In this document: in pieces, positions 1-64,000 of the stretch
Position numbering within the stretch: position 1 is the stretch's first letter
Layout: the number at the start of each line of letters is the position of its first letter
Source of the DNA: Candidatus Velesiimonas alkalicola
Lineage (GTDB): Bacteria; Omnitrophota; Gorgyraeia; Velesiimonadales; Velesiimonadaceae
Assembly (NCBI GenBank): GCA_013626165.1
Contig: NDHX01000003.1
Coordinates: 115 to 64,114, forward strand
Length of the DNA stretch: 64,000 nucleotides
Direction: 5' to 3'
Made by a program: the position numbers and the translations under genes
Notes under the pieces: generated by a model
What the model saw: the letters and a program-made list of their open reading frames with translations, nothing else
Databases searched by the model: none
What the model was told of the DNA's origin: nothing

Positions 1-2527
1 ACTACCCCGTCAACCTTCGGTTGACACCCCTTCAAAGAAGGGGAATTCTGACGGGGTGTTTTCAATTCTTTTGAAATACCTGATTTATCATAAGCCAAAA
101 CTTTTTTCATTCTCGGTAAAACCACGCTGTAAAAATGCTCACCCATTTCAACGCCAAGCCATTTTCTGCCAAGTTTATGCGCAACTGCGGTTGTCGTGCC
201 AGAGCCGAGGAAGAAGTCAAGAATTAGGTTTTCTCTTTCTGATGTGCTTTCAATTACCCTCTTTAAGACAATTTCTGCGTTCTCTGTTTGAAAGCCGATA
301 GTAAAAGTATATCCTTGAACATCTGTCCAATTAGTGTCCAAGGGTATCTTTTCTGATTCTAAATATTGTGGAATACCTGTTTTTTCGTTTATTCGTATTC
401 TTTCTTCAGATGCTAATTTGTCAAATTTTTCTTGAGAGAATCGCCAGTGTTGACCGGGAGGACACTTATATTCCTTTCCAAAAATTATAACTGTATTTTT
501 CTCTTTATTCTCTTTGGGAGAAAGACAATTAACCCATTTGATTTCTCTGTTTCTCTCTTTGAAAACTGGCAGAAAATAACTTAATATAGTTTTAGGATAA
601 TAAAACAATGATTCATTTGCTGGATTAAAGTTGTTTAATGGGCCTTGACTATTTGCTTTTCTTAAAATAATCTCTCTAAAATTATTTTTATTGTCTGAAA
701 ATAATTCATCCATCAAACACCTTACAATCCAATTCCCATTGTAGTCGCACCTAACAAAAATACTCCCTTTTTTATTTAAAACATCTTTTGCAATCTTTAA
801 TCTATTTTCAAGCAGTGTTGCCCAGTTGGCGTCTTTATAGTTTGTGCGGTATAAAAACTGGTCAGAAGAAGCTAAATTAAACGGCGGGTCAATGTAAATT
901 GTCTGCACTTTTTCTTTGAATTTCGGCAGGATTGTATTTAACGCCTGATAGTTTTCGGACTTTATCAGCCAGCCGTCTAAAGATTTATCTAAATCGTCAA
1001 ACTGGCTCAAAATTTCAAGTTCTAAATCCTTGAAATATTTTGTGTCTATGGGTAAATGCTTAAATTCCCCTTTTATTAAAAGGGGTGTCTGCGGAGCAGA
1101 CGGGGTATTTTCTTTTATCCAACTTTGTATTTGTTCAATAACCGAATTAATGCTTTTTTTTACATCTATATCTCTAAAATGAAGAACTTTTAATCCTAAA
1201 GATTGCAAATATTTCTCTCGTTCTTCATCACATTCAATTTTAAAATTGTGGCTTTCACCATCTATCTCAATTACTAATCTCAAATTTGGACAATAAAAAT
1301 CAACAATGCAATTACCTATGATTTGTTGACGAGTAAAGTCAAATCTTAATTTTTTATTTTTTAATTCATTCCATAAAAGAACCTCTGATAAATTTCCGGC
1401 CTTTCTTAATTCCCTTGCCCTTTGTTTTAAGTTTTGATTGTATGGTAATTTTAAATACCCCGTCAGTCCTTCGGACCGCCACCCCTTTACAAAAGGGGAA
1501 TTTTCAAAAACATCTTCTATCTTAAAATTTTCATCCACAATGCCAAGTTCCTGCCATTCTTTGATTTGCTCTCTAAAATTTTTATGCTTCAAGATTCTCT
1601 CTAATAAATTCCCCTCTTTTAGAGGGGTGTCTGCGAAAGCAGACGGGGTGTTTGCCTCTTTTAGAGGGGTGTCTGCGAAAGCAGACGGGGTGTTAGTCAG
1701 TTTATCTTTTAAATACTCTAATACTTCTTCCAAATTTTTCTTTACATCTAGATCAGAAATATGAATAACTTTGAGCCCAAGACTTTTTAAGCAATTATCT
1801 CTTTCTTTGTCATATTCTATCTTTCCATCGTGACTTACTCCGTCAATTTCAATAACAACTCCCAAATTCTTACAATAAAAATCAACTATATAATCTCCTA
1901 TAATTTTTTGTCTATCAAAATCTAAACTCAAAAATTTTTTATTTTTAACTTGATCCCAGAATAAAACTTCTGATAAATTGCCGGCTTTTCTTAACTCTTT
2001 TGCTCTTTCTTTTAGGTCAGGATTAAATGGTAATTCCTTCCATTTGACTACCCCGTCAGGCTTCGCCTGCCACCCCTTCGTAGAAGGGGAATTCTTGTAA
2101 ATCCTATCCAGCGTAATCACATAATTTGAGTTTTTGACAAACTTCGGCTTGTTCCAGATATTTACCAGTTCATCTTCAAACTGCGAGATAAAATCAATAA
2201 TTTTGAAAGCGATGCCTTTGAGAATTTGTAGTTGATTGACTCTATCCGCGCCCCACTCTTTGGCTCCTTCCCAAAAATACTGATAACTCCAAAGTTTAAA
2301 TTGCTCCTGCAAGAATGCTTTGGCATTTTTGTTGATAAAGAAATCAACCTCGCTCTGCTTTTCAAAAACTCTAAAAGCGCGTTCTAATTGTTCTTCGGTA
2401 ATTGCTATGCCTTTTCTCTTGATGGCTTTTAAGAGCTCGTCCTGTTTTGTTTTTGCACCTCCTTCTGAATACTGAACGTCAAAAACAATGGTGGCGCCTG
2501 CCCCGTAGGAAGCCGAAGGCTTTCCCA
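1..2527 (-). CDS. Composite DNA methyltransferase, continuation and C-terminal part (partial, runs off window start). Reading 5' to 3' on the minus strand it encodes: an N-terminal extension region, two tandem DUF559 / Vsr-like PD-(D/E)xK domains (~1860-1700 and ~1330-1170), then a beta-class amino-methyltransferase (motif IV IYIDPPFN at ~885, motif I DFFLGSGTT at ~175). No ATG start exists in this frame, so it is best read as joined to the 2429..3130 ORF through a frameshift. Type III Mod-like.
   Basis: Manual minus-strand translation gives one continuous open frame from ~2527 down to nt 1. Recognisable segments include VDFYCPNLRLVIEIDGESHNFKIECDEEREKYLQSLGLKV (DUF559), a second diverged copy (VDFYC...VIEIDGVSHD), QTIYIDPPFNL and LILDFFLGSGTTTAVAHKLGRKWLGVE. 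Five REP-like GC-rich elements are translated in-frame. Confidence 0.6.
6..58. repeat. GC-rich double-hairpin REP-like element (family A), copy in the methyltransferase C-terminal coding region
   Basis: ccccgtcaaccttcggttgacaccccttcaaagaaggggaattctgacggggtg. Nested hairpins GTCAACC/GGTTGAC and CCCCTT/AAGGGG. Confidence 0.7.
1063..1107. repeat. Family A REP-like element (in-frame in CDS)
   Basis: aattccccttttattaaaaggggtgtctgcggagcagacggggta. Encodes ...NTPSAPQTPLLIKGEF... Confidence 0.7.
1456..1503. repeat. Family A REP-like element (in-frame in CDS)
   Basis: taccccgtcagtccttcggaccgccacccctttacaaaaggggaatt. Encodes NSPFVKGWRSEGLTGYLK. Confidence 0.7.
1608..1693. repeat. Family A REP-like element, tandem duplicated (in-frame in CDS)
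   Basis: Two copies of cctcttttagaggggtgtctgcgaaagcagacggggtg. Encodes NTPSAFADTPLKEANTPSAFADTPLKE. Confidence 0.7.
2048..2096. repeat. Family A REP-like element (in-frame in CDS)
   Basis: ctaccccgtcaggcttcgcctgccaccccttcgtagaaggggaattc. Confidence 0.7.
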
Positions 2528-3130
2528 CGGGTCTTCGCGGACTTTGCTTAACTCAAAAACAAGCGAGCGTTTTTCGTTGGCTTTTTTGCTTTCTATCTTT
2601 GAAGCGTCAAAGTAGAACTTTAAATACCCCGTCCCTTCGGGACACCCCTTTTGCAAAGGGGAATTAACACCCCGTCCGCCTTCCCCTTCTACGAAGGGGT
2701 GGCAGGCGAAGCCTGACGGGGTAGTTTCTGACACCCCTCTATCAGAGGGGAATTCAACTGGCAAACTCCTGAAAATCCGGTCGGTTTTAACATAGTAAAG
2801 CATCTGCGTTTTCCAGAAGAGGATAACATCTTTTTCATCGGTATAAACCTTTTCGTAGATATTGTTATGAAATGGCGTTGAATTGAAATAAATTGACCCG
2901 CTTTCCGTAAAATAGCGGCTGAAAAAGGAATAGAGTTTGTCAAAAAGTTCATCTCTAAATTTGGGGTGGCTTTTTAGAGCCGATTCAACATCTTTCTTGA
3001 GGATGTCTTCAATCTTGCGGTAGTAATTTGATTTTATTCTCATCAAATTAACAAAACCGCCAGTGCCTTCAATTTTGGCGCCGATAAATACATCCTGTAG
3101 TGCTTTATAAAATTTTTGTTCTTTGGTCAT
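2429..3130 (-). CDS. N-terminal ORF (233 aa) of the composite methyltransferase. Its last ~35 codons are out of frame relative to the downstream continuation. A -1/+1 frameshift lies inside a GC-rich hairpin at ~2500-2531, so this is a likely pseudogene or a sequencing error in the hairpin.
   Basis: ORF track gives ATG at 3130. The C-terminal tail SLRLPTGQAPPLFLTFSIQKEVQKQNRTSS looks out of frame, while the alternative frame continues as ...ATIVFDVQYSEGGAKTKQDELLKAIKRKGIAITEEQLERAF... An in-frame REP-like cluster at 2625-2756 encodes ...SETTPSGFACHPFVEGEGGRGVNSPLQKGCPEGTGYLK... Confidence 0.55.
   Translation of the reverse strand: MTKEQKFYKALQDVFIGAKIEGTGGFVNLMRIKSNYYRKIEDILKKDVESALKSHPKFRDELFDKLYSFFSRYFTESGSIYFNSTPFHNNIYEKVYTDEKDVILFWKTQMLYYVKTDRIFRSLPVEFPSDRGVSETTPSGFACHPFVEGEGGRGVNSPLQKGCPEGTGYLKFYFDASKIESKKANEKRSLVFELSKVREDPWESLRLPTGQAPPLFLTFSIQKEVQKQNRTSS
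2625..2756. repeat. Cluster of three family A REP-like elements (in-frame in the N-terminal ORF)
   Basis: taccccgtcccttcgggacaccccttttgcaaaggggaatt ... ccccgtccgccttccccttctacgaaggggtggcaggcgaagcctgacggggta ... acacccctctatcagaggggaattc. Confidence 0.7.
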
Positions 3131-3137
3131 AGTTAAA

Positions 3138-3344
3138 TCACTTTAATAAATTATCAACTGAAACATCAAGGGATTTGGCTAATTTTTGAAGCGCACCAAT
3201 TAAGAGATAGATGATACCGTCCAACTCCAGTTTTATCACCGTGTTATAGGAAATATCAGCCAATTTAGAAAGCCGGTCTTGCGACAAGCCCTTTTGTTTC
3301 CTTAACTTTTTTATATTTTTGCCTATTTGTGAAATCTCTCTTGA
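3138..3344 (-). CDS. Small XRE-family helix-turn-helix regulator. It resembles an R-M controller (C-protein) and lies 7 nt upstream of the methyltransferase, co-oriented with it. No canonical start codon is present in the frame.
   Basis: Minus-strand translation ...ISQIGKNIKKLRKQKGLSQDRLSKLADISYNTVIKLELDGIIYLLIGALQKLAKSLDVSVDNLLK*. The stop (TGA) is the reverse complement of 3138-3140. An in-frame TAG lies upstream at 3390-3392 with no ATG/GTG/TTG between, so the start is non-canonical or the gene is degenerate. Confidence 0.5.
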   Translation of the reverse strand, partial: SREISQIGKNIKKLRKQKGLSQDRLSKLADISYNTVIKLELDGIIYLLIGALQKLAKSLDVSVDNLLK

Positions 3345-3568
3345 TATTGTGGTATTAAAATAATAATATGTATGTAGAGTAATCGCTATCTATAATTATA
3401 ATACAAAATGATTTTCATAATATAAAAAGATTTTTTGAGAAGTTTAATTTCAAATGCATGTGCACCCCAATAATAGAACGCTTTGCGTTCACTACGGGGC
3501 AGGAAGAAGGGATGGACCAAGGGCATTTACCTTTTTTCTTTTCTAAAAATCGGCGGGCTAATTCAATT

Positions 3569-3645
3569 TGGTGGGCGGTAGAGGACTTGAACCTCTGACC
3601 CCTTGCATGTCAAGCAAGTGCTCCAACCAACTGAGCTAACCGCCC
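3569..3645 (-). tRNA. tRNA-Val (anticodon GAC), CCA encoded
   Basis: Reverse complement GGGCGGTTAGCTCAGTTGGTTGGAGCACTTGCTTGACATGCAAGGGGTCAGAGGTTCAAGTCCTCTACCGCCCACCA folds as a cloverleaf. Anticodon loop is CTTGC-TTGACAT-GCAAG. Confidence 0.85.
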
Positions 3646-3681
3646 ATAGCAGTCTAATTTTGCTATAATCTCCGATGTTAA

Positions 3682-3751
3682 ATGACAAATGTCAAAATCC
3701 AAATGTCATTTGAGATTTGTCATTTGTCATTTATTTCCCATTTGTCATTTG
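3682..3751. repeat. Tandem and inverted TGTCATTTG 9-mer repeats (5-6 copies) upstream of tRNA-Val
   Basis: atgacaaatgtcaaaatccaaatgtcatttgagatttgtcatttgtcatttatttcccatttgtcatttg. Confidence 0.6.
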
Positions 3752-3924
3752 AGCTTTAGAATGTGGGCGAGGTGGGAATATGAACCATCGCTGGCGCTCT
3801 TTAAGGGAAAACCAAGTTTTTCCCTTAATGTTCCTTTTCCTTTCAAAACACAGGGGAAAACTTACCTTTTCCCCTGACCCCTTTGGTGGTTCAAATCCCT
3901 TATCATCCTTTTTCTGCTTAAATG

Positions 3925-4007
3925 TGGGCGAGGTGGGATTTGAACCCACACAACTTTACAGTCATTGGATTTTAAGTCCAACGTGTATGCCATTCCACCA
4001 CTCGCCC
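3925..4007 (-). tRNA. tRNA-Leu (anticodon TAA), long variable arm, no encoded CCA
   Basis: Reverse complement GGGCGAGTGGTGGAATGGCATACACGTTGGACTTAAAATCCAATGACTGTAAAGTTGTGTGGGTTCAAATCCCACCTCGCCCA. Anticodon loop is TTGGA-CTTAAAA-TCCAA. Confidence 0.85.
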
Positions 4008-4019
4008 ATTGTTATGCTA

Positions 4020-4820
4020 CTATATTGCAACAATTTTTATGTTATTTTTATTTGCAATCTCTACACATTCTTGTTTATTAAAAACGAGGGTTTTTCCAGC
4101 CTCAAAAGCAAGCACCCCGGCTTTTGCCTCTATGAGAGACTCCATTGTTTTTGGTCCTATAACTGGAACATCAAAACGGACATCCTGCTTTGGCTTTGCA
4201 ACTTTTACAACTACAACATTTCCGTTCCCAAGCCTTCCTCCCCTTTTTATTGCCTCGTCCGTTCCTTCTATTGCCTCAACAGCAAGAATAGAACCTTGTT
4301 TTATTACAACCGTCTGGCCTATATCAAGCCTTCCCAATTCTTTTGCAATGTTAAAACCTAATTGGACATCCTTCCGTTCTTCGTCTGTAAGAGAAGAGCC
4401 TGCAATAATGCCCTGCGGGATAAACATTTCTTTTAAAAACCTAACAGAACTTATCAGTTTTATCTTGTGTTTTGGTAAAAGATCTGCGGCTGCACCAAAT
4501 ATGGTGTCTGCTCTCTTGTCTTTTAAACCCCTGAGGAATGCTTTTAGTTTAACATCTATCGGAATATCTTTAAAAAGATTTGAAGGTTCTATCTGTCCTG
4601 CAAATATAGCATCAGACGGAGAAAAAAAAGAAATTTTTTCTAAAAACAACGAGAAAGAACCCACATCCACCCATTCTATCCTGTCAACAAAACTCTCTAT
4701 ATTTTTTGATGTTTCACCTATGAAACCTATTGCATTTACAGTAAAACTTTGATTTTTTGCTTGTTGTGCTACAAGGATGGGAAAGTCTCCGCTGCCTGCA
4801 ATGATAAGAATTTGTTTCAC
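4020..4820 (-). CDS. lpxI: UDP-2,3-diacylglucosamine pyrophosphatase LpxI (DUF1009)
   Basis: 266 aa. Conserved AKELGRLDIGQTVVIKQGSILAVEAIEGTDEAIKRGG block of the LpxI family. Adjacent to lpxA. Confidence 0.75.
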   Translation of the reverse strand: MKQILIIAGSGDFPILVAQQAKNQSFTVNAIGFIGETSKNIESFVDRIEWVDVGSFSLFLEKISFFSPSDAIFAGQIEPSNLFKDIPIDVKLKAFLRGLKDKRADTIFGAAADLLPKHKIKLISSVRFLKEMFIPQGIIAGSSLTDEERKDVQLGFNIAKELGRLDIGQTVVIKQGSILAVEAIEGTDEAIKRGGRLGNGNVVVVKVAKPKQDVRFDVPVIGPKTMESLIEAKAGVLAFEAGKTLVFNKQECVEIANKNNIKIVAI

Positions 4821-5587
4821 TACCTGGCAATTCCGCGCTTCGATGTTTTTACAAACTCAACGAGCTTTTTTACCTCATTAATATCTACAATGCGTCTTTC
4901 AACTTCAACAAGTGCATGGGTTGTAGAAAGTCCTGAAAAGAATAAAATTTTGAATGCCTTATAAAGCGTGGCTCTGGTCTGAGGTGAAAAGTTGGCCCTT
5001 CTTAAACCAATAACATTTAAACCACATACCTTGCCGGGCCTTCCATCTACGAGAGAAAAGGGAGGAACATCCTGAACAATCTTTGACATACCGCCTACCA
5101 TAGAATATTCACCGATACGAACAAACTGATGAATTGCAGCAAATCCCCCGAGAACTGCATTATTGTGAATCTCTATATGTCCTGCAAGCCCTGCGTTGTT
5201 TGCCATAATAACATCATCGCCAATCTTACAATCATGTGCGATATGACAGTATGCCATTATAAGAACATTGTTTCCAATGCTTGTAAGGTCTGTTAGACAA
5301 CCGGGATTTATTGTGACAAATTCTCTGATCACTACCCTATCTGCTATTTTTAAGTATGTTTTTTGATTATGAAACTTTAAACTCTGAGGAATACTTCCAA
5401 CAACCGAGCCCTTAAATATAGAACAGTTTTTGCCAATCTCGGTATTGCCTTCTAAGACACAGTGTGAACCTATCTGTGTTCCTTCCCCAATTTGAACATC
5501 CTGCCTTATATATGTCCATGGACCTACTGAGACATTGTCAGAAATATTTTTTGATTCAATTATTGCTGTTGGATGTATGTTATTCAT
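4820..5587 (-). CDS. lpxA: Acyl-ACP:UDP-N-acetylglucosamine O-acyltransferase
   Basis: 255 aa. Left-handed beta-helix hexapeptide repeats. Sits in the lpx cluster. Confidence 0.85.
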   Translation of the reverse strand: MNNIHPTAIIESKNISDNVSVGPWTYIRQDVQIGEGTQIGSHCVLEGNTEIGKNCSIFKGSVVGSIPQSLKFHNQKTYLKIADRVVIREFVTINPGCLTDLTSIGNNVLIMAYCHIAHDCKIGDDVIMANNAGLAGHIEIHNNAVLGGFAAIHQFVRIGEYSMVGGMSKIVQDVPPFSLVDGRPGKVCGLNVIGLRRANFSPQTRATLYKAFKILFFSGLSTTHALVEVERRIVDINEVKKLVEFVKTSKRGIAR

Positions 5588-5599
5588 AGCTCTTATTAT

Positions 5600-6913
5600 T
5601 TACCCAACATCTGAAAGTGCAAACATTATCTCTGCTTCTGCCACTATTTTGTTGTCAACATAAGCAGTGCCTTTAATCTGTCCCGTTTTGGTGCGAAGTC
5701 TTAATACCTCTGTTTCAAGAATTACCTGGTCGCCGGGTATAACGGGCTTTCTAAATTTTACTTTATCAAGGGACATAAAAAATGCCATCTTTCCTATGTT
5801 TGCTCTGCTTGAAAGAAATAGAATACCTGCTGTTTGTGCCAACGCTTCTATTATAAGAACACCGGGCATTACTGGTTTTCCAGGGAAATGTCCTTCAAAA
5901 AATTCTTCGTTCACAGTTACATTTTTTATGGCAATACATCTTTTGTCTTCTTCTAATTTCAGTACTCTGTCCACAAGAAGAAACGGATATCTGTGAGGAA
6001 TTATTTTTTGTATGGTTGTTACATCAAGCCTTTCTCCGGGGGCGCACACATAACGGAATGGAATACCTGCACCCCTTGCCTGCTCTTCAAAAAGTCTGAA
6101 TTTATTTAATAACTTCATATTTGTGGTATGACCGCTTTTTACAGCGCTAATATCTCCTTGTATAGATGCACTAAAAAGATAAAGGTCTCCTATAATATCC
6201 ATAATCTTGTGTCGTACAAATTCATCCTCAAATCTTAATTTATTATCTATAACCCCTTTTTCCGATATTACAAGTGTATTGGCATAATTTGCTCCTTTTC
6301 CCAGTCCCTGTTTCCTTAAATCCTCAACCTCTTTTTCAAAACAAAATGTTCTTGCAGGTGCAATCTCTTTTAAAAATACCTCAGGGGTGATATCAAATTT
6401 TACATACTGGGAACGAACAAACGGATGTTTATAGGAAAGCGTATAAGAAACCCTGTAAGAATCCCCTGGTAAAACTGTTATTGATCCTTCCTGTTCCTGT
6501 ATCCATAACGGTTCTTTTACAATAAATTTTTTATAAGCAACATTTTGTTCTTCAATTCCGACACCTAATAACGCATTGCAAAACGAAAGAGCACACCCGT
6601 CAAAAGACGGAACCTCATCACTATCAACTTCTGCAATTATATTTGTTATACCCAATCCTGCAAGAGAAGATGTTAGATGTTCTATTGTATGAACCTCAAC
6701 ACCGTTTATGCCTACCGAGGTCCTTCTGGGTCTTCTTGAAATATCTGTTATGTTTGTAAGCTTCGCATCTATAACAGGTCTTTCTTGTAAATCAGTTCTT
6801 ACAAATCTTAAACCTGTATCAGGTGGCGCAGGTTTTAAAACAAGGTGTGAAGGATTACCCATATGAAGACCGATACCCTGAAGATGAACCTCTTTACGAA
6901 TTGTTTTTTGCAC
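5600..6913 (-). CDS. lpxC-fabZ: Bifunctional UDP-3-O-acyl-GlcNAc deacetylase / 3-hydroxyacyl-ACP dehydratase (LpxC-FabZ fusion)
   Basis: 437 aa. N-terminal LpxC fold. C-terminal hotdog segment [18 protein letters not shown]...[21 protein letters not shown]. Confidence 0.85.
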
Positions 6914-7943
6914 TTAACATCTCCTCCAATATTTTTATTTTTTTCTCAAGTTCGGAAATCTTATTATACAATTTAGGAAGCCTTTGTATGGATGCCTTTA
7001 ACCTCTTTTCCTCGTTATGGGGCCTTGCCGGGAAACCGGATACACACATATTATCAGAGATAGATTTTGTAACACCCGATTTTGCTGCAACTACAACATT
7101 GTTTCCGATCTTTATATGTCCTATAACGCCTGACTGTCCGGCCAGTGTTACATTTGAACCTATTTCAACACTACCTGATATCCCGGTTTGTGCAACAATA
7201 ACAGAATTTGCTCCTATATATACATTATGGGCAATCTGAACAAGGTTGTCTATCTTTGTTCCCTTACCTATAAATGTCCTGTCAAATCTTGCCCTGTCTA
7301 TTGTAACATTTGAACCTATTTCAACATCGTCCTCTATTACAACAGTCCCAATCTGTGGGATTCTGTGATGTACCCCCCGAACTGTTGCAAATCCAAAACC
7401 ATCACTTCCTATAACACTTCCAGAATGTATAACAACTCTGCTTCCAATACTGGTGCGTTCCCTGATAGAAACATTCGGATATATCAACACATCGTTGCCC
7501 AACTCTGTATGGTGTCCTATATATACACCTGCATATATTACAGTCCCGTCCCCTATCTGAACACTATCCTCTATAACAACAAACGGCTGTATGGCAACAT
7601 TTTTACCTAATTTTACATTCTTTCCTATAATAGACTGTGAACTTATGCCTTTAGGTCTTACAATTTTATTCGGAGCAAGAAGTGAAACAAACTTTGCAAA
7701 TGCAAGACTCGGGTTTTCCGTAACTATCAATGTTTTTGCCCCTGAATAGTTTTTTAATTCCCCTGAGACAATGATTGCAGATGCTCTTGTTTGTTGCATC
7801 AATGGCGCATACTTGAGATTGGCAATAAATGTAACATCGCCTGGCTGTGCCTCTTTTATTCCGCTTGCACCGGCAATTTCAATGCTATCATCTCCTATAA
7901 CCTCCCCTTCTATAATCTCAGCAATTTCTTTTACTGTCTTCAC
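6894..7943 (-). CDS. lpxD: UDP-3-O-acylglucosamine N-acyltransferase
   Basis: 349 aa. Hexapeptide-repeat protein in the lpx cluster. Confidence 0.85.
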
Positions 7944-7946
7944 TTT

Positions 7947-8465
7947 TTATTTCCTTTTCTGGGTATAAGATTCGTTTAATCCTTTTATAATATCGGATGA
8001 CCTATCAAGTTCAGGCCTACCATAAACAACAACCGCTTCAGCCATATTCAGCACTATGTCATAGCCCTGTTTTTCGGCATATTCCTTCACATAGTCTTTT
8101 ATTTCTTGGATAATTTTTCTCAATGCATCATCTCTTGTTTTTGCCATTTCAGACCTTGATTGCTGGTCAAATTCCTGGAGTTTCTTCATTTTATCTTCTA
8201 TCAAGGGTTGTTTTTCTTGTTTTCCCTCAGGGGTTAGCAGGGCAGATTTATCCCTTAACTGCCGTATTTCCTCAACTATCTTCTCTCTTTGTTCCTGTCT
8301 TAATCTATCTTTTTGCTCCAAAGTAGATTCTGCATCTTTTGTTGCTTCATATTCAGAAAATACCTTGGAGAAGTTTATATAAACAATGTTTAAATTCTGT
8401 TGCGGATATAAACTTGTCAAAGAACAAAAACAAAAAATCAAAAAACTAAAAAAAATCTTTTTCAT
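7947..8465 (-). CDS. skp: OmpH/Skp family periplasmic chaperone
   Basis: 172 aa. Signal peptide followed by a coiled-coil. Positioned upstream of lpxD as in Gram-negative bacteria. Confidence 0.75.
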   Translation of the reverse strand: MKKIFFSFLIFCFCSLTSLYPQQNLNIVYINFSKVFSEYEATKDAESTLEQKDRLRQEQREKIVEEIRQLRDKSALLTPEGKQEKQPLIEDKMKKLQEFDQQSRSEMAKTRDDALRKIIQEIKDYVKEYAEKQGYDIVLNMAEAVVVYGRPELDRSSDIIKGLNESYTQKRK

Positions 8466-8614
8466 CTTCCCTCCTGTTTATTCCATTATAACATTTATTT
8501 AAGATTTTACAAGAATTTTAAAATATAATATCAGGAACGGGAACGGACATCCCTGCCAGCCGACAAGTCCTGGTGCACTGGTGCTCTGGTGCTCTGGTGT
8601 TCTTGTGCCTTAGG

Positions 8615-8857
8615 TCACATATTGTCTTTGATATACTTTACCGCCTTCCCTATAACATTAAAATGCTGTTTGTCTACAGTTATAACCGGGTATGCCATCC
8701 TATAGGATGCATCATATCCCCTAAAACAGTACAGGGCAAGTGCATCTTCTGTTTCCATATCCATATATTTATATTCAAGTTTCATATTTTCTCCTATTAT
8801 TCTTTTTGCATCCTGACAGAGAGAACAACCCTGTTTCCCAAATATTTCTATTTGCAT
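8615..8857 (-). CDS. Glutaredoxin-like protein (NrdH-like, CxxC). Probable true start is the internal ATG.
   Basis: MQIEIFGKQGCSLCQDAKRII... A GGAGG Shine-Dalgarno sits 5 nt upstream of the internal ATG at 8857. The ORF track extends to 8920. The gene lies downstream of nrdD. Confidence 0.65.
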   Translation of the reverse strand: MQIEIFGKQGCSLCQDAKRIIGENMKLEYKYMDMETEDALALYCFRGYDASYRMAYPVITVDKQHFNVIGKAVKYIKDNM

Positions 8858-8950
8858 ACTGCCTCCTCTTTCAAACATTGAAAATGTGAGGTTGAAAGAT
8901 CGGGTGGATATGTTTTGCACAACTTCATTAACTTCTCAACTTCAATATCC

Positions 8951-11401
8951 TTAATTTGCAACTTTATAGTCTCCGCTGTGTCTGTCTTCAAGTTCTGCAA
9001 GCTTTGAAGGATTCCAGTTGTTAATCCTGCTATAATATCCTACTATCCTTGTTATAGAGTATATGTCCTTGCTTAAACAGTGGACGCAAGCGCTGTGTAT
9101 GCCCCTTATAACTTTGCCACAATTGTTACATATACTGAATTCAGGTGATATTGTAAGTTGGGCACAGGATGATTTATAGAATGTCTTTTCAACAAGGTTT
9201 AATATGGATTGTGCAGACGGCATCTGTTCTCCAACAAAGGCATGGATAATCGCTCCTGATTCAATAAGGTTGTGGAACTTTGACTGTTTTTCAATCCTTG
9301 TTACAATATCCACAGGTGCGTCTGCCCTGAGATGTATTGAGTTTGTATAATATATAGTGTCATTTTCAATACTTCCTCTTACGACCGATGCCGCACTTTC
9401 AGGGTATGTTTTAAGGTCAACCTTTGCGAGCCTTCTTGTTGCGCTTTCAGCTGGGCTTTCTTCAAGAGAAAATCTTAAACCTGTTTTTTCAGTTTGCTCT
9501 TGTATTTTTAGATACATTCTTGCCACTATTTTTAAACCTGTTAAGAATGCTAAATCCGATTGATGGAGCTCTTCACCCGTTATAAATTGGACGCATTCGT
9601 TAAGTCCGATAAGTCCTATTATATATGTGCATTTATCAAGATCCACATATGGCCTTCCGTCCTGTGCAGGTTTCCCAATCTGCCATAGTGGCATATGCGG
9701 ATCTTTCATAAGGGAGGCAATAAATTGTTTCTTCTGAAGGTGTGCTCGGACACATATTTCTATCATATGATCAATTTCCTTATAAAGTTGACTTAAATTG
9801 TTCTTCTGAGCTCTGTATGCTGCCTGAGGAAGGTTTACTGTTACATTCTGGAATCCACAGAATCTCATTGATTCCGGATGCTCTATCATAAACTTGTCAT
9901 TTATCTTTTGACGAAGCCTGCAGCACATAGAGAGAACAACCTGGCTTCCCCTGTCAAAAACGAAATATACTGAACCATTGGTACTGGCAACCTCCCCAGC
10001 TGCTTTGAAAAGTTCAAACTGTTTTGGGTCTTCAAATGTTTCTTCCGACACATGAAAATCTGCCTTTGGAAATGCAAATGGTCTACCTAACATATCCCCT
10101 TCTTTCCAGACATCAAGCATAGCCTTACAAAACTCCTGTGAGATTGTTTCATAATCTTTATATGTCTTACCCGTATATTTCCCGTCAGGACCTATTGCAG
10201 GGATATTTTTTAAGTACTCTGGCACTCCTGTATGGATATTAAAATCTATAAAAAGGCTCTGTCCTCCGCGACTGAATGCATTCTGACTTCCTGAAAATAT
10301 CAAATGTTGTGCCTCCTGTTTCATTTCCTTATAGGTCATACCTTCAAGATACGGAGCTAAAAGTATGTTCAAGTAACCTATGCCGAGTGCTCCGGCATAA
10401 TAGGCCTGCATTGATGCAAGAAATGTATTCAGGTGCCCTGTAAGTGTTCTTGCATGCTTTGCAGGGGCGCTTGATGTATCAAGATTACAGATATGGGTAA
10501 GTCCATATTTTTTGATGTATTCAAGTGAATGGCTGGAACAGTAAACCCTTGTCGGATAACCAAGGTCATGGATATGTATAGCACCCTTTAGGTGCGCATC
10601 TGCAATATCGGAGGAGAATATGGATTGCAGAGCGTATTGTTTAAGTGTGTTTTCGGCAATTGCAAGATTTATTGCTTCTGGATTGTTTGATGTTATATTT
10701 GAATTTTCTTTTGTTTTTGAAAATACAAGTTGTTCAAGGTCATATACAGGCATACCTATAACAGAGGTTTTTGATATTTTTTTTGTTAATCCTTTTTCAA
10801 AAAGTTCATTATCAACAAGCTCACGGATAAGAGAGGTGGATATAACTGTTAAGCCTGAATTGATAATTCTCTGTTCAACCTTTGATGCTATCTCCCAAGA
10901 AAGCCCTTCTTCTATCTGAGCCTCTTTTTGAAGTGCACCTGCAATCCTTGCTTTGTCCCATGAAAGAAGTTCATGCCTGCTTGAAGCAGTTACAAGAAGA
11001 GAAACATCAGTTGAAGAAGTCTTTCCCCTCACATAGTGTCTTACCCTCATCTGTTCTCTTGTCTGTTGTCTTTTTTTTCTATAAATAATATATGCCTTTG
11101 CTGTTTTTGCATGACCTGTTTCAATAAGAACCTTCTCAACTATATCTTGTATCTGTTCTATCTCAGGGATATTTTTTTGAAATCTATTTTTTAAGTATAA
11201 TGTTACCGCATTGGCAATCTCCTCAGCCATCAAACGATCCTCACCGCCTACAGCCTTTGCAGCCTTGAATATGGCATCCGCTATCTTTGACCTATCAAAA
11301 GTAACAAGCCGCCCGTCTCTTTTTCTTACCTGTGTGAAATATTTAGCGGATGTAGTTGTTTGTTTTTCTTCTTTTTCTTTCAGAATTGTTTGTGCGGTCA
11401 T
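8951..11401 (-). CDS. nrdD: Anaerobic ribonucleoside-triphosphate reductase (class III)
   Basis: 816 aa. N-terminal ATP-cone (VTFDRSKIADAI). C-terminal Zn-ribbon CNNCGK...CVHC and glycine-radical motif TRIVGYYSR. Confidence 0.85.
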   Translation of the reverse strand: MTAQTILKEKEEKQTTTSAKYFTQVRKRDGRLVTFDRSKIADAIFKAAKAVGGEDRLMAEEIANAVTLYLKNRFQKNIPEIEQIQDIVEKVLIETGHAKTAKAYIIYRKKRQQTREQMRVRHYVRGKTSSTDVSLLVTASSRHELLSWDKARIAGALQKEAQIEEGLSWEIASKVEQRIINSGLTVISTSLIRELVDNELFEKGLTKKISKTSVIGMPVYDLEQLVFSKTKENSNITSNNPEAINLAIAENTLKQYALQSIFSSDIADAHLKGAIHIHDLGYPTRVYCSSHSLEYIKKYGLTHICNLDTSSAPAKHARTLTGHLNTFLASMQAYYAGALGIGYLNILLAPYLEGMTYKEMKQEAQHLIFSGSQNAFSRGGQSLFIDFNIHTGVPEYLKNIPAIGPDGKYTGKTYKDYETISQEFCKAMLDVWKEGDMLGRPFAFPKADFHVSEETFEDPKQFELFKAAGEVASTNGSVYFVFDRGSQVVLSMCCRLRQKINDKFMIEHPESMRFCGFQNVTVNLPQAAYRAQKNNLSQLYKEIDHMIEICVRAHLQKKQFIASLMKDPHMPLWQIGKPAQDGRPYVDLDKCTYIIGLIGLNECVQFITGEELHQSDLAFLTGLKIVARMYLKIQEQTEKTGLRFSLEESPAESATRRLAKVDLKTYPESAASVVRGSIENDTIYYTNSIHLRADAPVDIVTRIEKQSKFHNLIESGAIIHAFVGEQMPSAQSILNLVEKTFYKSSCAQLTISPEFSICNNCGKVIRGIHSACVHCLSKDIYSITRIVGYYSRINNWNPSKLAELEDRHSGDYKVAN

Positions 11402-11868
11402 ATTTTTCCTCCTTTTGTTTTCTTAATAAAGTCTTTTGTTTCGGTTATAAACTGGGTTGCATCTCTGAACTGTCTGTACACGGATGCAAACCTTACATAT
11501 GCTACCTCATCAAGGGTGTGCAATTTTTTCATAAGAAATTCGCCTATCTTTTTTGTATTTACCTCTTTTCCATTTTTTCTTTGCAATTTTCTTTCTAACC
11601 TATCAACTATCTGTGTAATCTTATCAGTGCTTATGGGCCTTTTTTCACAGGCTTTTATCAGCCCTGCAATTGTTTTGTTTCTGTTAAATGGCTCTCTTCT
11701 TCCATCTTTTTTTATTACCATAAGAGGAATGTTTTCTATTTGTTCATATGTTGTAAATCTTTTTTCACATTTAAGACATTCCCTTCGTCTTCTTATAGAT
11801 TCACCGTCCTGACTTGTTCTTGAATCTATTACCCTGTCTTCTATACTATTGCAAAAAGGACATTTCAT
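11398..11868 (-). CDS. nrdR: Transcriptional repressor NrdR (start at the internal MKCPFC)
   Basis: MKCPFCNSIEDRVIDSRTSQDGESIRRRRECLKCEKRFTTYE (Zn-ribbon plus ATP-cone). Stop overlaps the nrdD start. The ORF track has a 26-aa N-terminal extension to 11946. Confidence 0.8.
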   Translation of the reverse strand: MKCPFCNSIEDRVIDSRTSQDGESIRRRRECLKCEKRFTTYEQIENIPLMVIKKDGRREPFNRNKTIAGLIKACEKRPISTDKITQIVDRLERKLQRKNGKEVNTKKIGEFLMKKLHTLDEVAYVRFASVYRQFRDATQFITETKDFIKKTKGGKI

Positions 11869-11892
11869 ATTATACCCCAATTGAGCCCAAAA

Positions 11893-11939
11893 ACACAATG
11901 TATTGTGTATGCAACCAGTATATACACAATATATTGCGC
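11893..11939. promoter_or_regulatory. Two NrdR boxes (16-bp palindromes) spaced 31 bp apart, upstream of nrdR-nrdD
   Basis: acacaatgtattgtgt (11893-11908) and acacaatatattgcgc (11924-11939) match the NrdR box consensus acaCwAtATaTwGtgt. Confidence 0.7.
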
Positions 11940-12020
11940 TTGTCAAGAGCCTAAAATCAGGCTAAATTTGGGGTAAAAACCTGAAAATACGAAAAGGATA
12001 CATTAAAATCTCTTTTTTTC

Positions 12021-13739
12021 TTAAATTTTCCTTGACAATAATAATTTTGCCTGTGTTTCTCCTCCATTTATAAGATAAAGAAGAGGAACTGGTCTGTCCA
12101 CACCTTCTATATAGCAGGGCCTTGAACTCCATGGAGTTACAGAAAGCACATTTGCAAGATCCGTCCAGTATTGTAACCTTGACGGTTCAAGTCCCCATAT
12201 CATATGAAAATGGTTCGCAGGCACATACTGTTTATATTCACCCATTGTTGCATATTTAGGAACAACAAATGTATGTGGCCATGTCAGTGTAGATGTCTTA
12301 CATACAGCATCTGATAGTTTGTCTGGAAGTTCTACCGTTTCTGCTTCGTCCCACACAAGTGAGAACATATTATTTACGGCACTATATGCCATTCTTCCCG
12401 CAATTCCTTTTATTCCCCCTGGTGATACAAATGTTATAGAATTTCCAAGCCCGGGGAAATATCCCTCATCTGCAATCGGAAAAGATACTTTTGACATAAT
12501 CTCTTTTACAGAAGCACCCGGCTTTGCCGCCCAGTTGAAAGAGGCGCTTCCTGAATTATCCCCATCAACAAATCCTCTTTTTTCCCATATATTTTTACCA
12601 TTAAGTTTTATACCCAGTTCTGTGGCAAGTTTTTTTATTTCCCAGGGTTCCCATACTTTCCTAAAATCCATAAAAAGAGGCGGATTTCCTCCTGTAAGAT
12701 ATGTAAAAAATAACATTGTAAGAAGTCCCTGAACATCAGCCTCTGTTGCATATGGAGTGGGCGGCTTCTTACCCTGATGGTCAAATGTAGAATTAAAAAG
12801 CGATTCCATAACATCTGCAACGGGAAGAGGTATCCCCCTTTTATCAGAACCCCATTCCAACTGACTCATAAAACCTCCTCCTACTGCATTAAGGTCTTTC
12901 ATAATATCCCTGGTTATAAGGTACATTGCAAGAGACTTATCAAATCTTTCATCGTCTTCACTGTTTCTTACCTGAATTTTAGTCCTGACAATCTTATCAA
13001 GCCAACCTCTTAAATCCTTTAACTCTTTTTCATTGTATGCCTTTTTTGCAAGCATATCGGCAAGAATCTTCATATCAAGCCGGGTAATTTCAATGCCAAA
13101 TATATTTCTTGTCGGAATTATATGGGCAAGTGCGGTTTCCATTCCCATTGAATCATGCCCAAACACAACGACCCTTCTTCCCTGCAAAGCCTTATATGCA
13201 ACAGCAGCATAACACCAATCTATAAGTGGTCTTGCTGTTGATTCGGTCATTTTTGGATCTATGCCAGTATCGGGCCAGGTTCCGACATTGATGTGCATCA
13301 TCTTCCCATACTGTGCAACCGCACCACTGCATGCATGAACATATACAACACCCGGCTTTGGACCGCTATTGCCGCAAACAAGGTTAAGGGGGGTATCCTT
13401 GGAGAATTGCTGGATAAGTGAGATAAGTGTAGGTTGGGGGAATGCCCATGTATCCGGTGCTCCTACAAGTATATTTACTCCTGCTGATTCAAACTGCCTT
13501 GCAACAATATCAGCCTGTTTTTCTCCATCAATTAATACATCGCTATAAACAACCATTACAGGTGAACCATCTGTAATCTTTACGCCTTCTGCAATAACAT
13601 CTGCTACCATCTGTATTATATTTGCAGCCCTTTTTCTTGAAGTCTTATCAATCCTCGGGTCACAGGGAGCAAACACACCTATAACAGGCTCTTTTATGGG
13701 TTTTAACCCTGATGTAGAAATTTTTATCGCTTTCTCCAT
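12021..13739 (-). CDS. L-fucose/D-arabinose isomerase family protein (FucI-like)
   Basis: 572 aa. Segments resembling E. coli FucI: GGGFMSQLEWGSD, LFMDFRKVWEPWE, TWPHTFVVP...ANHFHMIWG. Confidence 0.6.
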   Translation of the reverse strand: MEKAIKISTSGLKPIKEPVIGVFAPCDPRIDKTSRKRAANIIQMVADVIAEGVKITDGSPVMVVYSDVLIDGEKQADIVARQFESAGVNILVGAPDTWAFPQPTLISLIQQFSKDTPLNLVCGNSGPKPGVVYVHACSGAVAQYGKMMHINVGTWPDTGIDPKMTESTARPLIDWCYAAVAYKALQGRRVVVFGHDSMGMETALAHIIPTRNIFGIEITRLDMKILADMLAKKAYNEKELKDLRGWLDKIVRTKIQVRNSEDDERFDKSLAMYLITRDIMKDLNAVGGGFMSQLEWGSDKRGIPLPVADVMESLFNSTFDHQGKKPPTPYATEADVQGLLTMLFFTYLTGGNPPLFMDFRKVWEPWEIKKLATELGIKLNGKNIWEKRGFVDGDNSGSASFNWAAKPGASVKEIMSKVSFPIADEGYFPGLGNSITFVSPGGIKGIAGRMAYSAVNNMFSLVWDEAETVELPDKLSDAVCKTSTLTWPHTFVVPKYATMGEYKQYVPANHFHMIWGLEPSRLQYWTDLANVLSVTPWSSRPCYIEGVDRPVPLLYLINGGETQAKLLLSRKI

Positions 13740-13779
13740 ACTTCCTCCATTCCAATATTATCTGACTACAATATATGTT

Positions 13780-14694
13780 TTACAATCCTGATTCTTCTAA
13801 TACATCAGGAACATATTTTTCCCACCCCAAAGGCATAATATGAATTCCCTGACATATATTTTTCATACCCTTAATAAGTTCAGCGGCAATCTTTATACTT
13901 GTTTTTACCCTATCTTCCTTTTTTGCTTCAGCCATCATTTTTATATATTTTTCCGGGACATTGATACCTGCAACCTTTTCGTTCATATACTTTGCCATCC
14001 CTGCTGATTTTAACAGAACAATTCCGCCAAGAATCGGAACCTTATATTTTTCTACAATTTTCATAAACCTCTCAAAGGCATTCAAATTATAGACTGCCTG
14101 TGTCTGAAAAAATCTTGCTCCTGCCATAATTTTTTTCTCCATTTTCATAATCTGCGGTTCAAGTGGATCAGAGGATGGACTTACAATTGCCCCAAGAAAA
14201 AATTTAGGGATTCCATCAAGCTCGTTTCCTTTCATATCTTTTCCATTCATCAAATCAGTCGCAACCTTCAATAAACTTATAGAATCTAAATCAAAAACCG
14301 GTTTCGCCTCAGGATGGTCCCCCAGAACAGGATGATCTCCTGTCAAAATAAGAATATTTCTTATTCCAAGGGCATGGGCGCTTAACAGATCCGATTGTAA
14401 AGCCAAACGGTTCCTATCCCTGCAGGTTGCTTGAAAAATCGGTTCAAGCCCTTTTTGAACAAGAAGGCAGGACACAGCAAGGGAGCCTAAACGCATCACA
14501 GAACTTTGTAAATCGGTAACATTGAAAGCATCAATCTTGTTCTTTATATGTTCTGCCTCTTTGATATGCAGTTCAATGTTTGTTCCTTTCGGAGGACCAA
14601 TCTCAGAAGTTATTACAAATTCCCCACGGGTAAGTTTTTTTGCAAAACTCATTCCCCCTCCATTTTCAACAAGGACACGCCAACAAATTCTCAC
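13780..14694 (-). CDS. metF: Methylenetetrahydrofolate reductase
   Basis: 304 aa MTHFR fold. ATGA overlap with the upstream metV stop. Confidence 0.8.
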   Translation of the reverse strand: MRICWRVLVENGGGMSFAKKLTRGEFVITSEIGPPKGTNIELHIKEAEHIKNKIDAFNVTDLQSSVMRLGSLAVSCLLVQKGLEPIFQATCRDRNRLALQSDLLSAHALGIRNILILTGDHPVLGDHPEAKPVFDLDSISLLKVATDLMNGKDMKGNELDGIPKFFLGAIVSPSSDPLEPQIMKMEKKIMAGARFFQTQAVYNLNAFERFMKIVEKYKVPILGGIVLLKSAGMAKYMNEKVAGINVPEKYIKMMAEAKKEDRVKTSIKIAAELIKGMKNICQGIHIMPLGWEKYVPDVLEESGL

Positions 14695-15326
14695 TTGCCT
14701 GTTATATATCTCTGATAATTTCTTATTTTACACTCTGTTGCAATTTCTATTGCTCTTTTCTGTTCTTTTAGTCTGTTATAAATTCTCACCCATCCACATT
14801 CCATCTGTGGATTTACCTCGCATTTCCCATTTTTGTATCCGCCACAGGGACCGTTTAATAAATATTTTGCACAGGCAGTTATGGGACATATACCCCCTGT
14901 ACTGTTAAGATAACATTCACCACACTGCCTACAATCAGAAGGTTGAATATCTAACCCCTGAAATCCATTTACATAAGAGGTATCGCAACCGGTAAAAACA
15001 TACCTTTCTTCTTCACCTAACAATAAGATTTGTGATATTATTTTTGAGATAACCCCAACACCTACGCCACAGGAAAAAACAAGGATTGATTTTGAATTTT
15101 CTATATCGTTTTTATATTTTTCCATATATTCTTTTGAAAAATCCTCATTGCATAAATAATCAAGACGAACAATTCCTGATATTCTCTCCCGGTTTTCAGA
15201 TAAAAACTCATTAATCTCTTCTTCCGGGAAATATACTTCTTTACATCCATAACATTTAATAACAAAAGGGGTTAAGGCAACCAACAGGTCAATATCTTCT
15301 TTCTTCTTAATTTTTGTTATAAGCAT
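14691..15326 (-). CDS. metV: MetV (methylene-THF reductase C-terminal-domain zinc-ribbon protein)
   Basis: 211 aa. Cys cluster CRQCGECYLNSTGGICPITACAKYLLNGPCGGYKNGKCEVNP. Confidence 0.7.
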   Translation of the reverse strand: MLITKIKKKEDIDLLVALTPFVIKCYGCKEVYFPEEEINEFLSENRERISGIVRLDYLCNEDFSKEYMEKYKNDIENSKSILVFSCGVGVGVISKIISQILLLGEEERYVFTGCDTSYVNGFQGLDIQPSDCRQCGECYLNSTGGICPITACAKYLLNGPCGGYKNGKCEVNPQMECGWVRIYNRLKEQKRAIEIATECKIRNYQRYITGK

Positions 15327-17305
15327 TTTCCCTTTGCTCTCTTTATAAAACTCAATATATCTATTTTAGATGAACATATATAATTACAGGAACCGCATTC
15401 AATACAGTTTTTGACCCTATAATTTTTAGTTTCCTCCCACATCTGCCTTTCTCCATAATAAACATAATTCAAGGGCAAAAGTTCAACAGGGCACACAGAA
15501 ACACATCTTCCACATTTAATACATTCTCTTTCTTCTTTTGATTCAACAGGATATTTTTTTAAAATTGTAAAACCGCCTGTTCCTTTAATAACGGCTGAAT
15601 CAAGATTCTTTTGAAGAATACCCATCATTGGACCACCCATAAATATATTATATTCTTCAAAGATATTCTTATTATGCATACCAAGATAAAAATCAAGAAT
15701 ATTTTTTAATGGAGTTCCTATCTTAACAATAAAATTCCCGTCTTTACCAACACCGTCTCCTGAAACTGTTATAACTCTGTCTATTAATGGTATCCCTTCA
15801 AATATTGCCTTGTATATCGCAAGGGCTGTTCCAACATTTATAACAATAGAACCAACCTCTATTGGAAGACCGCCTTCTGGAACATTTTTCCCTGTCAACC
15901 GCTTAATTAACATCTTTTCCGCTCCCTGAGGATACTTTGTCCTTAATGACAAAACAGTTATATCAGAAGAAGAATATTTCTGTAATATCTCTATTGCTTC
16001 TTTCTTGTTATCCTCTATTCCAATGATTGTATTTTTAGGATTTGCAATCTTTTGAAGAACTTTTATGCCCTTTAATATTTTTTCAGGGTACTCTATCATT
16101 ATCCTGTTATCTGTATTAAGATATGGTTCGCATTCACATCCATTAACAATTAATGTTTCAATTGATTTTTTTGAAACCTCAAAAAGAAACTTAACATATG
16201 TGGGAAACATTGCCCCACCAAGCCCGACGATTCCTTTTTCCTTTAATATCTCTATAATGTTTTCTTTTGATAAACCTTCAAAATCAACCGGTTTTATTGA
16301 TTCATCCATAGTATTCTTCCCGTTATTTTCTATAATAATTGCTGGAATTGGTTTTTGTAATGTTGGATGTATTTTTTCTTCAATTTTTACAACCCTTCCG
16401 CTTATACTTGAATGTATTGTAGATGATATCACACCTGTGCTTTCTGCTATCTTCTGACCCATCTTTACTGTATCGCCTTCTTTTACTATCGGTTTTGATA
16501 AAGAACCCGTATGTTGAGAAATAAATATTAATACATATGGGGGCTCTGGAAAATTTAGTATTCTTGCCCTGCTTGTGTTTTCTTTTGAATCCAATGGATG
16601 GACTCCTCCATAAAAACCTTCCTGCCTTTTGCTTAAAGATATTTCGGAATATTTCTTTTTTTCATCAAAATTAAATCTGTTAAAATCTCTTACCTGTATT
16701 TCAGAACAAAATAATTTATTCTGTTTTTTTAGTCTGTTATAAATGTCTTCCCAGGCGCAAGGTATATCGGGGTTAACCTCGCATTTTCCGTTTTTTACAC
16801 CACCACAGGGACCGTTCAAAAGAGACTTAGAACAATTGACTATAGGGCATATCCCTCCTGTTAAATTTAAGTAGCATTGAGAACAGGCAGCACATTTTTC
16901 TTTACTCAGCGATACTCCGTGAAACCCCTCAGGACTTGTTGAATTTCCACTTTGTGGTATTGAATCGCAAAGGGCAAAAATCCTTTTATCAGGGAATTTC
17001 TCAGAAACAAATTGCACCCCAAGTCCGCAGGCTATAATTCCTATTGAATCAAAACTATTTACACCCAACTCAATAAGTTTTTCCGCTGTATGATGATTAT
17101 TACAAAGAAAATCAATACCTGTCCATCCTTTTATTTTGGAGTTCTCCTCTCCCAATATTTCATTTAATCTTTCGCATTCAGGCTCAATATCTGTTTTATA
17201 TTTTTTATAGCACTTTTTACACCAGAGATTAAATATAGAATTTATTTCTCTAAAAATATTTTTTATTTCATCGTCCGGTTTTAAACCATATTTTGTATAA
17301 TCCAT
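15317..17305 (-). CDS. MetV-like domain fused to an RnfC-like NADH-binding/4Fe-4S module
   Basis: 662 aa. N-terminal half is paralogous to metV (CAACSQCYLNLTGGICPIVNCSKSLLNGPCGGVKNGKCEVNP). C-terminal half has RnfC hallmarks (GDTVKMGQKIAES, GLGGAMFPTYVKF, LIVNGCECEPYLNTD, CIKCGRCVSVCP, CIECGSCNYIC). Confidence 0.7.
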   Translation of the reverse strand: MDYTKYGLKPDDEIKNIFREINSIFNLWCKKCYKKYKTDIEPECERLNEILGEENSKIKGWTGIDFLCNNHHTAEKLIELGVNSFDSIGIIACGLGVQFVSEKFPDKRIFALCDSIPQSGNSTSPEGFHGVSLSKEKCAACSQCYLNLTGGICPIVNCSKSLLNGPCGGVKNGKCEVNPDIPCAWEDIYNRLKKQNKLFCSEIQVRDFNRFNFDEKKKYSEISLSKRQEGFYGGVHPLDSKENTSRARILNFPEPPYVLIFISQHTGSLSKPIVKEGDTVKMGQKIAESTGVISSTIHSSISGRVVKIEEKIHPTLQKPIPAIIIENNGKNTMDESIKPVDFEGLSKENIIEILKEKGIVGLGGAMFPTYVKFLFEVSKKSIETLIVNGCECEPYLNTDNRIMIEYPEKILKGIKVLQKIANPKNTIIGIEDNKKEAIEILQKYSSSDITVLSLRTKYPQGAEKMLIKRLTGKNVPEGGLPIEVGSIVINVGTALAIYKAIFEGIPLIDRVITVSGDGVGKDGNFIVKIGTPLKNILDFYLGMHNKNIFEEYNIFMGGPMMGILQKNLDSAVIKGTGGFTILKKYPVESKEERECIKCGRCVSVCPVELLPLNYVYYGERQMWEETKNYRVKNCIECGSCNYICSSKIDILSFIKRAKGKCL

Positions 17306-17307
17306 AG

Positions 17308-18309
17308 TTAGATTCCTGCCTGCATTTTGGTTGTCTGAACAATATTTTTAAGAAGAATTGCAACAGTCATAGGTCCTACGCCTCCTGGGACGGGTGTAAT
17401 CCAGGAGCATTTCTCTTTTGCTTTTTCAAAATCCACATCACCGACTGTTTTCATTTTCGGTTTGCCCTTTTCATTTAATAAAGGATTGCCATTGTGGTCA
17501 AAACCTTCAGGGATTCTGTTTATGGCAATGTCTATGACGGTGCTTCCTTCTTTTATCATACCTGCTTTGATAAGAGCAGATAAATCCGGGACTTTCGGTA
17601 TGGGAAGTGTTTTGTCCTGGCTATATTTCTTCAGTTCCGAATTGTATTTTAACCACACTGCCTGTGATCTACCTGCTGCTGAAAATATAATATCTGCTCT
17701 TTTTGTATGAAAGGCAAGGTCTTTTGTTGCAATATGACAGACTGTAACTGTCGGAGATTCTGTTATTGACTGAAGAAGAAGCATTGCAACCGGCTTTCCC
17801 ACAATCTCACTGTGTCCTACAATAACTGCTTCTAGTCCTTTTAATCTTACACCTGTTGATTTAAGAAGTTCTACTGCACCAAGTGCGGTGCAGGGCCCGA
17901 TTATATTTGTTGCAGATACAAGACGCCCCATATTTGAAGGATGAAGCCCTTCAACATCTTTTTCAGGAGATATTGATACCTGAATCTTTCTTGCATCAAT
18001 GCCCTGGGGCAGAGGCATCTGAAGTATTATACCGGTTATATTCTTATTACTATTTAGTTTCTTAATCTCAGAAAGTATATTTTCTTCTGTTTCTGTGTCC
18101 GACATCTGGTCAAGTGTATACAATATACCCATCTGCTCACAGGTTTTCTGTTGTTGTCCCACATATATTTTTGAGGCTGGATTTTCACCCAATTGAACAG
18201 CAACAAGATAAGGCACTTTGCCTTTTGATTTTAATTCTGATATTTCTTTTTTTAATTTCTCTTTTATTCTGCCTGCAAGGACCTCACCATCAAGTATTTT
18301 TGCTGACAC
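17308..18309 (-). CDS. folD: Bifunctional methylene-THF dehydrogenase/methenyl-THF cyclohydrolase (with C-terminal extension)
   Basis: 333 aa. N-terminal MSAKILDGEVLAGRIKEKLKKEI...YLVAVQLGENPASKIYV. Confidence 0.85.
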   Translation of the reverse strand: MSAKILDGEVLAGRIKEKLKKEISELKSKGKVPYLVAVQLGENPASKIYVGQQQKTCEQMGILYTLDQMSDTETEENILSEIKKLNSNKNITGIILQMPLPQGIDARKIQVSISPEKDVEGLHPSNMGRLVSATNIIGPCTALGAVELLKSTGVRLKGLEAVIVGHSEIVGKPVAMLLLQSITESPTVTVCHIATKDLAFHTKRADIIFSAAGRSQAVWLKYNSELKKYSQDKTLPIPKVPDLSALIKAGMIKEGSTVIDIAINRIPEGFDHNGNPLLNEKGKPKMKTVGDVDFEKAKEKCSWITPVPGGVGPMTVAILLKNIVQTTKMQAGI

Positions 18310-18971
18310 TATTTTCCTCCATTTTTCCTGTTAGCGGTCATCTTATTTTTTACTATATCAAGCGTATTTTTACTTGTTTTTTCTATCTCTTTTGTGATAA
18401 CTTCAAGTTCATTTTTTGCACACTGGATAAACACCTCATCTTTTATTGAAGACAAATTTATCTGGACATTAAGCACAGCTGATCTGTATGCAGACTCAAG
18501 CAACAATACTCCTACACCGACATCGCTTATCAGATTTTTATTACATTTTTGTGCAAGCTCTTCACACATTTTTATAGACCGAAAACAGGTCTTACATATT
18601 TCAAAAGGAACGCTTGTTGCAGATTTTAGTGCATCCTGTATCTTTTCATATCTGTTTGGGTCCTTTTTTGGTATTTTCCAAGCCTGTCTTATTTTTTTAT
18701 ACACCAATACATCTTCATCCACAAGTTCCATAAGTTTTTTTCTACAAGATTCTGTTATATTTAAGAAAAGTTTAATATCTTCTTCTACATCTTTATATTT
18801 TTCTTTACCAAGGGTAAGGTTTGCAGACATAGAAAGACAGGCGCAACCTATTGCACCTGTAAGTGCAGAAGCACTCCCTCCTCCCGGTGCAGGAAGGTTT
18901 GAGGCAAGGTCGTTTAAGTAGACTTCAAAAGATTTATAATATTTAGTGTTTATTTCTTCTTTAGGTACCAT
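18309..18971 (-). CDS. fchA: Cyclodeaminase/cyclohydrolase family protein (FTCD C-terminal-like, FchA-like)
   Basis: 220 aa. LPAPGGGSASALTGAIGCACLSMSANLTLGKEKY. Confidence 0.7.
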   Translation of the reverse strand: MVPKEEINTKYYKSFEVYLNDLASNLPAPGGGSASALTGAIGCACLSMSANLTLGKEKYKDVEEDIKLFLNITESCRKKLMELVDEDVLVYKKIRQAWKIPKKDPNRYEKIQDALKSATSVPFEICKTCFRSIKMCEELAQKCNKNLISDVGVGVLLLESAYRSAVLNVQINLSSIKDEVFIQCAKNELEVITKEIEKTSKNTLDIVKNKMTANRKNGGK

Positions 18972-18974
18972 TTT

Positions 18975-19949
18975 TTACGCCCACCACATCCTGCCAGCAG
19001 ATTCTTTTAATATAATTTTTTTAAGAAAATCCACCGCTTTATAAAATCCTTCGTCTTTGCTCATAAGACTGTCTTCATGCTCTATTGAAAGAACCCCGTC
19101 ATACCTGACCATACGAAGTGTACTTACAAAGTCTTTCCAGAAATCTTCACCATGCCCATATCCAACTGTTCTGAATATCCATGACCTTACGCTTTCTTTT
19201 CCATAAGATTTTGTATCCAGAACCCCGTTTATTTTTGAATTTGCCTCGTATATTTTTGTATCTTTTGAATGAATATGGAATATTGTTTTCTCCAGCGCCC
19301 TTACCGATAATATCGGGTCTATGCCCTGCCAGAAAAGGTGGCTCGGGTCAAAGTTTGCACCTATATTTTCCCCACATTCTGCCCTTAACCTTAATAATGT
19401 CTCTGTATTGTAGACAACAAAACCGGGATGCATCTCAAAACATATTCTTACTCCATGCTCTCTGGCTACTTTCGCCTCTTGTTTCCAGTAGGGTATAACC
19501 TTTTTATTCCACTGCCATTCCACAATCTGTGTAAAATCCTCAGGCCAGGGACAAGTAACCCAGTTAGGGAATTTTGCATCTTCACTATCACCCGGACACC
19601 CGGAAAAATTTACCACATTTTTTACACCCAATTTTTTTGCAAGTCTAATGGTCTTTCTATGTGTCTGGTGATGTTCTCTTGCTATTTTTTTATCAGGATG
19701 CAGAGGATTTCCATGACAGGAAAGCGCACTTATTATAAGTCCATTGTCTTTTATCATAGCAAGGTATTCCTTGCATTTCCCGTCACTTTCAAGAAGTTTA
19801 TCCACAGGGCAATGTGAAGAGCCGGGATAGTTTCCAGTCCCAATTTCAATTGCCTCAAGTCCTGCCTCTGCAAATTTTACAAGTGCTTTTTCAAATTCTA
19901 CATCTCCATAAAGAACAGTAAATACACCAAGTTTCATATTCCCCTCCAA
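18975..19949 (-). CDS. Sugar phosphate isomerase/epimerase (xylose isomerase-like TIM barrel)
   Basis: 324 aa. Family-level similarity only. Confidence 0.6.
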   Translation of the reverse strand: MEGNMKLGVFTVLYGDVEFEKALVKFAEAGLEAIEIGTGNYPGSSHCPVDKLLESDGKCKEYLAMIKDNGLIISALSCHGNPLHPDKKIAREHHQTHRKTIRLAKKLGVKNVVNFSGCPGDSEDAKFPNWVTCPWPEDFTQIVEWQWNKKVIPYWKQEAKVAREHGVRICFEMHPGFVVYNTETLLRLRAECGENIGANFDPSHLFWQGIDPILSVRALEKTIFHIHSKDTKIYEANSKINGVLDTKSYGKESVRSWIFRTVGYGHGEDFWKDFVSTLRMVRYDGVLSIEHEDSLMSKDEGFYKAVDFLKKIILKESAGRMWWA

Positions 19950-19963
19950 TTTTTAATTTTTTC

Positions 19964-21118
19964 TTATATTTTTATCCATTTTTTTTCTTTAACAGATTGC
20001 ATTACAGCATCTAACACTTTCTGACATTTAAGCCCATCCTCAAAATTAGGAGAAGGCATCCTGTTATCAGCAATATCATTGAGAAGATCATATATAGTGT
20101 TTATAAATGTATGCTCATAGCCTATTATATGTCCGGGTGGCCAGTAGCCGTCTATATATGGATGAATACCTGGTTCGGTAACAAGTATTGTCCTGAAGCC
20201 CTGTATGTGTGAAGGGTCTTTTCTTGAATAAAATTTAAGTTCATTCATTCTCTCAAACTCAAAAACAAGACTTCCTTCACTTCCATTTATTTCTATTTTT
20301 TCACCATTTTTTCTTCCTGCTGCAAATCTTGTTGCCTCAAAACTTCCCAGTGCTCCATTTTTAAACCTTGCAAGAAAAAGCATCGCATCGTCAACCGTAA
20401 CCTTACCCTTCTTGGGAGAACTTTTGGCAGAAAGTCCTTCCGTTGTTGCAGATAATACAGGTCTTTGTTTTATAAATGTTTCACTGCAACCTACAACCTC
20501 ATCAAAATCTCCTGCAAGAAACCTTGTAAGGTCTATAAGATGAGCATTTAAGTCACCGTGTGAACCTGAACCTGCAACCCTGCTGTCCAACCTCCATACA
20601 AGAGGAAATTCAGGATTTATAATCCAGTCCTGCAAATAAACAGCCCTTATATGGTATATCCTTCCGATTCTTCCCTCATCTATAATTTTTTTTGCAAGAG
20701 AAATGGCAGGAACCCTCCTGTAATTAAAACAAATCATATGTTTTACTCCTGCTTTTTTAACCGCATTAACCATCTTTTTTGCTTCTTCACTATTCATAGC
20801 AAGAGGTTTTTCACAAAGAATATGCTTCCCTGCTTTTGCTGCCTCAATGGCAATCTCACAGTGCGTATCATTGGGGGTTGAAATATCAACCAGATGTATG
20901 TCATCTCTTTTTATAAGTTTTTTCCAATCAGTTTCATATGTTTCCCATCCCCAGTTTTGTTGAACATTTATCACTTCTTTTTCATGCCTTCCGCATATAG
21001 CTCTCATTACCGGTTTAATCTTTGGCTTAAAAAATTTATTTACTTTCAAAAAAGCGTTTGAATGAGCCTTTCCCATAAACTTATAACCTACAAGTCCTAC
21101 ACCAATTGTATCAGCCAT
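19964..21118 (-). CDS. Gfo/Idh/MocA family oxidoreductase
   Basis: 384 aa. N-terminal Rossmann fold IGVGLVGYKFMGKAHSNAF. Confidence 0.7.
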   Translation of the reverse strand: MADTIGVGLVGYKFMGKAHSNAFLKVNKFFKPKIKPVMRAICGRHEKEVINVQQNWGWETYETDWKKLIKRDDIHLVDISTPNDTHCEIAIEAAKAGKHILCEKPLAMNSEEAKKMVNAVKKAGVKHMICFNYRRVPAISLAKKIIDEGRIGRIYHIRAVYLQDWIINPEFPLVWRLDSRVAGSGSHGDLNAHLIDLTRFLAGDFDEVVGCSETFIKQRPVLSATTEGLSAKSSPKKGKVTVDDAMLFLARFKNGALGSFEATRFAAGRKNGEKIEINGSEGSLVFEFERMNELKFYSRKDPSHIQGFRTILVTEPGIHPYIDGYWPPGHIIGYEHTFINTIYDLLNDIADNRMPSPNFEDGLKCQKVLDAVMQSVKEKKWIKI

Positions 21119-21139
21119 ATGTTCTCCTATTTTTTTATG

Positions 21140-21265
21140 TTTACCGTTAACTGTTCACCGTATTCCGTTACCCATATTCCATATCCCGTCGCCCGTATTC
21201 CGTATACCGCATTTCATAAAAGATACTTACGATGATATACGAACAAAGGTTTTCCCTGTTATCCA
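21140..21265. repeat. Family B intergenic repeat (MITE-like), copy 1, left end degenerate
   Basis: The core tatcccgtcgcccgtattccgtataccgcatttcataaaagatacttacgatgatatacgaac is shared with 39157-39219. The right terminal aaaggttttccctgttatcc is similar to the copy-2 TIR. Confidence 0.6.
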
Positions 21266-21291
21266 TCACTTATAACCCTGCTTACTGTTTT

Positions 21292-22992
21292 TTAAAACAG
21301 TCCCACTATTTTTCCTTTCTTATCAATATCAACCCTTTCACCGCAGGGTTCTGTAGGAAGTCCCGGCATTGTTCTCATTGTCCCGCAAAGAGGATATAGA
21401 AAACCAGCACCTACTGATGCCCTGATATCTCTTACAGGTAATGTATAGCCCGTAGGTCTTCCCTTCCGTTCAGGGTCGTGTGAAAGTGAAAGATGTGTCT
21501 TTGCCATGCATACAGGCACTCTATCAAATCCCCATTCTGTGTACTGCTTTATCTTTTTCTCTGCAATCGGCGAATATTCAACCTTTGCTGCACCATATAT
21601 TTCAGTGGCAATCGCTTTAATTTTTTCTTTTATAGAAATATTAAGCGGATATAAGAACCTGAACTTGTTCGGTTTATCTGTTGCTTTTACGACTGCCTGT
21701 GCAAGGTCTTTTCCACCTTCTCCGCCTTTTTCCCATACATCACTTACAACAGCATCATCCGCCCCGGCATCAATTGCTTTTTTTCTTATAAGAGCAATCT
21801 CTTTATCTGTATCGGTTGTGAACCTGTTTATTGCTACAACAACAGGCACCTTAAAAAGCCTCATATTTTCTATCTGTTTTTCAAGGTTACATATACCTTC
21901 TTCTATTGCCGGAAGATTTTCTTTTGTCAAACCCGGGTCAAGCGGTTTTCCTGCCACAACCTTGAACTTTCCTGAGTGCATCTTCAGCGCCCTTACTGAA
22001 CATACAACAACCGTTGCATTTGGAACAAGATTGCTCTGTCTGCATTTTATATTAAAAAATTTCTCTGCACCCATATCCGCACCAAAACCTGCCTCTGTTA
22101 CAACAAAATCAGAAAGACGAACCGCTATCTTATCTGCAATAATAGATGAGTTTCCATGTGCAATATTTGCAAAAGATCCTGCATGGACAAATGCGGCGGT
22201 ATGTTCTGTTGTCTGCATAAGGTTTGGTTTTATAGCATCCTTTAACAGAGCTGTCATAGCACCCGCAACCTTTATATCTTCTGCTGTTACGGGTTTTCCA
22301 TCGTATGTGGAAGCAAGTACAATCTTCCCCAATCGTTTTCTTAAATCTTTTAAGTCTGTTGTAAGAGCAAGTATGGCCATTATCTCGCTTGCAGCAGATA
22401 TATCAAAACCTGACTCCCTGGGAACTCCATCTTCTTTTCCACCGAGTCCTATTACGATATTCCGCAGCGCCCTGTCGCTTACATCTACGACCCTTCTCCA
22501 GGTGATACTTAAAGGGTCTATATTTATTGTTCTTTTAAGAAGTGCATTGTCAAGAAATGCCGCACAAAGGTTATGCGCAAGAGATACCGCATGCACATCT
22601 CCCGTAAGATGAAGATTGAAGTCCTCCACTGGAAGAACCTGTGAATATCCTCCGCCTGCTGCGCCACCTTTTATGCCAAATACAGGCCCCAGTGAAGGCT
22701 GCCTTATACAGGTTATTATCTTTTTACCTATTTTCGCAAGCCCCAATGAAAGACCTATGGTTGTAACAGTTTTCCCCTCACCCAACGGTGTTGGTGTTAT
22801 TGCGGTTACAACAATATATTTTGCCTGTGGTCTGTTCTTTATTTTTTCAAGAATTTCAAGAATAACCTTTGCTTTGAACTTTCCATAAAGTTCAAGTTCA
22901 TCCTCTTTAATCCCGATTTTTTCTGCTATTTTTGTAATTGGTTCAATCTTCGCAGACTGCGCGATTTCCAAGTCGCTTGGTATCTTTGACAT
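21292..22992 (-). CDS. fhs: Formate--tetrahydrofolate ligase
   Basis: 566 aa. [15 protein letters not shown] and the FTHFS signature. Confidence 0.9.
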
Positions 22993-23569
22993 ACCCCTCC
23001 TTTGAATGGTGTATTATAAGATTATTTTTGATATTTCTTTATATTTTATGACATTTTCCCATATACTGCATTTATTGCCTTATTTCTTATCCTGCAAGAA
23101 TCGCACTTTCAGCAAGTGCAGATGCAATACTTAAAAATATTATATTTCTGGAAGGAACATATGTCTGCGGGACATTAAGTCTTATATCGGATGTTCTTAC
23201 TCTTAAACCTGAAGATGTATGAGGGCAGACTTCCAAACAGGCAGATCAAGTTTTGCAATATATAAGGGAACTTTTGCTTTTTGGACAATTTTTTTTGCAG
23301 ATTCAATCTCACATTTGTGCCTCTGGTTGCATCCTATAATGCATTGAAAACAAAATAAGGATTGCATTGATTACACAGATTTTTAAATCCGATTACACAG
23401 ATTTCGACAGCAATCTTTATCTGTGTAATCTAAACTAATCTGTGTAATCATACCTTTATTTATTTGACAGAGCACTATAAGCATGGCAAAAGGTAAAAAT
23501 CCTCTGTTTTTTGCAAAAAAAGTGTAACAGATGAATCAAGCCCTCCCGATAAAAGAACCACACACTTTT

Positions 23570-23938
23570 TCACAATATATATGTTGCTGCTGCTGTATCC
23601 TTTTCCCAAACCTTTATACTTATTATCTTAATTTTTTTTAAATCTTTATCTTTTTTTAACTCCTGTGCAATATATTTTGTAATATTTTCTGATGTTGGGT
23701 TGTTTTTTTTAAAGTATGGAATTTCATTAAGGTATGTATGGTCAATTTTTGATAATATACTCTTCAAAGAATCTCTTAAAACCGTAAAATCAATAACCAT
23801 ACCTAATCTGTTTAGGATTCCTGTTACGCTAACCTCAACCTTCCAGTTATGCCCGTGGAGTTTTTCGCATTCGCCCTGATATTCTCTTAAATTATGGGCG
23901 CCACTGAATGTCTCATATATGCAAATCTGAAACGGCAT
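23570..23938 (-). CDS. queD: 6-carboxy-5,6,7,8-tetrahydropterin synthase (6-pyruvoyl-tetrahydropterin synthase family)
   Basis: 122 aa. CEKLHGHNWKVEV motif. Confidence 0.8.
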   Translation of the reverse strand: MPFQICIYETFSGAHNLREYQGECEKLHGHNWKVEVSVTGILNRLGMVIDFTVLRDSLKSILSKIDHTYLNEIPYFKKNNPTSENITKYIAQELKKDKDLKKIKIISIKVWEKDTAAATYIL

Positions 23939-23954
23939 ATTACCTTTCCTTAAT

Positions 23955-24752
23955 CTACAAGGTTATTATTGCTGTTATTTTTTCTCCAAGAATCTTTGTT
24001 CCAATCTTTTCAAAACCTTCAGGGTCATCACTTACATAACATTTAAGGAAACCTTTATTGTTTGGACTTAAAATCTTATTTTTTTCAAGGTAATCTTTGA
24101 CAGAACTTGCACAGACGGAGGCTGAATTTACGATATAAATTTTTTTACCCAGAATCTTACTTATAGTGCTTTCAAGAATTGGATAATGCGTACAACCTAA
24201 AATAAGTGTATCTATGTTTTTATCAATTAAACCCCTTAAATACTCTCTTGCAATATCTTCAACAATCTTTCCTCCTGTTCTTCCTTCTTCAACCAGCGGG
24301 ACAAATAAAGGACAGGCTTTACTAAAAACTTTTAAACCTGAATCTAACTTAATGAGATGCTTTTGATATGACTGGCTCTTAATTGTTGTCTGTGTGCCTA
24401 TGACACCTATTCTTTTATTTCTTGTTTTCTTTGCCGCAATTTTTGCACCCGGTTCAATCACACCCATAATAGGAACAGAAAAGTATTTTTCCAGTGTTGA
24501 AAGTGCCACACTTGAAGAAGTATTGCAGGCAATGATTATTATTTTTACTTTATGTTTTAAAAAAAACAACACATTTTCTATTGAAAAACGAAGTATGGTA
24601 TCATTTGACTTTGTGCCGTAAGGAACCCTTGCCGTATCCCCGAAATATATTATAGACTCACGGGGGAGGATTTTTCTTATCTGCTTAACAACTGTAAGCC
24701 CACCGAGCCCTGAGTCAAAAACGCCTATGGGAAGCCTGCCTGGAGAAACCAT
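23955..24752 (-). CDS. murI: Glutamate racemase
   Basis: 265 aa. VFDSGLGGLTV ... LGCTHYP. Confidence 0.85.
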   Translation of the reverse strand: MVSPGRLPIGVFDSGLGGLTVVKQIRKILPRESIIYFGDTARVPYGTKSNDTILRFSIENVLFFLKHKVKIIIIACNTSSSVALSTLEKYFSVPIMGVIEPGAKIAAKKTRNKRIGVIGTQTTIKSQSYQKHLIKLDSGLKVFSKACPLFVPLVEEGRTGGKIVEDIAREYLRGLIDKNIDTLILGCTHYPILESTISKILGKKIYIVNSASVCASSVKDYLEKNKILSPNNKGFLKCYVSDDPEGFEKIGTKILGEKITAIITL

Positions 24753-25824
24753 CTGTCTTTTCGTATAATTCTTTAAATCTTAAAATGCCATCAGCAATGG
24801 ATTCTGCAACCATTTTTTGATAGTGTGTATTTGTTAATTTGGATGCCTCCCAACGGTTTGAAAGAAAACCGACCTCAACAAGAACAGAAGGTATGTGTGT
24901 CCATTTTAACACATAAAAGCGGGCTGTCTTTGAACCCCTGTTGGGGGTGGCAAGGCTTCTGTCAAGAGAACTGACAATTAACTGTGAGAGTTGTTTTGAT
25001 TCTATCTTGTTTTCATCCTGAATAATATCCCAGAGTAGTGCTCTTATATTAAGTCCAACATTTTCAGAAATTCCCCCCTCATATTTTAAGCGACCACGCT
25101 CTACCGCTTCTTTAAGGCGGGATTCTTCATCCATAGGACCACCAAGTGAAAACACCTCAAAACCTTTTGGCCTTGTTCTTGTTCTTCTCCTTCCCCTGCA
25201 TGCATTACAGTGTATGCTGACAAAAATATCTGCACCAGATGTATTTGCAATTCTTACTCTTTGAGAAAGAGGAACAAAAACATCTGTTTTTCTTGTCATT
25301 ATAACTTCTATACCGTTGGAAAGAAGTTCTTTTTCAAGATGTCTTGCTATTGAAAGATTTATATCATCCTCATGAATACCAAAGTGCACTGCACCCGGGT
25401 CATGTCCGCCATGCCCTGCATCAATAACTATTCTTCTTATCCTGTGAACAGCGGATGGAACAAGAGCAGGAATGAGAAAAACTTGGACAGCATCCTTTGA
25501 TATAAAAAGTGCACCGCTTTTATAGATAAGCGGTAATTTAAGGGTTGTAGGTTGATTATTTATTAAAGCAGTATTTGAATTAATAAAAAATACTGCTTCA
25601 TGCTCAGGACTTCTTATGGTAAATTTCTGTGAAATGACATCCCATTCCCAAATCAAATTATTTCTGTTGCAAAATTCAACTACATTTACATATCTAGAAA
25701 TATCAGGATGTGGCACTCTTCTATATGGGGCGGGAACACAACCGGACATAAATAAAATACACATACAACCAAGCCACAAAGGCGCAAAGAAAAAATTAAA
25801 AATAAACAATTTTATGTTTTTCAT
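24715..25824 (-). CDS. N-acetylmuramoyl-L-alanine amidase (AMIN domain plus amidase_3)
   Basis: 369 aa. IVIDAGHGGHDPGA. Signal/lipoprotein N-terminus. Confidence 0.8.
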   Translation of the reverse strand: MKNIKLFIFNFFFAPLWLGCMCILFMSGCVPAPYRRVPHPDISRYVNVVEFCNRNNLIWEWDVISQKFTIRSPEHEAVFFINSNTALINNQPTTLKLPLIYKSGALFISKDAVQVFLIPALVPSAVHRIRRIVIDAGHGGHDPGAVHFGIHEDDINLSIARHLEKELLSNGIEVIMTRKTDVFVPLSQRVRIANTSGADIFVSIHCNACRGRRRTRTRPKGFEVFSLGGPMDEESRLKEAVERGRLKYEGGISENVGLNIRALLWDIIQDENKIESKQLSQLIVSSLDRSLATPNRGSKTARFYVLKWTHIPSVLVEVGFLSNRWEASKLTNTHYQKMVAESIADGILRFKELYEKTDGFSRQASHRRF

Positions 25825-26066
25825 TTTTTTCTTAAAAAAAATATACCGCTCTGTTAATTCCCATTCCCTTTTATGGCAAGAGTATATTCCGTTGTCTGTT
25901 TATCTTGTACTTCATACAATACTGGGGTGGTAGCGTTTATTTGACCAAATCTGAACTTTTTTGCCTGCGCCTGCCAAAGTCCGAAGGACAACAGAGGGAG
26001 CAAAACTGACGCTCCGCCCCCCAGAGGCCTTTGAATCACTCTACATTCAAAAAATCTCAGTGATTC

Positions 26067-26456
26067 TCATTTCATTAGCCTGCTCACCAGCCAGATAACC
26101 ACCACGAGCACCAGTATCACTAATGCCAGCTTGATGATGCCCGGCCCCACCAGCCTGGCTGCTACCAGAATAAACACCAGCAAGATAACAGGCACGATAA
26201 ACCAGCCCCAGAACCTCCCGGATGGTAATTCCCTCATGGAGGTTACTCCCCCGGAGTGATCATATGCCGCCCTCCTGTCAGAATCGGAGAGCACCTCATA
26301 GGCTTCATTAAGCTGCTTCATCTTCTCGGCCGCATCCGGCGAGGTGCTCACATCGGGATGGTACTTTGCTGCCAGTCGGCGATAGGCGGCGACGACCACC
26401 TCTCTGTCTGCCTCGGGATGGACCTGCAGGGTAGCGTAATAGTCAGGCTTTCCCAT
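26067..26456 (-). CDS. J-domain (DnaJ-like) membrane protein, inside the high-GC island
   Basis: 129 aa. DYYATLQVHPEADREVVVAAYRRLAAKYHPD plus a C-terminal TM helix. GC-rich codon usage. Confidence 0.7.
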   Translation of the reverse strand: MGKPDYYATLQVHPEADREVVVAAYRRLAAKYHPDVSTSPDAAEKMKQLNEAYEVLSDSDRRAAYDHSGGVTSMRELPSGRFWGWFIVPVILLVFILVAARLVGPGIIKLALVILVLVVVIWLVSRLMK

Positions 26457-26472
26457 TGCCTAAGTGCGGTTC

Positions 26473-27339
26473 TCATTCCCTGGGCTGCGGACTCACCAGG
26501 AATCTGAAGAGCTCGGAGTTAGATCCCAACACCAGGGTAGTTTCCCCAACAAGGAATTTCTCGTATGCCTCCAGTGTCCTCAGAAAGGCGTAGAACTCAG
26601 GGGCTTGCCCAAAGGCTTCGGCATAGATGCTGGCGGCCCCAGCTTCTCCCTCTCCCCTGAGGATCAGGGCAGCCCTCTCAGCCTCGGCCAGTAGAACCAC
26701 TACCTCTCTATCTGCGCTGGCCCTGATTTTCATGGCCTCCTGTGCCCCTTCAGCACGAGCCTCCTTGGCCATCCGGTCTCGCTCCGCTCTCATCCGGGCA
26801 AAAACAGCCTCTTCTACCCCTTCAGGGAGGTCGGCCCTTCTCATCCGGACGTCTATTACCTCGATACCAAACTCACGGCGAGCAACCTCATCTACATGTC
26901 GGCCTACGGTCTCCATAATCGGCTTCCTCTCGACGCTAATTATGTCCCAGAGGTTGTGTCGAGCAATCTCCTCCCGTAATCTGGAGATAGCAATGCTATT
27001 TAACCTGAGCCTGGCCCCATGTTCATCTCTTACCGACTCGTAAAATCGGAGCGGAACTACAATCCGCCACCGGCTGTAACTATCCACCAGCAGCCTCTCT
27101 TTGTCCAGGGTAATGAACTCCGTCGCCGGGGCATCAGCAAACAATATCCTTCTTTCCATGCGGGATACTGTTTGAATGAAAGGGACTTTGAAGTTTATCC
27201 CTGGTTCCTTGATCGTCCTTATATATTCCCCAAATTGCAGAATGATCGCCTGCTCAGCCTCGTCTATCGTAAATATGGTCTGACCTAACATGAACATGGC
27301 CGCCACTACGATTATTACGGTTATCATTAATTTTCTCAT
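26473..27339 (-). CDS. hflC: HflC (SPFH/band-7 protease modulator), inside the high-GC island
   Basis: 288 aa SPFH domain. GC-rich. Confidence 0.8.
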   Translation of the reverse strand: MRKLMITVIIVVAAMFMLGQTIFTIDEAEQAIILQFGEYIRTIKEPGINFKVPFIQTVSRMERRILFADAPATEFITLDKERLLVDSYSRWRIVVPLRFYESVRDEHGARLRLNSIAISRLREEIARHNLWDIISVERKPIMETVGRHVDEVARREFGIEVIDVRMRRADLPEGVEEAVFARMRAERDRMAKEARAEGAQEAMKIRASADREVVVLLAEAERAALILRGEGEAGAASIYAEAFGQAPEFYAFLRTLEAYEKFLVGETTLVLGSNSELFRFLVSPQPRE

Positions 27340-28370
27340 TGTTCACCCCCCAGGTCCCTCAGTGGCAGAAACGGCATCAGGTTGCCGCCGACTGCGGGAT
27401 CGATAATGATTTTCTCGGTTCCGGCAAGAACCCGTTCTATCGTCTCCAGGTATAGCCTCTGTCGGGTCACTGCCGGTGCCATCTGGTACTCCGCAAGAAT
27501 TTTGAGAAACCGCGCTGTATCACCCTCAGCCAGCGCTATCCTTTCGTCCCTAAAGGCAGTGGCGGCGTGTGTTTTCGCTGCCGCCTCTCCCCTGGCTCGG
27601 GGAACTATATCCCGGGCGTACCCTTCAGCCTCTCTCTGAAGCCTTTCCCTATCTGCCTTAGCCCGGACCACATCGTAGAAGGCTTCCCTGACTTCTTCTG
27701 GCGGGTCCACTACCTGTAGTTCCACTCTAATTACATGCAGTCCCGTCAGATGAGCATCCAGCAGAGACTGCAGAAACTCCCAGGTTCCTGCTTCTACATC
27801 AGGGCGACCCACGGTCATCGCATGATCAATATCCATGTTCCCGATAACACTGCGCAGGGCGACCTCAGTATTTACGCGCAGAGCCTCCTCGGGACCTTCA
27901 GTCCGGAATAGATAGGTAGGTGCATCCTTCACCTGATAAAGCACCAAAACCTGGACATCAGCGATATTCCTATCCCCGGTGAGCATCAGCGATTCCAATG
28001 GCATTCGCGCGTGTCTCGGCGGTCTCCCCGGCCTCTCTACCGTCCGAAAGCCGATCTCGGCCCTCCTTACCGCAAGCACATTCACCACATTATGGCTCTG
28101 AATTGGCCAGGGCAGGCGATATTTCAACCCGGGGTCAGTTTGGGATACAAATTTCCCGAATTGCCTCACCACCCCCACTTCGGCGGGCCCAACCGTGTAG
28201 ATTCCACTTGCCAGCCAGATTGCCACCACAACCCCTATTACGAGCCATATTATTGGCCCTATCTTCACCGGCTTGCCCTTCTTCTCACCACCCATCCACC
28301 CGACTATCTCCTGCCAGATATCCTCCCATGGCATCTGGCTTCCTGCTCCTCCTCCTAATCCTCCGTTCAC
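27336..28370 (-). CDS. hflK: HflK (SPFH/band-7 protease modulator), inside the high-GC island
   Basis: 344 aa. VGPAEVGVVRQFGKF... Overlaps the hflC start. GC-rich. Confidence 0.8.
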   Translation of the reverse strand: MNGGLGGGAGSQMPWEDIWQEIVGWMGGEKKGKPVKIGPIIWLVIGVVVAIWLASGIYTVGPAEVGVVRQFGKFVSQTDPGLKYRLPWPIQSHNVVNVLAVRRAEIGFRTVERPGRPPRHARMPLESLMLTGDRNIADVQVLVLYQVKDAPTYLFRTEGPEEALRVNTEVALRSVIGNMDIDHAMTVGRPDVEAGTWEFLQSLLDAHLTGLHVIRVELQVVDPPEEVREAFYDVVRAKADRERLQREAEGYARDIVPRARGEAAAKTHAATAFRDERIALAEGDTARFLKILAEYQMAPAVTRQRLYLETIERVLAGTEKIIIDPAVGGNLMPFLPLRDLGGEQ

Positions 28371-28687
28371 TTCTACGCCTCCTTTCTTTTTTCTACTCGT
28401 TTTACTCGTCCGGGTTCCGTTCCCGGAGAGACTTGATTTTACACTTCATATAATACAGTTAATGTGTTTATTTAACCAAACCTAAACCCTTTGCCTGCTC
28501 GCCAAAACCCGAAAAGCAACGAAGGGAACTAAGCCAACCGCTTCTGTTTTGCTCCGGCGGCAACGCTTCCGACATATTTACTCTGTTCTCCACAACGAGA
28601 AAAACATAAACCCTGATTGATTGGGAATTTCCTCTAAATTATTTTCAATTGGTCTTGTTTTTAAGTTAATTTTCCCATACAATTTTA

Positions 28688-29533
28688 TTACTTATACCTT
28701 TGCCATTTTACTTTTGTAGTAGAATTAGAATTTTCAACTTTACTATCAGGTTTTTTTGCTAAAATTAAATATTTAAATCCTCGCAAAAAGAAATTAAATT
28801 TTTGGGCCCGATAATGCCAAATTCTAGTATTTGAGCTTTGATTTTTTCTTGTAACACATATTAAATCTACGGGCTCAAATTTTATATTATCAATTAACAT
28901 TTGATAAATTTTTAATCCAACAGGAGTAAATTTTTTCTTTACCCATTGGTCACCAATAAGCCACCCTATTACCTTACCGGGTTTCAAAATTCTGTAAATC
29001 TCCCCGGCAACCTTTTCTAATTCCTCGAAAAATTTTGGACCCTCGGCAGAAATTTTACCAATATCTGCAAGCTCGTTAGAATAATTAACGTTATCGCCAT
29101 AAGGGGAATCTATAAAAACCATATCTACCGAATTATCTTTAAGTGGAATTTTCCGCGAATCATTTTTTACAACTTTGGGGTGCTGCGGGTTTATATCATA
29201 GCCGATTACTTTTCTTCCTTCCTCCTCACAGACATCAATCGTTGTTCCGCTCCCGCACATTGGATCAACTACCAAATCGTCCGGCCTCGTGTATCTTTGT
29301 AGCATATTCCAAATGATAAAAGCAGGTGTAACGCCCTGAAACTTATTATTGCCTTTTGGTTTTTTGCCGTAGCTTTGCCTTGAAAAATCCCAAAGGGTGG
29401 TCGTCTCAAAAGGTGGTTTTTCTTCTTCTATTTTCTTCTTTTTTATTTCTCTCTCGTTCGAACTTTCATTCAGTTTTTGAGATTTTATCTCACCAATTTT
29501 TGTATTCTGTTTTACGGCTATTGTGTTTTGCAT
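28688..29533 (-). CDS. Small orphan N6-adenine/N4-cytosine methyltransferase (motif I DPMCGSGTT, then motif IV IDSPYG)
   Basis: 281 aa. VTPAFIIWNMLQRYTRPDDLVVDPMCGSGTT resembles the PF01555 AdoMet region. DSPY lies ~55 aa downstream. No adjacent restriction gene. An RNA methyltransferase of the RsmD type is not fully excluded. Confidence 0.6.
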   Translation of the reverse strand: MQNTIAVKQNTKIGEIKSQKLNESSNEREIKKKKIEEEKPPFETTTLWDFSRQSYGKKPKGNNKFQGVTPAFIIWNMLQRYTRPDDLVVDPMCGSGTTIDVCEEEGRKVIGYDINPQHPKVVKNDSRKIPLKDNSVDMVFIDSPYGDNVNYSNELADIGKISAEGPKFFEELEKVAGEIYRILKPGKVIGWLIGDQWVKKKFTPVGLKIYQMLIDNIKFEPVDLICVTRKNQSSNTRIWHYRAQKFNFFLRGFKYLILAKKPDSKVENSNSTTKVKWQRYK

Positions 29534-29827
29534 AAAATTTTTTTAATCAACTTGTCCACCTTAACATCCAACACAGATGCAATTTTTGACAGAGTATCAA
29601 TTGTTGGTGGTGCATATAGAAATCGAACCATGCATCCCCGAACTTCCGCAAACAAAGAGGCTTTGCCCCTCTGGTATCACCCCTTGAATACTGGGGAAGC
29701 CTCTTCCCCAGACCCCTTCTATGACGCGGGTATATTCTATTACCTATTTTCTGCACTTCATTCAATATCTTTTATCTTTTTTCCTACCTCCTACCTACTA
29801 TCTCCTATCTCCTATCTCCTATCTTTT

Positions 29828-30178
29828 TGGTGGAGGTGGCGGGAATCGAACCCGCGTCCTGAAAACCCTGGCCAAGGTATCTACATCCGTGTCTATTCTA
29901 TTGTCTTTCGCAGTACAAAACACCGAACAGCAGGTTTCTTATACCACTATGGCTTATTGTTCTTGTTCACAGGTTCAAGCCCGAAACCTGCGAACCAGCC
30001 TGCAAACCGACATCCTTTCAAATCTTACAGGCAGAGATTTGAAGGATGTGACTGCTTAAGCAGCCAATGCTAAGTGTTCGTTAGCGTTTGTTTTTTGTCA
30101 GGTTTTCAACGAGGCCACCTGACAACCTCGGGATGCAACCTTCACCAGCAATTTTTCAGTCGAGCCCTATTCACCCCC
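29828..30178 (-). ncRNA. ssrA: tmRNA (ssrA), tag peptide ANEHLALAA
   Basis: 5' end GGGGGTGAATAGGGCTCGAC. 3' end GGACGCGGGTTCGATTCCCGCCACCTCCACCA. Internal reading frame GCT AAC GAA CAC TTA GCA TTG GCT GCT TAA. ~351 nt. smpB adjacent. Confidence 0.85.
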
Positions 30179-30294
30179 AATCTTTAAATCTGTATAATTT
30201 TGAACTTAAAAATCCGAATTTTAATTGAATTTTAAAAACATTCAAAATTGGAAATTAAAAACTCATCCCCTACCTACTATCTACTATCTCCTAT

Positions 30295-30834
30295 CTACTG
30301 TCTTTTTGCCTCTCTTGTTTCTCTTTCTATCTGACGTTTTTTAATTTTTTCTCTTTTGTCAAAGATACGTTTTCCCTTGCATAATGCAATCTCAATTTTT
30401 GTAAATCCTTTTTTAAAATACACCTTTAAAGGGACAAGTGTACAACCTTTCTGCGTAAGATATCCGATAATTTTTTTAACCTCGTAATTATGTAAAAGGA
30501 GCCTCCTGGGCCTTTTGGGGTCAATCTTCTCAAGTGCACCAGATGTATAGGGTGCTATATGCATATTAAAAAGCACAATACCTGATGAATCAGCCCTTGC
30601 ATATGCATCGCTTATTTCAACATCACCCTGCCTTATTGATTTTACCTCGCTTCCTTTTAATGATATTCCCGCTTCCCATTTCTGGAGTATCAGATAAGTA
30701 TAATATGCCTTCTTGTTGGTTGCAACTGCTCTTTCTTCCACTTGTGTATAATACCATAAAAAATAATGTTCTACAAGATTCCAGCCTGTCCTTGCTAATC
30801 TGTGGCAAGGCAGGCTCGTAAAACTTGGAAGCAA
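30295..30834 (-). CDS. smpB: SsrA-binding protein SmpB (true start probably downstream of the first ATG)
   Basis: NKKAYYTYLILQKWEAGISLKGSEVKSIRQG... The ORF-track N-terminus looks like an extension. Confidence 0.8.
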   Translation of the reverse strand: MLPSFTSLPCHRLARTGWNLVEHYFLWYYTQVEERAVATNKKAYYTYLILQKWEAGISLKGSEVKSIRQGDVEISDAYARADSSGIVLFNMHIAPYTSGALEKIDPKRPRRLLLHNYEVKKIIGYLTQKGCTLVPLKVYFKKGFTKIEIALCKGKRIFDKREKIKKRQIERETREAKRQ

Positions 30835-30886
30835 CTGGTGCCCTGGTGCTTCATCCCTTCCTTAACAATGTCTTTAATCTTTTAAC

Positions 30887-32248
30887 TTAAACTTTTATAG
30901 GAATCCGTTCAACAGGACGAACCTCAGGTAATTGCTTATCCCCGGATGCTCCCAATTCCTTGAATTTTCTAACACTGACCATAATCCTGTGTTCAAGCGA
31001 CATAATCATCTTGTTAAACGATTCTGTTGCCTCAGATAGACATGTTCCTGTCCTATTCACATGCTGTAAAAATGGTTCAAACCTATCGTATATTTCTTTA
31101 CCGAGAGTTGCAATCTCCTCAGCATGTTTTGAGATTTGCTCCTGTCTCCATCCAAATGCAACGGCACGAAGCAGTGCTATAAGAGTTGTGGGTGTAGCAA
31201 TAATAACCTTGTTTTCCATGCCATCTTCAATCAATGTGTGGTCAACAGCAAGAGCGGCGCTTAAAAAAGATTCGCCCGGAATAAACATAATAATAAATTC
31301 CGGTGTTTTATTGAATTGCTCCCAATATTTTTTGTTAGTTAAAGTCTTCATATGATTTCTTACCTGACGAGAGTGCTTTTCTATAAGCAACTGCCTTTGT
31401 CCTTCATCAGCCACTGCTGTAGCATCAATAAATGCATCTAAAGAAACTTTGCTATCAATAACAATCTCTCTGCCTCCCGGCAAATACACCACCATGTCGG
31501 GACGCAACCTCCCATCTTCGGTAGCAATAGACACCTGTTCTATGAAATCACAGTGTTCTGACATACCTGATAGTTCTACAACCCGTTTTAAGGTTACCTC
31601 GCCCCATCTACCCCTAATTTCAGGCTTGCGAAGCGCAGTAACAAGATTCCCGGTTTCTTTCTGTAATTGCTGGTTTGTTAAAACTAATGTCTTGATTTGA
31701 TTTTCAAGACTTCCATAATCCGACGCACGCCTTTTTTCCAATGCGTCTACCTGTTGTTCATACCTTTTTAATGCATCACTTAGCGAGCCAACTATATTTT
31801 TGACGGATTCTTCTTTCTCACCCAATTCGCCTCTGGCTCTGATAAGGACAGTCTCTAATGTCTCTTTTGCAAGTTCAATAAACGCTTTACTGTTGCTTTT
31901 TAAAGACTCTCCCGATAATGCCTGGAATGTTGTTGTTAATTTCTCTTCGGCTTTTTGAAGTAGTTTTTTCTGCTCTTCAATATTCTTAAATGCTTCTTCA
32001 CACCGCACTTGGGCAGATATTTTAGCCTGCTGTAAACTTAAAATTTCCTGTCGTGCCTTTTCAATTGTTTCATCCTTAAATCCTACCTGTTGCCGTATTT
32101 CGTCGGTCAATTTTTCAGAACCTTGAATCTGCGTCTGCAAGCGGATAATAATTTTATCTTTATTACGGTTTTTTCTTGATGCAATAACAATGCCTACTAT
32201 TAAGCCCACGCCCATTGAAATGACTATATAATAAAGAATAGCAATCAT
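30887..32248 (-). CDS. rmuC: DNA recombination protein RmuC
   Basis: 453 aa. N-terminal TM, coiled-coil, RmuC C-terminal domain. Confidence 0.8.
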   Translation of the reverse strand: MIAILYYIVISMGVGLIVGIVIASRKNRNKDKIIIRLQTQIQGSEKLTDEIRQQVGFKDETIEKARQEILSLQQAKISAQVRCEEAFKNIEEQKKLLQKAEEKLTTTFQALSGESLKSNSKAFIELAKETLETVLIRARGELGEKEESVKNIVGSLSDALKRYEQQVDALEKRRASDYGSLENQIKTLVLTNQQLQKETGNLVTALRKPEIRGRWGEVTLKRVVELSGMSEHCDFIEQVSIATEDGRLRPDMVVYLPGGREIVIDSKVSLDAFIDATAVADEGQRQLLIEKHSRQVRNHMKTLTNKKYWEQFNKTPEFIIMFIPGESFLSAALAVDHTLIEDGMENKVIIATPTTLIALLRAVAFGWRQEQISKHAEEIATLGKEIYDRFEPFLQHVNRTGTCLSEATESFNKMIMSLEHRIMVSVRKFKELGASGDKQLPEVRPVERIPIKV

Positions 32249-32440
32249 AGTATCTATTATAAATACTTTCTAATATTAAAACAATAAAAAATTTATTTTT
32301 ACATGGAGAAACGGGAAGGAACACATCCCTGCCCCGATCCCTGTTTGCACAAGGGCAAGTTTATCGAGGAAGAAGAAAAATGGAGAAAAATGGGGTCAAC
32401 TCTATTTTTCTTTAACAATTTGTGCTATGATAAACCAACT

Positions 32441-33139
32441 ATGCCAAGATCCTTACGAATTACTCTTCCAAATCTGCCTTTCCATGTCCTTGACCGGGGG
32501 AACAATCGTCAAGTAGTTTTCCGAGACGAGCAAAATTTTATTTATTTCCTTAAATTATTGAAAAGATATAAAAAGGAGTTGAAATTCAAGCTCTACCACT
32601 TTTGCCTGATGCCAAACCATATCCATTTAGTGATTGAGCCGACAATTGATGGCAGCCTACCTAAGATTATGATGAGACTTACCCTGGCTTACTCTTCGTA
32701 TTTCAATAAAAAGTATGGTGGAGTAGGTCATGTCTGGCAGGGGAGATATAAAAGTTCTTTAATAGATAGAGAAGAATATTTTATCTGGTGTGGATTATAT
32801 GTAGAGTTAAATCCAGTAAGAGCAGGACTGGTAGTTCGGTCAGAAGATTGGCGATGGTCAAGTTATAATTTCTATGCCTTTGGGCCAGGCGATCCCTTAA
32901 TAGAAGGATTAATTGATGTCGATTCTTATTATTTAAAATTAGGAGAGACTTCAGAAGAACGTCAAAAAAGATACCGCCAGAACGTAGAGGAAGTAATAAA
33001 AGAAAAATTTTTGCAAGATATTCGAAAGAAATTAGATGAAGGAGTTTTTGGAAGTTTAGAATTTATTAAAGCAATGAAAGAGAAATTTAAAATTAAATCG
33101 TTAATGGGTAGAGGAAGACCAAGGAGGGAGGAAAAATAG
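32441..33139 (+). mobile_element. REP-associated tyrosine transposase (RAYT; IS200/IS605 Y1 HUH transposase family), single copy, plus strand
   Basis: MPRSLRITLPNLPFHVLDRGNNRQVVF...LYHFCLMPNHIHLVIEP (HuH)...GHVWQGRYKS (catalytic Y). The ORF track starts at 32303, but the internal ATG at 32441 matches the family N-terminus. Confidence 0.75.
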
Positions 33140-33166
33140 AGTTGACCCCATTTTCCCCTGACATAT

Positions 33167-34453
33167 CTATTTCCCTGTTGAAACTATTGTCTGCCCTCTT
33201 TCAGGACCAACGGTAATTATTGCAATCGGAGTTTTAACAAGTTCTGAAAGTCTTCGCAGGTACTTTCTTGCATTCAGAGGAAGTTCGTCATATGATGTGA
33301 TATGGGTGGTGTCCTCCTGCCATCCGGAATGGTCCTCATAGAGAGGCTGGCAATTTTGTAGTATCTCTATATCAGAAGGATATTCTTCATAAACCTTTCC
33401 ATTATACATGTAACCTGTGCATATCCTTATATTTTCCTGTGTATCAAGAACATCAAGTTTTGTAATTGCAATACTATCAAGACCGTTTACCAGTGCAGAG
33501 TATCGGACAATTACTGCATCAAACCATCCGCATCTTCTTGGGCGACCTGTCGTTGCCCCGAATTCTTTTCCTCTTGACCTTACCTTTGCCATCATATCTT
33601 CCGTAAATTCTGTCGGAAAAGGTCCTTCTCCAACTCTTGTTGTATACGCCTTTGCAACCCCTATGACTTTGTCTATCTTTGTCGGACCTATTCCGCTACC
33701 TGTACAGGCTCCTCCGGCAGATGAATTTGACGATGTTACAAAGGGGTATGTTCCAAAATCTATATCAAGAAATGTTCCCTGTGCGCCTTCAAACAGTATA
33801 TTTTTCCCATTTGCTACCGCCTCTGACAAAAGATATGTTACATCACAAAGATATTTCTTGATTTTTCTCCCATATGTAAGATATTTCTCAAATATTTCTT
33901 CAAATTTTAACAGCGGTTCATTATATATTTTTTGTAACACCTGATTTTTCTCATTTATATTAAATTTAAGTTTTTGATAGAGCACTCCCTCATTAACAAT
34001 ATCAATCGCTCTTATTCCGCATCTTGCTATTTTATCCGTGTAACACGGACCGATTCCTCTTCCTGTTGTTCCGATTTTTTCTCTGCCTGAGTATTTTTCT
34101 TTTACATGGTCAAGAATTTTATGGTATGGGAATATGATGTGGGACTGATAGCTTATCTTAATATTACTGTCAACATCAATCCCTCTTTTCGTTAACATTT
34201 CCATTTCTGAAAAAAGTGCTTCCGGATCAATTACAACACCGTTTCCGATCACACACTGTTTTCCCTTGTGTAACACACCAGATGGGATAAGGTGAAGAAT
34301 AAACTCCTGGTCATCTATAATTACCGTATGCCCTGCATTGTTTCCACCCTGATACCTTACAATACAGTCCATGTCCCTTGCAAGGATATCAATAATTTTA
34401 CCCTTCCCTTCATCACCCCACTGTGAACCAACAACTACCCAGACTTTTCCCAT
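33167..34453 (-). CDS. purA: Adenylosuccinate synthetase
   Basis: 428 aa. MGKVWVVVGSQWGDEGKGKIID. Confidence 0.9.
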   Translation of the reverse strand: MGKVWVVVGSQWGDEGKGKIIDILARDMDCIVRYQGGNNAGHTVIIDDQEFILHLIPSGVLHKGKQCVIGNGVVIDPEALFSEMEMLTKRGIDVDSNIKISYQSHIIFPYHKILDHVKEKYSGREKIGTTGRGIGPCYTDKIARCGIRAIDIVNEGVLYQKLKFNINEKNQVLQKIYNEPLLKFEEIFEKYLTYGRKIKKYLCDVTYLLSEAVANGKNILFEGAQGTFLDIDFGTYPFVTSSNSSAGGACTGSGIGPTKIDKVIGVAKAYTTRVGEGPFPTEFTEDMMAKVRSRGKEFGATTGRPRRCGWFDAVIVRYSALVNGLDSIAITKLDVLDTQENIRICTGYMYNGKVYEEYPSDIEILQNCQPLYEDHSGWQEDTTHITSYDELPLNARKYLRRLSELVKTPIAIITVGPERGQTIVSTGK

Positions 34454-34457
34454 TAAA

Positions 34458-35387
34458 CTATTTACCCTCCAATTCTTTCACTTTCTTCTCTGCAAACTTT
34501 GTCCACTCATCAAAAGGATCGCCCATTTTTGCTCTTATTCTCCAGTGTTCCAGTGCTTTTTCCCTATCACCTTTTAATTCATAGAGTTTGCCTAAACTTG
34601 AGTGAACCTTGAAATTTCCAGAATCAATCTCAAGTGCTTTGAAAAATTCCTTCTCTGCCTCATCATACTTTCCTTTATCAGACAACACTGTTCCAAGGTC
34701 ATGATAAGCAGTTGCAAAAATCGGGTCTAAATGGATCGCCTTTCTATAATATTCCTCTGCCTTACCGAGATTTTTTCTCCTCTGATATGTAAGTCCTCTG
34801 TTTCTGGCCCTTAATGCCTCCCGTTTCTTTCTTTCCTGTTCTCTTTGTGCAACTGCTTCCTGTCTTTTTCTTTGTCTTTCCTGTTCTTCTTGTATCTTTC
34901 TTTGCTCTTCAGCCTCCCGTCTTGCAAGTCTTTCAAGCCTTTCGGTTTCTTTTTTCTCTATTTCTTCTTCAGGTTTAACCGCTACTACAATTGGCGGCTT
35001 TTGTTTCCTTATACTTACTACTTTAATATTATCCTGTCTTCTAAAGTCAAAAGGCACAGACTCTTGTAAATCTACCACAAAAAAATCTAACTTTCCTCCG
35101 GCACCGATAACCCTTCTAATTTGCTTTACCATCCCTTTTTCAATAAAGAAAGAACCGATCCCATCTAAAATTGTAACATCTCCAATAGGGTCAATGACAA
35201 TGCGGGCTGGATTTTCAAGTTCATAGCAAATAACAGGTACAGGGGCATCAAAGGTAACTTTAATAAAAACATAATTTTTTGTTTCACTTAAACCAACATC
35301 TATTACACCTGCATTTTGCGAAAAAGATGTCCAACAAAATAAAAAAATAAACGCCACTGTCTTGTATATTTTCATGCCACCCCCCAT
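34458..35387 (-). CDS. Tetratricopeptide-repeat protein with signal peptide and charged coiled-coil
   Basis: 309 aa. C-terminal TPRs (AEEYYRKAIHLDP...). Family-level only. Confidence 0.55.
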   Translation of the reverse strand: MGGGMKIYKTVAFIFLFCWTSFSQNAGVIDVGLSETKNYVFIKVTFDAPVPVICYELENPARIVIDPIGDVTILDGIGSFFIEKGMVKQIRRVIGAGGKLDFFVVDLQESVPFDFRRQDNIKVVSIRKQKPPIVVAVKPEEEIEKKETERLERLARREAEEQRKIQEEQERQRKRQEAVAQREQERKKREALRARNRGLTYQRRKNLGKAEEYYRKAIHLDPIFATAYHDLGTVLSDKGKYDEAEKEFFKALEIDSGNFKVHSSLGKLYELKGDREKALEHWRIRAKMGDPFDEWTKFAEKKVKELEGK

Positions 35388-35423
35388 GTTTGATTATTGA
35401 CAATAAGAATTAAACAAGTATTT

Positions 35424-35524
35424 CATTCCCCTTTGAGTAAAGGGGTGTCCCGACTTTGTCGGGACAGGGTATTTCCCTTTTGTAGGGTTGTGTCTTGTGA
35501 ATACCCCGTCAGGCTTCGCTCGCC
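35424..35524. repeat. Intergenic cluster of family A REP-like elements (between the TPR gene and ilvE)
   Basis: cattcccctttgagtaaaggggtgtcccgactttgtcgggacagggta ... ataccccgtcaggcttcgctcgcc. The ORF-track 69-aa ORF 35423..35632 is just its translation. Confidence 0.7.
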
Positions 35525-35610
35525 TTCCTCTTCATATTCAAGCCTCTTCGGTCTTATGGAAGGGAAATAAGCGGACAGAAACGCACAAATAGTATACCAT
35601 ATTAGGCTTT

Positions 35611-36531
35611 TTATTCCACATATGTTAGCCAATTATGTTTATCTTCAACATTGCCCCCTACATAGTCAAGGTATGCTGCCTGAACTTTTTCTGTAATAGA
35701 TCCTTTTATACTGCTTTTTATATTGATATTATCTATGCTTGAAACAGGTGTAACCTCTACTGCTGTTCCGGTAAAGAAAACCTCATCTGCAATATACAGT
35801 GCCTCTCTCGGTATCATATGCTGTTCTATTCTTATTCCTAATTCTCTTGCAAGTATAAAAACAGTATGTCTTGTTATACCAGCAAGTATGGATGAACTTG
35901 TAGGAGGTGTAAAAATAACACCTGATTTTACAATAAATATATTCCCTCCCGATGCTTCAGACACATAACCCTGCGTATCCAGCGCTATTCCTTCATCAAA
36001 TCCATATCTTAGTGCTTCCATTTTTATAAGTTGTGAATTCAAATAATTGCCACCAGCCTTTGCAAGAGACGGAAATGTGTCAGGTGCCGCTCTTCTCCAT
36101 GAGGATACGCATACACTTACTCCTTTTTGTGTTGCTTCTTCTCCAAAATATGCACCCCATTCCCAGCAGGCAATAGCACACACAAGAGGATTATTCAAAG
36201 GATTGACACCCATCGCTCCATATCCTCTGAATACAACAGGCCTTATATAACATTCTTTAAATCCATTTATCTTTACAGTATCAACAATAATTGTGCAGAA
36301 CTGTTTCTTTGTGTACGGAATTTCCATCCTGTATATCTTTGCAGAGTCATAGAGTCTGTCTATATGTGATTTAAGCCTGAATATGGCAGGCCCTTTTTGT
36401 GTTTTATAACACCTGCAACCTTCAAATACGGAAGAGCCATAATGTATAGCATGTGTAAGTATATGAACATTTGCATCTTTCCAGTTAATAAACCTACCAT
36501 CTACCCAGATTTTACTGTTTTCTTTTTCCAT
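35611..36531 (-). CDS. ilvE: Branched-chain amino acid aminotransferase
   Basis: Start set at MEKENSKIWVDGRF, with AGGAGGAG 3-4 nt upstream. The ORF track extends to 36600. PLP fold IV. Confidence 0.8.
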   Translation of the reverse strand: MEKENSKIWVDGRFINWKDANVHILTHAIHYGSSVFEGCRCYKTQKGPAIFRLKSHIDRLYDSAKIYRMEIPYTKKQFCTIIVDTVKINGFKECYIRPVVFRGYGAMGVNPLNNPLVCAIACWEWGAYFGEEATQKGVSVCVSSWRRAAPDTFPSLAKAGGNYLNSQLIKMEALRYGFDEGIALDTQGYVSEASGGNIFIVKSGVIFTPPTSSSILAGITRHTVFILARELGIRIEQHMIPREALYIADEVFFTGTAVEVTPVSSIDNINIKSSIKGSITEKVQAAYLDYVGGNVEDKHNWLTYVE

Positions 36532-36651
36532 GTCTCCTCCTAAAAACATAGTATATAGGAATTGGTAGGTAGGAGATAGGGGAAAATATAATCCACCCAA
36601 CCCTCCTTTATAAAAGGAGGGTTATTTTTCCTACCTACTACCTACTATCTA

Positions 36652-37845
36652 CTATCTACTATCTACTGCCTCCTGTTTTTTAAATACCTGTTCAACATCT
36701 TTATCTCCTCTGCCTGACAGGCAGATAATAATTATTTTATCTTTCAAGGCTCTGGCATTTTTTCTAACATATGCAACAGCATGTGCAGGTTCAAGGGCAG
36801 GTATGATGCCCTCTACTTCTGAAAGGAAATGGAATCCGCTGAGTGCTTCTGCATCTGTGATTGTAAAATATTTTGCTCTTCCCGTTTGTTTTAGATATGA
36901 ATGTTCAGGACCAACACCGGGATAATCAAGCCCGGCAGATATTGAATGTGCAATGCTTATCTGACCATTTTTATCCTGTAGAATATAACTCTTGCTACCG
37001 TGGAGTATTCCTATTTTTCCATAACAAAGTGTTGCAGCATGCCTGCCTGTTTTTATGCCAAAACCTGCTGCTTCAACACCTATAAGTTTAACATTTTTAT
37101 CTTTTATAAACGGATAAAAGAGCCCCATTGAATTTGAACCGCCGCCAACACAGGCAATCAAACAATCAGGAAGTTTTCCTTCACATTTTAATATCTGTTT
37201 TTTTGCCTCTTTTCCAATAACAGATTGAAAATCTCTTACCATCATTGGAAAAGGATGTGGACCTGCAACAGAACCTATCACATAATGTGTGTTTCTTACA
37301 TTGGTTACCCAATCCCTCATAGCCTCGTTCATTGCATCTTTTAGTGTCTTTGAACCCATATATACGGGATTTACCTTTGCACCAAGAAGCTGCATCCTGA
37401 ACACATTCAACCTCTGTCTTTCAATGTCCTCTTCCCCCATATATATCTCACACTTAAGACCAAATAAAGAAGAGGCTGTGGCAGTTGCAACTCCATGCTG
37501 GCCGGCGCCGGTTTCTGCAATGATCCTTTGCTTTCCTATTTTTTTTGCAAGTAAAATTTGACCCAGAGTATTATTTATCTTATGAGCACCCATATGGCAC
37601 AAATCTTCTCTTTTAAGATATATCTTTGGCCCTCTTAAAACATGAGAAAGATGTTTTGCATAATAAAGCGGTGTGGGTCTTCCGGCATAATTTTCCAGAT
37701 ACCACTTCAGTTCTTTCTGAAATTCAGTGTCTTTCTTTGCCTTTGTGTATGCTGTTTCAAGTTCATCAAGAGCAAACATCAATGTCTCAGGAACAAACCT
37801 GCCGCCGAACTGACCAAAATGTCCTTTTTTATCCGGTAATTTCAT
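36652..37845 (-). CDS. trpB: Tryptophan synthase beta chain
   Basis: 397 aa. [33 protein letters not shown]. Confidence 0.85.
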
Positions 37846-37884
37846 ATTTTTATTTATTAAAAGCCTGTGAGGAACGGACTTTTT

Positions 37885-38892
37885 TTAAGTATCCTGCTTG
37901 ACTGCCATTTTTTTCATTACTTCTACAATATGCTTGTTCACATTTTGATAAGCATATTCTTTTGCAACCCTGATGGCATTGAATATTGCCTTTGGACTTG
38001 ACCTGCCATGGCTTATGATGCAACATCCATCTATTCCCAGAAGAGGTGCTCCTCCATATTCTGAATAGTCAACTTCTTTTTTAAGTGCAGCAAGGGCGGA
38101 TCTACTTAACAATGCGCCCATTGTTGTCATTATCCCCTTTCTCATATGTCTTCTAAGAAGTATTTCTATTGCCTCAGCAAGGCTTTCAGATATTTTCAGC
38201 ACAACATTCCCCACAAACCCATCACAAATAATACATTCATAATTCCCGGAAAATATGTCCCTTCCCTCAACATTGCCAGAAAAATTAAGTTCGCTGTTTT
38301 CAAGAAGTTTATATGTATCTTTTATAAATGTAGTTCCCTTGCATTCTTCCTCACCCACATTCAGAAGCCCTATCCTTGGACTGTTTATTTTTAGTATTTC
38401 TTTCAGGTATAAATCCCCCATTATTCCATACTGCAATAAATGTGTAGGTTTTGGAACAATGTTTGCACCAGCATCAATAAGCATACACGGACCCTGCAGG
38501 GTTGGAAGAATTATTGCAATGCCGGGCCTTTCAATCCCTTCTAACATCCTTAATCCTAATGTTGCAGAACAAACAACAGCCCCTGTATTGCCAGCAGAGA
38601 TTATGGCATCCACCATATTTTTTTTTGCAAGTTGAACCATCACATTTATTGAAGAATCTCTTTTTTTTCTCACGCTCATTGCCGCCGGTTCATGCATTTC
38701 TATTATCTCTGTTGCATTACAGACCTCTACTTTTTTAAGGTCATAACGATGTCTTGAAAGTTCTTTATTAATAGGCTTCTCATTCCCGACAAGAACAACT
38801 TTTATATCCATCTTCTGGGTTGCAAGAACAGCCCCCTCAACCATTGCATAGGGAGCCTTATCTCCCCCCATTGTATCAAGTGCAATCCTCAT
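37885..38892 (-). CDS. plsX: Phosphate acyltransferase PlsX (start at the internal MRIALDTMGGD)
   Basis: The ORF-track N-terminal extension overlaps rpmF. The conserved PlsX N-terminus begins at the internal Met. Confidence 0.8.
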   Translation of the reverse strand: MRIALDTMGGDKAPYAMVEGAVLATQKMDIKVVLVGNEKPINKELSRHRYDLKKVEVCNATEIIEMHEPAAMSVRKKRDSSINVMVQLAKKNMVDAIISAGNTGAVVCSATLGLRMLEGIERPGIAIILPTLQGPCMLIDAGANIVPKPTHLLQYGIMGDLYLKEILKINSPRIGLLNVGEEECKGTTFIKDTYKLLENSELNFSGNVEGRDIFSGNYECIICDGFVGNVVLKISESLAEAIEILLRRHMRKGIMTTMGALLSRSALAALKKEVDYSEYGGAPLLGIDGCCIISHGRSSPKAIFNAIRVAKEYAYQNVNKHIVEVMKKMAVKQDT

Positions 38893-38894
38893 AA

Positions 38895-39089
38895 TTATTT
38901 CTTCTCTTTTTTGCTCTTTACAATAACCATCTGTCTTCCCCTGTAATATCCGCAAGAAGAACAAACACGATGTGTAAGACGGATTGCCCCGCACTGAGGA
39001 CAATCTGTAGAAGGCAATCCTGACACCCTCTGGTGTGTTCTTGATTTATCTCTTCTTGCCTGTGAGTGTCGCCTTTTAGGTAAAGCCAT
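38895..39089 (-). CDS. rpmF: 50S ribosomal protein L32
   Basis: 64 aa. MALPKRRHSQARRDKSRTHQ...CPQCGAIRLTHRVCSSCGYYRGR. Confidence 0.85.
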   Translation of the reverse strand: MALPKRRHSQARRDKSRTHQRVSGLPSTDCPQCGAIRLTHRVCSSCGYYRGRQMVIVKSKKEKK

Positions 39090-39125
39090 TTGAGCCTCCT
39101 TTTTTCTAAAGCAACAGGTTCACCG

Positions 39126-39245
39126 GTTACAGGTAACAGGGAAAAGCCGTACTCTGTATCCCGTCGCCCGTATTCCGTATACCGCATTCCATAAAAGATA
39201 CTTACGACGATACACGAACGACGGCTTTTCCCCGTTACCTCGTCA
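39126..39245. repeat. Family B intergenic repeat (MITE-like), copy 2, with ~19-bp terminal inverted repeats
   Basis: TIRs ggtaacagggaaaagccgt ... acggcttttccccgttacc flank the same ~63-bp core. Lies between yceD and rpmF. Confidence 0.6.
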
Positions 39246-39249
39246 TCTG

Positions 39250-39720
39250 TCACCTCGTCACCTGTTTTTTTAGTTTTTCTATACTTTTTATTCTACTTCT
39301 ATGAAATCTATCATCCTGCACACACTGACATTTTTCTTCATTTAGGTTTTTTCCGCATTTTGGACAAAGTCCTCTGCAATCGGGTGTGCAAAGCATCCTT
39401 ATAGGATAGTCTAAAATGAGTTCTTCTCTTACATCCTTTGTTATATCTGCCCCTTCCTTCTGGTTAATAGAATATGTAAATAAAAACTGCTTTTGTAGTT
39501 TTAACATAGATGTTTTAAGACATCTGGCACAAACAAACTCAAATGAAAAATTAACATCGGTAATGATATCAACCTTGCCGCCGTTTTTTATAACATCGCA
39601 TCTTATAATAACAGGGGATTGGATTTTTATATCCTTACGGTCAAGATCAATTTGCTCAGGTGCAAGTATCTCCTCTTTCAAAAGCCCGCTGGCCGGTATC
39701 TCACTAAGTTTTATTTTCAT
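39250..39720 (-). CDS. yceD: YceD/DUF177 family protein (23S rRNA accumulation protein)
   Basis: 156 aa. C-terminal CxxC...CxxC. Classic position upstream of rpmF-plsX. Confidence 0.75.
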   Translation of the reverse strand: MKIKLSEIPASGLLKEEILAPEQIDLDRKDIKIQSPVIIRCDVIKNGGKVDIITDVNFSFEFVCARCLKTSMLKLQKQFLFTYSINQKEGADITKDVREELILDYPIRMLCTPDCRGLCPKCGKNLNEEKCQCVQDDRFHRSRIKSIEKLKKQVTR

Positions 39721-39765
39721 ACACTTAAAACCAGGGCAAATATGTCCCTGGCTATAAGAAGTTCT

Positions 39766-40032
39766 TCATTTGTAGGAATAACAAAAAGAAACTGCGCCCT
39801 CAAAACAGGGGCGTCTTAAAACAGAATAGATTTCCACTCTGGTTTTATCTACATCAAAAATTTTTAACTTTTTAAGTACCTCTTCCGGTTCACCCAACAA
39901 AACAGACATACAATAATTATTCTTCAAAATAATCCTGATTGCATTAAGCGTCCTTTCTTCTGTGCTTTCTGGAAGTATAATCTTTTTACCTGAATTTTTA
40001 GTCCTTTTTCTTATATCGTCAATCAGCCCCAC
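39766..40032 (-). pseudogene. Remnant encoding only the N-terminal ~88 aa of a phosphate acetyl/butyryl-transferase (Pta/Ptb family)
   Basis: MGLIDDIRKRTKNSGKKIILPESTEERTLNAIRII... then a stop. No continuation in any frame before yceD. Confidence 0.45.
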
Positions 40033-40063
40033 ACATCCCCCTTTAATAAAGATTTTTCTCCCG

Positions 40064-40561
40064 TCATCTGCCCGCTGTAAGTTTAAGAAATTTTTCTCTT
40101 AGTCTTTTTTCAACAAACGGAGGAACAAACTTTGAAATATCCCCGCCAAGCGATGCAACCTGATTTATAAGCCGTGAAGAAATATAAAAATATTTTTCAT
40201 CCGGCATAATACAAACTGTTTCAATATCAGGTGCAAGGTTTCTGTTTGTAAGAGACATCTGGAGTTCATATTCAAAATCCGAAAAAACCCTTAATCCTCG
40301 GACAATAATCTTTGCTTTTTTCTTTTTTGCGAAATCAATAACAAGCCCCTTAAATCCTTCTACTTTTATATTTGATATGTCTTTAACCACAATTTGGACA
40401 ATCTCAATCCTTTCATCAAGTGAAAATAAAGACTTTTTATCAGGATTTTCCCCGACACCGACAATAACCCTGTCAAACATAGAACAAACCCTTTTAATTA
40501 CATCTATATGTCCGTAGGTAATAGGATCAAATGTCCCAGGGTATATAACAATATTTTTCAT
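40064..40561 (-). CDS. coaD: Phosphopantetheine adenylyltransferase (start at the internal MKNIVIYPGTFDP)
   Basis: IYPGTFDPITYGHIDVIKR. The ORF track has a 41-aa N-terminal extension. Confidence 0.8.
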   Translation of the reverse strand: MKNIVIYPGTFDPITYGHIDVIKRVCSMFDRVIVGVGENPDKKSLFSLDERIEIVQIVVKDISNIKVEGFKGLVIDFAKKKKAKIIVRGLRVFSDFEYELQMSLTNRNLAPDIETVCIMPDEKYFYISSRLINQVASLGGDISKFVPPFVEKRLREKFLKLTAGR

Positions 40562-40724
40562 TTTACTTTCCTTTTTATTGGCTACGGTTTTCAAACATAA
40601 AAGGCATAAATCACCCTTTTGAACAATAGAACAATTGAACATCAGACCGCAATTGAATATCGGCTTTATTGTTCTATTACTCAATTTTCAATTGCTCTAC
40701 CAATTTCGGGCCTAAACTCAAAAT

Positions 40725-40798
40725 TGGCTGCGGGACCTGGATTCGAACCAGGGTTACCTGATCCAGAGTCAGGCGTGCTACCACTGCACTATCCCGCA
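40725..40798 (-). tRNA. tRNA-Gln (anticodon CTG), U1:A72, discriminator G, CCA encoded
   Basis: Reverse complement TGCGGGATAGTGCAGTGGTAGCACGCCTGACTCTGGATCAGGTAACCCTGGTTCGAATCCAGGTCCCGCAGCCA. Anticodon loop is CCTGA-CTCTGGA-TCAGG. Confidence 0.75.
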
Positions 40799-42096
40799 AC
40801 AACGCTTTTCAATCTCTGTATCGCCCTTTCTTTCCCAAGAAGTTCCATAACCTCAAAAAGTCCTGGACTTACTTTTTTTCCTGTAAGCGCAACCCTTGCA
40901 GGTTGTGCTATACTTGCAATTTTAAGCCCTTTTTCTTCGGCAAGGCCTCTTAATATATTTTCCAAATTTTTTGAATTAAATTCAAGTAGGCCTTCAATTC
41001 TTCTGATAAATTCAGAAAGTAAATTCAGCGGTTCACTTTTTAGATATTCTTCCTTCAAAACAGGGTCTGTCCGGACATTTTCCTGTTTATAAACCTGAAC
41101 AGCATCAAATAAATCTGCAAGTGTTTTTACTCTTGTATGATATAATGCAACAAATCTTTTAGTCCACTCTTCATCAAGAAAAACCTCTGATTTTATAACA
41201 TTTTTCATATAATCTTTTAATTTTTTTATTACATCTTCCGCAGACATTGTTCTCATATACTGTGAATTTATCCATTCCAATTTTTTTATATCAAACATTG
41301 CACCTGTTTTGTTCACCTTTTCAAGACTGAAAATTTTTACCATAGTATTTACATCTAATATTTCCCTGTTATCACCAGGGGACCATCCCAAAAGTAAGAG
41401 AAAATTTATCATCGCATCAGGGTCAAAACCGTCTTTCCTGTACTGCGTAAGGCTTGTTGCCCCATGTCTTTTTGAAAGTCTGCTTCTATCTGTTCCAAGT
41501 ATCAGCGGTATATGTGCATATTGAGGAATAGAAAACCTCAGCGCTTCATACAATACAATCTGTTTGGGTGTGTTTGATATATGGTCTTCTCCTCTTATTA
41601 TATGTGTTATTCCCATCGTTGCATCATCTACAACATTGGCAAAGTTAAAAGCAGGATACCCATCTGATTTTATTATGGGAAGGTCTTCAAATATAGATGT
41701 ATCAATACTTATCTTTCCTCTTACAATATCATCTACCACAACATTTTTCTTTGGCATTTTAAATACTACTCCCTTAAACAAACTTCCTTCCTGTTTTTGA
41801 CAGTATGCAAGCCCTTTTTCAAGCAGTTGTTCGGCATATTTCTTGTATATATCAAGCCTCTGTGACTGGTAATACGGACCTTCATCTGTTTTAAGCCCCA
41901 ACCAATCAAGCCCATTAGTAATGTCCAGAAGATACTCATCCTTTGAACGAACACTATCGGTATCTTCTATGCGAAGAATAAATACCCCGCTGTTATGCCT
42001 TGCAAATAGCCAGTTAAAAAGCGCTGTCCTTGCCCCTCCTATATGAAGAAAACCCGTAGGGCTTGGCGCAAAACGAACACGAACCTTACCTTGCAT
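40789..42096 (-). CDS. gltX: Glutamyl-tRNA synthetase (the 3' end overlaps tRNA-Gln by ~10 nt)
   Basis: 435 aa. VRVRFAPSPTGFLHIGGARTALFNW (HIGH) and KLSKR. Confidence 0.85.
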   Translation of the reverse strand: MQGKVRVRFAPSPTGFLHIGGARTALFNWLFARHNSGVFILRIEDTDSVRSKDEYLLDITNGLDWLGLKTDEGPYYQSQRLDIYKKYAEQLLEKGLAYCQKQEGSLFKGVVFKMPKKNVVVDDIVRGKISIDTSIFEDLPIIKSDGYPAFNFANVVDDATMGITHIIRGEDHISNTPKQIVLYEALRFSIPQYAHIPLILGTDRSRLSKRHGATSLTQYRKDGFDPDAMINFLLLLGWSPGDNREILDVNTMVKIFSLEKVNKTGAMFDIKKLEWINSQYMRTMSAEDVIKKLKDYMKNVIKSEVFLDEEWTKRFVALYHTRVKTLADLFDAVQVYKQENVRTDPVLKEEYLKSEPLNLLSEFIRRIEGLLEFNSKNLENILRGLAEEKGLKIASIAQPARVALTGKKVSPGLFEVMELLGKERAIQRLKSVVAG

Positions 42097-42097
42097 T

Positions 42098-42691
42098 CTA
42101 TCTCCTGTTTCTTATTTTCCATCCCTGTTCCAGTGCCTTTTTGTTTAATTCAAAATACCGCTTTTTTGAAGATCCCAAAGCATCATCCATAATATTTATA
42201 ATATCACTTATTTTAAAAATATTTGTAACTTTACAAAAGGCTCCTAACATAACAAGATTGGAAATTTTTATATTCCCGATATCTGATGCAATCTGTGTTG
42301 CGGAAATTCCGACCTGATTTATATTTTTAATTTTTTTCTCCTTTATCATTGAACTATTAAAAATAATTATTCCATCTGTGTTTAACCTTCTAAAAAAAGA
42401 ATCGTAAGAAATCTGGTTCATTGTAATAAAATAGTCTGCCTTATCAAACTCTGGCATTGCAATCGGTTGGCTTGATATTACAACACTGCAGTAAGCCTCC
42501 CCTCCCCGCACCTCGGCACCATATGCAGGCAGAATAGTTATAAAATATCTGTTTCTCATTGCAGCCCATCCTAACATCTTCCCCATTACAATGATACCCT
42601 GACCGCCACGACCTCCACACAATATTCTTTTTACATCACTCATTTCAGAACTCCCAACGGAAAAGTTTTTATCAATTCGTTCTGGAGCCAT
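42098..42691 (-). CDS. korC: 2-oxoacid:ferredoxin oxidoreductase gamma subunit
   Basis: 197 aa. ILCGGRGGQGIIVMGKML. Confidence 0.75.
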   Translation of the reverse strand: MAPERIDKNFSVGSSEMSDVKRILCGGRGGQGIIVMGKMLGWAAMRNRYFITILPAYGAEVRGGEAYCSVVISSQPIAMPEFDKADYFITMNQISYDSFFRRLNTDGIIIFNSSMIKEKKIKNINQVGISATQIASDIGNIKISNLVMLGAFCKVTNIFKISDIINIMDDALGSSKKRYFELNKKALEQGWKIRNRR

Positions 42692-43362
42692 AATGCAGAC
42701 TCAACAGGCGTCTTATCCCAGCAGCTGGGACAGGTAGATAAAATTTCAACCAGTGAAAATCCTTTTTTTTCTATCTGATTCTGGAACGCTTTTTTTATGG
42801 CCTTTTTTGTTTTTATAACATTTTGAGGGTTATGAACAGATGTTCTTTCAATATATGCAACTGCTGGCAGAAGTGCAAGCATCTCAGATATTTTCAAAGG
42901 ATAGCCATCATCTTCAGGATTTCTTCCATCAGGTGTTGTTGCGGTTTTCTGTCCGATAAGTGTAGTAGGGGCCATCTGTCCTTGTGTCATACCATAAACG
43001 GCGTTGTTTATAAAAAATATACAAATATTTTCACCCCTGTTTGCACAGTGGATAATCTCTGCAAGCCCTATTGCAGCAAGGTCCCCATCCCCCTGACATC
43101 CGAAAACTATTCTATCAGGTAGCACCCTTTTAATCCCCATTGCAACAGCAGGGACTCTTCCGTGTGCTGCCTCTGTCGTGTCAAAGTTCCAGTAGTTATA
43201 TGCAAGAACAGCACAACCGATAGGCGCAATACCTATGGTTTTCTCTCTTATATTAAGTTCATCTATTGCCTCACATATAAGACGGGTAATGATCCCATGT
43301 CCACACCCTGCACAATAATGCGTAACATTGTGCTTCATACTTTTGGGAAACCAACTTATCAT
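42640..43362 (-). CDS. korB: 2-oxoacid:ferredoxin oxidoreductase beta subunit (TPP-binding)
   Basis: 240 aa. YCAGCGHG...GCQGDGD. Confidence 0.8.
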   Translation of the reverse strand: MISWFPKSMKHNVTHYCAGCGHGIITRLICEAIDELNIREKTIGIAPIGCAVLAYNYWNFDTTEAAHGRVPAVAMGIKRVLPDRIVFGCQGDGDLAAIGLAEIIHCANRGENICIFFINNAVYGMTQGQMAPTTLIGQKTATTPDGRNPEDDGYPLKISEMLALLPAVAYIERTSVHNPQNVIKTKKAIKKAFQNQIEKKGFSLVEILSTCPSCWDKTPVESALWLQNELIKTFPLGVLK

Positions 43363-43364
43363 CT

Positions 43365-44399
43365 TTATAATAACCTCAAAACTTGTTTTTCATCTGGAAT
43401 GTTACCCCCCATTCTTCCATAAAATTCAATAGCACACCTTCCTTCAACTGAAATTTTAATATCCTCTAACATCTGCCCGGCATTCATTTCAACCACAACT
43501 ATTTTTTTTACCTTTTCAGAAATTTTTCTTAAAAAAGACCGCGGAAATGGCCAGAGCGTTATTGGTCTAAACCATCCGGCATTGATACCCTTTTTTCTTG
43601 CGTCTTCTACAACAGCCTTACATATTCTGGAAACAGTTCCAAAAGAAACAACAAGAGTTTGCGTCCCATTTTTTATATCTGCTTCAAACCGTATTTCTTT
43701 TTTTTCTATTTCCCGGTATCTGCCCTGCAGTCTTAAATTTAAGTTTTCAAGCTCATCAGGTTTTAGTAAAAGAGAACGGATAATTCTCGGCTTCCTGTTT
43801 TTACATCCGTCCAATATCCATTCTTTATCAATCTTTATGGACTTAAACTTTTTTATCTCCAATGGCTCTATCATCTGGGCAAGAATACTATCTCCAAGAA
43901 CAATGACAGGAGTTCTGTATTTTACCGCAAGGTAAAATGCATCATACATCAGGCCATACATTTCCTGAACACTTGAAGGCGCAAGTGTTATGGTTCTATA
44001 ATCGCCGTGACCGCCGCCACGTGTTGCCTGAAAATAATCACCCTGAGCAGAGGCAATATTTCCAAGTCCTGGGCCACCCCGCATCATATTTACAATAACT
44101 GCTGGAAGCTCGCATCCTGCACAATACGATATACCTTCCTGCTTTAAACTTATACCAGGGCTTGAGGAAGAGGTCATTACAAGTGCGCCTGTTACAGATG
44201 CGCCAAATACCATGTTTATGGAACTGATTTCGGATTCTGCCTGAATAAATGTGCCACCAACCTCTTTTATTCTTTTTGCCATATATTCGGTCAGTTCGTT
44301 CTGAGGGGTTATAGGATAGCCTGCATAAAATCTACATCCCGACTGGATGGCCCCTTCACCGCAAGATTCATTTCCACTTGCAAGAATTATGTTTTTCAT
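43365..44399 (-). CDS. korA: 2-oxoacid:ferredoxin oxidoreductase alpha subunit
   Basis: 344 aa. Confidence 0.8.
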   Translation of the reverse strand: MKNIILASGNESCGEGAIQSGCRFYAGYPITPQNELTEYMAKRIKEVGGTFIQAESEISSINMVFGASVTGALVMTSSSSPGISLKQEGISYCAGCELPAVIVNMMRGGPGLGNIASAQGDYFQATRGGGHGDYRTITLAPSSVQEMYGLMYDAFYLAVKYRTPVIVLGDSILAQMIEPLEIKKFKSIKIDKEWILDGCKNRKPRIIRSLLLKPDELENLNLRLQGRYREIEKKEIRFEADIKNGTQTLVVSFGTVSRICKAVVEDARKKGINAGWFRPITLWPFPRSFLRKISEKVKKIVVVEMNAGQMLEDIKISVEGRCAIEFYGRMGGNIPDEKQVLRLL

Positions 44400-44636
44400 T
44401 CATCCTCTACGAATAATTAAACATCCCTGCCCGCCTTTATCTACCATTTTTATTGCCATATCCGGACATATGATTGCACAGATACCACAACCAGCACACT
44501 CCTTCGTTAAATATTCAACAGTTTGGACACCTGACTGTGTAACCTGTTTTGATAAATACAAAACTTTTTTAGGACAGTACATAACACACAGACCACAGCC
44601 TTTGCATCTGTTCTTATTTATTATTATTTTAGACAT
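44400..44636 (-). CDS. korD: 4Fe-4S ferredoxin delta subunit of the oxidoreductase
   Basis: 78 aa. Two CxxCxxCxxxCP motifs. Confidence 0.8.
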   Translation of the reverse strand: MSKIIINKNRCKGCGLCVMYCPKKVLYLSKQVTQSGVQTVEYLTKECAGCGICAIICPDMAIKMVDKGGQGCLIIRRG

Positions 44637-44768
44637 CGTCAGGGTATGATACCATTAAAGGCAGGATAAATCAAATTAAGAGTGTGAGCAAAAACCCCCT
44701 TTAGGCGCAATGCCTGATACAACAAAAACACTGAATTCCACAATTTAATCGGGAAATCCATCTCTTAA

Positions 44769-44810
44769 AATTCCCCTCTTATAAGGGGGTGTCCTAAAAG
44801 GGACGGGGTG
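44769..44810. repeat. Intergenic family A REP-like element (between korD and the NTase-fold gene)
   Basis: aattcccctcttataagggggtgtcctaaaagggacggggtg. Confidence 0.7.
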
Positions 44811-44811
44811 T

Positions 44812-45396
44812 TTAAGAGTGTTGCAGCATTTTTAATTTTCTAAACCGTTTATCTTTATGCACAATTTTTGAAAGATTTAATGCCTTCTCCTTTTCCTTTT
44901 GCCCCATCACTGAAAGTAAATTCAAGATATCGTATTCATCTTTTAAGCCCCCGGCTTGAAGCTTCATTGCCACAAGATATGGCTTTGAAAAACAAGGAAA
45001 AGCAAGCCCTAAATCCTCTGCATTTTCAAGAGCTTCTATTTCCCATCCATAATGTGCAAATAAAATATCTATTGTCGGACACTCGCCCTCAATATGAGCA
45101 ATCCGTATAAGTGAATGTTTAAGGGGGTCTGAAATATTTGTAAAAGGTTTGTATTCAACATTAAAATCTAAAAGTTTTTGCTTCAAAAAAATAAAAAGGT
45201 TTTCAGGGTCAATCTCTTTCTGATTCTTATCAGTTATAACTACACATAAATCAACATCCATTGTTGTTCTCGGCACACCCTGCGAAATGATCGCCTGCCC
45301 ACCGATTAAAGCAGCCTTAATGTTGCAATTTTTTAATCTGCTAAACTTCTCTAAATTTTTTTTGACCAATCTTAAGGTACTCTTGATAGACTTCAT
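44812..45396 (-). CDS. Nucleotidyltransferase-fold protein (minimal NTase motif GGQAIISQGVPRTTMDVDL); start uncertain
   Basis: 194 aa. Overlaps the upstream small ORF by 56 nt. Confidence 0.45.
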   Translation of the reverse strand: MKSIKSTLRLVKKNLEKFSRLKNCNIKAALIGGQAIISQGVPRTTMDVDLCVVITDKNQKEIDPENLFIFLKQKLLDFNVEYKPFTNISDPLKHSLIRIAHIEGECPTIDILFAHYGWEIEALENAEDLGLAFPCFSKPYLVAMKLQAGGLKDEYDILNLLSVMGQKEKEKALNLSKIVHKDKRFRKLKMLQHS

Positions 45397-45526
45397 ATTC
45401 GGTTTTTCCTGTTCTTAATGCCCTTATCTTGATATGCTCCTTCAATATCCTCTCCATTGTTTCAATCCTCTTAACAGGGGATAATTTTAAAAACTGTTCC
45501 TGAATAATTTTTCTTTTACTTTGCAT
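45341..45526 (-). CDS. Small hypothetical protein (61 aa) immediately upstream of, and overlapping, the NTase-fold gene
   Basis: ORF only. Possible antitoxin-like partner. Confidence 0.3.
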   Translation of the reverse strand: MQSKRKIIQEQFLKLSPVKRIETMERILKEHIKIRALRTGKTEYEVYQEYLKIGQKKFREV

Positions 45527-46628
45527 TTATTACCTGATTTACAAGACTTAAAACCGCATCTTTTTTATACAAACGAACCATCTTTGACGATATTTCGTCT
45601 TTTATATTTTTATCAATAATCCTTAAAATTTCACAACAGAGAACCTCTGGGCTTAATTCTTTTTCTTCTATAACAATACAACCCGTTTTTGTTTGTAGCC
45701 ATCTCGCATTATAAACCTGATGATTTGTTCCAGCAGAATGGGGGATAAGTATTGCAGGAAGACCGAAAGCACACAGTTCAGTTATTGTCCCTGCTCCTGC
45801 CCTGCATATTGCAACATTGGATACCTTATATATACCTGTTATTTTATCAGAGAAATCGAAAACAACGCAGGGTATTTTAAGAAGAGCATACCTTTGCCGG
45901 ACAGATTTATAATCTGCTATGCCCGTTATATGTATAACCTGTATACGGGATTTTATGTTTTCTGGCAATTTTTCCAATGCTAACAAAACCTGTTCATTTA
46001 TTAAGTGCGAGCCCTGACTTCCTCCTAAAACAAGTATTGTCGTTTTATCTTTGCTTAAGGAGTTTTGTGGCAGGATATTGTTAAATATATCTTCTTTTAT
46101 TAAATTTCCTGTATAAACAACATTTTTGTTCTTAAAATATTTTTTGGCATCCTCAATCCCGACAGCAACAGTACTTGCATATTTAGAAAGAAAAAGATTT
46201 GCCCTTCCAGGTGTGGCATTCTGTTCATGTATAAGGATTGGTATATTAAGCATCTTTGCTGAAAATACAACCGGAGCAGATGCAAACCCCCCCATACCAA
46301 CAACAACCGAGGGAGAAATGTTTTTTAAGATTTTTTTGGAATAGAAAATACCGCAGGACATTATTTTAAAAAATCTAAGCCAATAAAAAATATTTTTATC
46401 CGTAGGCATTGCAATACTGGGAACAGGAAAAGCAGAAAATCCCTGTTTTTTAAATATTTCAGCCTCCTTGTCCATAACAAATTTTTTCTTTTCTGAACAG
46501 AAAAATACCACCTCATATCCCAGTTCTTTTAACTTCTTTCCAAGCACAATCCCGGGTAATATATGTCCAGTTGTTCCCCCGCAGGCAATTACAATTTTTT
46601 TATTTTTGGCAACGCAACCGTTGTTCAT
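45516..46628 (-). CDS. murG: UDP-N-acetylglucosamine--N-acetylmuramyl-(pentapeptide) pyrophosphoryl-undecaprenol N-acetylglucosamine transferase
   Basis: KKIVIACGGTTGHILPG... Start taken at MNNG. The ORF track extends to 46691. Confidence 0.85.
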   Translation of the reverse strand: MNNGCVAKNKKIVIACGGTTGHILPGIVLGKKLKELGYEVVFFCSEKKKFVMDKEAEIFKKQGFSAFPVPSIAMPTDKNIFYWLRFFKIMSCGIFYSKKILKNISPSVVVGMGGFASAPVVFSAKMLNIPILIHEQNATPGRANLFLSKYASTVAVGIEDAKKYFKNKNVVYTGNLIKEDIFNNILPQNSLSKDKTTILVLGGSQGSHLINEQVLLALEKLPENIKSRIQVIHITGIADYKSVRQRYALLKIPCVVFDFSDKITGIYKVSNVAICRAGAGTITELCAFGLPAILIPHSAGTNHQVYNARWLQTKTGCIVIEEKELSPEVLCCEILRIIDKNIKDEISSKMVRLYKKDAVLSLVNQVINAK

Positions 46629-47767
46629 ACCAACCTGTTTTTTATATCTTTTCCCACATTTAATACTATGCCGATTAAAACAAGATTGCACACAAGTGCA
46701 GAGCCTCCGTAAGACAAAAAGGGGAGTACAAGTCCTTTTGTAGGAAGAAGCGCCAGAGATACTGCTATATTTATCCCAATCTCTATTGCAAGCTTACTTA
46801 TAATACCTATTACAATTAGATGTCCAAAAAGATCGTTTGACTTAAAGGCAATCCTTGCACTATGAAAAAGCACCGACAGATACAAAAAAAGTATGACAGC
46901 CGCTCCTATAAATCCAAGTTCTTCTGCTATTATTGAAAAGATAAAATCTGTATGCGCTTCTGGAAGAAAATAAAGTTTCTGATACGAATCGCCCAATCCT
47001 TTTCCAAAAAAACCACCTGAACCGATTGCAATAAGAGACTGGATCGGTTGATAGCCAACACCCAGGGGGTCTCTCCAGGGATTTATAAATGTAAGAACCC
47101 TTTCTATTCTATAAGCCTTATGTATTATAAATGCAATTACAACAGGAATGCTACCGATAACCATTGGGACAATATGAACCATCCTTATGCCCGCAACATA
47201 AAACATAATAGATGCTATAAATATTATTATAACAGAGGTACCCAGGTCAGGCCCAATAATGATAAGCCCCGTGCACAGACCAAGTATAAGCATAGGAGGA
47301 AGAAATCCTTCAGAAAAACTGTTTATCTTCGGCTGTTTTCTTGAAAGTACCTCGGCAAGATACAGGATAAGTGTTATCTTTGCAAACTCGGAAGGTTGAA
47401 AACTAAATGGCCCTATCACAAACCATCTTCTTGCTCCTCTTATTTCATGACCTATACCTGGAATAAGAACAAGCAAAAGAAGAAGGATTGTCAAAAAAAG
47501 AAGGGGTTTTGTCCACTTTCTTAATTTTACATAGTCTATGCTCATTACAAAGAACATCAGGATAAGGCCTACTATAAAAAATAAAATGTGCCGCTTTAAA
47601 AAAAATTCACCATCTCCAAATCTTTCAAGTGCAAATAAAGAACTTGCACTGTAAACCATAACAATACCTATACAGGTGAGAATTAAAACACTAAAAAACA
47701 ATGAAAGCCTTGAATTACGCATATCTATATCTAAAGCAAAGCATAAGTTCCAACCCATTAAGGGCAA
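46625..47767 (-). CDS. ftsW: Cell division protein FtsW (SEDS family)
   Basis: 380 aa polytopic membrane protein. VMVYSAS. The true start is possibly the internal Met at ~47722. Confidence 0.8.
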   Translation of the reverse strand: MPLMGWNLCFALDIDMRNSRLSLFFSVLILTCIGIVMVYSASSLFALERFGDGEFFLKRHILFFIVGLILMFFVMSIDYVKLRKWTKPLLFLTILLLLLVLIPGIGHEIRGARRWFVIGPFSFQPSEFAKITLILYLAEVLSRKQPKINSFSEGFLPPMLILGLCTGLIIIGPDLGTSVIIIFIASIMFYVAGIRMVHIVPMVIGSIPVVIAFIIHKAYRIERVLTFINPWRDPLGVGYQPIQSLIAIGSGGFFGKGLGDSYQKLYFLPEAHTDFIFSIIAEELGFIGAAVILFLYLSVLFHSARIAFKSNDLFGHLIVIGIISKLAIEIGINIAVSLALLPTKGLVLPFLSYGGSALVCNLVLIGIVLNVGKDIKNRLV

Positions 47768-47799
47768 TGCTTACAAATTTTTTCCCTTTTAACTTAAAT

Positions 47800-48888
47800 T
47801 TATCTTAGTTTTAATGTGGCAAGCGCAAGAAGTGAAAATACACCGGCCAATATCCAGAACCTGACCATAATCTTGGGCTCTTTGGCCCCCGATAATTCAA
47901 AATGGTGATGTATGGGAGACATAAGAAATACTCTTTTCTTTCTTATCTTACAGGATACCACCTGAACAACAACAGACAGGACCTCCATAAAAAAAACACC
48001 GCCTGCAATAAGAAGAACTATCTCTTTTTTCAATATAAGAGCAAGAATTGCAAATAAACCGCCGATTGCAAGTGAACCTGTATCGCCCATAAATACCTGT
48101 GCGGGGTATGTATTAAACCATAGAAATCCTAACATTGTTCCTGCTATGGCTACACAGAATACCGTAAGCTCACCTGAACCGGGTATATAATTAAAAATAA
48201 GGTAATCACTTATCACCCTGTGTCCTACAACATAAGAAAACACCGCATATGTAAGTGCAAGTATCACGGTACAACCTGATGCAAGCCCATCAATACCGTC
48301 TGTTATATTTACAGCATTTGATGCCACTGTAATAAGAAGTATAGCAAATGGTATATATAAAAAACCTATATCTATAATAAGATCTTTGAAGAAGGGTATC
48401 TCTATACCTGAAGAAACCATAGGGTCCAGATAAAGAATACAACCTATGATTAAGCCTAAAACCGCCTGTCCATAAATTTTGGCTCTAGCACTTAAACCTT
48501 TTTTTCCGTTGTTTTTCAATTTCAGACGATCATCAAGTATGCCTATAAAACCAAGCCACAGTGTACTTAAAACCACAACAATAATATATGGATTTAATAT
48601 ATCCGCCCACAGTAGTGTTGTAGCAAGTATTGCAGGGACAATTATTATGCCACCCATTGTAGGTATGCCCTGTTTATGTTTATGGAGTTGATGAAGTCCC
48701 GGGGCATCTTGTTCTGTCCTTATATTTTCTTTTAAGCGCATCTTCTCAAGAAATCTTATCCATCTTTTCCCCGTAAGAAGACAGAATAAAAATGCAAATA
48801 CACCTGCCATAAATGCTCTGAAAGTAATATACCTGAATATATTAAAACCGAAGAATATGTCTTTTAATTCCCAGAGGTAATAAAACAT
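47800..48888 (-). CDS. mraY: Phospho-N-acetylmuramoyl-pentapeptide transferase
   Basis: 362 aa. Confidence 0.9.
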   Translation of the reverse strand: MFYYLWELKDIFFGFNIFRYITFRAFMAGVFAFLFCLLTGKRWIRFLEKMRLKENIRTEQDAPGLHQLHKHKQGIPTMGGIIIVPAILATTLLWADILNPYIIVVVLSTLWLGFIGILDDRLKLKNNGKKGLSARAKIYGQAVLGLIIGCILYLDPMVSSGIEIPFFKDLIIDIGFLYIPFAILLITVASNAVNITDGIDGLASGCTVILALTYAVFSYVVGHRVISDYLIFNYIPGSGELTVFCVAIAGTMLGFLWFNTYPAQVFMGDTGSLAIGGLFAILALILKKEIVLLIAGGVFFMEVLSVVVQVVSCKIRKKRVFLMSPIHHHFELSGAKEPKIMVRFWILAGVFSLLALATLKLR

Positions 48889-50258
48889 TTAAGTATCCTT
48901 TCCATCCGTATAGTTCTTGAACCCTTTATAAGCACACAGTCGCCGGGTTTTATAATCTCGGACAATATTTTTGATGTAGAACTTATATCATCAACACAAA
49001 ATATTTTTTTAAAAGGTATCCCATCCTTTGCTGACTGAGCAATAAATTTAGCCGCCTTACCAACTGTTATAAGAAAATCTATATCTTGTTTTGCAATTCT
49101 TCTGCCTACATTTATATGAAAAGATTTTGAAAACCTTCCAAGTTCTTTCATATCTCCGAGAATTATTATTCTTCTACCTTTGCATTCTTTTTGCTTAAAA
49201 ACCTCAATAGCGACGTGGACCGCATCCGGATTTGAGTTATAACAGTCCATGAGAAAATTAACACCTCTTATATTTTCCCACTTGAGTCTAAGAGGAAGAG
49301 GCGCCATATCAGATACCGAAGAACAGAACACCTTTTCTTCTATGCCAAGCAAAGAGGAAACAGCAGCAGCGGCACAGGCATTCAGCACATTGTGCCGCCC
49401 ACACAATTTAAGACTTACATCATATTTCCCGTTTAACTTAAAATCTATTTTTTCCGATGATTCTGTTATATCGGATGGATAAAAATCAGACAGTGAATTT
49501 TCTCCAAATGTTTTAAAATTTATATTCAATAACCTTGCAAGTTTTATAACACCATCTTCACAAAAAGGCAGAACAGCAGATGCGCCAGCAGAAAGGGATT
49601 CCAGGAGACTTGATTTTTCTTTTCTTACATTATAAACCGAACCAAAAAAACCGATATGTGCTTTTCCTATGTTTGTAAGAACAGCTATGGTGGGCTTGCA
49701 GATACCTGTAAGATACCTGGTCTCGCCCGGACGATTTATACCAAGCTCAAGAACAACATTTTTGTAAGAAGGCGTTAAGCCAAGAAGTGTAAGCGGAAGC
49801 CCTATATCATTATTACAGGTACCTGGTGTTTTAAGAACAGGCCCTGAATATTCAAGGCACCTTGCAGACATTTCTTTTGTTGTTGTTTTACCGCAACTTC
49901 CTGTTATTGCTACAACCGGTACAGTGAACCTTTCCCTGTGAAATCTTGCAAGCATCCCGAGTGCTTTTCTGGTATCATCTGTTTTTATTAAAGCACAAGG
50001 GGCCTGGACAGAAACATCACGGCATACTATTGCTCCTGTGCATCCTGAGGATACAGCATCCCGCACAAAGATATGCCCATCAAAATTATTGCCTTTTATC
50101 GCAATAAATAAAGAGCCGGGCTTGCACATCCTGCTGTCAATCAATACACCGTTAAATAATATATTTCTTTCACAGGGATGAATAAGAATCCCCCCTGTTG
50201 CTTCTAAAACATCTTCAAGAGAAAAACAAACATCCGAATAGTTTATAGAATCTTCCAT
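48864..50258 (-). CDS. murF: UDP-N-acetylmuramoyl-tripeptide--D-alanyl-D-alanine ligase
   Basis: 464 aa Mur ligase. Confidence 0.85.
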   Translation of the reverse strand: MEDSINYSDVCFSLEDVLEATGGILIHPCERNILFNGVLIDSRMCKPGSLFIAIKGNNFDGHIFVRDAVSSGCTGAIVCRDVSVQAPCALIKTDDTRKALGMLARFHRERFTVPVVAITGSCGKTTTKEMSARCLEYSGPVLKTPGTCNNDIGLPLTLLGLTPSYKNVVLELGINRPGETRYLTGICKPTIAVLTNIGKAHIGFFGSVYNVRKEKSSLLESLSAGASAVLPFCEDGVIKLARLLNINFKTFGENSLSDFYPSDITESSEKIDFKLNGKYDVSLKLCGRHNVLNACAAAAVSSLLGIEEKVFCSSVSDMAPLPLRLKWENIRGVNFLMDCYNSNPDAVHVAIEVFKQKECKGRRIIILGDMKELGRFSKSFHINVGRRIAKQDIDFLITVGKAAKFIAQSAKDGIPFKKIFCVDDISSTSKILSEIIKPGDCVLIKGSRTIRMERILKCFITSGN

Positions 50259-50410
50259 GGTATTAACAGGTTAAGGTTTCAGGGTTTCAGGGTTTTAGGG
50301 TTTCAAGGATTCTACTACGATTTAATCTTGATGTTTTACCCTTGATACCTCGATCCCTTAATGCCTTGACGCCTAAATATTAAATTAAACTATAACCATA
50401 CTTAAAGATA

Positions 50411-51856
50411 TTACTTATTGACTATATTTCCCGCCTCTTCCCTGTCATCAAAAGGGACTACTGTATCTTTAAGTGTCTGATAGGTTTCATGCCCTTTGCC
50501 CGCTATAAGAACAATATCTCCCTGTTTTGCGTTTTGTATTGCAGTTCTTATTGCCTCTTTTCTGTCTACAATAATATTATAATCTACGCTGTGATTGAGC
50601 CCTGCTTCAATATCCTTACATATGTCCAGAGCATTCTCTGTCCTCGGATTATCACTTGTAATGATTACATAATCTGCGCCTTCACCTGCAGTCTTGCCCA
50701 TCTTCGGTCTTTTGGTCTTGTCTCTATCTCCGCCGGCACCAAATACAACAATAATTCTTCCATCTTTTTTTATATCCTTTAATGTTTGAAGCACATTTTT
50801 CAAAGCATCATCTGTGTGCGCATAGTCAACATATATCATTATGCCTTTATTATTTTCTACTGGTTCCATTCTTCCCGGAATTCCTTTTAATGCTTTTATG
50901 CCCTCTTCTATGTTTTCTTTTTTAACACCTTCACATATTGCAGCCCCTATGCAACCCATTATATTATAAACATTGTATCTGCCAATGATATTAGATTCAA
51001 TTCTTAACAACCCCACAGGTGTGTTTATACTTCCATACATACCACTTTTTAAAATTTTTATATCCACAGGATATATCTGTGCATTGTTCCCAAATCCATA
51101 TGTCATGATACTTACCTTTGTTCTTTGTGACAGAATATTAAAACTGTTGTCATCAATATTTAAAACCGCATATGAATTATTTGAAAGCATTTCAAATAGT
51201 TTCGACTCGGCATCTAAATAAGAATTCATATCCTTATGATAATCAAGATGTTCCGGTGTAAGATTTGTAAATACCGCACACCTAAAGTTTATACCATCCA
51301 CACGCCCCTGGTCAAGAGAATGAGAAGAAACCTCCATACAACAATACTTGCAATCTTGGTCCCTGATTGAAGCAAGGAGCGCCTGTAATTCAACAGGACC
51401 GGGCGTAGTATTTGTTGCGGGAATTGAACGGCCTTTAAACCTATAACTTATGGTACCTATCACACCAACAGAAAATCCCTGCGTCTTAAGAACTGATTCT
51501 AAAAGATATGTTGTTGTTGTTTTCCCGTTTGTTCCTGTTACACCTATTACCCTTAAAGATTCTGAGGGATTAAAATAAAATGTCTTTAAAATACTTATCA
51601 ACGATTTATGACTGTCCTTAACCTGAACATAAGAAACACCGTTATTAACTTTTTCCTCACACACTACAACAACTGCACCCCTGTGCACAGCATCTTTTAT
51701 AAACCTGTGCCCATCGGTATGGACACCCTTTACTGCAACAAAACAATACCCTTCCCTTACAAGTCTTGAATCACTTACTATGCCTTTAATATCTATACTG
51801 CTGTTGCAATTTTTGAATATAACACTTATATTTTTCAAAAGATTTTGCAGTTCCAT
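50411..51856 (-). CDS. murE: UDP-N-acetylmuramoyl-L-alanyl-D-glutamate--2,6-diaminopimelate ligase
   Basis: 481 aa Mur ligase. GVTGTNGKTTT. Confidence 0.85.
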   Translation of the reverse strand: MELQNLLKNISVIFKNCNSSIDIKGIVSDSRLVREGYCFVAVKGVHTDGHRFIKDAVHRGAVVVVCEEKVNNGVSYVQVKDSHKSLISILKTFYFNPSESLRVIGVTGTNGKTTTTYLLESVLKTQGFSVGVIGTISYRFKGRSIPATNTTPGPVELQALLASIRDQDCKYCCMEVSSHSLDQGRVDGINFRCAVFTNLTPEHLDYHKDMNSYLDAESKLFEMLSNNSYAVLNIDDNSFNILSQRTKVSIMTYGFGNNAQIYPVDIKILKSGMYGSINTPVGLLRIESNIIGRYNVYNIMGCIGAAICEGVKKENIEEGIKALKGIPGRMEPVENNKGIMIYVDYAHTDDALKNVLQTLKDIKKDGRIIVVFGAGGDRDKTKRPKMGKTAGEGADYVIITSDNPRTENALDICKDIEAGLNHSVDYNIIVDRKEAIRTAIQNAKQGDIVLIAGKGHETYQTLKDTVVPFDDREEAGNIVNK

Positions 51857-51950
51857 ACATTCTCCTTATCTAATCCTGCCTTGTCTCTGCCTGTCTTTTA
51901 AGATAAAGGTCCCAACAAGACAGGGCTCCTAAGTTGCACAACAGGCAAAT

Positions 51951-53675
51951 CTACCGCAAGGCACGAGAACGCAATTGTGCTATTGTTGTAGATGTTTCTT
52001 GTAAGGATTCGTCCACCATGTAGGCTAAAATTTTCTGGCAAACCTCTTTAAATACAGGGGCTGCAACAACACTGCCGAAGGGCGAGGTTTGTGGTTCATC
52101 AATGACAACAACCCCGGCTATAGATATATCGTCTGTTTTTACATATCCGACAAATGACGCAATAAATTTATCAGCAGAATATCTACCGTCAGCACCTATC
52201 TTCTGTGCTGTTCCTGTTTTTCCGGCCACCAAAACCCCGGGTATTTTTGCACGAAAACCAGTCCCTCTTTCAACAACCCCTGTAAGTATCTCCTCCATTA
52301 GACCTGCTGTCCGTTCTGATATAACTCTCCTGGCGGGCAATCTTTTAGGCATCCACCGAACACCACCGTCATTAGACTGAAAATAATCTGTAATGTAGGG
52401 TTGAACCCAGTATCCGCCATTTGCAATAGTAGATATCATACTATATAACTGTATACCCGTAACACCTACTTCCTGCCCCATAGGTATACACCATTCTGAT
52501 GTTTTACTCCATTTAGAAACAGGTCTTATAAGACCCCTTACCTCACCCGGCATATCAATGCCTGTTTTTTTCCCAAATCCAAAACCATCTATATATTTAT
52601 ATAGTTTATCAGGACCCAGCATCATAGCAATTTTTGCTGTCCCTATGTTTGAAGATTGTTCAATTACTTCTTTAAATGTCAACCAACCAAAAGGTTTGTG
52701 GTCGCGAAGTCTAAACCTTCCGATGTTGTAAATTCCCTGTTCACAATAAAACCTATCCTGTAGTTCAACTATTTCCTCTTCTATTGCAGCCGATGCTGTT
52801 ACAACTTTAAATGAAGAACCAGGCTCAAAGATATCTGTTACAGGAAAATTTCTTTTTGATTCCGCAGATAATGAAAAGGGAGTATTTGGATCAAATGATG
52901 GGTAACGAACAAATGTTATAATTTCACCTGTTTTTGGAAAACCCGTTATAATAAATCCTCTTTTAGCGCCTGTCTGTAGCACAGCCTTTTTTAAGGCTTC
53001 ATATGCTATATTCTGATATATTGCATCAAGCGATAAAACCACTTCCAAACCGTTTTTAACATCAATATTTTTATCAGGAAGAGCCTTAAATCTTCTTCCT
53101 CTTGCATCAACAGAATAATATTCAAAACCCCTGCTCCCAGAAAGAAGGCTATCCCAGTGTTTTTCTAACCCCTCAATGCCTTTGTTATCAATATCAGAGT
53201 ATCCAACAATACTAAAAAGTTCAGAAGTAGGATATACCCTTTTTCTTTCTTCACGCACACCAAGCCCTTCAATTTTCAACGCCCTTATAGAATCCCCTGT
53301 TTGTGTATCTGTTTTTCTTTTAATCCAAACAAAATTTTTGTCCGATGTGATTCTTGATTTTAACACATCCTCTTTTATATCTAATTTTTCTGAAAGAATG
53401 CGGGATACTTTTTTTACATCTGATATTTTTTTAGGATGAACATACACGGATGTGGTAAGAATTGAGGTTGCAATCTTCCTGCCTCTGCGGTCAAGAATAT
53501 CTCCTCTGTGGGGTTCAACGCGTACTCTAGAAGTATGCTGAGATGCAGCAAGATTTTTATAAAATTTATTTTGAAATACTTGCAGATAAAATATTCTGAC
53601 ACCCAATATAAAAAATATAAAGATGCAAGAAAAAAATACAATAATAGATCTTGATTTATGCTGTTGGTTATACAT
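51951..53675 (-). CDS. ftsI: Peptidoglycan D,D-transpeptidase FtsI (PBP3)
   Basis: 574 aa. N-terminal TM, PBP dimerisation and transpeptidase domains. Confidence 0.85.
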   Translation of the reverse strand: MYNQQHKSRSIIVFFSCIFIFFILGVRIFYLQVFQNKFYKNLAASQHTSRVRVEPHRGDILDRRGRKIATSILTTSVYVHPKKISDVKKVSRILSEKLDIKEDVLKSRITSDKNFVWIKRKTDTQTGDSIRALKIEGLGVREERKRVYPTSELFSIVGYSDIDNKGIEGLEKHWDSLLSGSRGFEYYSVDARGRRFKALPDKNIDVKNGLEVVLSLDAIYQNIAYEALKKAVLQTGAKRGFIITGFPKTGEIITFVRYPSFDPNTPFSLSAESKRNFPVTDIFEPGSSFKVVTASAAIEEEIVELQDRFYCEQGIYNIGRFRLRDHKPFGWLTFKEVIEQSSNIGTAKIAMMLGPDKLYKYIDGFGFGKKTGIDMPGEVRGLIRPVSKWSKTSEWCIPMGQEVGVTGIQLYSMISTIANGGYWVQPYITDYFQSNDGGVRWMPKRLPARRVISERTAGLMEEILTGVVERGTGFRAKIPGVLVAGKTGTAQKIGADGRYSADKFIASFVGYVKTDDISIAGVVVIDEPQTSPFGSVVAAPVFKEVCQKILAYMVDESLQETSTTIAQLRSRALR

Positions 53676-53872
53676 ATCTGCTTTCTTCTTCGCGCAGGCG
53701 AGCCTATCTGCTGAAAGGCTTAAAGGGTTATTGGCAAAATGAATTGAGCGGTCTAATTTTGCTATAATCCCCGATGTTAAATGATAAATGTCAAAGAGAA
53801 AACCAGGTGCTCATTTTCATCTTGCATATAGTCCTTCCCCTGCTCTTTTTTGGAAAGGCAGGGTTCATTCCC

Positions 53873-54235
53873 TTATCTTCTATCTTGTGCTTGTGTTTGT
53901 GGAAATATAAAACTATATACCTTGTTAAATATTGTTTTTTCTTCCGCCATTTGCCGTGTAGAACTTACAGGTATGTAAAAAGTATTGGTATTGTCACTTA
54001 AAACATAATTTTCCTTATCCTTCCCTAAAATGTTTGACAGAACAATTGGAGACCGCATTGTTTCTTTTATATAATCAAGATGTCTCCTTTCGTTAGAAAG
54101 AATTATGTTTTCCTGTAATATTTTTTTCTCCCTGTAACCATTAACAATAATCTGTGTTCTTTGATGGACATAAATAAGAGAAACACAGGTGATAAACAAA
54201 ACAAAAAACAAAAGCCTTCCCTTTTTCATAATCAC
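53873..54235 (-). CDS. ftsL: Cell division protein FtsL-like (small bitopic protein between rsmH and ftsI)
   Basis: 120 aa with a single TM. Assigned from position in the dcw cluster. Confidence 0.6.
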   Translation of the reverse strand: MIMKKGRLLFFVLFITCVSLIYVHQRTQIIVNGYREKKILQENIILSNERRHLDYIKETMRSPIVLSNILGKDKENYVLSDNTNTFYIPVSSTRQMAEEKTIFNKVYSFIFPQTQAQDRR

Positions 54236-55128
54236 CTCTTTTCTGCCGCTCTTAATATTGAGCTTCTTGCTCTGGGATTTACCCTTGTTTCTTCAAGAGA
54301 CGGTCTTATGGGTTTTGTAGTTAAGATATTTATAATTCCCTGTTTTTCATATTTTTTGAAAGTCCGTTTAACAATTCTGTCCTCTAATGAATGAAAAGAT
54401 ATGACACAGATCCTTCCGCATCTTGCCAGGACTTGAATTGCCTTGGGAAGAGATTTTTCAAGTGTGCTGAGTTCTTCATTTACGGCAATCCTGAGTGCCT
54501 GAAATGTTCTTGTCGCAGGATGTATCTTTCCCCTTTTTTTAATCACACTAAGAATAATATTTGATAACTCAAAAGTCGTTTTTATCGGATGTTTTTTTCT
54601 CTTCTCAATAATCCCGGAAGCAACCTTCCTTGAAAATCTCTCGCCGCCGTAATTGAATAAAACATCTGCAATTTCATCTTTTGTCCATCTATTCACAATT
54701 GTATATGCAGACAAATCCTGCTCTTTATCCATCCTCATATCAAGAGGACCGTCCACGGAAAAACTAAATCCTCTCCGGGCACTGTCAATTTGAAAAGATG
54801 AAACTCCCAAATCAAAAAGCATTCCGTCAAAACTTTTTATCTTTCCTGTCAAAGGCAAACTATGAAGCGTATCTAATATAGAATCAATACCTACAAAGTC
54901 CTTTTTAAAAAGAAAAAAATGCCCCTCAAACTCTTTAAGATTTTGTCCGGCAATGCGTAAAATATCTTCATCCTTATCAATGCCTATCAGTATCCCGTCA
55001 GGCATTATCCTTTGAAGAATTTCTTTTGAATGCCCACCGGCACCAACAGTGCAATCAAGCATAAAAAAACCGTTCCTGGGCTTAAGGTAATCCAGAACCT
55101 CTTTTAACAGGACAGGAATATGGACCAT
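54232..55128 (-). CDS. rsmH: 16S rRNA (cytosine1402-N4)-methyltransferase
   Basis: 298 aa MraW. Confidence 0.9.
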   Translation of the reverse strand: MVHIPVLLKEVLDYLKPRNGFFMLDCTVGAGGHSKEILQRIMPDGILIGIDKDEDILRIAGQNLKEFEGHFFLFKKDFVGIDSILDTLHSLPLTGKIKSFDGMLFDLGVSSFQIDSARRGFSFSVDGPLDMRMDKEQDLSAYTIVNRWTKDEIADVLFNYGGERFSRKVASGIIEKRKKHPIKTTFELSNIILSVIKKRGKIHPATRTFQALRIAVNEELSTLEKSLPKAIQVLARCGRICVISFHSLEDRIVKRTFKKYEKQGIINILTTKPIRPSLEETRVNPRARSSILRAAEKR

Positions 55129-55143
55129 ATTAGTCTGTGTCTT

Positions 55144-55572
55144 TTATAATCTTTCTGCAATCTCTTCAAAACTATCTTCCGATTCTTTTTTAAACACTTC
55201 CCACTTTTTAGGATCCCAGATTTCAAAATAATGTGAAACCCCTATAATCTTTGCATCATTTTTAAGTTCTGCATATTTTTTCAAATAATCAGGTATCAAT
55301 ATCCTTCCCTGAGAATCCATTTCTGTTTCAGATACCCCACTAAAGAATAACCTCTGAAACCTTCTTGCATCCTTTCTTTGAAATGGCATTGACTTTAACC
55401 TTTCCTCTTCTTTTCTCCACCCTGATTCTGCAAATCCCATAAGACATCCTTCAAGCCCTCTTGTTATAAAAAATTTTGAAGATACCTCTTCCTGCAAAAC
55501 ACGTTTAAATTTTGAAGGAACAAACAGCCGTCCTTTGTTATCTATCTTATAATTGTATTCGCCGTAAAACAC
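55144..55572 (-). CDS. mraZ: Transcriptional regulator MraZ (probable GTG start giving MFYGEYNYKIDNKGRLFVP)
   Basis: The N-terminus matches the MraZ consensus (B. subtilis MFMGEYQHTIDAKGR). The ORF track carries a 33-aa upstream extension that translates the operator repeats. Confidence 0.75.
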   Translation of the reverse strand: MFYGEYNYKIDNKGRLFVPSKFKRVLQEEVSSKFFITRGLEGCLMGFAESGWRKEEERLKSMPFQRKDARRFQRLFFSGVSETEMDSQGRILIPDYLKKYAELKNDAKIIGVSHYFEIWDPKKWEVFKKESEDSFEEIAERL

Positions 55573-55603
55573 TATCCACCACTTTCCACCACTTTCCACC
55601 ACA
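55571..55603 (-). promoter_or_regulatory. Putative MraZ operator. Three direct repeats GTGGTGGAAA / GTGGTGGAAA / GTGGTGGATA with a 10-bp period, abutting the mraZ start.
   Basis: Minus strand ggtggaaagtggtggaaagtggtggatagtg. MraZ is known to bind triplicated TGGGN-type direct repeats with 10-bp spacing. Confidence 0.6.
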
Positions 55604-55741
55604 AATCTACCATATAAAATAAACCCTGTCAAGTATTTTTTTTGAAATTTTTTTTTCAATAAAAAGGACAAGATAAAAAGGCAAAAAAGACTGTCTGTTT
55701 TGGATAGGACATGATGCTTGTTGTAGGGAGTGCTGTTGAGT

Positions 55742-56881
55742 TTAATTGATGAGAGAGATTATTTTTTGCAGATCTTGTTTTTTATGATGGTATGTTATTG
55801 AAAATCTTATTCTGGATGTGCCTTCAGGCACAGTGGGAGGCCTTACTGAGAAAACCCAGAATCCATTTTCCAGAAGCAATGATGCTGTTTTTTGTGTATT
55901 AGTATTATCACCTGTAATCAAAGGAACAATCTGTGAATTTCCGATAATTTTATAACCTTTTGTTTTTAAAGACTCTCTTAAAAAATCGGATAATTCAAGT
56001 ACGGTTTTTCTTCTTTCAGGTTCTTTTTCTATTAAATCCAGTCCCGCAAGATTGCAGGCAGATATAAAGGGAGGAAGAGCGGTTGAATATATAAAACTTC
56101 TGGATGTGTTTATAATGTAACTGGCTATCTTTTTTGATGTTGCAAGATACCCGCCATAACCAGCCAGTGCCTTGCTGAAAGTTCCCATTATTAACTCTAC
56201 ATCAGAACAAAGCCCTTCTTCTTCAATCATACCGGAACCGTTTCTGCCATATATACCTGTTGAATGGGCTTCATCAACCATAAGATAAGAATCATATCTG
56301 TTTTTCAGACCGACAATATTTTTCAAATCTGCCCTGTCCCCATCCATACTAAATATGGTTTCAGTAATTATCATTGAGGTCTTATACTGTTTTCTTTTTT
56401 GTTTAAGAAGACTTTCAAGGTGGTTCGTATCATTATGTCTGAACCTGAACAGTTTTGAACCCGAAAGTATAATCCCGTCAATAATACTTGCATGACAGGC
56501 CTTGTCGGCAAAAACAACATCCTGTGTTGATAACAAAGAACTTAAAATCCCTATGTTTGCCTGATATCCTGTATTAAACACAACGGCGGACTCTTTGCCC
56601 TTGAACCTGGCAACCCTTTCCTCTAGTCTGTGATGAATCTGAAAATCTCCACCTAAAAGTCTTGATGCAGAAGAACAGGTGCCGAACATTGCAACAGCTT
56701 CTCTGACTTTTTCAATAAGATAGGGATGTGAAGACAGACCCAAATAATCATTTGAGGAAAAATCTATAAAAACCCTTTCGTCTGTATATATCTTCCCCTG
56801 TATCTTAAAAGAAAAGGGTCTCAACTCCCTTAAAAGTCCCCTTTCTTTTCTTTCTTCTAAAAACATTTCTATTTTTTTCAT
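55742..56881 (-). CDS. Alpha-oxoamine synthase family PLP enzyme (8-amino-7-oxononanoate synthase / Kbl / serine palmitoyltransferase-like)
   Basis: 379 aa. IDFSSNDYLGLSSHP...GTFSKA. Confidence 0.75.
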   Translation of the reverse strand: MKKIEMFLEERKERGLLRELRPFSFKIQGKIYTDERVFIDFSSNDYLGLSSHPYLIEKVREAVAMFGTCSSASRLLGGDFQIHHRLEERVARFKGKESAVVFNTGYQANIGILSSLLSTQDVVFADKACHASIIDGIILSGSKLFRFRHNDTNHLESLLKQKRKQYKTSMIITETIFSMDGDRADLKNIVGLKNRYDSYLMVDEAHSTGIYGRNGSGMIEEEGLCSDVELIMGTFSKALAGYGGYLATSKKIASYIINTSRSFIYSTALPPFISACNLAGLDLIEKEPERRKTVLELSDFLRESLKTKGYKIIGNSQIVPLITGDNTNTQKTASLLLENGFWVFSVRPPTVPEGTSRIRFSITYHHKKQDLQKIISLIN

Positions 56882-57019
56882 ATGTTTTTAATTATGGTAT
56901 ATTATAACATATGCGACTGTTTAGGTAGATAGACTGATAAGAAGATAGACTTTTAAAATAAACTACAAGGCTATAGAAAAAACCTGCAGCCTAACAGTCT
57001 ACAGCCTGAACAACCCGTT

Positions 57020-58210
57020 ATGGAAAAGACTATATCTATTATAGGTGGCGGAGCATCCGGAATGATTGCTTCAATATTTGCTGCAAAAAGCAATTCAAAA
57101 GTCATTCTATGGGAGAAAAAACAGGATTTAGGAAAGAAAATTCTTGTAACAGGAAACGGTAGATGTAATTTTACAAACAAAGACTTACGTTTATCACACT
57201 TTCATTGTAGGGATAAAAATTTTATAAAGCCGGCCCTTGATGCATTTGATAATAAGGCATCCGTTGATTTTTTTAATTCAATAGGTATTGATTCTTATTG
57301 TGATGAAAAAGGAAGGTTTTTCCCAAAATCAAATCAGGCATCTTCTGTTGTTTTTTGCCTTAAACAAAAAATCAAAGAACTTGGTGTAATAGAAAATACA
57401 GGTTGCGAAATAATAGGAATAAAACCTGTAAAAAACGGATTTAAAATATTTCAAAGAGGATGTTCTCATACCTGTAACAGGGTAATAATAAGTTGCGGCG
57501 GAAAAGCATATGAACAATCCTCCAATACTGATACAGGATATCAGATTGCACAATCACTTGGACACAGAGTAAGCCTATTAAAACCCGGACTTGTTCCAAT
57601 AGAAACCGAAGGAAGCTGGCCTCATACTCTACAGGGAATAAGGCTTGATGTTACGCTAACAATTCCTGAATGCGGACTTAAAATAACGGATGAAATCCTT
57701 TGGACAAAATATGGGATATCGGGTCCTGCTGCACTTTTTTCAAGCAGGTTTGTGAGCAGAAATTCAAATATAAATATTGACTTTCTGCCTTATGAAAATG
57801 ATATTGAAAAGAAACTGAAAAAAAGGATTTTGCTTCTTAAAAATAGAAAAGCATCGGATTTATTTATCGGCTTTCTACCTGATAGACTCGGGAGGTTTCT
57901 TATCTTTGTATCAGGTATTGCTTCTGATTTACCCTGTGAAAAGATTAAGAATAGTGATATGAAAAGACTTATAAAAAACTTAAAAAATTTTGAAATTAAA
58001 ATAAAAGGGCTAAGACCATTTAGAGAAGCGCAAACGACCTGTGGTGGAGTGGATGTATCAGAGGTCAGAGCCGATATAATGCAGTCTAAGATAATACCAA
58101 ATTTATTTTTTTGTGGAGAGATACTGGATGTAGATGCAGATACAGGAGGATATAACCTGCAGTGGGCATGGTCTTCTGGATTTGTTGCAGGAAATTCGGC
58201 GGGTCATTAA
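57020..58210 (+). CDS. HI0933-like flavoprotein (BaiN/aminoacetone oxidase family FAD oxidoreductase)
   Basis: 396 aa. ISIIGGGASGMIASIFAA...GNGRCNFTN. Confidence 0.75.
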   Translation: MEKTISIIGGGASGMIASIFAAKSNSKVILWEKKQDLGKKILVTGNGRCNFTNKDLRLSHFHCRDKNFIKPALDAFDNKASVDFFNSIGIDSYCDEKGRFFPKSNQASSVVFCLKQKIKELGVIENTGCEIIGIKPVKNGFKIFQRGCSHTCNRVIISCGGKAYEQSSNTDTGYQIAQSLGHRVSLLKPGLVPIETEGSWPHTLQGIRLDVTLTIPECGLKITDEILWTKYGISGPAALFSSRFVSRNSNINIDFLPYENDIEKKLKKRILLLKNRKASDLFIGFLPDRLGRFLIFVSGIASDLPCEKIKNSDMKRLIKNLKNFEIKIKGLRPFREAQTTCGGVDVSEVRADIMQSKIIPNLFFCGEILDVDADTGGYNLQWAWSSGFVAGNSAGH

Positions 58211-58229
58211 AAACTATAGAAGGAGGAAC

Positions 58230-59522
58230 CTATTTCTCTACAACAACCTGCTGTAAAAGTTTTTCAAAACCTGGAAATGATTTTCTAATGCAGGCTGTAT
58301 CTTCAACAACAACAGGACCATCTGCTCTTAAGGCTCCTACCATCATTGACATAGCAGTTCTGTGGTCACCAAAACTTTTGACTTTGCAACTCCTGCCTGT
58401 TTTTATTCCCTGTATATATATATCATTGCCTTTTATATCCATCTTAATCCCGAGATGTTCTAGTCCTTCTTGCATGGAATAAATTCTGTCCGCTTCTTTT
58501 ACTCTCAATTCAGATGCACCCTTTATAACAGATATACCATCAGCAAAACCTGCACAGACCATAAGTATAGGAAGTTCATCTATAACAGAAGGAACTTCAT
58601 CGGGATTTATAATAAAAGGCTTTATGTTTTTTACGCCCTTACAGATAATATCACCCTTAGGTTCATAACCCTGTTCCTTAATCTCTTCTTCTATATCAAC
58701 CCCCATTCTTTTTAGTATGTCTATTACACCAGTCCTTGTTGGATTCAATCCCACATTGCTTATATAAATTTCACTTCCTTCTAAAATAGCCCCTGCACAT
58801 AAAAAAAACGCTGCGCTTGATATGTCCCCCGGAACATTAATTTCTCGGGCAATAAGTCTATCTATCGGTTTTATTGAAATGCTTAAATCTTCAACATGGA
58901 CATCGGCCCCAAAATAGGAAAGCATCCTTTCAGTGTGGTCTCTTGACTTCAAAGGTTCTATTACAGTTGTTGTCCTGTCTGCATAAAGTCCTGCAAGAAG
59001 TATAGCAGATTTCACTTGGGCACTTGCAACACTTGTTCTGTATGTTATTGAACGAAGCCTTTTTCCTTTTATTATTATCGGGGCAAAATTTCCACCGCCA
59101 GAGCCGGCAATATCAGCACCCATAAGCCTTAAAGGCTCTACAACCCTTCCCATAGGCCTTGATGAAAGGGACCTGTCACCTGTAAGTGTAGACTCAAAAT
59201 CCTGTGGCGCAAGAATACCCATTATAATCCTGATAGATGTTCCGGAATTCCCAAAATATAATTCCTTTGAAGGTTTTTTAAGTCCGTACATTTCCACACC
59301 CTGCACAATAATATCAGAGCCCCGTTTTTCAAATCTTACACCCATCTGTTCAAAACATTTTATTGCAAAAATACAATCATCGCCTTCAAGAAAGCCCTTA
59401 ATACAGGTTTTCCCTTGTGAGATACTTCCTGTTATTATTGCCCTCTGGGATATTGATTTATCACCCGGAATTTCAATGCTTCCTTTAATCATTTTTGCGG
59501 GATTTACAAGTATATTTTCCAA
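58230..59522 (-). CDS. aroA: 3-phosphoshikimate 1-carboxyvinyltransferase
   Basis: 430 aa. IPGDKSISQRAI. Confidence 0.9.
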   Translation of the reverse strand: MENILVNPAKMIKGSIEIPGDKSISQRAIITGSISQGKTCIKGFLEGDDCIFAIKCFEQMGVRFEKRGSDIIVQGVEMYGLKKPSKELYFGNSGTSIRIIMGILAPQDFESTLTGDRSLSSRPMGRVVEPLRLMGADIAGSGGGNFAPIIIKGKRLRSITYRTSVASAQVKSAILLAGLYADRTTTVIEPLKSRDHTERMLSYFGADVHVEDLSISIKPIDRLIAREINVPGDISSAAFFLCAGAILEGSEIYISNVGLNPTRTGVIDILKRMGVDIEEEIKEQGYEPKGDIICKGVKNIKPFIINPDEVPSVIDELPILMVCAGFADGISVIKGASELRVKEADRIYSMQEGLEHLGIKMDIKGNDIYIQGIKTGRSCKVKSFGDHRTAMSMMVGALRADGPVVVEDTACIRKSFPGFEKLLQQVVVEK

Positions 59523-59533
59523 TCCGAGCCTCC

Positions 59534-60532
59534 TTATATCCCTGCATAGATAAGTAAAAGTGGTGTGGTTATCAGCATAAAAAGTGTTGTTACCAGCATA
59601 CTTGCGCCAATGAATTCTTTATCTCCTCCATAGTGTTCAACAAAAATCGCACCTGCAATTGCAACAGGCATAACAGAAACTATTGATGCAACTGTATAGC
59701 CTGTTGTTTGAAGAATATTTCTATATACAAAAAATTTAAGGACCGTCAGCAATATAAATGGTATTATAATAAGCCTCATCAATGTTATAAATATTATCCA
59801 TTTGTCATTAAATACATACTTTGGTTTTAATCTACCTATGTTTATTCCTGCTATAATCATTGCAAGTGGTATGGCGCAGGCTCCTGTATTTTTTATACTT
59901 TCTATGGCTATCTTTGTAAAACGGTAATTCCAGAAATGCAACTCTCTTGTAAAATGAGCAATAATAATTGATAGAAAAAGCACAATAAGTGTCGGGCTTA
60001 AAAGATGTTTCAGACTATGTTTATCCATCCTGGCGCCTGTAATGCTTATGGTTCCTAATGTCCACAAGGCAGTCTCTGAGCCGATTGTCATAAGCGCAAG
60101 TAGAACCACTCCTTCCTGTCCGCAAGTAGACATAACAATAGGAAGCGGAAAGAAAAAGTAATTATTTATAGAACAATTAAAAAGAAATGCCCTTTGTTTA
60201 TTTATATTTGTGTTGAAGAAAACTAAAAATATTTTCCCGATTATATATCCGACAAGAGGCATCAGAAAGCCGAGCACAGGAAGCATCCAGTTTTTTGAAA
60301 TCAAATCAACACTGTACCTTTCAAGCATCACTGTAAAGATAAGACAAGGAAAAGCAATCCGCATCAAAAGTGTGGTTAGTGTTAAGACACCACTCTCCCT
60401 GCATAACAGATAGGTTTCCTTTTTAGAAGAAGCCTGGATATATCTTGAAAATATAACCCCGAATCCCATCAGAATAAAAATATATATTATCTGATAAATA
60501 ACATCAGTTGTGGTGCCTGAAAATATATTCAT
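59534..60532 (-). CDS. AEC (auxin efflux carrier) family membrane transporter
   Basis: 332 aa polytopic membrane protein. Family-level only. Confidence 0.6.
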   Translation of the reverse strand: MNIFSGTTTDVIYQIIYIFILMGFGVIFSRYIQASSKKETYLLCRESGVLTLTTLLMRIAFPCLIFTVMLERYSVDLISKNWMLPVLGFLMPLVGYIIGKIFLVFFNTNINKQRAFLFNCSINNYFFFPLPIVMSTCGQEGVVLLALMTIGSETALWTLGTISITGARMDKHSLKHLLSPTLIVLFLSIIIAHFTRELHFWNYRFTKIAIESIKNTGACAIPLAMIIAGINIGRLKPKYVFNDKWIIFITLMRLIIIPFILLTVLKFFVYRNILQTTGYTVASIVSVMPVAIAGAIFVEHYGGDKEFIGASMLVTTLFMLITTPLLLIYAGI

Positions 60533-61806
60533 AAAAGTTTCTTTATCATATCTGCTATTTTATCGGAAGAACCCTTATTCTTTAATATAAGCTCTTTTCC
60601 CTTTTCTCCTATTTGTTCCGCATACTGTTTGTCTTTCAGCAGTTTTTCTATCACTGTTTTTAATTCGGTTTTATTATTTATTTGTATCGCGGCACCTGAA
60701 TTCAACATTATTGATACGGATTCTTTAAAATTAAATGTGTACTTCCCGAACAATACAGGTATCCCAAAAGATGCAGGCTCAAGTATATTGTGTCCTCCCT
60801 TTGGTACAAAACTTCCCCCTACAATTGCAATATCAGCCGCACCGTACAGAAATCTTAATTCGCCCATCGTATCAAGCAAGATGATACTATGCTTTAAGTC
60901 AGTTTGTTTTTTAAAATTACTCAACCTTAACGGATTATATCCATATCTTGTGATAATATCCTCAACCTCTTTAAGTCTTTCAAGATGTCTTGGAGCCAGA
61001 ATAAGAAATCCCTCTTTGATGTACTTAAATGCTTTTAGTATTATTTCTTCTTCACCCCTGTGTGTGCTTCCTGCAACAATCAAAGGATGTGTCAATACAA
61101 ATAATTCTTTGTAATACCCTGTTTTGCTTGAAAAACACATCTCATCTACACTGTCAAATTTAATGTTGCCTGTTACAAAAACATCTTCTGGGTCTGCTCC
61201 TATACCAATAATTCTTCTTGCATCTTCGTCTGTCTGCATAAAAAATCCTGATACACTTTTAAAAACATTTTTTAAAACAGGTTTTATAATTCTATATTTT
61301 TTATAAGAACGGTCAGATATTCTTCCGTTGACAAAAAAAACAGGTATTTTTCTTTTTGAAAGACTGATAAGAAGATTGGGCCAGATTTCGGTTTCCATAA
61401 CAATAACAAGAGACGGATTTATGGCGTCTATTGCTCTTTTTACGCTGAAACTAAAATCAAGCGGGAAATAGATAACCTCTGAGAAATTGCCCCAGTTGTG
61501 TTGGACCACCTCCTGTGCTGTATCAGTGACAGTTGAAAACACCCATTTGTAAGAAGTAAGTCTCTCTTTTAAGGATTTAATAAATTTCTGGGCTGATATT
61601 GCCTCTCCGACACTTACAGAATGGAGCCATATCACAGGAGATTGTTTTGAATATTTAGACAAACGTGTGGGATAAAAACCAAAACGAGATAGAATGCCTT
61701 TTTTATATTTCCCCTGTGTTATTGACTTAAATATAAAAAAGGGTAGTGAAAAAATAAAAAATAAAAAATATGCCACATCTATTATAATCTGCATATTTTT
61801 TGTCAA
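60529..61806 (-). CDS. waaA: 3-deoxy-D-manno-octulosonic acid transferase
   Basis: 425 aa. VIWLHSVSVGEAISAQ. Confidence 0.85.
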   Translation of the reverse strand: MTKNMQIIIDVAYFLFFIFSLPFFIFKSITQGKYKKGILSRFGFYPTRLSKYSKQSPVIWLHSVSVGEAISAQKFIKSLKERLTSYKWVFSTVTDTAQEVVQHNWGNFSEVIYFPLDFSFSVKRAIDAINPSLVIVMETEIWPNLLISLSKRKIPVFFVNGRISDRSYKKYRIIKPVLKNVFKSVSGFFMQTDEDARRIIGIGADPEDVFVTGNIKFDSVDEMCFSSKTGYYKELFVLTHPLIVAGSTHRGEEEIILKAFKYIKEGFLILAPRHLERLKEVEDIITRYGYNPLRLSNFKKQTDLKHSIILLDTMGELRFLYGAADIAIVGGSFVPKGGHNILEPASFGIPVLFGKYTFNFKESVSIMLNSGAAIQINNKTELKTVIEKLLKDKQYAEQIGEKGKELILKNKGSSDKIADMIKKLL

Positions 61807-61839
61807 CTATTGTATACCCTCTGATTGTCTTCTTTGTCT

Positions 61840-62742
61840 TTATGCTCTCGGATGCGTTTTTTCATAAACCAATTTTAATCTCTGCGGTGTAAGGTGTGTA
61901 TATATTTGCGTTGTTGAAAGGCTCTGATGACCGAGCAATTCCTGAACAGCCCTTAAGTCCGCTCCTCTGTCAAGCATATGAGTTGCAAACGAATGTCTTA
62001 GTGTGTGTGGTGAAATATTATGCCTTGTGCCTGCAATAGTTATATATTTTTCAACAATTCTTCTTATAGAGCGGTCTAAAAGACGTCCGCCTTTATGATT
62101 TAAAAATACTGCTTTCTGGTTGATATTTTTTACTCCCAATTTATTTAAGTATCTGTCTTTTTTCTCAAGGTAGGTCTTTATATAAGAAAGTGCTCTGTCT
62201 CCAATAGGAACGAGCCTTTGTTTTTTCCCTTTTCCGAATACAACAATACTTCCTCCGATAAAATCAATATCATCTTTATCTAATCCGACAAGTTCGCTTA
62301 CCCTTATACCGGTGCTGTACAATGTTTCAAGAACCGCTCTATCACGGATTCCAGATACATCATCTTCAGGTGGGGCTTCAAGAAGTTTTATAATCTCTGC
62401 TTCATCAAGTACAATGGGAAGTCTTTTTTCTTTCCGAGGAAGGCTCACCGCAGCCGCAGGGTTGGAAGATAGATGCCCTTCCCTGCACATAAACCTGAAA
62501 AAAGACCTTAAACAGGCTATCTTTCTTCTTATACTGCTTTTATTGTACTTCTCTTTTAGTATTGAAAGAAATGCCCTGATGGTAAGATAGTCTATTTCTT
62601 TTAAGGGTTTATCCGCTATATATGTCTTAAAATTTTTCAGGTCATTTGAATAGGCCTTCAGTGTGTTCACAGATGCATTTCTTTCAACCTCAAGATATCT
62701 TAAATATCTTTCAATAAAAATTTCCATCCTACTTAAACACAC
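61840..62742 (-). CDS. Tyrosine site-specific recombinase XerC/XerD
   Basis: 300 aa. RHSFATHMLDRGADLRAVQELLGHQSLSTTQIYTH. The start is possibly the internal Met at 62727. Confidence 0.85.
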   Translation of the reverse strand: MCLSRMEIFIERYLRYLEVERNASVNTLKAYSNDLKNFKTYIADKPLKEIDYLTIRAFLSILKEKYNKSSIRRKIACLRSFFRFMCREGHLSSNPAAAVSLPRKEKRLPIVLDEAEIIKLLEAPPEDDVSGIRDRAVLETLYSTGIRVSELVGLDKDDIDFIGGSIVVFGKGKKQRLVPIGDRALSYIKTYLEKKDRYLNKLGVKNINQKAVFLNHKGGRLLDRSIRRIVEKYITIAGTRHNISPHTLRHSFATHMLDRGADLRAVQELLGHQSLSTTQIYTHLTPQRLKLVYEKTHPRA

Positions 62743-63148
62743 CTACAAACTTCATCCTTAATTCATAAAGAACATCTTCTATTGCTTTTGCCTCCTGAGG
62801 AGAAAGATTGCCCTCTGTTTTTTCTTTTATCATCCCGAGCATGTCAACCGTCTGTTTTGCTCTTTCAACATCTCTTACCCTGTTTCCAGCCTCATCAACA
62901 GGCATCTCACCCATAAACACCAGTGCCTGTGTTGCAAGACTGCTTATAAGCATACCGAAAAGATTTGCACTCTGTTCTTCAAATTCAGGCTGAGGTTTGC
63001 TCTGTCTTTGTTGTTGAGGTTCTTCAGAAGTAAAGGTTTTTGACGCTTCCTGTTTTGCCTCATCCCTGGACTTTTCCTTTTCTACACCTTCTTTCCAGGA
63101 TTCATCAACCCTTTTTTCTATAATTTTAAAATCCTTATTTTTTTCCAT
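62729..63148 (-). CDS. DUF1844 domain protein (start at the internal MEKNKDF, AAGGAGGAATT upstream)
   Basis: The ORF-track N-terminal extension translates the CACCAG tandem repeats. Confidence 0.6.
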   Translation of the reverse strand: MEKNKDFKIIEKRVDESWKEGVEKEKSRDEAKQEASKTFTSEEPQQQRQSKPQPEFEEQSANLFGMLISSLATQALVFMGEMPVDEAGNRVRDVERAKQTVDMLGMIKEKTEGNLSPQEAKAIEDVLYELRMKFVGVFK

Positions 63149-63230
63149 AATTCCTCCTTGGAGCCAGTTACCAGAGCACCAGTCACCAGAGCACCAGTGC
63201 ACCAGTCACCAGTGCACCAGTCTCCGGTCT

Positions 63231-63854
63231 TTAGTATCTGCTTTCTATTATTTCTTTTACTCTCATAAGCCTTGTAAGATTTGACCTTTCATCCTCTGAA
63301 AGTTTAATGGTAATGCCTCTGGTTGTCTCCAGAAGAGAAGGAATCAGCACATATTCTAATGCATTTACCCTTCTTCTTGTTTTTTCTATCTCTTTTGCAA
63401 GAAGTTCAACCTTTGTTTCTATTTCTGCAAGTTTTATCATACTTGACCACAAACCACAAACAAGTCCTACTGCCTTATCAAGATAAACTCCTGTATGTGC
63501 AAAACCATAGGAATAAGGGTCTATCCTGCCTGAAATCTTAAAAACAGGCACTTTTATATTTAATACATTTTGAACCGAGACATCAACAGTTATGCTCCCC
63601 TTTGGGAATGCAAGGGCACTGTGCAATTCCTCTTGTGTCATTTTGGACCTTGCCAATAAAAAGGCAAATTGTGCCTCTTTTAATTGCGCATCAAGTTCTA
63701 TCCTTAATTTTTTTGCGGCTTTTATGGTAAGGATAAACATTTTCATCAGTTCTTCTTGTTTGTCTTTGAGAAGTTTATGTCCTTTTTTTGCAAGAATAGT
63801 TCTTTTCTTTATCCTTAAAAGTTCCATTCTATTGGGATTTACAGTAAGTTTCAT
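63231..63854 (-). CDS. V-type ATPase subunit D homolog (orphan; no other V-ATPase genes nearby)
   Basis: 207 aa. NRMELLRIKKRTILAKKGHKLLKDKQEEL and an overall coiled-coil NtpD-like pattern. Confidence 0.6.
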   Translation of the reverse strand: MKLTVNPNRMELLRIKKRTILAKKGHKLLKDKQEELMKMFILTIKAAKKLRIELDAQLKEAQFAFLLARSKMTQEELHSALAFPKGSITVDVSVQNVLNIKVPVFKISGRIDPYSYGFAHTGVYLDKAVGLVCGLWSSMIKLAEIETKVELLAKEIEKTRRRVNALEYVLIPSLLETTRGITIKLSEDERSNLTRLMRVKEIIESRY

Positions 63855-64000
63855 ATTAACCCCTCAACATAGGAAAACATATTGCATCAGAAACCCTGCA
63901 CACATCCCTCATCTGTGCAACATCGTGCACCCTTACAATATGTGCCGCTTTTAAAATAGCAAGAGCAACAGTGGCGGCGGTGCCAAAAATTCTTTCATCC
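63855..64000 (-). CDS. folP: Dihydropteroate synthase, C-terminal fragment (runs off window end)
   Basis: Reverse translation of the window end: DERIFGTAATVALAILKAAHIVRVHDVAQMRDV. Confidence 0.6.

Follow-up and report, generated by a model that had tools for sequence, protein, structure and literature searches.

Two questions are raised by this locus: where a GC-rich three-gene block lying in an AT-rich chromosome came from, and how it came to be bracketed by two imperfect direct repeats. We addressed them by comparing the window (the whole 64,000-nt stretch of DNA analyzed here) with related contigs and loci, designated by L numbers. Horizontal transfer of an hflK-hflC-J-domain operon into the AT-rich host chromosome is strongly supported; the way in which the operon was inserted is a matter of graded probabilities, weighed below. 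The features discussed are collected in Table 1.

Table 1. Features of the operon, its flanking repeats, and its neighborhood (window coordinates)
Feature	Position	Strand	Properties
Amidase, N-acetylmuramoyl-L-alanine	24715..25824	-	Native backbone gene; Pfam Amidase_3
R-left	25900..26015	.	Proximal repeat copy, stopping 76 nt short of the amidase ATG; from alignment with R-right
Trailer, 47 nt	26016..26062	-	Separates R-left from the end of donor homology; inverted repeat AATCACT...AGTGATT; read from sequence
J-domain gene	26067..26456	-	129 aa; HPD motif; hydrophobic C-terminal half; Pfam DnaJ at residues 5-66, E = 2.6e-21
hflC	26473..27339	-	288 aa; TIGR01932 239.7 bits (cutoff 134.4); Pfam Band_7; GC3 0.59
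hflK	27336..28370	-	344 aa; GTG start; 4-nt overlap with hflC; TIGR01933 258.8 bits (cutoff 159.4); GC3 0.58
Leader and Shine-Dalgarno	28371..28431	-	GGGAACGGAACCCGGACGAG...GGAGG; alignable to the DNA 5' of the hflK starts in L004, L005, and L001
R-right	28434..28551	.	Distal repeat copy; found in L003, L016, L036, and L037
Orphan N6/N4 DNA methyltransferase	28688..29533	-	Low GC; Pfam N6_N4_Mtase; PADLOC MTase_II
tmRNA (ssrA)	29828..30178	-	Rfam RF00023, 189 bits, and ARAGORN; 3' flank is the insertion zone

Composition, genes, and donor-like loci

Composition sets the block sharply apart from its surroundings. Across positions 26063-28428, the GC content is 54.5%, compared with a mean of 37.2% (standard deviation, 1.4%; maximum, 40.2%) in 283 other segments of the same size (z = 12.1), and the tetranucleotide distance (0.055) is about three times that of the background (0.017 ± 0.003). 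Codon usage deviates as well, with GC3 values of 0.58 to 0.68 in the block, 0.26 to 0.34 in six host genes, and 0.55 to 0.68 in the donor-like loci. A preliminary description of this DNA had already singled out a GC-rich three-gene block, and all three measures bear this out; its figure of 58 to 60% GC holds for local 300-nt peaks only, the genes themselves having 52.5 to 55.9% GC, and the neighbors, put there at ∼33%, measure 34.5% (methyltransferase) and 37.5% (amidase).

The block is a three-gene membrane quality-control operon of ∼2.4 kb on the minus strand, composed of hflK, hflC, and a membrane J-domain gene. These gene assignments, made in the preliminary description, are correct: HflK and HflC pass the curated cutoffs of the NCBIfam equivalog models TIGR01933 and TIGR01932, and the third protein carries its J domain near the N terminus. 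Its match to the NCBIfam DnaJ models is confined to the J domain, and the protein is probably a membrane-anchored DnaK co-chaperone. Judging from these assignments, the operon is predicted to encode an FtsH-modulating SPFH cage together with this co-chaperone; no FtsH or DnaK partner was seen among the open reading frames (ORFs) examined in the 64-kb window. Among PADLOC models of anti-phage defense, the trio has no match, and the neighboring methyltransferase alone has one.

Three donor-like loci, uniformly of 50 to 55% GC, are 76 to 85% identical in DNA to the block: L004, which NCBI names "Dehalococcoidia bacterium" (54.5% GC; 79% identity over 2.3 kb); L005, named "Atribacteraceae" (52% GC; 76% identity), with the same three-gene order; and L033 (BBPD01000472.1; 50% GC; 85% identity over 1.9 kb), a Dehalococcoidia-like contig from a sister metagenome that is syntenic with L004. 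Identity to L033 rises in patches, with 100-nt bins at 94 to 96% and 63 nt at 97% at the 3' end of dnaJ. All three loci have the same J-domain gene 3' of hflC, although in L004 and L033 it is uncalled or falls under a gap. At the protein level, the nearest named homologues of HflK come from Dehalococcoidia (78%) and Atribacteraceae (80%), with NPL-UPA2 also among the named homologues. The homologues of the backbone genes, on the other side of the comparison, are from Omnitrophota, and the amidase is 100% identical to a protein that NCBI names "bacterium Unc6." We take the recipient to be this uncultured, Omnitrophota-related bacterium, and the "Unc" naming series tentatively suggests The Cedars serpentinizing springs as its habitat. 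Taken at an overall identity of 85% for the best donor-like locus, these similarities point to a GC-rich lineage of the Dehalococcoidia type as the putative donor. Carriage of the operon by a phage was considered and rejected, as no relative of HflK was present in the viral contigs searched.

The edges of donor homology can be placed closely. Its 5' limit is the leader at 28371-28431, which, with its Shine-Dalgarno sequence, came along with the operon. The 47-nt trailer at the other end has no homology to L033 or L004, where a tRNA-Ile comes after the dnaJ-like stop, and may be the 3' untranslated region of the donor.

The insertion zone between the tmRNA and amidase genes

The ancestral arrangement of the site is preserved in three Omnitrophota contigs (L030, L031, and L032), which share the gene order smpB-tmRNA-amidase-murI-queD, have no counterpart of the operon at the syntenic site, and start the amidase only 138 to 200 nt past the tmRNA gene. 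These are distant relatives, their amidases being 39 to 40% identical, and because smpB, tmRNA, and amidase genes are adjacent even in them, everything that separates the tmRNA and amidase genes here (∼4 kb) is insertion. This ∼4-kb insertion zone, which varies between strains and lies just past the 3' end of the tmRNA gene, houses the GC-rich block. From 25825 to 29827, there are no ORFs other than the methyltransferase, hflK, hflC, and the J-domain gene, so that the lack of an integrase, previously noted for the interior of the block, extends to the whole stretch from the tmRNA to the amidase. The earlier reading of the block as horizontally acquired is upheld by composition, by codon usage, by the GC-rich donor-like loci, and by its absence from the syntenic site in these relatives. 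Genome contigs, metagenome contigs, and the protein collection yielded no close relative with an empty site and a single repeat copy: a scan of the genome contigs for the amidase protein was negative, and outside the Unc6-type contigs, the closest amidase homologues are at most 43% identical, with none between 43% and 98%. Look-ups with rmuC and the methyltransferase returned only short contigs of the same population.

The methyltransferase had been regarded as an orphan neighbor of the block. It does lie outside the GC-rich DNA but itself belongs to the inserted zone, as the remnant of a BsaWI-type restriction-modification (R-M) module of which other strains have the complete form: L016 and L003 carry RE_BsaWI and a second methyltransferase fragment upstream, with the breakpoint at window position 29473. 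A Y1/HUH transposase gene (Y1_Tnp; 32303-33139) is found ∼4 kb from the block, and the window holds other repeat families, including a REP-like one.

A GC-rich segment in an AT-rich contig could also be produced by an assembler that splices the reads of one organism into the contig of another, and a chimeric join had been offered as the alternative to horizontal acquisition. The sister metagenome does contain a GC-rich organism with an 85 to 97% identical hflKC (L033), and local chimerism inside hflK does occur, as the 5' end of L001 switches to the L033 type (96.4% over 333 nt). However, the left junction is present in L001, L002, and L003 and the right junction in L003, L016, L036, and L037, and both host/island junctions are identical across the assemblies BBPE, BBPF, BBPG, Logan DRR093101, and Logan DRR093102, which come from different samples and assemblers. 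Neither the trailer nor either repeat occurs in the donor-like contig, leaving no common repeat to mislead an assembler, and strains that differ in the interior of the island have 100% identical island ends. With both junctions recurring in four or five independent assemblies, the chimeric join is refuted, and we consider the probability of an artifact of this kind to be negligible.

The strains differ in the interior of the island, which exists as two haplotypes (dS of 0.145 to 0.19) within identical flanks and backbones. Two diverged haplotypes in identical backbones indicate a later allelic replacement of the island interior. A dN/dS ratio of ∼0.2 between them shows purifying selection and indicates that the operon genes are functional. 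The L003-type allele carries 76 derived changes, 49 of them from GC to AT, a branch length comparable in magnitude to the divergence per copy of the flanking repeats.

The flanking repeats and the mode of insertion

The direct repeats are real. The strings first reported start exactly at 25935 and 28466, and their alignment is well above shuffles: the strict local core (25909-25999 versus 28443-28527) scores 51, compared with 18.5 ± 2.3 and a maximum of 28 in 500 shuffles. The direct orientation was seen correctly, and the extent was underestimated, the full copies (Table 1) being ∼115 nt each (92 to 116 nt) and ∼76% identical, with a few indels. Read on the minus strand, R-left consists of a GC-rich hairpin block (∼25965-26030; 64% GC), which includes a terminator-like hairpin (GGAGCGTCAGTTTTGCTCC; 26015-25997), and then of an AT-rich block (25900-25964) with GTATTGTATGAAGT. 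R-right likewise consists of a GC-rich block and then an AT-rich block with GTATTATATGAAGT. The inner edges of the repeats coincide with the ends of donor homology, with gaps of 0 to 5 nt between R-right and the donor leader and of 47 nt at R-left. R-left is identical in the window, L001, and L003 and shows a single 1-nt deletion in L002; the AT-rich half of R-right and the leader are invariant, and of the 11 positions at which L016 departs from the window, 10 fall in the distal half (28489-28615). The distal half of each repeat is GC rich (0.55 and 0.64), which is unusual for host intergenic DNA, and could be foreign too. No third copy is present in the 64-kb window or the related loci, exact scans with the repeat core of metagenome and genome collections matched this locus alone, apart from chance matches, and no R-like sequence occurs in L004, L005, or L033. 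A consensus promoter scan called no sigma-70 promoter in either copy, and the copies are 3 nt apart in their spacing to the closest −35-like hexamer.

Several identities for the repeats were tried and discarded: (i) a structured RNA, as there is no Rfam match and neither copy folds better than shuffles (z between −0.7 and +1.0 on both strands); (ii) a decayed tRNA, suggested by a MAFFT alignment that set R-left opposite the tRNA-Ile of L004, as local alignments to both donor tRNAs score at or below the shuffle mean; (iii) a small ORF, for which peptides of 35 and 61 aa can be read, as 1- and 3-nt indels distinguish the copies and a 1-nt strain indel shifts the R-right frame; (iv) a fragment of the donor's nadE, as the 24/27-nt match of R-left to L033 is not kept in L004 and is near chance level with all comparisons taken into account, and the blastx matches of the two copies (E of ∼0.1) lie on opposite strands; and (v) a dispersed family or donor-locus sequence, as neither the remainder of the window nor L004, L005, or L033 contains R. 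No attC cores of the form RYYYAAC...GTTRRRY, as in integrons, were found by inspection of either copy, folding is at shuffle level, and what the repeats enclose is an operon of three genes that brings a leader of its own. Gene conversion between the copies was also rejected, as matches to R-left are equally frequent among the L016 variants and the window variants (4 versus 4).

Site-specific integration, one of the modes first proposed, lacks support: an integrase is absent, and the repeats, which do not form identical cores, are unrelated to the 3' end of tmRNA or the donor tRNA-Ile. The last 70 nt of tmRNA align to 25701-29827 with a score of 18, against a shuffle mean of 19, so that no att repeat is found, and the alignment of R to the tRNA-Ile that comes after the operon in donor-like genomes is likewise at shuffle level. 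A T-arm/CCA-like string at 29596-29640, examined as a displaced tmRNA 3' end, also aligned at shuffle level; Rfam returned nothing for 29540-29800 alone, and a sub-threshold "tmRNA_permuted" match depended on the real tmRNA gene.

Insertion with long target duplication, a described category (Nobusato/Kobayashi; Furuta et al. 2010, PMC2853133), is the best fit to the geometry of the repeats, and we infer their origin from it. Donor DNA (26063-28431, from the 60-nt leader to 4 nt past the last stop), together with the 47-nt trailer, would have entered the tmRNA-amidase spacer without the help of an integrase or a tmRNA att site, and ∼115 nt of recipient sequence would have been duplicated in the process, leaving one copy on each side. 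As each copy presents, in the direction of transcription, a GC-rich hairpin and then an AT-rich block that includes a −10-like motif, TATTRT, one spacer of the terminator/promoter type may have been left ahead of the foreign operon and another ahead of the displaced amidase. Subsequently, an R-M module would have entered between tmRNA and the distal repeat, to be partly deleted in this strain, and the island interior would have been replaced by a different allele through homologous recombination. The reading as a whole, of an intact, selectively maintained foreign operon from a Dehalococcoidia-type donor inserted into this spacer with a long target duplication, strikes us as slightly better than an even bet. 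Published long target duplications are ∼93 to 99% identical (44/46, 417/423, and 384/412; PMC2853133), a level that the ∼76% found here does not reach; the low identity could reflect age, the per-copy divergence being comparable to the derived branch of the L003-type allele.

The 24% divergence would be easier to understand had the two copies differed from the start, as in a Campbell-type event. Here, a circular intermediate made of the operon and one R-like sequence would recombine with a related chromosomal R, by homologous recombination or through a recombinase acting in trans or since lost, and yield the observed R-cargo-R geometry with copies that were never identical. Integrative elements are known to favor the DNA beside tmRNA genes, which speaks for such an event, as do the variability between strains of the zone 3' of tmRNA and the tyrosine integrase that adjoins the operon and tRNA-Ile in L004. 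Yet the 4-kb zone holds no integrase or excisionase, R is missing from all three donor-like loci and is unrelated to the tmRNA and tRNA-Ile sequences that such elements normally use, and one would have to assume, without explanation, that donor DNA and a recipient-like sequence had been joined beforehand. We regard this route as unlikely.

A further alternative is that the insertion did not produce the repeats at all. They would then be members of a family of short dispersed or regulatory elements (a shared terminator/promoter or leader, for example), ends recognized by the Y1/HUH enzyme, or sequences that both arrived with the donor DNA, with the operon merely lying between them. In favor of this are their similar distances to the next gene start (64 nt for R-right and 76 nt for R-left) and the motif GTATTRTATGAAGT, which is over-represented on the coding strand (6 matches versus 1.5 expected); the GC-rich distal halves resemble the island, and the other repeat families, the Y1_Tnp gene, and the nadE match of R-left are further points in favor. 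This is countered by the presence of just two copies in 64 kb, by pattern scans of metagenomes and genomes that matched this locus alone, and by inner edges that lie where donor homology stops, a coincidence not expected of randomly placed repeats; the absence of R from the donor-like loci, the lack of a significant fold or Rfam match, and the near-chance level of the nadE match weigh against it as well. We judge it quite improbable.

More speculatively, R-cargo-R might be an integrase-free mobile cassette, with the ∼115-nt hairpin-plus-promoter ends serving as recombination or mobilization sites and a resident copy as the landing pad. We give this idea a very low probability. If true, the ends would be acted on in trans, for instance by the Y1/HUH transposase or by host recombination, and a landing pad open to repeated interphylum gene conversion from coresident Dehalococcoidia-type donors would explain both the two diverged haplotypes and the 94 to 97% identical patches in otherwise clonal backbones.

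Significance and comparison with known systems

Set apart from the mode of insertion, the locus exemplifies horizontal gene transfer clearly but in a rather ordinary way, and it is no new class of system. Its value lies in being a well-bounded, recent, interphylum transfer of a complete membrane-protein quality-control operon, putatively from a Chloroflexota-type donor to an Omnitrophota-related recipient, with base-resolved breakpoints, a candidate donor lineage in a sister metagenome, and later allelic replacement. For the curation of metagenome-assembled genomes, it shows that such a compositional outlier should not be discarded as contamination. Should the repeats indeed be a long target duplication, this integrase-free mode of insertion would extend to cargo other than R-M genes and to a phylum in which it had not been described before, and a GC-rich foreign operon could gain host expression signals by it and leave the downstream gene undisrupted.

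The operon shares with hflKC of Escherichia coli adjacent, overlapping K and C genes, two proteins above the equivalog cutoffs, and an N-terminal hydrophobic segment plus an SPFH domain in each. It differs in its third cotranscribed gene, for a small protein with a J domain and a putative membrane anchor at the C terminus, as in the Atribacteraceae/Dehalococcoidia-type loci. That protein resembles the DjlA-type co-chaperones in having an HPD-bearing J domain tethered to the membrane, but the topology is reversed, with the J domain N-terminal and the transmembrane segments C-terminal, and the DjlA model matches only weakly (22.6 bits; cutoff, 162).

Regarding its position, the island is similar to the tRNA/tmRNA islands of tyrosine integrases, which also place foreign DNA directly 3' of ssrA in a strain-variable zone with direct repeats; here, however, an integrase is lacking and neither repeat is derived from the 3' end of tmRNA. 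Elements of the IS200/IS605 type or REP/RAYT systems likewise have imperfect, directly oriented ends, each with a hairpin, and a Y1_Tnp gene lies ∼4 kb away, whereas this island has no transposase inside, its hairpins are weak and no better than shuffles, R is unlike the REP-like family of the window, and there is a single R-flanked unit. Compared to the long target duplications of PMC2853133, the cargo is hflKC-dnaJ instead of R-M genes, and the repeats are less alike. Common to both is a foreign segment of a few kilobases with deviant GC content and without a mobility gene, adjoining an R-M module and bracketed by direct repeats of more than 30 bp that are far longer than the target duplications of transposons and unique in the genome, as judged here from the 64 kb and the related contigs.

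Composition, genes and donor of the GC-rich block

The GC-rich block is genuine and sharply delimited: it is an operon that reached an Omnitrophota-related chromosome by horizontal transfer and lies in the variable zone next to the tmRNA gene. In a window that is otherwise AT-rich throughout, 1-kb bins have a GC content of 0.32 to 0.42 everywhere but at 26001-28000, where it is 0.52 to 0.56. The foreign segment itself (26063-28428) has a GC content of 0.545, compared to 0.372 ± 0.014 (maximum, 0.402) for 283 equally long segments from elsewhere in the window (z = 12.1); the high-GC island of the preliminary description therefore exists, although the GC values given for it were slightly too high. 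The segment lies at a tetranucleotide distance of 0.055 from the remaining sequence of the window (background, 0.017 ± 0.003), and the GC3 of its genes (0.58 to 0.68) fits that of donor-like loci (0.55 to 0.68) and not that of the host (0.26 to 0.34). The block is occupied by three co-oriented minus-strand genes, hflK, hflC, and a J-domain gene, as first described and as confirmed by TIGR01933 and TIGR01932 scores and by the J domain (see the table). In E. coli, HflK and HflC make up an SPFH cage by which FtsH, a membrane protease, is modulated. By analogy, the HflK and HflC pair of the island would form an FtsH-modulating SPFH cage, and the co-transcribed, C-terminally anchored J-domain protein would bring DnaK to the membrane. 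PADLOC gave no match for the trio.

The best named homologues of HflK are from Atribacteraceae (80%), Dehalococcoidia (78%), and NPL-UPA2 (70%), and the homologue search for the donor lineage led to Dehalococcoidia/Atribacteraceae-type loci with 76 to 85% DNA identity, all three of them GC-rich throughout. Donor homology spans ~28431 to 26063, the latter four bases beyond the last stop codon, and its 5' end is a conserved 60-nt leader with GGAGG. Identity to L033, a locus from a sister metagenome, rises to 94 to 96% in 100-nt bins and to 97% over a 63-nt stretch at the dnaJ 3' end. In both L033 and L004, a tRNA-Ile(GAT) gene lies 3' of the operon, 10 to ~60 nt away; in L004 it is followed by a phage-type integrase, so that the donor operon copy adjoins an integration hot spot.

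Features of the window and of related contigs (window positions unless a contig is named)
Feature	Position	Strand	Details
hflK	27336-28370	minus	TIGR01933, 258.8 bits (cut-off 159.4)
hflC	26473-27339	minus	TIGR01932, 239.7 bits (cut-off 134.4)
J-domain gene	26067-26456	minus	129 aa; N-terminal J domain, hydrophobic C-terminal half
Y1_Tnp gene	32303-33139	plus (minority strand)	278 aa; IS200-like Y1_Tnp domain; between rmuC and purA
Heptad-like repeats	29776-29841, 30269-30320, 36630-36695; inverted copy 36548-36591	minus	GATAGGAGATAGTAGGTAGG
REP/MITE-like repeats	1-60, 1588-1700, 2047-2095, 2666-2773, 35498-35524, 44769-44814; also 1348-1450 vs 1933-2035		ACTACCCCGTCAGGCTTCGCCTGCCACCCCTTC..GAAGGGG
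85-nt repeat	21172-21256, 39147-39231 (hairpin 39131-39240)		87% identity
49-nt repeat	3648-3696, 53747-53795		94% identity; TTGCTATAAT
Amidase deletion in L003	25473-25688; L003 4469
R-M region in other strains	L016 1137-1838 and 2106-2369; L003 1-683
tRNA-Ile(GAT) 3' of operon	L004 12180-12260; L033 8314-8387
Integrase 3' of tRNA-Ile	L004 12563-13504		phage type
Donor-type locus L004			NCBI 'Dehalococcoidia bacterium'; GC 54.5%; 79% DNA identity to island
Donor-type locus L005			'Atribacteraceae'; GC 52%; 76% DNA identity to island; same hflK-hflC-J-domain order
Donor-type locus L033			BBPD01000472.1, sister metagenome; GC 50%; 85% DNA identity over 1.9 kb; syntenic with L004
Left-junction contigs			L001, BBPE01006013.1; L002, Logan contig of DRR093101; L003, BBPG01001715.1
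Right-junction contigs			L003; L016, BBPF01001770.1; L036, BBPE01007758.1; L037, Logan contig of DRR093102

Recipient site and junctions

The amidase next to the operon is 100% identical to a protein named 'bacterium Unc6' at NCBI, and its remaining homologues, at most 43% identical, are from Candidatus Omnitrophota. The 'Unc' naming series belongs to MAGs from The Cedars serpentinizing spring, the site from which Unc6 and the BBPD-BBPG assemblies appear to come; we speculate that the operon offers a selective advantage under hyperalkaline stress. Three Omnitrophota contigs have the order smpB, tmRNA, 138- to 200-nt spacer, amidase, murI, queD. The interval in the window between the end of the tmRNA (29828) and the start of the amidase (25824) shows that ~4 kb has been inserted in the tmRNA 3' flank, in two compositional modules, a low-GC methyltransferase and the GC-rich operon. 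The methyltransferase gene (28688-29533) is an orphan remnant in the window, with an N-terminus that differs between strains (277 versus 281 aa for the protein); in the L016 and L003 strains, a BsaWI-type restriction endonuclease precedes or overlaps the methyltransferase start and a second methyltransferase fragment is present; homology to this restriction-modification region breaks at 29473. The L003 amidase is shorter (295 versus 369 aa), with 72 in-frame codons (216 nt) missing from its N-terminal region. On the minus strand, the sequence GCATGGTTCGATTTCTATATGCACCACCA (29596-29640), ~200 nt past the real tmRNA, looks like a T-arm plus CCA end, which alignment statistics did not support; nor did Rfam support a tmRNA-like end once the real tmRNA gene was left out.

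A chimeric assembly join, initially raised as the alternative to horizontal acquisition, is ruled out because both junctions recur identically in other contigs: the left one (amidase, the repeat copy R-left, dnaJ 3' end) in three, and the right one (methyltransferase, the copy R-right, hflK 5' end) in four. The junction sequences are missing from the donor-like contig in which they were sought, leaving no common repeat to mislead the assembler.

Strain polymorphism and other repeats

The window and L003 are near-identical in the backbone, both repeats, and the island ends (28575-28180 and 26290-25935), and differ by 4 to 8% in the island interior (28170-26300). Interior dS is 0.145 to 0.19 and dN/dS ~0.2, which indicates purifying selection on the island genes. 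Polarized against L004 and L005, the L003/L001 allele carries 76 derived changes (49 GC>AT versus 19 AT>GC), and the window allele carries 31, unbiased; at sites where the alleles differ, L033 is matched 74 times by the window, 25 times by L003, and 14 times by neither. Given the identical flanks, homologous recombination must have brought in one of the two alleles later than the first insertion. The main interest of the locus lies in this allelic replacement and in an inter-phylum donor-recipient pair within one community. The first 333 nt of L001 hflK are 96.4% identical to L033, which points either to another recombination event or to chimeric assembly at this spot. Of 11 differences that separate the window from L016 over 1109 nt, 10 fall within 28489-28615 (the distal half of R-right plus 40 nt upstream), and the 846-nt methyltransferase gene has one; the cluster, with GC>AT transitions making up seven of eight substitutions, marks a patch of either local hypermutation or recombination. 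An intergenic fhs/queD patch (23236-23440) is strongly diverged or rearranged in L001, with identical adjoining genes.

Heptad-like repeats lie on both sides of the tmRNA gene and again 6 kb off, and short-read contigs end at them. A GC-rich palindromic REP/MITE-like family, partly in tandem or inverted pairs, may represent REPs of the Y1 transposase, a possible RAYT or IS200/IS605 TnpA whose gene is also in the L036 backbone. The 85-nt repeat, with internal inverted arms, looks like a small mobile element polymorphic between strains: L001 and the window differ by a ~106-nt indel near 21000-21100, and the L001 copy at 7301-7390 matches 39147-39237. The 49-nt repeat, one copy of which adjoins tRNA-Val, may be a shared promoter.

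The flanking repeats and the mode of insertion

Both repeat strings of the preliminary description were found where it placed their starts, and the flanking direct repeats are real but longer than it reported, spanning 25900-26015 (R-left) and 28434-28551 (R-right). They are ~76% identical, with a strict local alignment score of 51, compared to 18.5 ± 2.3 (maximum, 28) for shuffles; the window holds no third copy. On the coding (minus) strand, a GC-rich block (0.55 and 0.64 GC) with a GGAGC...G(C/T)TCC hairpin, called terminator-like in R-left, comes first in both copies and is followed by an AT-rich block (0.27 and 0.35 GC) reading TTTGGTYAAATAAAC...GTATTRTATGAAGT. R-right ends 0 to 5 nt ahead of the donor leader, and R-left starts 47 nt past the end of donor homology and ends 76 nt ahead of the amidase ATG; this almost exact bracketing of the foreign DNA argues that the repeats are linked to the insertion event. 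Origins as tmRNA- or tRNA-derived sequence, known RNA, structured RNA (the fold was not significant), or coding sequence were rejected, and the repeat is absent from all three donor-type loci. The R-left hairpin segment (25990-26016) matches 24 of 27 nt in the L033 nadE coding region (737-764), ~5 kb upstream of hflK; the match is missing in L004 and is probably due to chance.

Duplication of the recipient spacer would have given the foreign operon and the amidase alike an upstream module of the terminator/promoter type. For a promoter role speak six coding-strand matches to the GTATTRTATGAAGT motif, compared to 1.5 expected, and the invariance among strains of the AT-rich half of the repeat and the leader; against it, a sigma-70 consensus scan called no promoter in either copy. 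The operon, framed by a diverged duplicated spacer, contains no integrase, as was initially noted. Per-copy divergence of the repeats (~0.12 to 0.15) is comparable in magnitude to the derived branch of the island allele that is more AT-shifted, so the duplication may be old. The islet belongs to known kinds, that is, genomic islets or long-target-duplication-type insertions. Among described phenomena, insertion with long target duplication seems to fit the island and its repeats best, although the identity of the repeat pair (76%) is lower than in the described cases (PMC2853133).

Follow-up and report, generated by a model that had tools for sequence, protein, structure and literature searches.

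The ssrA locus analysed here lies within a 64,000-nt stretch of DNA (referred to as the window), and its features are collected in Table 1. The tmRNA gene, for which a reading of the region from sequence alone (the sequence-only reading) had noted a canonical 3' end, is intact: it was called by ARAGORN with the tag ANEHLALAA, and the Rfam model RF00023 matched it at 189 bits, with the model covered in full and the canonical CCA end encoded. It is preceded by smpB, whose product (P0121, 148 aa) carries the name 'bacterium Unc6' SsrA-binding protein and whose stop codon (TAG, 30295-30297) lies within the heptamer array upstream of ssrA. The gene order smpB-ssrA-ami-murI (or smpB-ssrA-murI) is retained in five distant relatives (L079, L082, L078, L009, and L017), and the gap between ssrA and ami is only 110-160 nt in L079 and L082. 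In the window strain, the two genes are set apart by approximately 3.9 kb of foreign DNA. Comparison of the ssrA 3' neighbourhood with that of relatives showed synteny to be broken just after ssrA, which supports the view that, judged against the order found in these relatives, the DNA from ssrA to ami was inserted. SmpB scans of genome and metagenome contig collections returned either the same species (99%) or relatives with at most approximately 55% identity, with nothing between, and no close relative with an empty ssrA-ami site was found in them.

Table 1. Features of the ssrA-ami region (positions within the window)
Feature	Position	Strand	Basis or remark
smpB, 148 aa	30295-30741	minus	Pfam SmpB 1e-52
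Heptamer array upstream of ssrA, (GATAGGA/GATAGTA)n on minus strand	30270-30303	minus	TRF
ssrA (tmRNA), intact, CCA end encoded	29828-30178	minus	ARAGORN; Rfam RF00023
Heptamer array, begins 4 nt past tmRNA CCA	29782-29824	minus	TRF
Repeat copy S: core TATTGAATGAAGT (29755-29767) + right arm	29714-29767	minus	arm homologous to 25866-25921, just upstream of ami
Perfect 9-bp hairpin CTGGGGAAG-AGG-CTTCCCCAG	29691-29711	minus	2 nt past end of S-A homology; read from sequence
tRNA-like piece: terminator-like hairpin (29656-29672) + T-loop/acceptor/CCA-like 3' part (29605-29629)	29605-29683	minus	pattern match
C', C-terminal 22 codons of XRE/HTH controller gene, N-terminal half missing	29542-29607	minus	HTH_3 positions 34-55 of 55
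First 20 codons of second methyltransferase M2, now start of chimeric gene	29474-29533	minus	100% identity to L167 M2 N-terminus
M1, methyltransferase of BsaWI-family R-M cassette, codon 18 to stop	28688-29473	minus	homology to L165, L167 begins 29473
Repeat copy B: left arm + core TATTATATGAAGT (28443-28455), upstream of hflK	28443-28527	minus	A/B homology
High-GC block	26067-28370	minus	54.6% GC vs 37.8% whole window; Pfam Band_7 x2 + DnaJ
hflK	27336-28370	minus	Pfam Band_7
hflC	26473-27339	minus	Pfam Band_7
DnaJ-domain membrane protein	26067-26456	minus	Pfam DnaJ
Repeat copy A, sole complete copy: left arm + core TATTGTATGAAGT (25909-25921) + right arm	25866-25999	minus	directly upstream of ami
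ami	24715-25824	minus	Pfam Amidase_3; synteny in L079, L082, L078, L009, L017
murI	23955-24752	minus	precomputed Pfam PF01177 (Asp/Glu racemase) on product; synteny in same five relatives

The 281-aa open reading frame at 28688-29533 matches PF01555 at 5e-27 and carries the DPMCGSGTT and DSPY motifs, which provide both the AdoMet-binding and the catalytic motif of a DNA methyltransferase. In PDB it is distantly related to beta-class N4C/N6A methyltransferases, and it is 70-91% identical to proteins of CPR bacteria, Aerophobetes, WOR-3, and Pacearchaeota. It had been described as an orphan, and there is indeed no restriction partner in the window strain, but the partner R is present in sister strains and the gene itself is a chimera of the form M2'-'M1 resulting from the very recent loss of R, because a 1.86-kb deletion fused 20 codons of a second methyltransferase (M2; PF01555, TSPPYN motif) to M1 and removed R. 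The deletion junction lies at 29473/29474, and the product consists of residues 1-20 of M2 (100% identity) followed by M1 from LNESSN on. In L167, the gene order is fragment-C'-M2-R-M1-hflK, and in L165 it is R-M1-hflK. R is intact in these sister strains (233 aa, PF18643 at 1.5e-31) and overlaps M1, which differs by one codon in 262 between R+ and R- strains. A tblastn search with the L167 restriction enzyme found no homolog in the window, and the enzyme had no phmmer match in PDB. The chimera, the deletion, and the R+/R- polymorphism are all directly demonstrated by the strain comparison, and the chimeric methyltransferase may putatively protect the sites once cut by the lost R.

Cassettes of the C-R-M or R-M type that include RE_BsaWI contain homologs of M1 and occupy unrelated contexts, one of them being placed exactly between carA and carB, and DNA homology to the cassettes of other phyla extends from 29429 to 28688, stopping at the M1 stop codon. 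The sister strains resemble C-controlled BsaWI-family type II R-M systems (PF18643 + PF01555), with R overlapping M1, and the cassettes L070-L076 have the same R-M1 arrangement plus an upstream HTH controller gene. Unlike these systems, the window strain has R deleted, retains only the last 22 codons of C, and has an M1 N-terminus borrowed from another methyltransferase. Only HTH_3 positions 34-55 are encoded by C', so an intact HTH controller is lacking; the N-terminal half of the gene is absent in every frame, the remainder is 50% identical to residues 51-72 of the L076 C protein, and in L157 a stop codon is found 5 codons upstream of C'. The chimeric gene is also similar to solitary methyltransferases derived from R-M systems, in that the ORF is intact save for the replaced N-terminus and there is no cognate restriction gene. 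Dam and CcrM are conserved, lineage-wide orphan methyltransferases; unlike them, the gene described here is a population polymorphism that a single codon change separates from the R+ allele.

The high-GC island that the sequence-only reading placed beyond the methyltransferase is present as well. Its GC content is 52-55%, the best outside relatives of the HflK block belong to Dehalococcoidia and Atribacteraceae (78-80%), and two alleles approximately 6% apart exist in the population. The strain-divergent tract, running from approximately 28190 to 26300, was considered as a core-bounded unit and rejected, as it ends inside genes and not at the 13-nt cores described below; it is a homologous-recombination tract and uninformative on the core.

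A second T-arm-plus-CCA-like sequence had been read downstream of the tmRNA gene; it is present, although its coordinates are 29605-29683 and not 29606-29690. The 5' half of this 79-nt piece is the terminator-like hairpin (29656-29672), and its last 25 nt are an exact GGTTCGATT-N10-CCACCA, a pattern that is fitted exactly elsewhere in the 64 kb only by the tmRNA 3' end; the chance of such a match was estimated from composition at <1e-3. The earlier observation that it cannot form a proper cloverleaf holds: no tRNA was called in the piece by ARAGORN, the tRNA and tmRNA Rfam models (RF00005 and RF00023) did not match it even at E<=10, and Rfam searches at permissive thresholds of the piece and of 25.7-28.7 kb gave nothing relevant. 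Smith-Waterman alignment of the piece with the tmRNA yielded p=0.2, and global alignment with 48 tRNAs gave scores equal to those of shuffled sequence. A whole decayed tRNA, including tRNA-Pro (found beside related cassettes), was rejected on alignments equal to shuffled controls, and a similarity between the 5' half and the T-arm of tRNA-Val (p=0.02 before multiple-test correction) was discarded as marginal. The three strain variants of the piece show 5-6 differences per approximately 25 nt, T-loop and CCA motifs included: the T-loop reads GATTCAATT in L167 and the CCACCA motif reads CATCACCA in L157, whereas the window strain keeps the T-loop consensus and the 3' ACCA at the correct spacing. 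Because these motifs vary by strain and no tRNA or tmRNA model fits, the piece is an unconstrained relic within a foreign module. Its CCA coincides with the breakpoint of C'. As to the origin of a relic ending exactly there, an integrase acting at a tRNA-type site would most simply be the source; the best explanation given below instead treats the relic as imported or historical.

Heptamer arrays bracketing ssrA had also been reported, and they are found at 29782-29824 and 30270-30303, but not as an attachment-site feature. The two arrays form a 40-nt direct repeat with 93% identity, the 14-nt double unit has 10 matches against 0.5 expected, and a third array is located at 36631-36671, so the arrays are not specific to ssrA. 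The copy number of the upstream array varies by assembly (+21 nt, or +7/-21 nt with a segment replaced), contig ends and N gaps fall at the array 29782-29824 in several assemblies, and the distant relative L082 has (TAGGGTA)n in the position of the array 3' of ssrA. Apparent extra DNA after ssrA in L157 and L158 proved to be only scaffolding N runs. With tandem 7-nt units in intergenic positions at multiple loci and with varying copy number, the arrays are a dispersed, hypervariable repeat class that is characteristic of the lineage, is also present in relatives, and is unrelated to integration. Comparable intergenic heptamer tandem repeats are known as STRR in cyanobacteria. The arrays likewise resemble the TAACTGA repeats of Beggiatoaceae, Cyanobacteria, and Bacteroidetes in being 4-8-copy 7-nt arrays that are intergenic, dispersed, transcription-oriented, and copy-variable (PMC4679880). 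They differ from these in their unit, GATAGGA/GATAGTA, and in their placement: each of the three is situated at the 3' end of a gene, but in the Beggiatoaceae genome that was examined the TAACTGA repeats are mostly located immediately before start codons (PMC4679880). The arrays, which are rich in TAG and Shine-Dalgarno-like sequence, coincide with the 3' ends of smpB, ssrA, and one further gene, and it is conceivable, although improbable, that they act as functional elements marking gene ends (all-frame stops, or termination/processing signals) typical of Omnitrophota and CPR genomes.

The boundaries of the foreign DNA carry a repeat of another kind. A 13-nt core, TATTNNATGAAGT, occurs in exactly three exact copies, all on the minus strand, and a 10-nt match at 29687-29696 (CCCCAGTATT), examined as a partial fourth core, was not significant. 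To the right of the core, copies S and A match at 42/56 positions (p<0.001 vs shuffles); to the left, A and B match at 66/91 aligned columns (p<0.001). The duplicated arms are 56 nt (S/A) and 91 nt (A/B) in length, with an identity of 73-75%. The spacer segment homologous to the ami-upstream sequence continues until 114 nt beyond the end of ssrA, where foreign DNA begins, and the insertion points lie 60-115 nt past ssrA. This repeat architecture, like the synteny break, is directly visible. The arms may represent target duplications, a reading based on paralogous similarity only (73-75% identity) because no close-relative empty-site genome was found; the 13-nt overlap of both duplicated segments would also be expected after conservative site-specific recombination at a shared core.

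With moderate confidence, the ssrA-ami spacer of this uncultivated, Omnitrophota-related bacterium ('bacterium Unc6') can be interpreted as two accreted, decaying modules inserted at TATTNNATGAAGT with long target duplication. Module 1 (approximately 29713-28456) would be the remains of an R-M system, comprising the tRNA-like 3'-end relic, C', M2, the BsaWI-family R, and M1, and module 2 (28442-25922) would be the high-GC hflK-hflC-dnaJ-like block. As for the order and mechanism of the insertions, both modules would have entered the spacer at the same short sequence and not at ssrA, one insertion would have duplicated 56 nt of the neighbouring target and the other 91 nt, and an 'insertion with long target duplication' would make an element-encoded integrase unnecessary. 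Later decay of module 1 comprises loss of the N-terminal half of C at the junction with the tRNA-like relic, gain of a stop codon (TGA) by M2 in at least one strain, and, in the window strain, the 1.86-kb illegitimate deletion that eliminated R and put codons 1-20 of M2 in frame with codon 18 of M1, after which the chimeric gene would be expressed from the M2 start.

R-M units inserted with long target duplication have been described as a class, for which inserts of <20 kb with R and M and flanking direct repeats of >30 bp were required (Furuta, Abe and Kobayashi 2010, PMC2853133). Module 1 of the R+ strains contains both R and M1, and the size of the insert and the repeats of 56 nt (S/A) and 91 nt (A/B) agree with these limits. 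The resemblance to this class includes a compact R-M unit without a mobility gene, long imperfect flanking local repeats (56 and 91 nt), and the presence of the cassette at many unrelated loci with homology stopping at the gene boundary (PMC2853133). On the other hand, module 2 (hflKC-dnaJ) is devoid of R-M genes and, strictly speaking, falls outside the published precedent; moreover, the repeats here are old (73-75% identity), and the duplication is a putative one.

Alternatively, the core could be the crossover site of a recombinase that was lost or is encoded elsewhere, and two circular elements could have integrated successively, giving the hybrid sites S (x-core-R'), B (L'-core-y), and A (L-core-R). 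Both similarity tracts do meet exactly in the common 13-nt core, as in attL/attR hybrids, all three cores are on one strand and each is ahead of one module, and the tRNA-like relic together with the truncated C gene hints at past integrase activity. This scenario is nevertheless rather unlikely, since the window has no recombinase other than an IS200-like Y1 gene 2.5 kb away, the attP arms of the second element must be homologous to both the arm of the first element and the native arm, arm identity is only 73-75%, and the core has no obvious dyad symmetry. An improbable further version is that the three-copy core with hybrid arms represents an undescribed integrase-less cassette-accretion site served by a recombinase in trans, the relic being a trace of the original tRNA-type target.

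The sequence-only reading had proposed a possible ssrA-targeted island, in which the tRNA-like piece would be a decayed attachment-site duplicate. That tmRNA genes serve as hot spots of integration is known; tmRNA-gene integration 'sublocations' are cited in PMC3146451, and in Dehalococcoides tandem islands are bounded by 20-bp ssrA repeats (PMC3146451). Synteny is lost right after ssrA, and the piece lies on the tmRNA strand, 137 nt downstream, with the same GGTTCGATT-to-CCA spacing as the tmRNA 3' end, as might be expected if it were a displaced ssrA 3' end of attR type. The resemblance to the Dehalococcoides islands extends to odd-composition foreign DNA arranged in tandem directly downstream of a single-copy tmRNA gene, to interrupted conserved synteny, and to variation between strains; unlike them, the locus lacks an integrase module, its module boundaries are free of the 20-bp ssrA 3'-end repeat, and its insertion lies 60-115 nt beyond the gene and not in the T-loop or 3' end (PMC3146451). 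Pfam scans covered ORFs of >=110 aa, with overlaps removed, outside 14.1-34.4 kb (six smaller ones left out) as well as ORFs around ssrA, and precomputed Pfam annotations of same-species contigs covered 14-35 kb. The integrase genes expected further along the contig were not found in these 64 kb, an absence that is a direct observation, and mobility-type genes are represented solely by an IS200-like Y1_Tnp (32303-33139). Nor is there a matching direct repeat: the 23-nt ssrA 3' end has no second copy in the window with up to 3 mismatches allowed (self-match only), blastn-short found no ssrA-end repeat near 25.8-26.1 or 28.4-28.7 kb, and the boundaries, including the far end, carry the 13-nt core instead.

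The position of the homologies also argues against a classical integrase island in the ssrA 3' end. A crossover within ssrA (anticodon-loop equivalent, T-loop, or 3' end) is not indicated, as the ami-proximal spacer homology reaches 114 nt past the CCA; the 137-nt gap between ssrA and the piece, which holds this homolog, has the appearance of native spacer or of a duplicated arm and not of an island remnant, and the clearly foreign C', M2, R, and M1 lie past the piece. The piece itself sits inside the foreign module, varies by strain, and shares only the generic T-loop and CCA with ssrA, its acceptor and T-stem parts being unlike those of ssrA and the alignment non-significant. An island integrated at ssrA has therefore little probability. 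What survives of the claim is the foreign insertion, the synteny break, and the strain variability, with the spacer as probable target in place of the tmRNA gene. A synteny break and foreign composition and cargo, as in integrative islands, are present, with cargo relatives spread across phyla; these sequence features support a foreign origin of the insertion, and the region varies by strain, with no sign of conserved, invariant core sequence. The approximately 3.9 kb is horizontally acquired, decaying DNA that forms an ordinary genomic islet and not a classical tmRNA-gene-integrated island.

A function of the tRNA-like piece, for example as a minihelix, as a signal for RNase P-type processing, or as a terminator complex of the ssrA or methyltransferase transcript, is very unlikely. 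All three strain variants do have a hairpin (ATGCAT / TGCA-type stem) with ACCA after it, and the upstream terminator-like hairpin is still paired in L167, where G.T is changed to G-C. However, fold stability is no better than that of shuffled sequence (z = -0.85), no RNA family matches, T-loop and CCACCA mutate freely in strains approximately 99% identical over the flanking genes, and the persisting stem is due to the self-complementary TGCA, hence provides no covariation evidence. Least credible of all is a chimeric join in the metagenome-assembled contig at the high-GC block or the methyltransferase junction, as the abrupt change in GC and the nearby breaks in several assemblies might suggest, since the M1-to-hflK junction is the same in L060, L061, L165, and L167, the dnaJ-to-ami junction was found in L165-L168 (one run from another project included), and contigs break at the heptamer arrays rather than at the GC boundary.

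In biological terms, the locus is routine: horizontally acquired defence DNA is lodged by the tmRNA gene and is decaying. DNA inserted beside ssrA need not have integrated into ssrA, and the repeat architecture here suggests that the spacer was the target. For annotation, these findings serve as a warning that the 281-aa gene is chimeric and that T-loop/CCA look-alikes are possible within imported DNA. Moreover, the strains offer a clean population snapshot of the birth of an orphan methyltransferase, in which an in-frame deletion drops R and grafts on the start of the neighbouring methyltransferase.

The spacer between ssrA and ami holds a patch of horizontally acquired DNA that is in decay. 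All features described in the sequence-only reading are present in the window, with the coordinates of its tRNA-like fragment slightly shifted. Whole-window GC is 37.8%.

Features of the ssrA-ami locus in minus-strand order
Feature	Coordinates	Strand	Remarks
rmuC	30887-32248	minus	
smpB	30295-30741	minus	
Heptamer array, smpB-ssrA side	30270-30303	minus	
ssrA (tmRNA)	29828-30178	minus	Rfam 189 bits; tag ANEHLALAA; CCA encoded
Heptamer array, 3' of ssrA	29782-29824	minus	
Spacer		minus	about 100 nt, between second heptamer array and tRNA-like sequence
Core copy S	29755-29767	minus	60 nt past ssrA
tRNA-like sequence	29605-29683	minus	true span
45-aa ORF		minus	after tRNA-like sequence; C-terminus is second half of XRE-type HTH domain
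PF01555 DNA methyltransferase	28688-29533	minus	281 aa
Non-coding DNA			317 nt, between methyltransferase and high-GC block
Core copy B	28443-28455	minus	upstream of hflK
High-GC block	26067-28370	minus	54.6% GC; HflK, HflC, DnaJ-domain membrane protein
Non-coding DNA			242 nt, between high-GC block and ami
Core copy A	25909-25921	minus	upstream of ami
ami (N-acetylmuramoyl-L-alanine amidase), then murI (glutamate racemase)		minus	

The SmpB protein of the window is 99% identical to a 'bacterium Unc6' protein, and its next relatives are Omnitrophota with only about 55% identity; nothing closer than these turned up when genome and metagenome collections were scanned. Two distant relatives (L079 and L082) show the order smpB-ssrA-ami-murI with 110-160 nt from ssrA to ami, another (L078) has smpB-ami-murI, and L009 and an Omnitrophota single-cell genome (L017) have smpB-ssrA-murI. 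In the window, ssrA and ami are set apart by roughly 3.9 kb, and the gene order of the distant relatives shows that this DNA is an insertion into a conserved arrangement. Sister strains are of the same species, taken from other assemblies, with MurI 100% identical at the protein level. In one of them (L165), ami has a 216-nt deletion in its N-terminal part (window 25472-25688) and encodes 295 aa versus 369 aa. The sole mobility-type gene of the window, present in all strains, encodes an IS200-like Y1 transposase (PF01797, 278 aa; 32303-33139, plus strand) between rmuC and purA. Elsewhere, a 42-nt unit containing hairpins (CCTCTTTTAGAGGGGTGTCTGCGAAAGCAGACGGGGTGTTTG) is perfectly duplicated in tandem at 1613-1694.

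A 13-nt core (TATTNNATGAAGT) occurs in three exact copies (S, B and A), on the minus strand only, with about 0.1 occurrences expected by chance from composition. With up to one mismatch, the count was not in excess (four versus 3.2 in shuffles); the motif count alone is thus weak, and the case rests on alignments of the arms. A and B are homologous over 91 aligned columns to the left of the core and the core itself (66 identical), and S and A over 56 nt from the core rightward (42 identical), both at p<0.001 versus shuffles, so that S reads as x-core-R', B as L'-core-y and A as L-core-R. In the preferred history, the restriction-modification (R-M) remains (module 1, about 29713-28456) would have been inserted to the right of the core with duplication of core-R, and the high-GC block (module 2, 28442-25922) would have followed at the same insertion point, duplicating L'-core. 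R-M units are known to produce such a pattern, an integrase-free 'insertion with long target duplication' (PMC2853133). The arrangement of the three copies would also fit conservative site-specific recombination at the core, but this history is less preferred, because Pfam scans detected no recombinase, the cassette of restriction gene and methyltransferase demonstrably moves as two genes alone, and it would call for an attP whose arms share homology with the two neighbours. Successive insertions with target duplication are tentatively favoured on these grounds. Under either history, the target would be the spacer and not ssrA. Each core also contains ATG AAG, opening a short ORF (MKYKINRQRNILLP, MKCKIKSLRERNPDE and MKCRK) with no Shine-Dalgarno sequence upstream. 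Since the core of copy B can be read as a -10 box, 18 nt after TTGGTT, the left arm and core may be a promoter or leader.

An ssrA-targeted island, to be recognised by integrase genes and matching direct repeats, had been proposed previously. This reading is supported in part. Foreign DNA does lie beside ssrA; no recombinase was found by Pfam scans or in the precomputed Pfam data of same-species contigs, and the 3' end of ssrA is single-copy in the window. Moreover, the stretch from ssrA to the tRNA-like piece includes sequence homologous to the ami-proximal spacer, which argues against this piece being a displaced ssrA end of the kind known from the classical ssrA islands of Dehalococcoides (PMC3146451).

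Only two sites in the 64 kb fit the pattern GGTTCGATT-N10-CCACCA: the 3' end of the tmRNA and positions 29605-29629. A chance match is estimated from base composition at well under 1e-3 for the window, which indicates that the 3' 25 nt of the tRNA-like piece very probably derive from a tRNA-type 3' end. Nothing beyond these 25 nt speaks for a tRNA: ARAGORN predicted no tRNA gene there, Rfam gave no tRNA or tmRNA match even at E<=10, local alignment with the resident tmRNA was not significant (p=0.2), global alignment of the 79-nt piece with 48 tRNAs was no better than that of shuffled sequence, and the fold was no more stable than shuffles (z = -0.85). The 5' half holds a terminator-like hairpin (29656-29672), then TTTGTTTG. 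In the adjoining 45-aa ORF (C', a truncated HTH controller), only the last 22 controller codons are recognisable (HTH_3 profile positions 34-55; 50% identity to residues 51-72 of the L076 C protein), and homology ends at codons CCA-ACA, the exact end of the tRNA-like piece, ...CACCACCA. This junction is common to all strains and is thus older than their divergence; its position exactly at a tRNA-type 3' end suggests that integrase-type recombination may once have occurred in this genome or a donor. The sequence around the junction reads GGTTCGATTTCTATA-TGCACCACCA in the window, GGTTCGATTCCTAATGTGCATCACCA in L157 and GATTCAATTCCTAATGTGCACCACCA in L167, and in L157 the C' frame meets a stop five codons upstream. 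Given flanking genes ~99% identical, such variants imply that the T-loop and CCACCA motif are free to mutate, and the piece is a neutral relic.

The two heptamer arrays do bracket ssrA, as had been noted. They are not attachment sites: the arrays are dispersed (36631-36671 holds a further array, and 36563-36582 a partial copy of it in inverted orientation), vary in copy number between assemblies, with contigs breaking inside them, and occur also in relatives, one of which, a distant one, carries (TAGGGTA)n at the corresponding place behind its tmRNA. In CPR- and Omnitrophota-type loci, 7-nt arrays built from many differing units are common; 146 were counted in loci L001-L156 and the window (1.7 Mb), 20 of them no more than 150 nt from a tRNA or tmRNA gene versus 6.4 expected under random placement (uncorrected for intergenic bias, and with some genomes represented by more than one locus). 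Such arrays form a class of simple repeats typical of the lineage, and those of the window come closest to heptamer repeats known from Beggiatoaceae and Cyanobacteria (PMC4679880).

All three (GATAGGA/GATAGTA)n arrays lie at gene 3' ends: the stop codons of smpB (30295-30297) and of a PALP-enzyme gene (36652-37845) fall inside arrays, and the array following ssrA begins 4 nt past the tmRNA CCA. The 7-nt period puts TAG in all three reading frames, and the units contain Shine-Dalgarno-like AGGAG. The smpB-ssrA spacer (30180-30300) has three alleles in same-species assemblies (L060/L160 and L157/L159 compared); one carries 21 extra nt in the array, and another has other repeat units and about 60 nt swapped directly upstream of ssrA, a replacement that takes in the sole match to a sigma-70-like promoter (30218-30245). 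At 3675-3751, between tRNA-Leu and tRNA-Val, heptamer arrays read (TTGACAT)-like on the minus strand, forming tandem -35-like hexamers upstream of tRNA-Val.

The high-GC block is not an assembly chimera, since at least four assemblies, one from another project, show the same junctions. Outside the species, the nearest proteins to HflK are from Dehalococcoidia and Atribacteraceae (78-80%). Comparison of L165, L166 and L167 revealed two alleles about 6% apart over a tract from about 28190 to 26300, with 30-31 synonymous and 18-21 non-synonymous codon differences per gene in hflK-hflC-dnaJ (dN/dS roughly 0.2, estimated from codon counts), and HflC is truncated in L166. The flanking M1 methyltransferase sequence, ami and murI are identical between the same strains. 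Such a tract suggests recombination with a diverged lineage in which the block would also have been present.

CPR bacteria, Aerophobetes, WOR-3 and even Pacearchaeota encode homologs of the methyltransferase (70-91% identity). In every context examined, the partner is a BsaWI-family restriction enzyme (R; Pfam PF18643), often with an HTH controller gene 5' of the pair, and the host neighbourhoods are unrelated to one another. Compact insertion is illustrated by another metagenome contig (L164, 1599-3121), in which R and the cassette methyltransferase (M1) sit exactly between carA and carB with abutting gene boundaries. DNA homology between window and cassettes stops precisely at the methyltransferase stop codon.

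A fuller arrangement is preserved in L167, which runs from the tRNA-like piece through C', a second PF01555 methyltransferase (M2; TSPPYN motif, with a TGA in frame and a scaffold gap interrupting the gene), a 270 nt spacer, an intact RE_BsaWI gene (R, 233 aa) and M1 (277 aa, starting MPKEIKNNK...) to hflK; L165 has the same R-M1-hflK order. The N-terminus of the window protein, MQNTIAVKQNTKIGEIKSQK, matches M2 residues 1-20 at 100% identity and is followed by M1 from LNESSN onward. This composition shows that about 1.86 kb (positions 212-2069 in L167) was deleted, which fused the start of M2 to M1 in frame and took out the rest of M2, the whole of R and M1 codons 1-17; the junction (29473/29474) has no microhomology. 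A weak tblastn match to the C-terminal part of M2 (35% over 52 aa) at 108-263, minus strand, may mark a further N4/N6 methyltransferase gene at the edge of the window. Because only one of 262 M1 codons distinguishes R+ from R- strains, the loss of R is very recent, and both alleles are found together in one sample (L165 and L157). No restriction-enzyme homolog was found in the 64-kb window. The methyltransferase is thus an orphan in this strain, as had been stated, but it belongs to an R+/R- population polymorphism and is not an established solitary enzyme. This directly documented R+ to R- transition, yielding a chimeric orphan methyltransferase, is the most instructive feature of the locus.

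Follow-up and report, generated by a model that had tools for sequence, protein, structure and literature searches.

A Y1/HUH transposase gene between inverted 24-nt repeats in an Omnitrophota genome probably forms a short, HTH-less TIRtron

Which DNA does a lone RAYT-like transposase gene in an Omnitrophota genome act on? In the window, by which we mean the whole 64-kb stretch of DNA analysed here, the original prediction had placed a single domesticated REP-associated tyrosine transposase (RAYT) gene at 32303–33139 on the plus strand and had linked it to a dispersed family of GC-rich, REP-like hairpins. The open reading frame is real, and from about 4.8 to 57.0 kb no other plus-strand ORF of 150 aa or more is free of overlap by a longer minus-strand ORF. 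The idea of a link between the gene and some short DNA repeat also stood, with the repeat being a 24-nt inverted one that brackets the gene. We think it probable, partly by analogy with better known enzymes of this fold, that the unit at 32387–33154 is a TIRtron, whose transposase (TIRYT) would bind, nick, rejoin and spread this presumed cognate repeat. The name TIRYT/TIRtron fits the element better than the description as a RAYT tied to GC-rich hairpins.

The start at 32303 turned out to be wrong. All 67 aligned homologues begin at the position of the ATG at 32441, with MPR or MAR (MPRSLRITL in the window) and a length of about 232 aa, which places the TIRYT-type Y1/HUH transposase gene at 32441–33139 on the plus strand, encoding 232 aa plus the stop. 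The same locus is present in assembly GCA_002581605.1, where the deposited gene call is a 278-aa ORF. Its extra 46 codons take in the left repeat as well as host intergenic sequence; the deposited call is thus 46 codons too long, and the labels 'RAYT' and 'IS200 transposase' are both imprecise for this gene. A look-up of the 232-aa version found no exact-sequence record.

A profile search confirmed the predicted Y1 fold: Pfam PF01797 (Y1_Tnp) matched with E = 6.8e-15 and was the sole Pfam domain in the window protein at E <= 0.1. The NCBIfam model REP_Tyr_transpos (NF047646) gave 72.1 bits, under its cut-off of 80, and the IS200 profile (NF033573), with a cut-off of 55, gave 15.5 bits. The closest solved structure by sequence was E. 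coli TnpA-REP (4ER8, E = 0.005). This was also the top Foldseek match (4er8_A, E = 1.3e-6, TM 0.70) of an AF2 model made from an alignment of 68 homologues (pLDDT 78), with ISDra2 and IS608 TnpA following at E about 1e-4. The 72 versus 15.5 bits and the best fold match to 4ER8 mark the protein as a RAYT-like Y1/HUH enzyme and set it apart from IS200 transposases.

The HUH motif is present as predicted, as H60-I61-H62 (32618–32626, plus strand). The catalytic tyrosine, in contrast to the HUH motif, had to be reassigned. It had been proposed to lie in GRYKS, and that residue, Y103, is not invariant among the 68 sequences; Phe takes its place in several relatives as well as in E. coli TnpA-REP. 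The invariant one is Y120 (32798–32800, plus strand), the putative catalytic Tyr, which lies in the motif GLYVELNP (longer context GLYVELNPVRAG) and aligns with Y115 of 4ER8; H60, H62 and Y120 are invariant in the 68 homologues and in 13 distant relatives. The catalytic mutant of TnpA-REP is Y115F (Corneloup 2021, PMC8266576). The predicted C-terminal extension is also found, and comprises about 85 aa past the Y1 core. It ends in GRGRPRREEK, and G225-R226-P227 within the GRGRPRR tail (33113–33121, plus strand) are invariant across the 68 homologues. AT-hook motifs have RGRP as their core, and this AT-hook-like GRP tail might bind to the repeat in its A/T-rich outer portions.

The repeat that brackets the gene, AAAATGGGGTCAACTCTATTTTTC, is perfect over 24 nt. 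Its left copy (TIR-L) lies at 32387–32410 on the plus strand, identified by its inverted-repeat match to the right arm, and its right copy (TIR-R) at 33131–33154 on the minus strand, with 24/24 positions complementary; TIR-R covers the last three codons with the TAG stop (GAA AAA TAG). Measured from arm to arm the unit is 768 bp long (window 32387–33154), and it sits 12 bp past the purA stop codon and 138 bp upstream of rmuC. Whole-window scans found the 24-mer twice in the 64 kb, as the two arms, where 0 copies are expected by chance. No further copies were seen window-wide at up to 7 mismatches, and the 8-mer core GGGTCAAC has no other site in the 64-kb window. As had been predicted, the gene itself is also present once, there being no similar ORF of comparable length in the window. 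The Omnitrophota window therefore contains the bare cassette alone, with no dispersed repeat copies in 64 kb, and no dissemination is visible in this genome.

The original prediction had further suggested looking for REP pairs beside the gene and for a 5' tetranucleotide that obeys RAYT cleavage rules. Read from the sequence, neither arm has GTAG or CTAC, and the flanking repeats are A/T-rich outside their GGGGTCAAC core. Since the repeat carries no GTAG tag, the classical REP/RAYT cleavage rule is inapplicable. TIR-L is weakly self-complementary (GAAAAATgGgG-TCAA-CtCtATTTTTC): folded as a DNA hairpin the 24-nt repeat reaches -2.9 kcal/mol (z = -2.8), one strand forming two G.T pairs where the other has A.C. 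As this fold is weak, we dropped the reading of the repeat as a strong hairpin and do not call it a REP-type palindrome. Immediately outside TIR-L there is a partial extra left-half repeat, AAGAAAAATGGAG (32373–32386, plus strand), which is able to pair with the 3' half of TIR-L in a predicted 13-bp stem (-7.8 kcal/mol, z = -3.2), and TRF reports the tandem AGAAAAATGG in 2 copies at 32374–32393. Rfam gave no match at the cassette locus.

Between TIR-L and the gene lies a putative extended -10-like promoter element, TGcTATGAT (32423–32431, plus strand), which ends 9 nt 5' of the ATG; a consensus scan found no -35 box to go with it. Of 14 distinct elements, 8 have the pattern TGnTAnnnT ending 6–9 nt ahead of the start codon, and others show a plain TATAAT-like box at this position. 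Because the -10-like box ends so close to the ATG, its position suggests a leaderless or near-leaderless mRNA transcribed from inside the cassette.

To which other genomes does this unit belong? The protein has 6129 homologues at E <= 1e-5. The best 120 of these 6129 share 65–89% identity with it, bar P0068, a truncated piece of the protein encoded in the window itself (100% identical across 76% of the query length), and the source names among these best 120 are Nealsonbacteria, Parcubacteria, Patescibacteria and Chloroflexi. In one-genome-per-species data we found three close relatives, in MAGs of Saccharibacteria (77%), Chloroflexota (72%) and Patescibacteria (68%). At these three loci the left arm keeps the 21-nt core AATGGGGTCAACTCTATTTTT without change and the right arm nearly so, the coding DNA is ~73% identical to that of the window, and the DNA outside the arms is unrelated; homology begins and ends at the outer edges of the arms.

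We examined nine distinct elements, comprising that of the window and eight retrieved by protein similarity alone (L001, L002, L003, L085, L211, L213, L216 and L219). The gene is bracketed by inverted repeat copies in 9/9, and no GTAG-REP flanks were seen in them. The element L219 has the same three substitutions in both arms, showing that the arms co-vary. Over 12 elements, namely these nine and three fetched by DNA, mean pairwise identity is 71% for gene DNA and 98% for the arms, the latter value being inflated by the repeat-based fetching of some elements, so that the protein-fetched set is the fairer one. The stop codon lies inside the right repeat in the window and in four of the eight protein-fetched relatives (L001, L085, L213, L216), and in the remaining ones, L002, L003, L211 and L219, the stop directly adjoins the right arm or precedes it by up to ~25 nt. 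Within +-10 kb of the relatives' genes there are 1–3 extra repeat copies.

In different phyla (the host here, judged from named purA hits, being an Omnitrophota bacterium), the units combine proteins of high identity and the same ends with unrelated flanks, which points to horizontal transfer of the whole cassette between phyla. Over a long time scale the term 'domesticated' thus does not hold, as the gene has cross-phylum relatives with the same repeat; within a lineage, the locus is stable. All 24 contigs read for the homologue P0044 place it at the same locus, and three MAGs likewise agree on a single position for P0106. As the gene keeps to a single fixed locus within lineages, the whole cassette moves rarely. 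A search for an empty site found none: the closest purA relatives (79%, L206; 65%, L208) have neither rmuC nor a Y1 gene beside purA and, being non-syntenic, they allow no comparison of the states before and after insertion. A solo-repeat 'empty site' (L202 versus L150) was rejected as unclean, with a different short motif occupying the position.

To see the repeat apart from the gene, we scanned metagenome contigs for the exact 21-mer, which matched at least 120 contigs; copies were counted at <=2 mismatches in the 120 contigs listed (614 kb). Among the contigs listed, 166 of the 189 repeat copies are not beside a Y1 gene, and since it was mostly a search with the repeat itself that brought up the gene-less copies, their density is not estimable from this number. 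Away from the gene, the copies in these contigs take the form of singles, '+ then -' doublets and direct arrays. Close inverted pairs among the contigs listed are 16 '+ then -' and 0 '- then +', which is the polarity seen around the gene, and there are 8 direct pairs. Stop-to-stop ORFs of at least 120 aa contain 17% of the gene-less copies versus 69.5% of random positions (contigs listed). The consensus from the same contigs, (g)AAAATGGGGTCAACTCTATTTTT(c/t), is sharply bounded and its flanks are unrelated. The gene-less copies behave in a REP- or REPIN-like manner, though the repeat is not a REP.

The 126-nt cassette L115 retains both arms together with the first and last codons, and it is therefore an internal-deletion derivative. 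Doublets at one orthologous site (L161, L189, L192) keep their arms, with the 34-nt spacer diverging; L124, for which the spacer alone was compared and matches, is probably the same orthologous doublet site. Stacked left halves like AAGAAAAATGGAG were found 5' of 11% of copies versus 4% downstream (contigs listed), a difference too weak to place the nick, and we did not retain the stacked half-sites as a cleavage signature. In viral contigs the 21-mer had 0 matches, which gives no sign of phage carriage, and the repeat sequence itself had no match in the searchable literature.

Units of this kind have a precedent. Di Nocera, De Gregorio and Rocco (2013) described RAYT-like genes with terminal inverted repeats that are not REPs, and named them TIRYTs and TIRtrons; a GGGGWSAS motif is stated for 'some' or 'the majority' of TIRs, so that it is not obligatory, and TIR copies are single, dimeric or clustered (PMC3733652). 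According to Quentin et al. (2018), most TIRYTs belong to TnpA-Y1 subclass 2.1, which has a C-terminal HTH (a Bac_DnaA_C, HTH_23 or HTH_28 domain) and is found in 14.9% of strains (PMC6006769). Our cassette is like a TIRtron in having a RAYT-like Y1/HUH gene with terminal inverted repeats instead of GTAG REPs, a right repeat overlapping the 3' end of the gene, repeat copies that are single, dimeric and clustered, and a patchy taxonomic distribution, as expected from horizontal transfer.

Relatives of the window protein at 30–46% identity, from many phyla and ~280 aa long, make the connection. They have GGGGTCAGGTCT-type repeats; the inverted repeats that flank their genes are of the GGGGTCAGGTCTTG or GGGGTCAGTTCTAAC type and usually overlap the stop codon. 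The core GGGGTCA..TCT is common to their repeats and to that of the window (GGGGTCAACTCT). When fit to GGGGWSAS, the window's GGGGTCAA agrees at 7/8 positions (the last base is A for S) and the relatives' GGGGTCAG at 8/8. In 9/10 of the longer relatives HTH_23/28/38 or Bac_DnaA_C is found at about residues 240–285; the window protein aligns with their first ~220 residues and ends before the HTH domain. Since these TIR-flanked relatives share the repeat core and the window protein stops before the HTH, the comparison argues for a TIRtron of a short, HTH-less subfamily. Relative to TIRYTs of subclass 2.1, the window protein is ~50 aa shorter (232 versus ~280), lacks the C-terminal HTH and has the invariant GRP tail, and relative to the described TIRtrons the window clade has a repeat with an A/T-rich outer part. 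Its named hosts, from uncultivated lineages (Omnitrophota, Patescibacteria/Saccharibacteria and Chloroflexota), are not among the TIRYT hosts in the accessible parts of the two papers (PMC3733652, PMC6006769). The TIRYT/TIRtron kind is thus already described, and what is new here is the short, HTH-less clade whose repeat is nearly invariant across phyla.

How might such a TIRtron work? The TIRYT gene would be transcribed from its own promoter, between two inverted copies of its presumed cognate site. If it works like TnpA-REP and IS608 TnpA, the protein would bind the repeat in single-stranded DNA, nick it through Y120 with the help of a metal ion held by the HUH histidines, and rejoin the DNA ends. 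This nick and rejoin activity could keep both arms identical, and could also add new repeats to extragenic regions, whether single, in '+ then -' doublets or in direct arrays. From time to time the complete cassette would move as well, even between phyla.

An alternative is that the unit is an autonomous insertion sequence of the IS200/IS605 type, moving as a unit via a single-stranded circle. With IS200/IS605 elements such as IS608 and ISDra2 (TnpA) it shares the Y1/HUH fold and presumably single-strand cleavage and ligation, and it is a compact unit with its own promoter, sharp boundaries and a cross-phylum distribution. Contigs break within the gene in 3/4 assemblies of the window locus, which suggests related copies in the same community, and L163 has a partial tandem or nested copy. 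We nevertheless hold this alternative to be unlikely. The IS200 model scores poorly, as given above, and the cassette has identical sites on opposite strands, whereas IS608-type end hairpins are both on one strand; asymmetric subterminal end hairpins on one strand, and tnpB, are absent from it. Nor does the available sequence show the gene in multiple copies, as it occurs once in 64 kb and at a single fixed locus in each relative checked. Finally, most repeat copies in the contigs listed are gene-less, which is REP-like and not IS-like.

Somewhat harder to sustain is a reading in which the repeats are host regulatory or structural sites (an operator, a terminator, a portable -35/UP element or a nucleoid-protein site) and the protein has no role in mobility, acting instead in site-specific DNA binding or processing. 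Consistent with it, the copies are extragenic and show an orientation bias relative to flanking genes of 115:62 (contigs listed). The reverse strand of the repeat, AAAAATAGAGTTGACC, reads as an A-tract and then a TTGAC -35-like hexamer, facing outward at both ends, and the orthologous doublets at L161, L189 and L192 keep the repeat as their spacer diverges. However, the hairpin is weak and a consensus scan calls no terminator, and the same 21-mer is found across phyla of very different transcription machinery and base composition. The repeat also travels with the gene, and the internally deleted cassette L115 exists. On balance, we judge a purely regulatory role to be quite improbable.

We then return to the GC-rich hairpins. 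In the window this family consists of ~50-nt double hairpins in the order aAYACCCCGTC, stem-loop, GACACCCC, palindrome, AGGGGAATT, and CCCCGTC/GACGGGG sites number 13 versus 2.1 expected, mostly at 1–2800. The claimed link to the gene failed here: the nearest copy is 2.3 kb off and has no sequence in common with the flanks of the gene or the repeat, so that there is no physical link in the window. In other contigs a GTAG-tagged palindrome, of the family found in the window at 2497–2524 and 3466–3503, stands directly 3' of some gene-less repeats. A GTAG tag is found within 70 nt of 12/189 repeat copies versus 2.5 expected (contigs listed), and hence mosaic clustering of different short repeats does occur elsewhere. 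The GTAG palindromes beside repeats are a lead, not evidence of mobilisation by the TIRYT protein.

A classical RAYT or REPtron is reportedly flanked by GC-rich imperfect palindromes with a 5' GTAG tag, and its flanking repeat is said to be highly abundant in the same genome; the E. coli example, TnpA-REP (PDB 4ER8), reportedly goes with REP/BIME sequences. The window element is like this REPtron in its fold, HUH motif and candidate catalytic Tyr, in the inverted copies of a short repeat that bracket the gene, and in its gene-less copies, which are extragenic and often inverted doublets like REPINs. Unlike a REPtron, it has neither a GTAG guide tetranucleotide nor a GC-rich bulged hairpin, its stem being weak and A/T-rich, and its repeat is common to several phyla, with evidence of horizontal transfer, rather than lineage-specific. 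That the gene is a classical domesticated RAYT, inherited vertically in single copy and mobilising the GC-rich hairpins, is very doubtful: the RAYT-like protein, the real hairpin family, the GTAG palindromes beside repeats elsewhere and the locus stability within the lineage would all agree with it, but the flanks are outside that family and untagged, the NCBIfam RAYT score is under its cut-off, proteins of 68–77% identity have identical flanks in other phyla, and what all relatives keep at the borders of the gene is the inverted repeat.

With the TIRtron as the preferred reading, the clade gains a practical interest. The TIRYT family is reported to be widespread, yet we found no biochemistry on any TIRYT in the searchable literature, where the name itself turns up in just two works, and the window clade is an unusually clean test system. 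It combines a 232-aa protein without an HTH and a site of 21–24 nt that is nearly invariant over at least 4 phyla with co-varying arms (L219), a 126-nt miniature (L115) and more than 100 natural gene-less copies. It would allow a direct test of whether TIRYTs cut and spread their repeats as RAYTs are thought to spread REPs. The cassette is common to uncultivated groundwater and sediment lineages of different phyla, including Patescibacteria (CPR).

One further reading goes beyond dissemination of the repeat. Direct-orientation repeats separate small toxin-antitoxin modules in several contigs; in L150 the direct array starts right beside the TIRYT gene, and other contigs show homologous toxin-antitoxin modules arranged in another order. 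The repeat and the HTH-less TIRYT could in principle form a cross-phylum, HUH-based system that recombines gene cassettes around toxin-antitoxin modules, although we regard this as a speculative and rather unlikely extension, the basis for it being ~6 contigs and anecdotal. The likeness to integrons is a formal one, in which repeat and TIRYT would be like attC sites and integrase, but with a single-strand tyrosine nuclease. Toxin-antitoxin counts are 30/372 near repeats versus 12/425, a comparison that is biased because the query toxins were drawn from the 'near' set, and ORF size near repeats is not much different from controls.

A last motif concerns the host DNA. The sequence aacgggaaggaacacatccctgcc (32310–32333), noted earlier as a flank motif of the gene, had been said to recur at 8524–8547. 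It does not do so at <=3 mismatches; an indel-bearing version is found at 8536–8557. An 11-mer match at 44421 was discarded as a third site, as it falls inside a coding region. Both aacgggaaggaacacatccctgcc copies are 60–90 nt upstream of minus-strand genes, in host intergenic DNA outside the cassette. The long ORFs of the window are nearly all on the minus strand.

The two arms of the inverted repeat vary together: in a 68%-identical relative (L219:9962 and 10702), and also in L220, the same three substitutions are found in the left and right arms (AATGGTGTCAACTCTGATTTT), showing that both arms evolve in concert. Altered cassette structures were seen in two metagenome contigs. One contig contains a miniature derivative of 126 nt (L115:302-448) that has lost its interior but retains the two arms of the repeat, the 5' leader together with the opening codons of the gene, and its final codons. 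In the other (L163:985-1260), a first cassette copy carrying the variant repeat AAAAATAGGGGTCAGCCCTATTTTT is truncated, ending at codon 50; a left repeat of full length and another copy of the gene follow directly. Possible origins of this arrangement are insertion of one cassette into another, partial duplication in tandem, or a chimeric assembly. The window's own locus (32441-33139 region) is represented by four places (L081-L084); in three of these, L082-L084, each belonging to a different assembly, the contig breaks off within the transposase gene, suggesting that related copies in the same community confuse assembly. The deposited call for this gene, 278 aa long, overextends its 5' end by 46 codons.

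Direct-orientation copies of the repeat also separate small type II toxin-antitoxin modules (L150:7183-10230; L102/L149, L125, L146, L176 and L185), identified by Pfam as ParE, YafQ, PemK, HicA/HicB and Gp49. The start of the L150 array adjoins the transposase gene, and homologous modules occur in changed order in L202/L141. The arrangement of repeats and modules looks like a cassette array. Toxin-antitoxin enrichment near repeats was 30/372 vs 12/425, in a test that is biased. Among the matches listed for contigs L086-L205, repeat copies that are not next to a Y1 gene lie on the same strand as the flanking ORF in 115 cases and on the opposite strand in 62 (46 vs 29 when counted by contig), a bias compatible with either strand-specific insertion or a transcription-linked role.

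Two further elements accompany the repeat. A third short motif, AAAATAGGGACGTGCACATTTTT, adjoins repeat copies (L103:12150, L107:1950 and L163:165-190) and has an A-tract...T-tract architecture like that of the repeat; a related motif in L202 (735-775) occupies the site held by the repeat in L150. A sister clade of the transposase may have AAAATAGGGACGTGCACATTTTT as its repeat. GTAG-tagged palindromes (..CCCCGGTAGTAGAACGCTTCGCGTTCACTACGGGGCAGG..), present in the window at 2497-2524 and 3466-3503, are found in other contigs directly 3' of gene-less 21-mer copies (L103:8426 and 12184, L156:2461, L162:291, L187:10062). Among the matches listed, the tag lies within 70 nt of 12 of the 189 repeat copies in metagenome contigs (2.5 expected).

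The original prediction had linked the transposase gene to REP-like GC-rich hairpins; the hairpin family is unrelated to the transposase's repeat. These double hairpins, of ~50 nt each, have the form aAYACCCCGTC(stem-loop)GACACCCC(T-rich palindrome)AGGGGAATT and are found at window 1-60, 1099, 1458, 1613-1696, 2047-2095, 2627-2773, 35498-35524 and 44773-44814. CCCCGTC/GACGGGG occurs at 13 sites against 2.1 expected, and 10 of these sites lie within the window's first 2.8 kb. Di Nocera's CGTC repeats likewise carry a CGTC tag, although the window's stems are shorter. A flank motif had also been predicted to recur at 8524-8547: a motif of the form AACGGGAA(n)ACATCCCTGCC is shared by 32310-32333 and 8536-8557 and lies outside the cassette. 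It sits 60–90 nt upstream of two minus-strand genes, the cassette's neighbour rmuC and an ORF ending at 8465, and may serve the host as a promoter or in regulation. Finally, the window contains intergenic short tandem arrays with units of 7–8 nt, including TGTCATT, CTGGTGCT, TCCTATC, CTACCTA and ACCAGTGC (3704-3751, 8570-8608, 29782-29824, 30270-30303, 36631-36671, 39233-39263, 50275-50305 and 63170-63221). Some of these units reappear far away in reversed orientation (8570-8599 vs 63184-63206).
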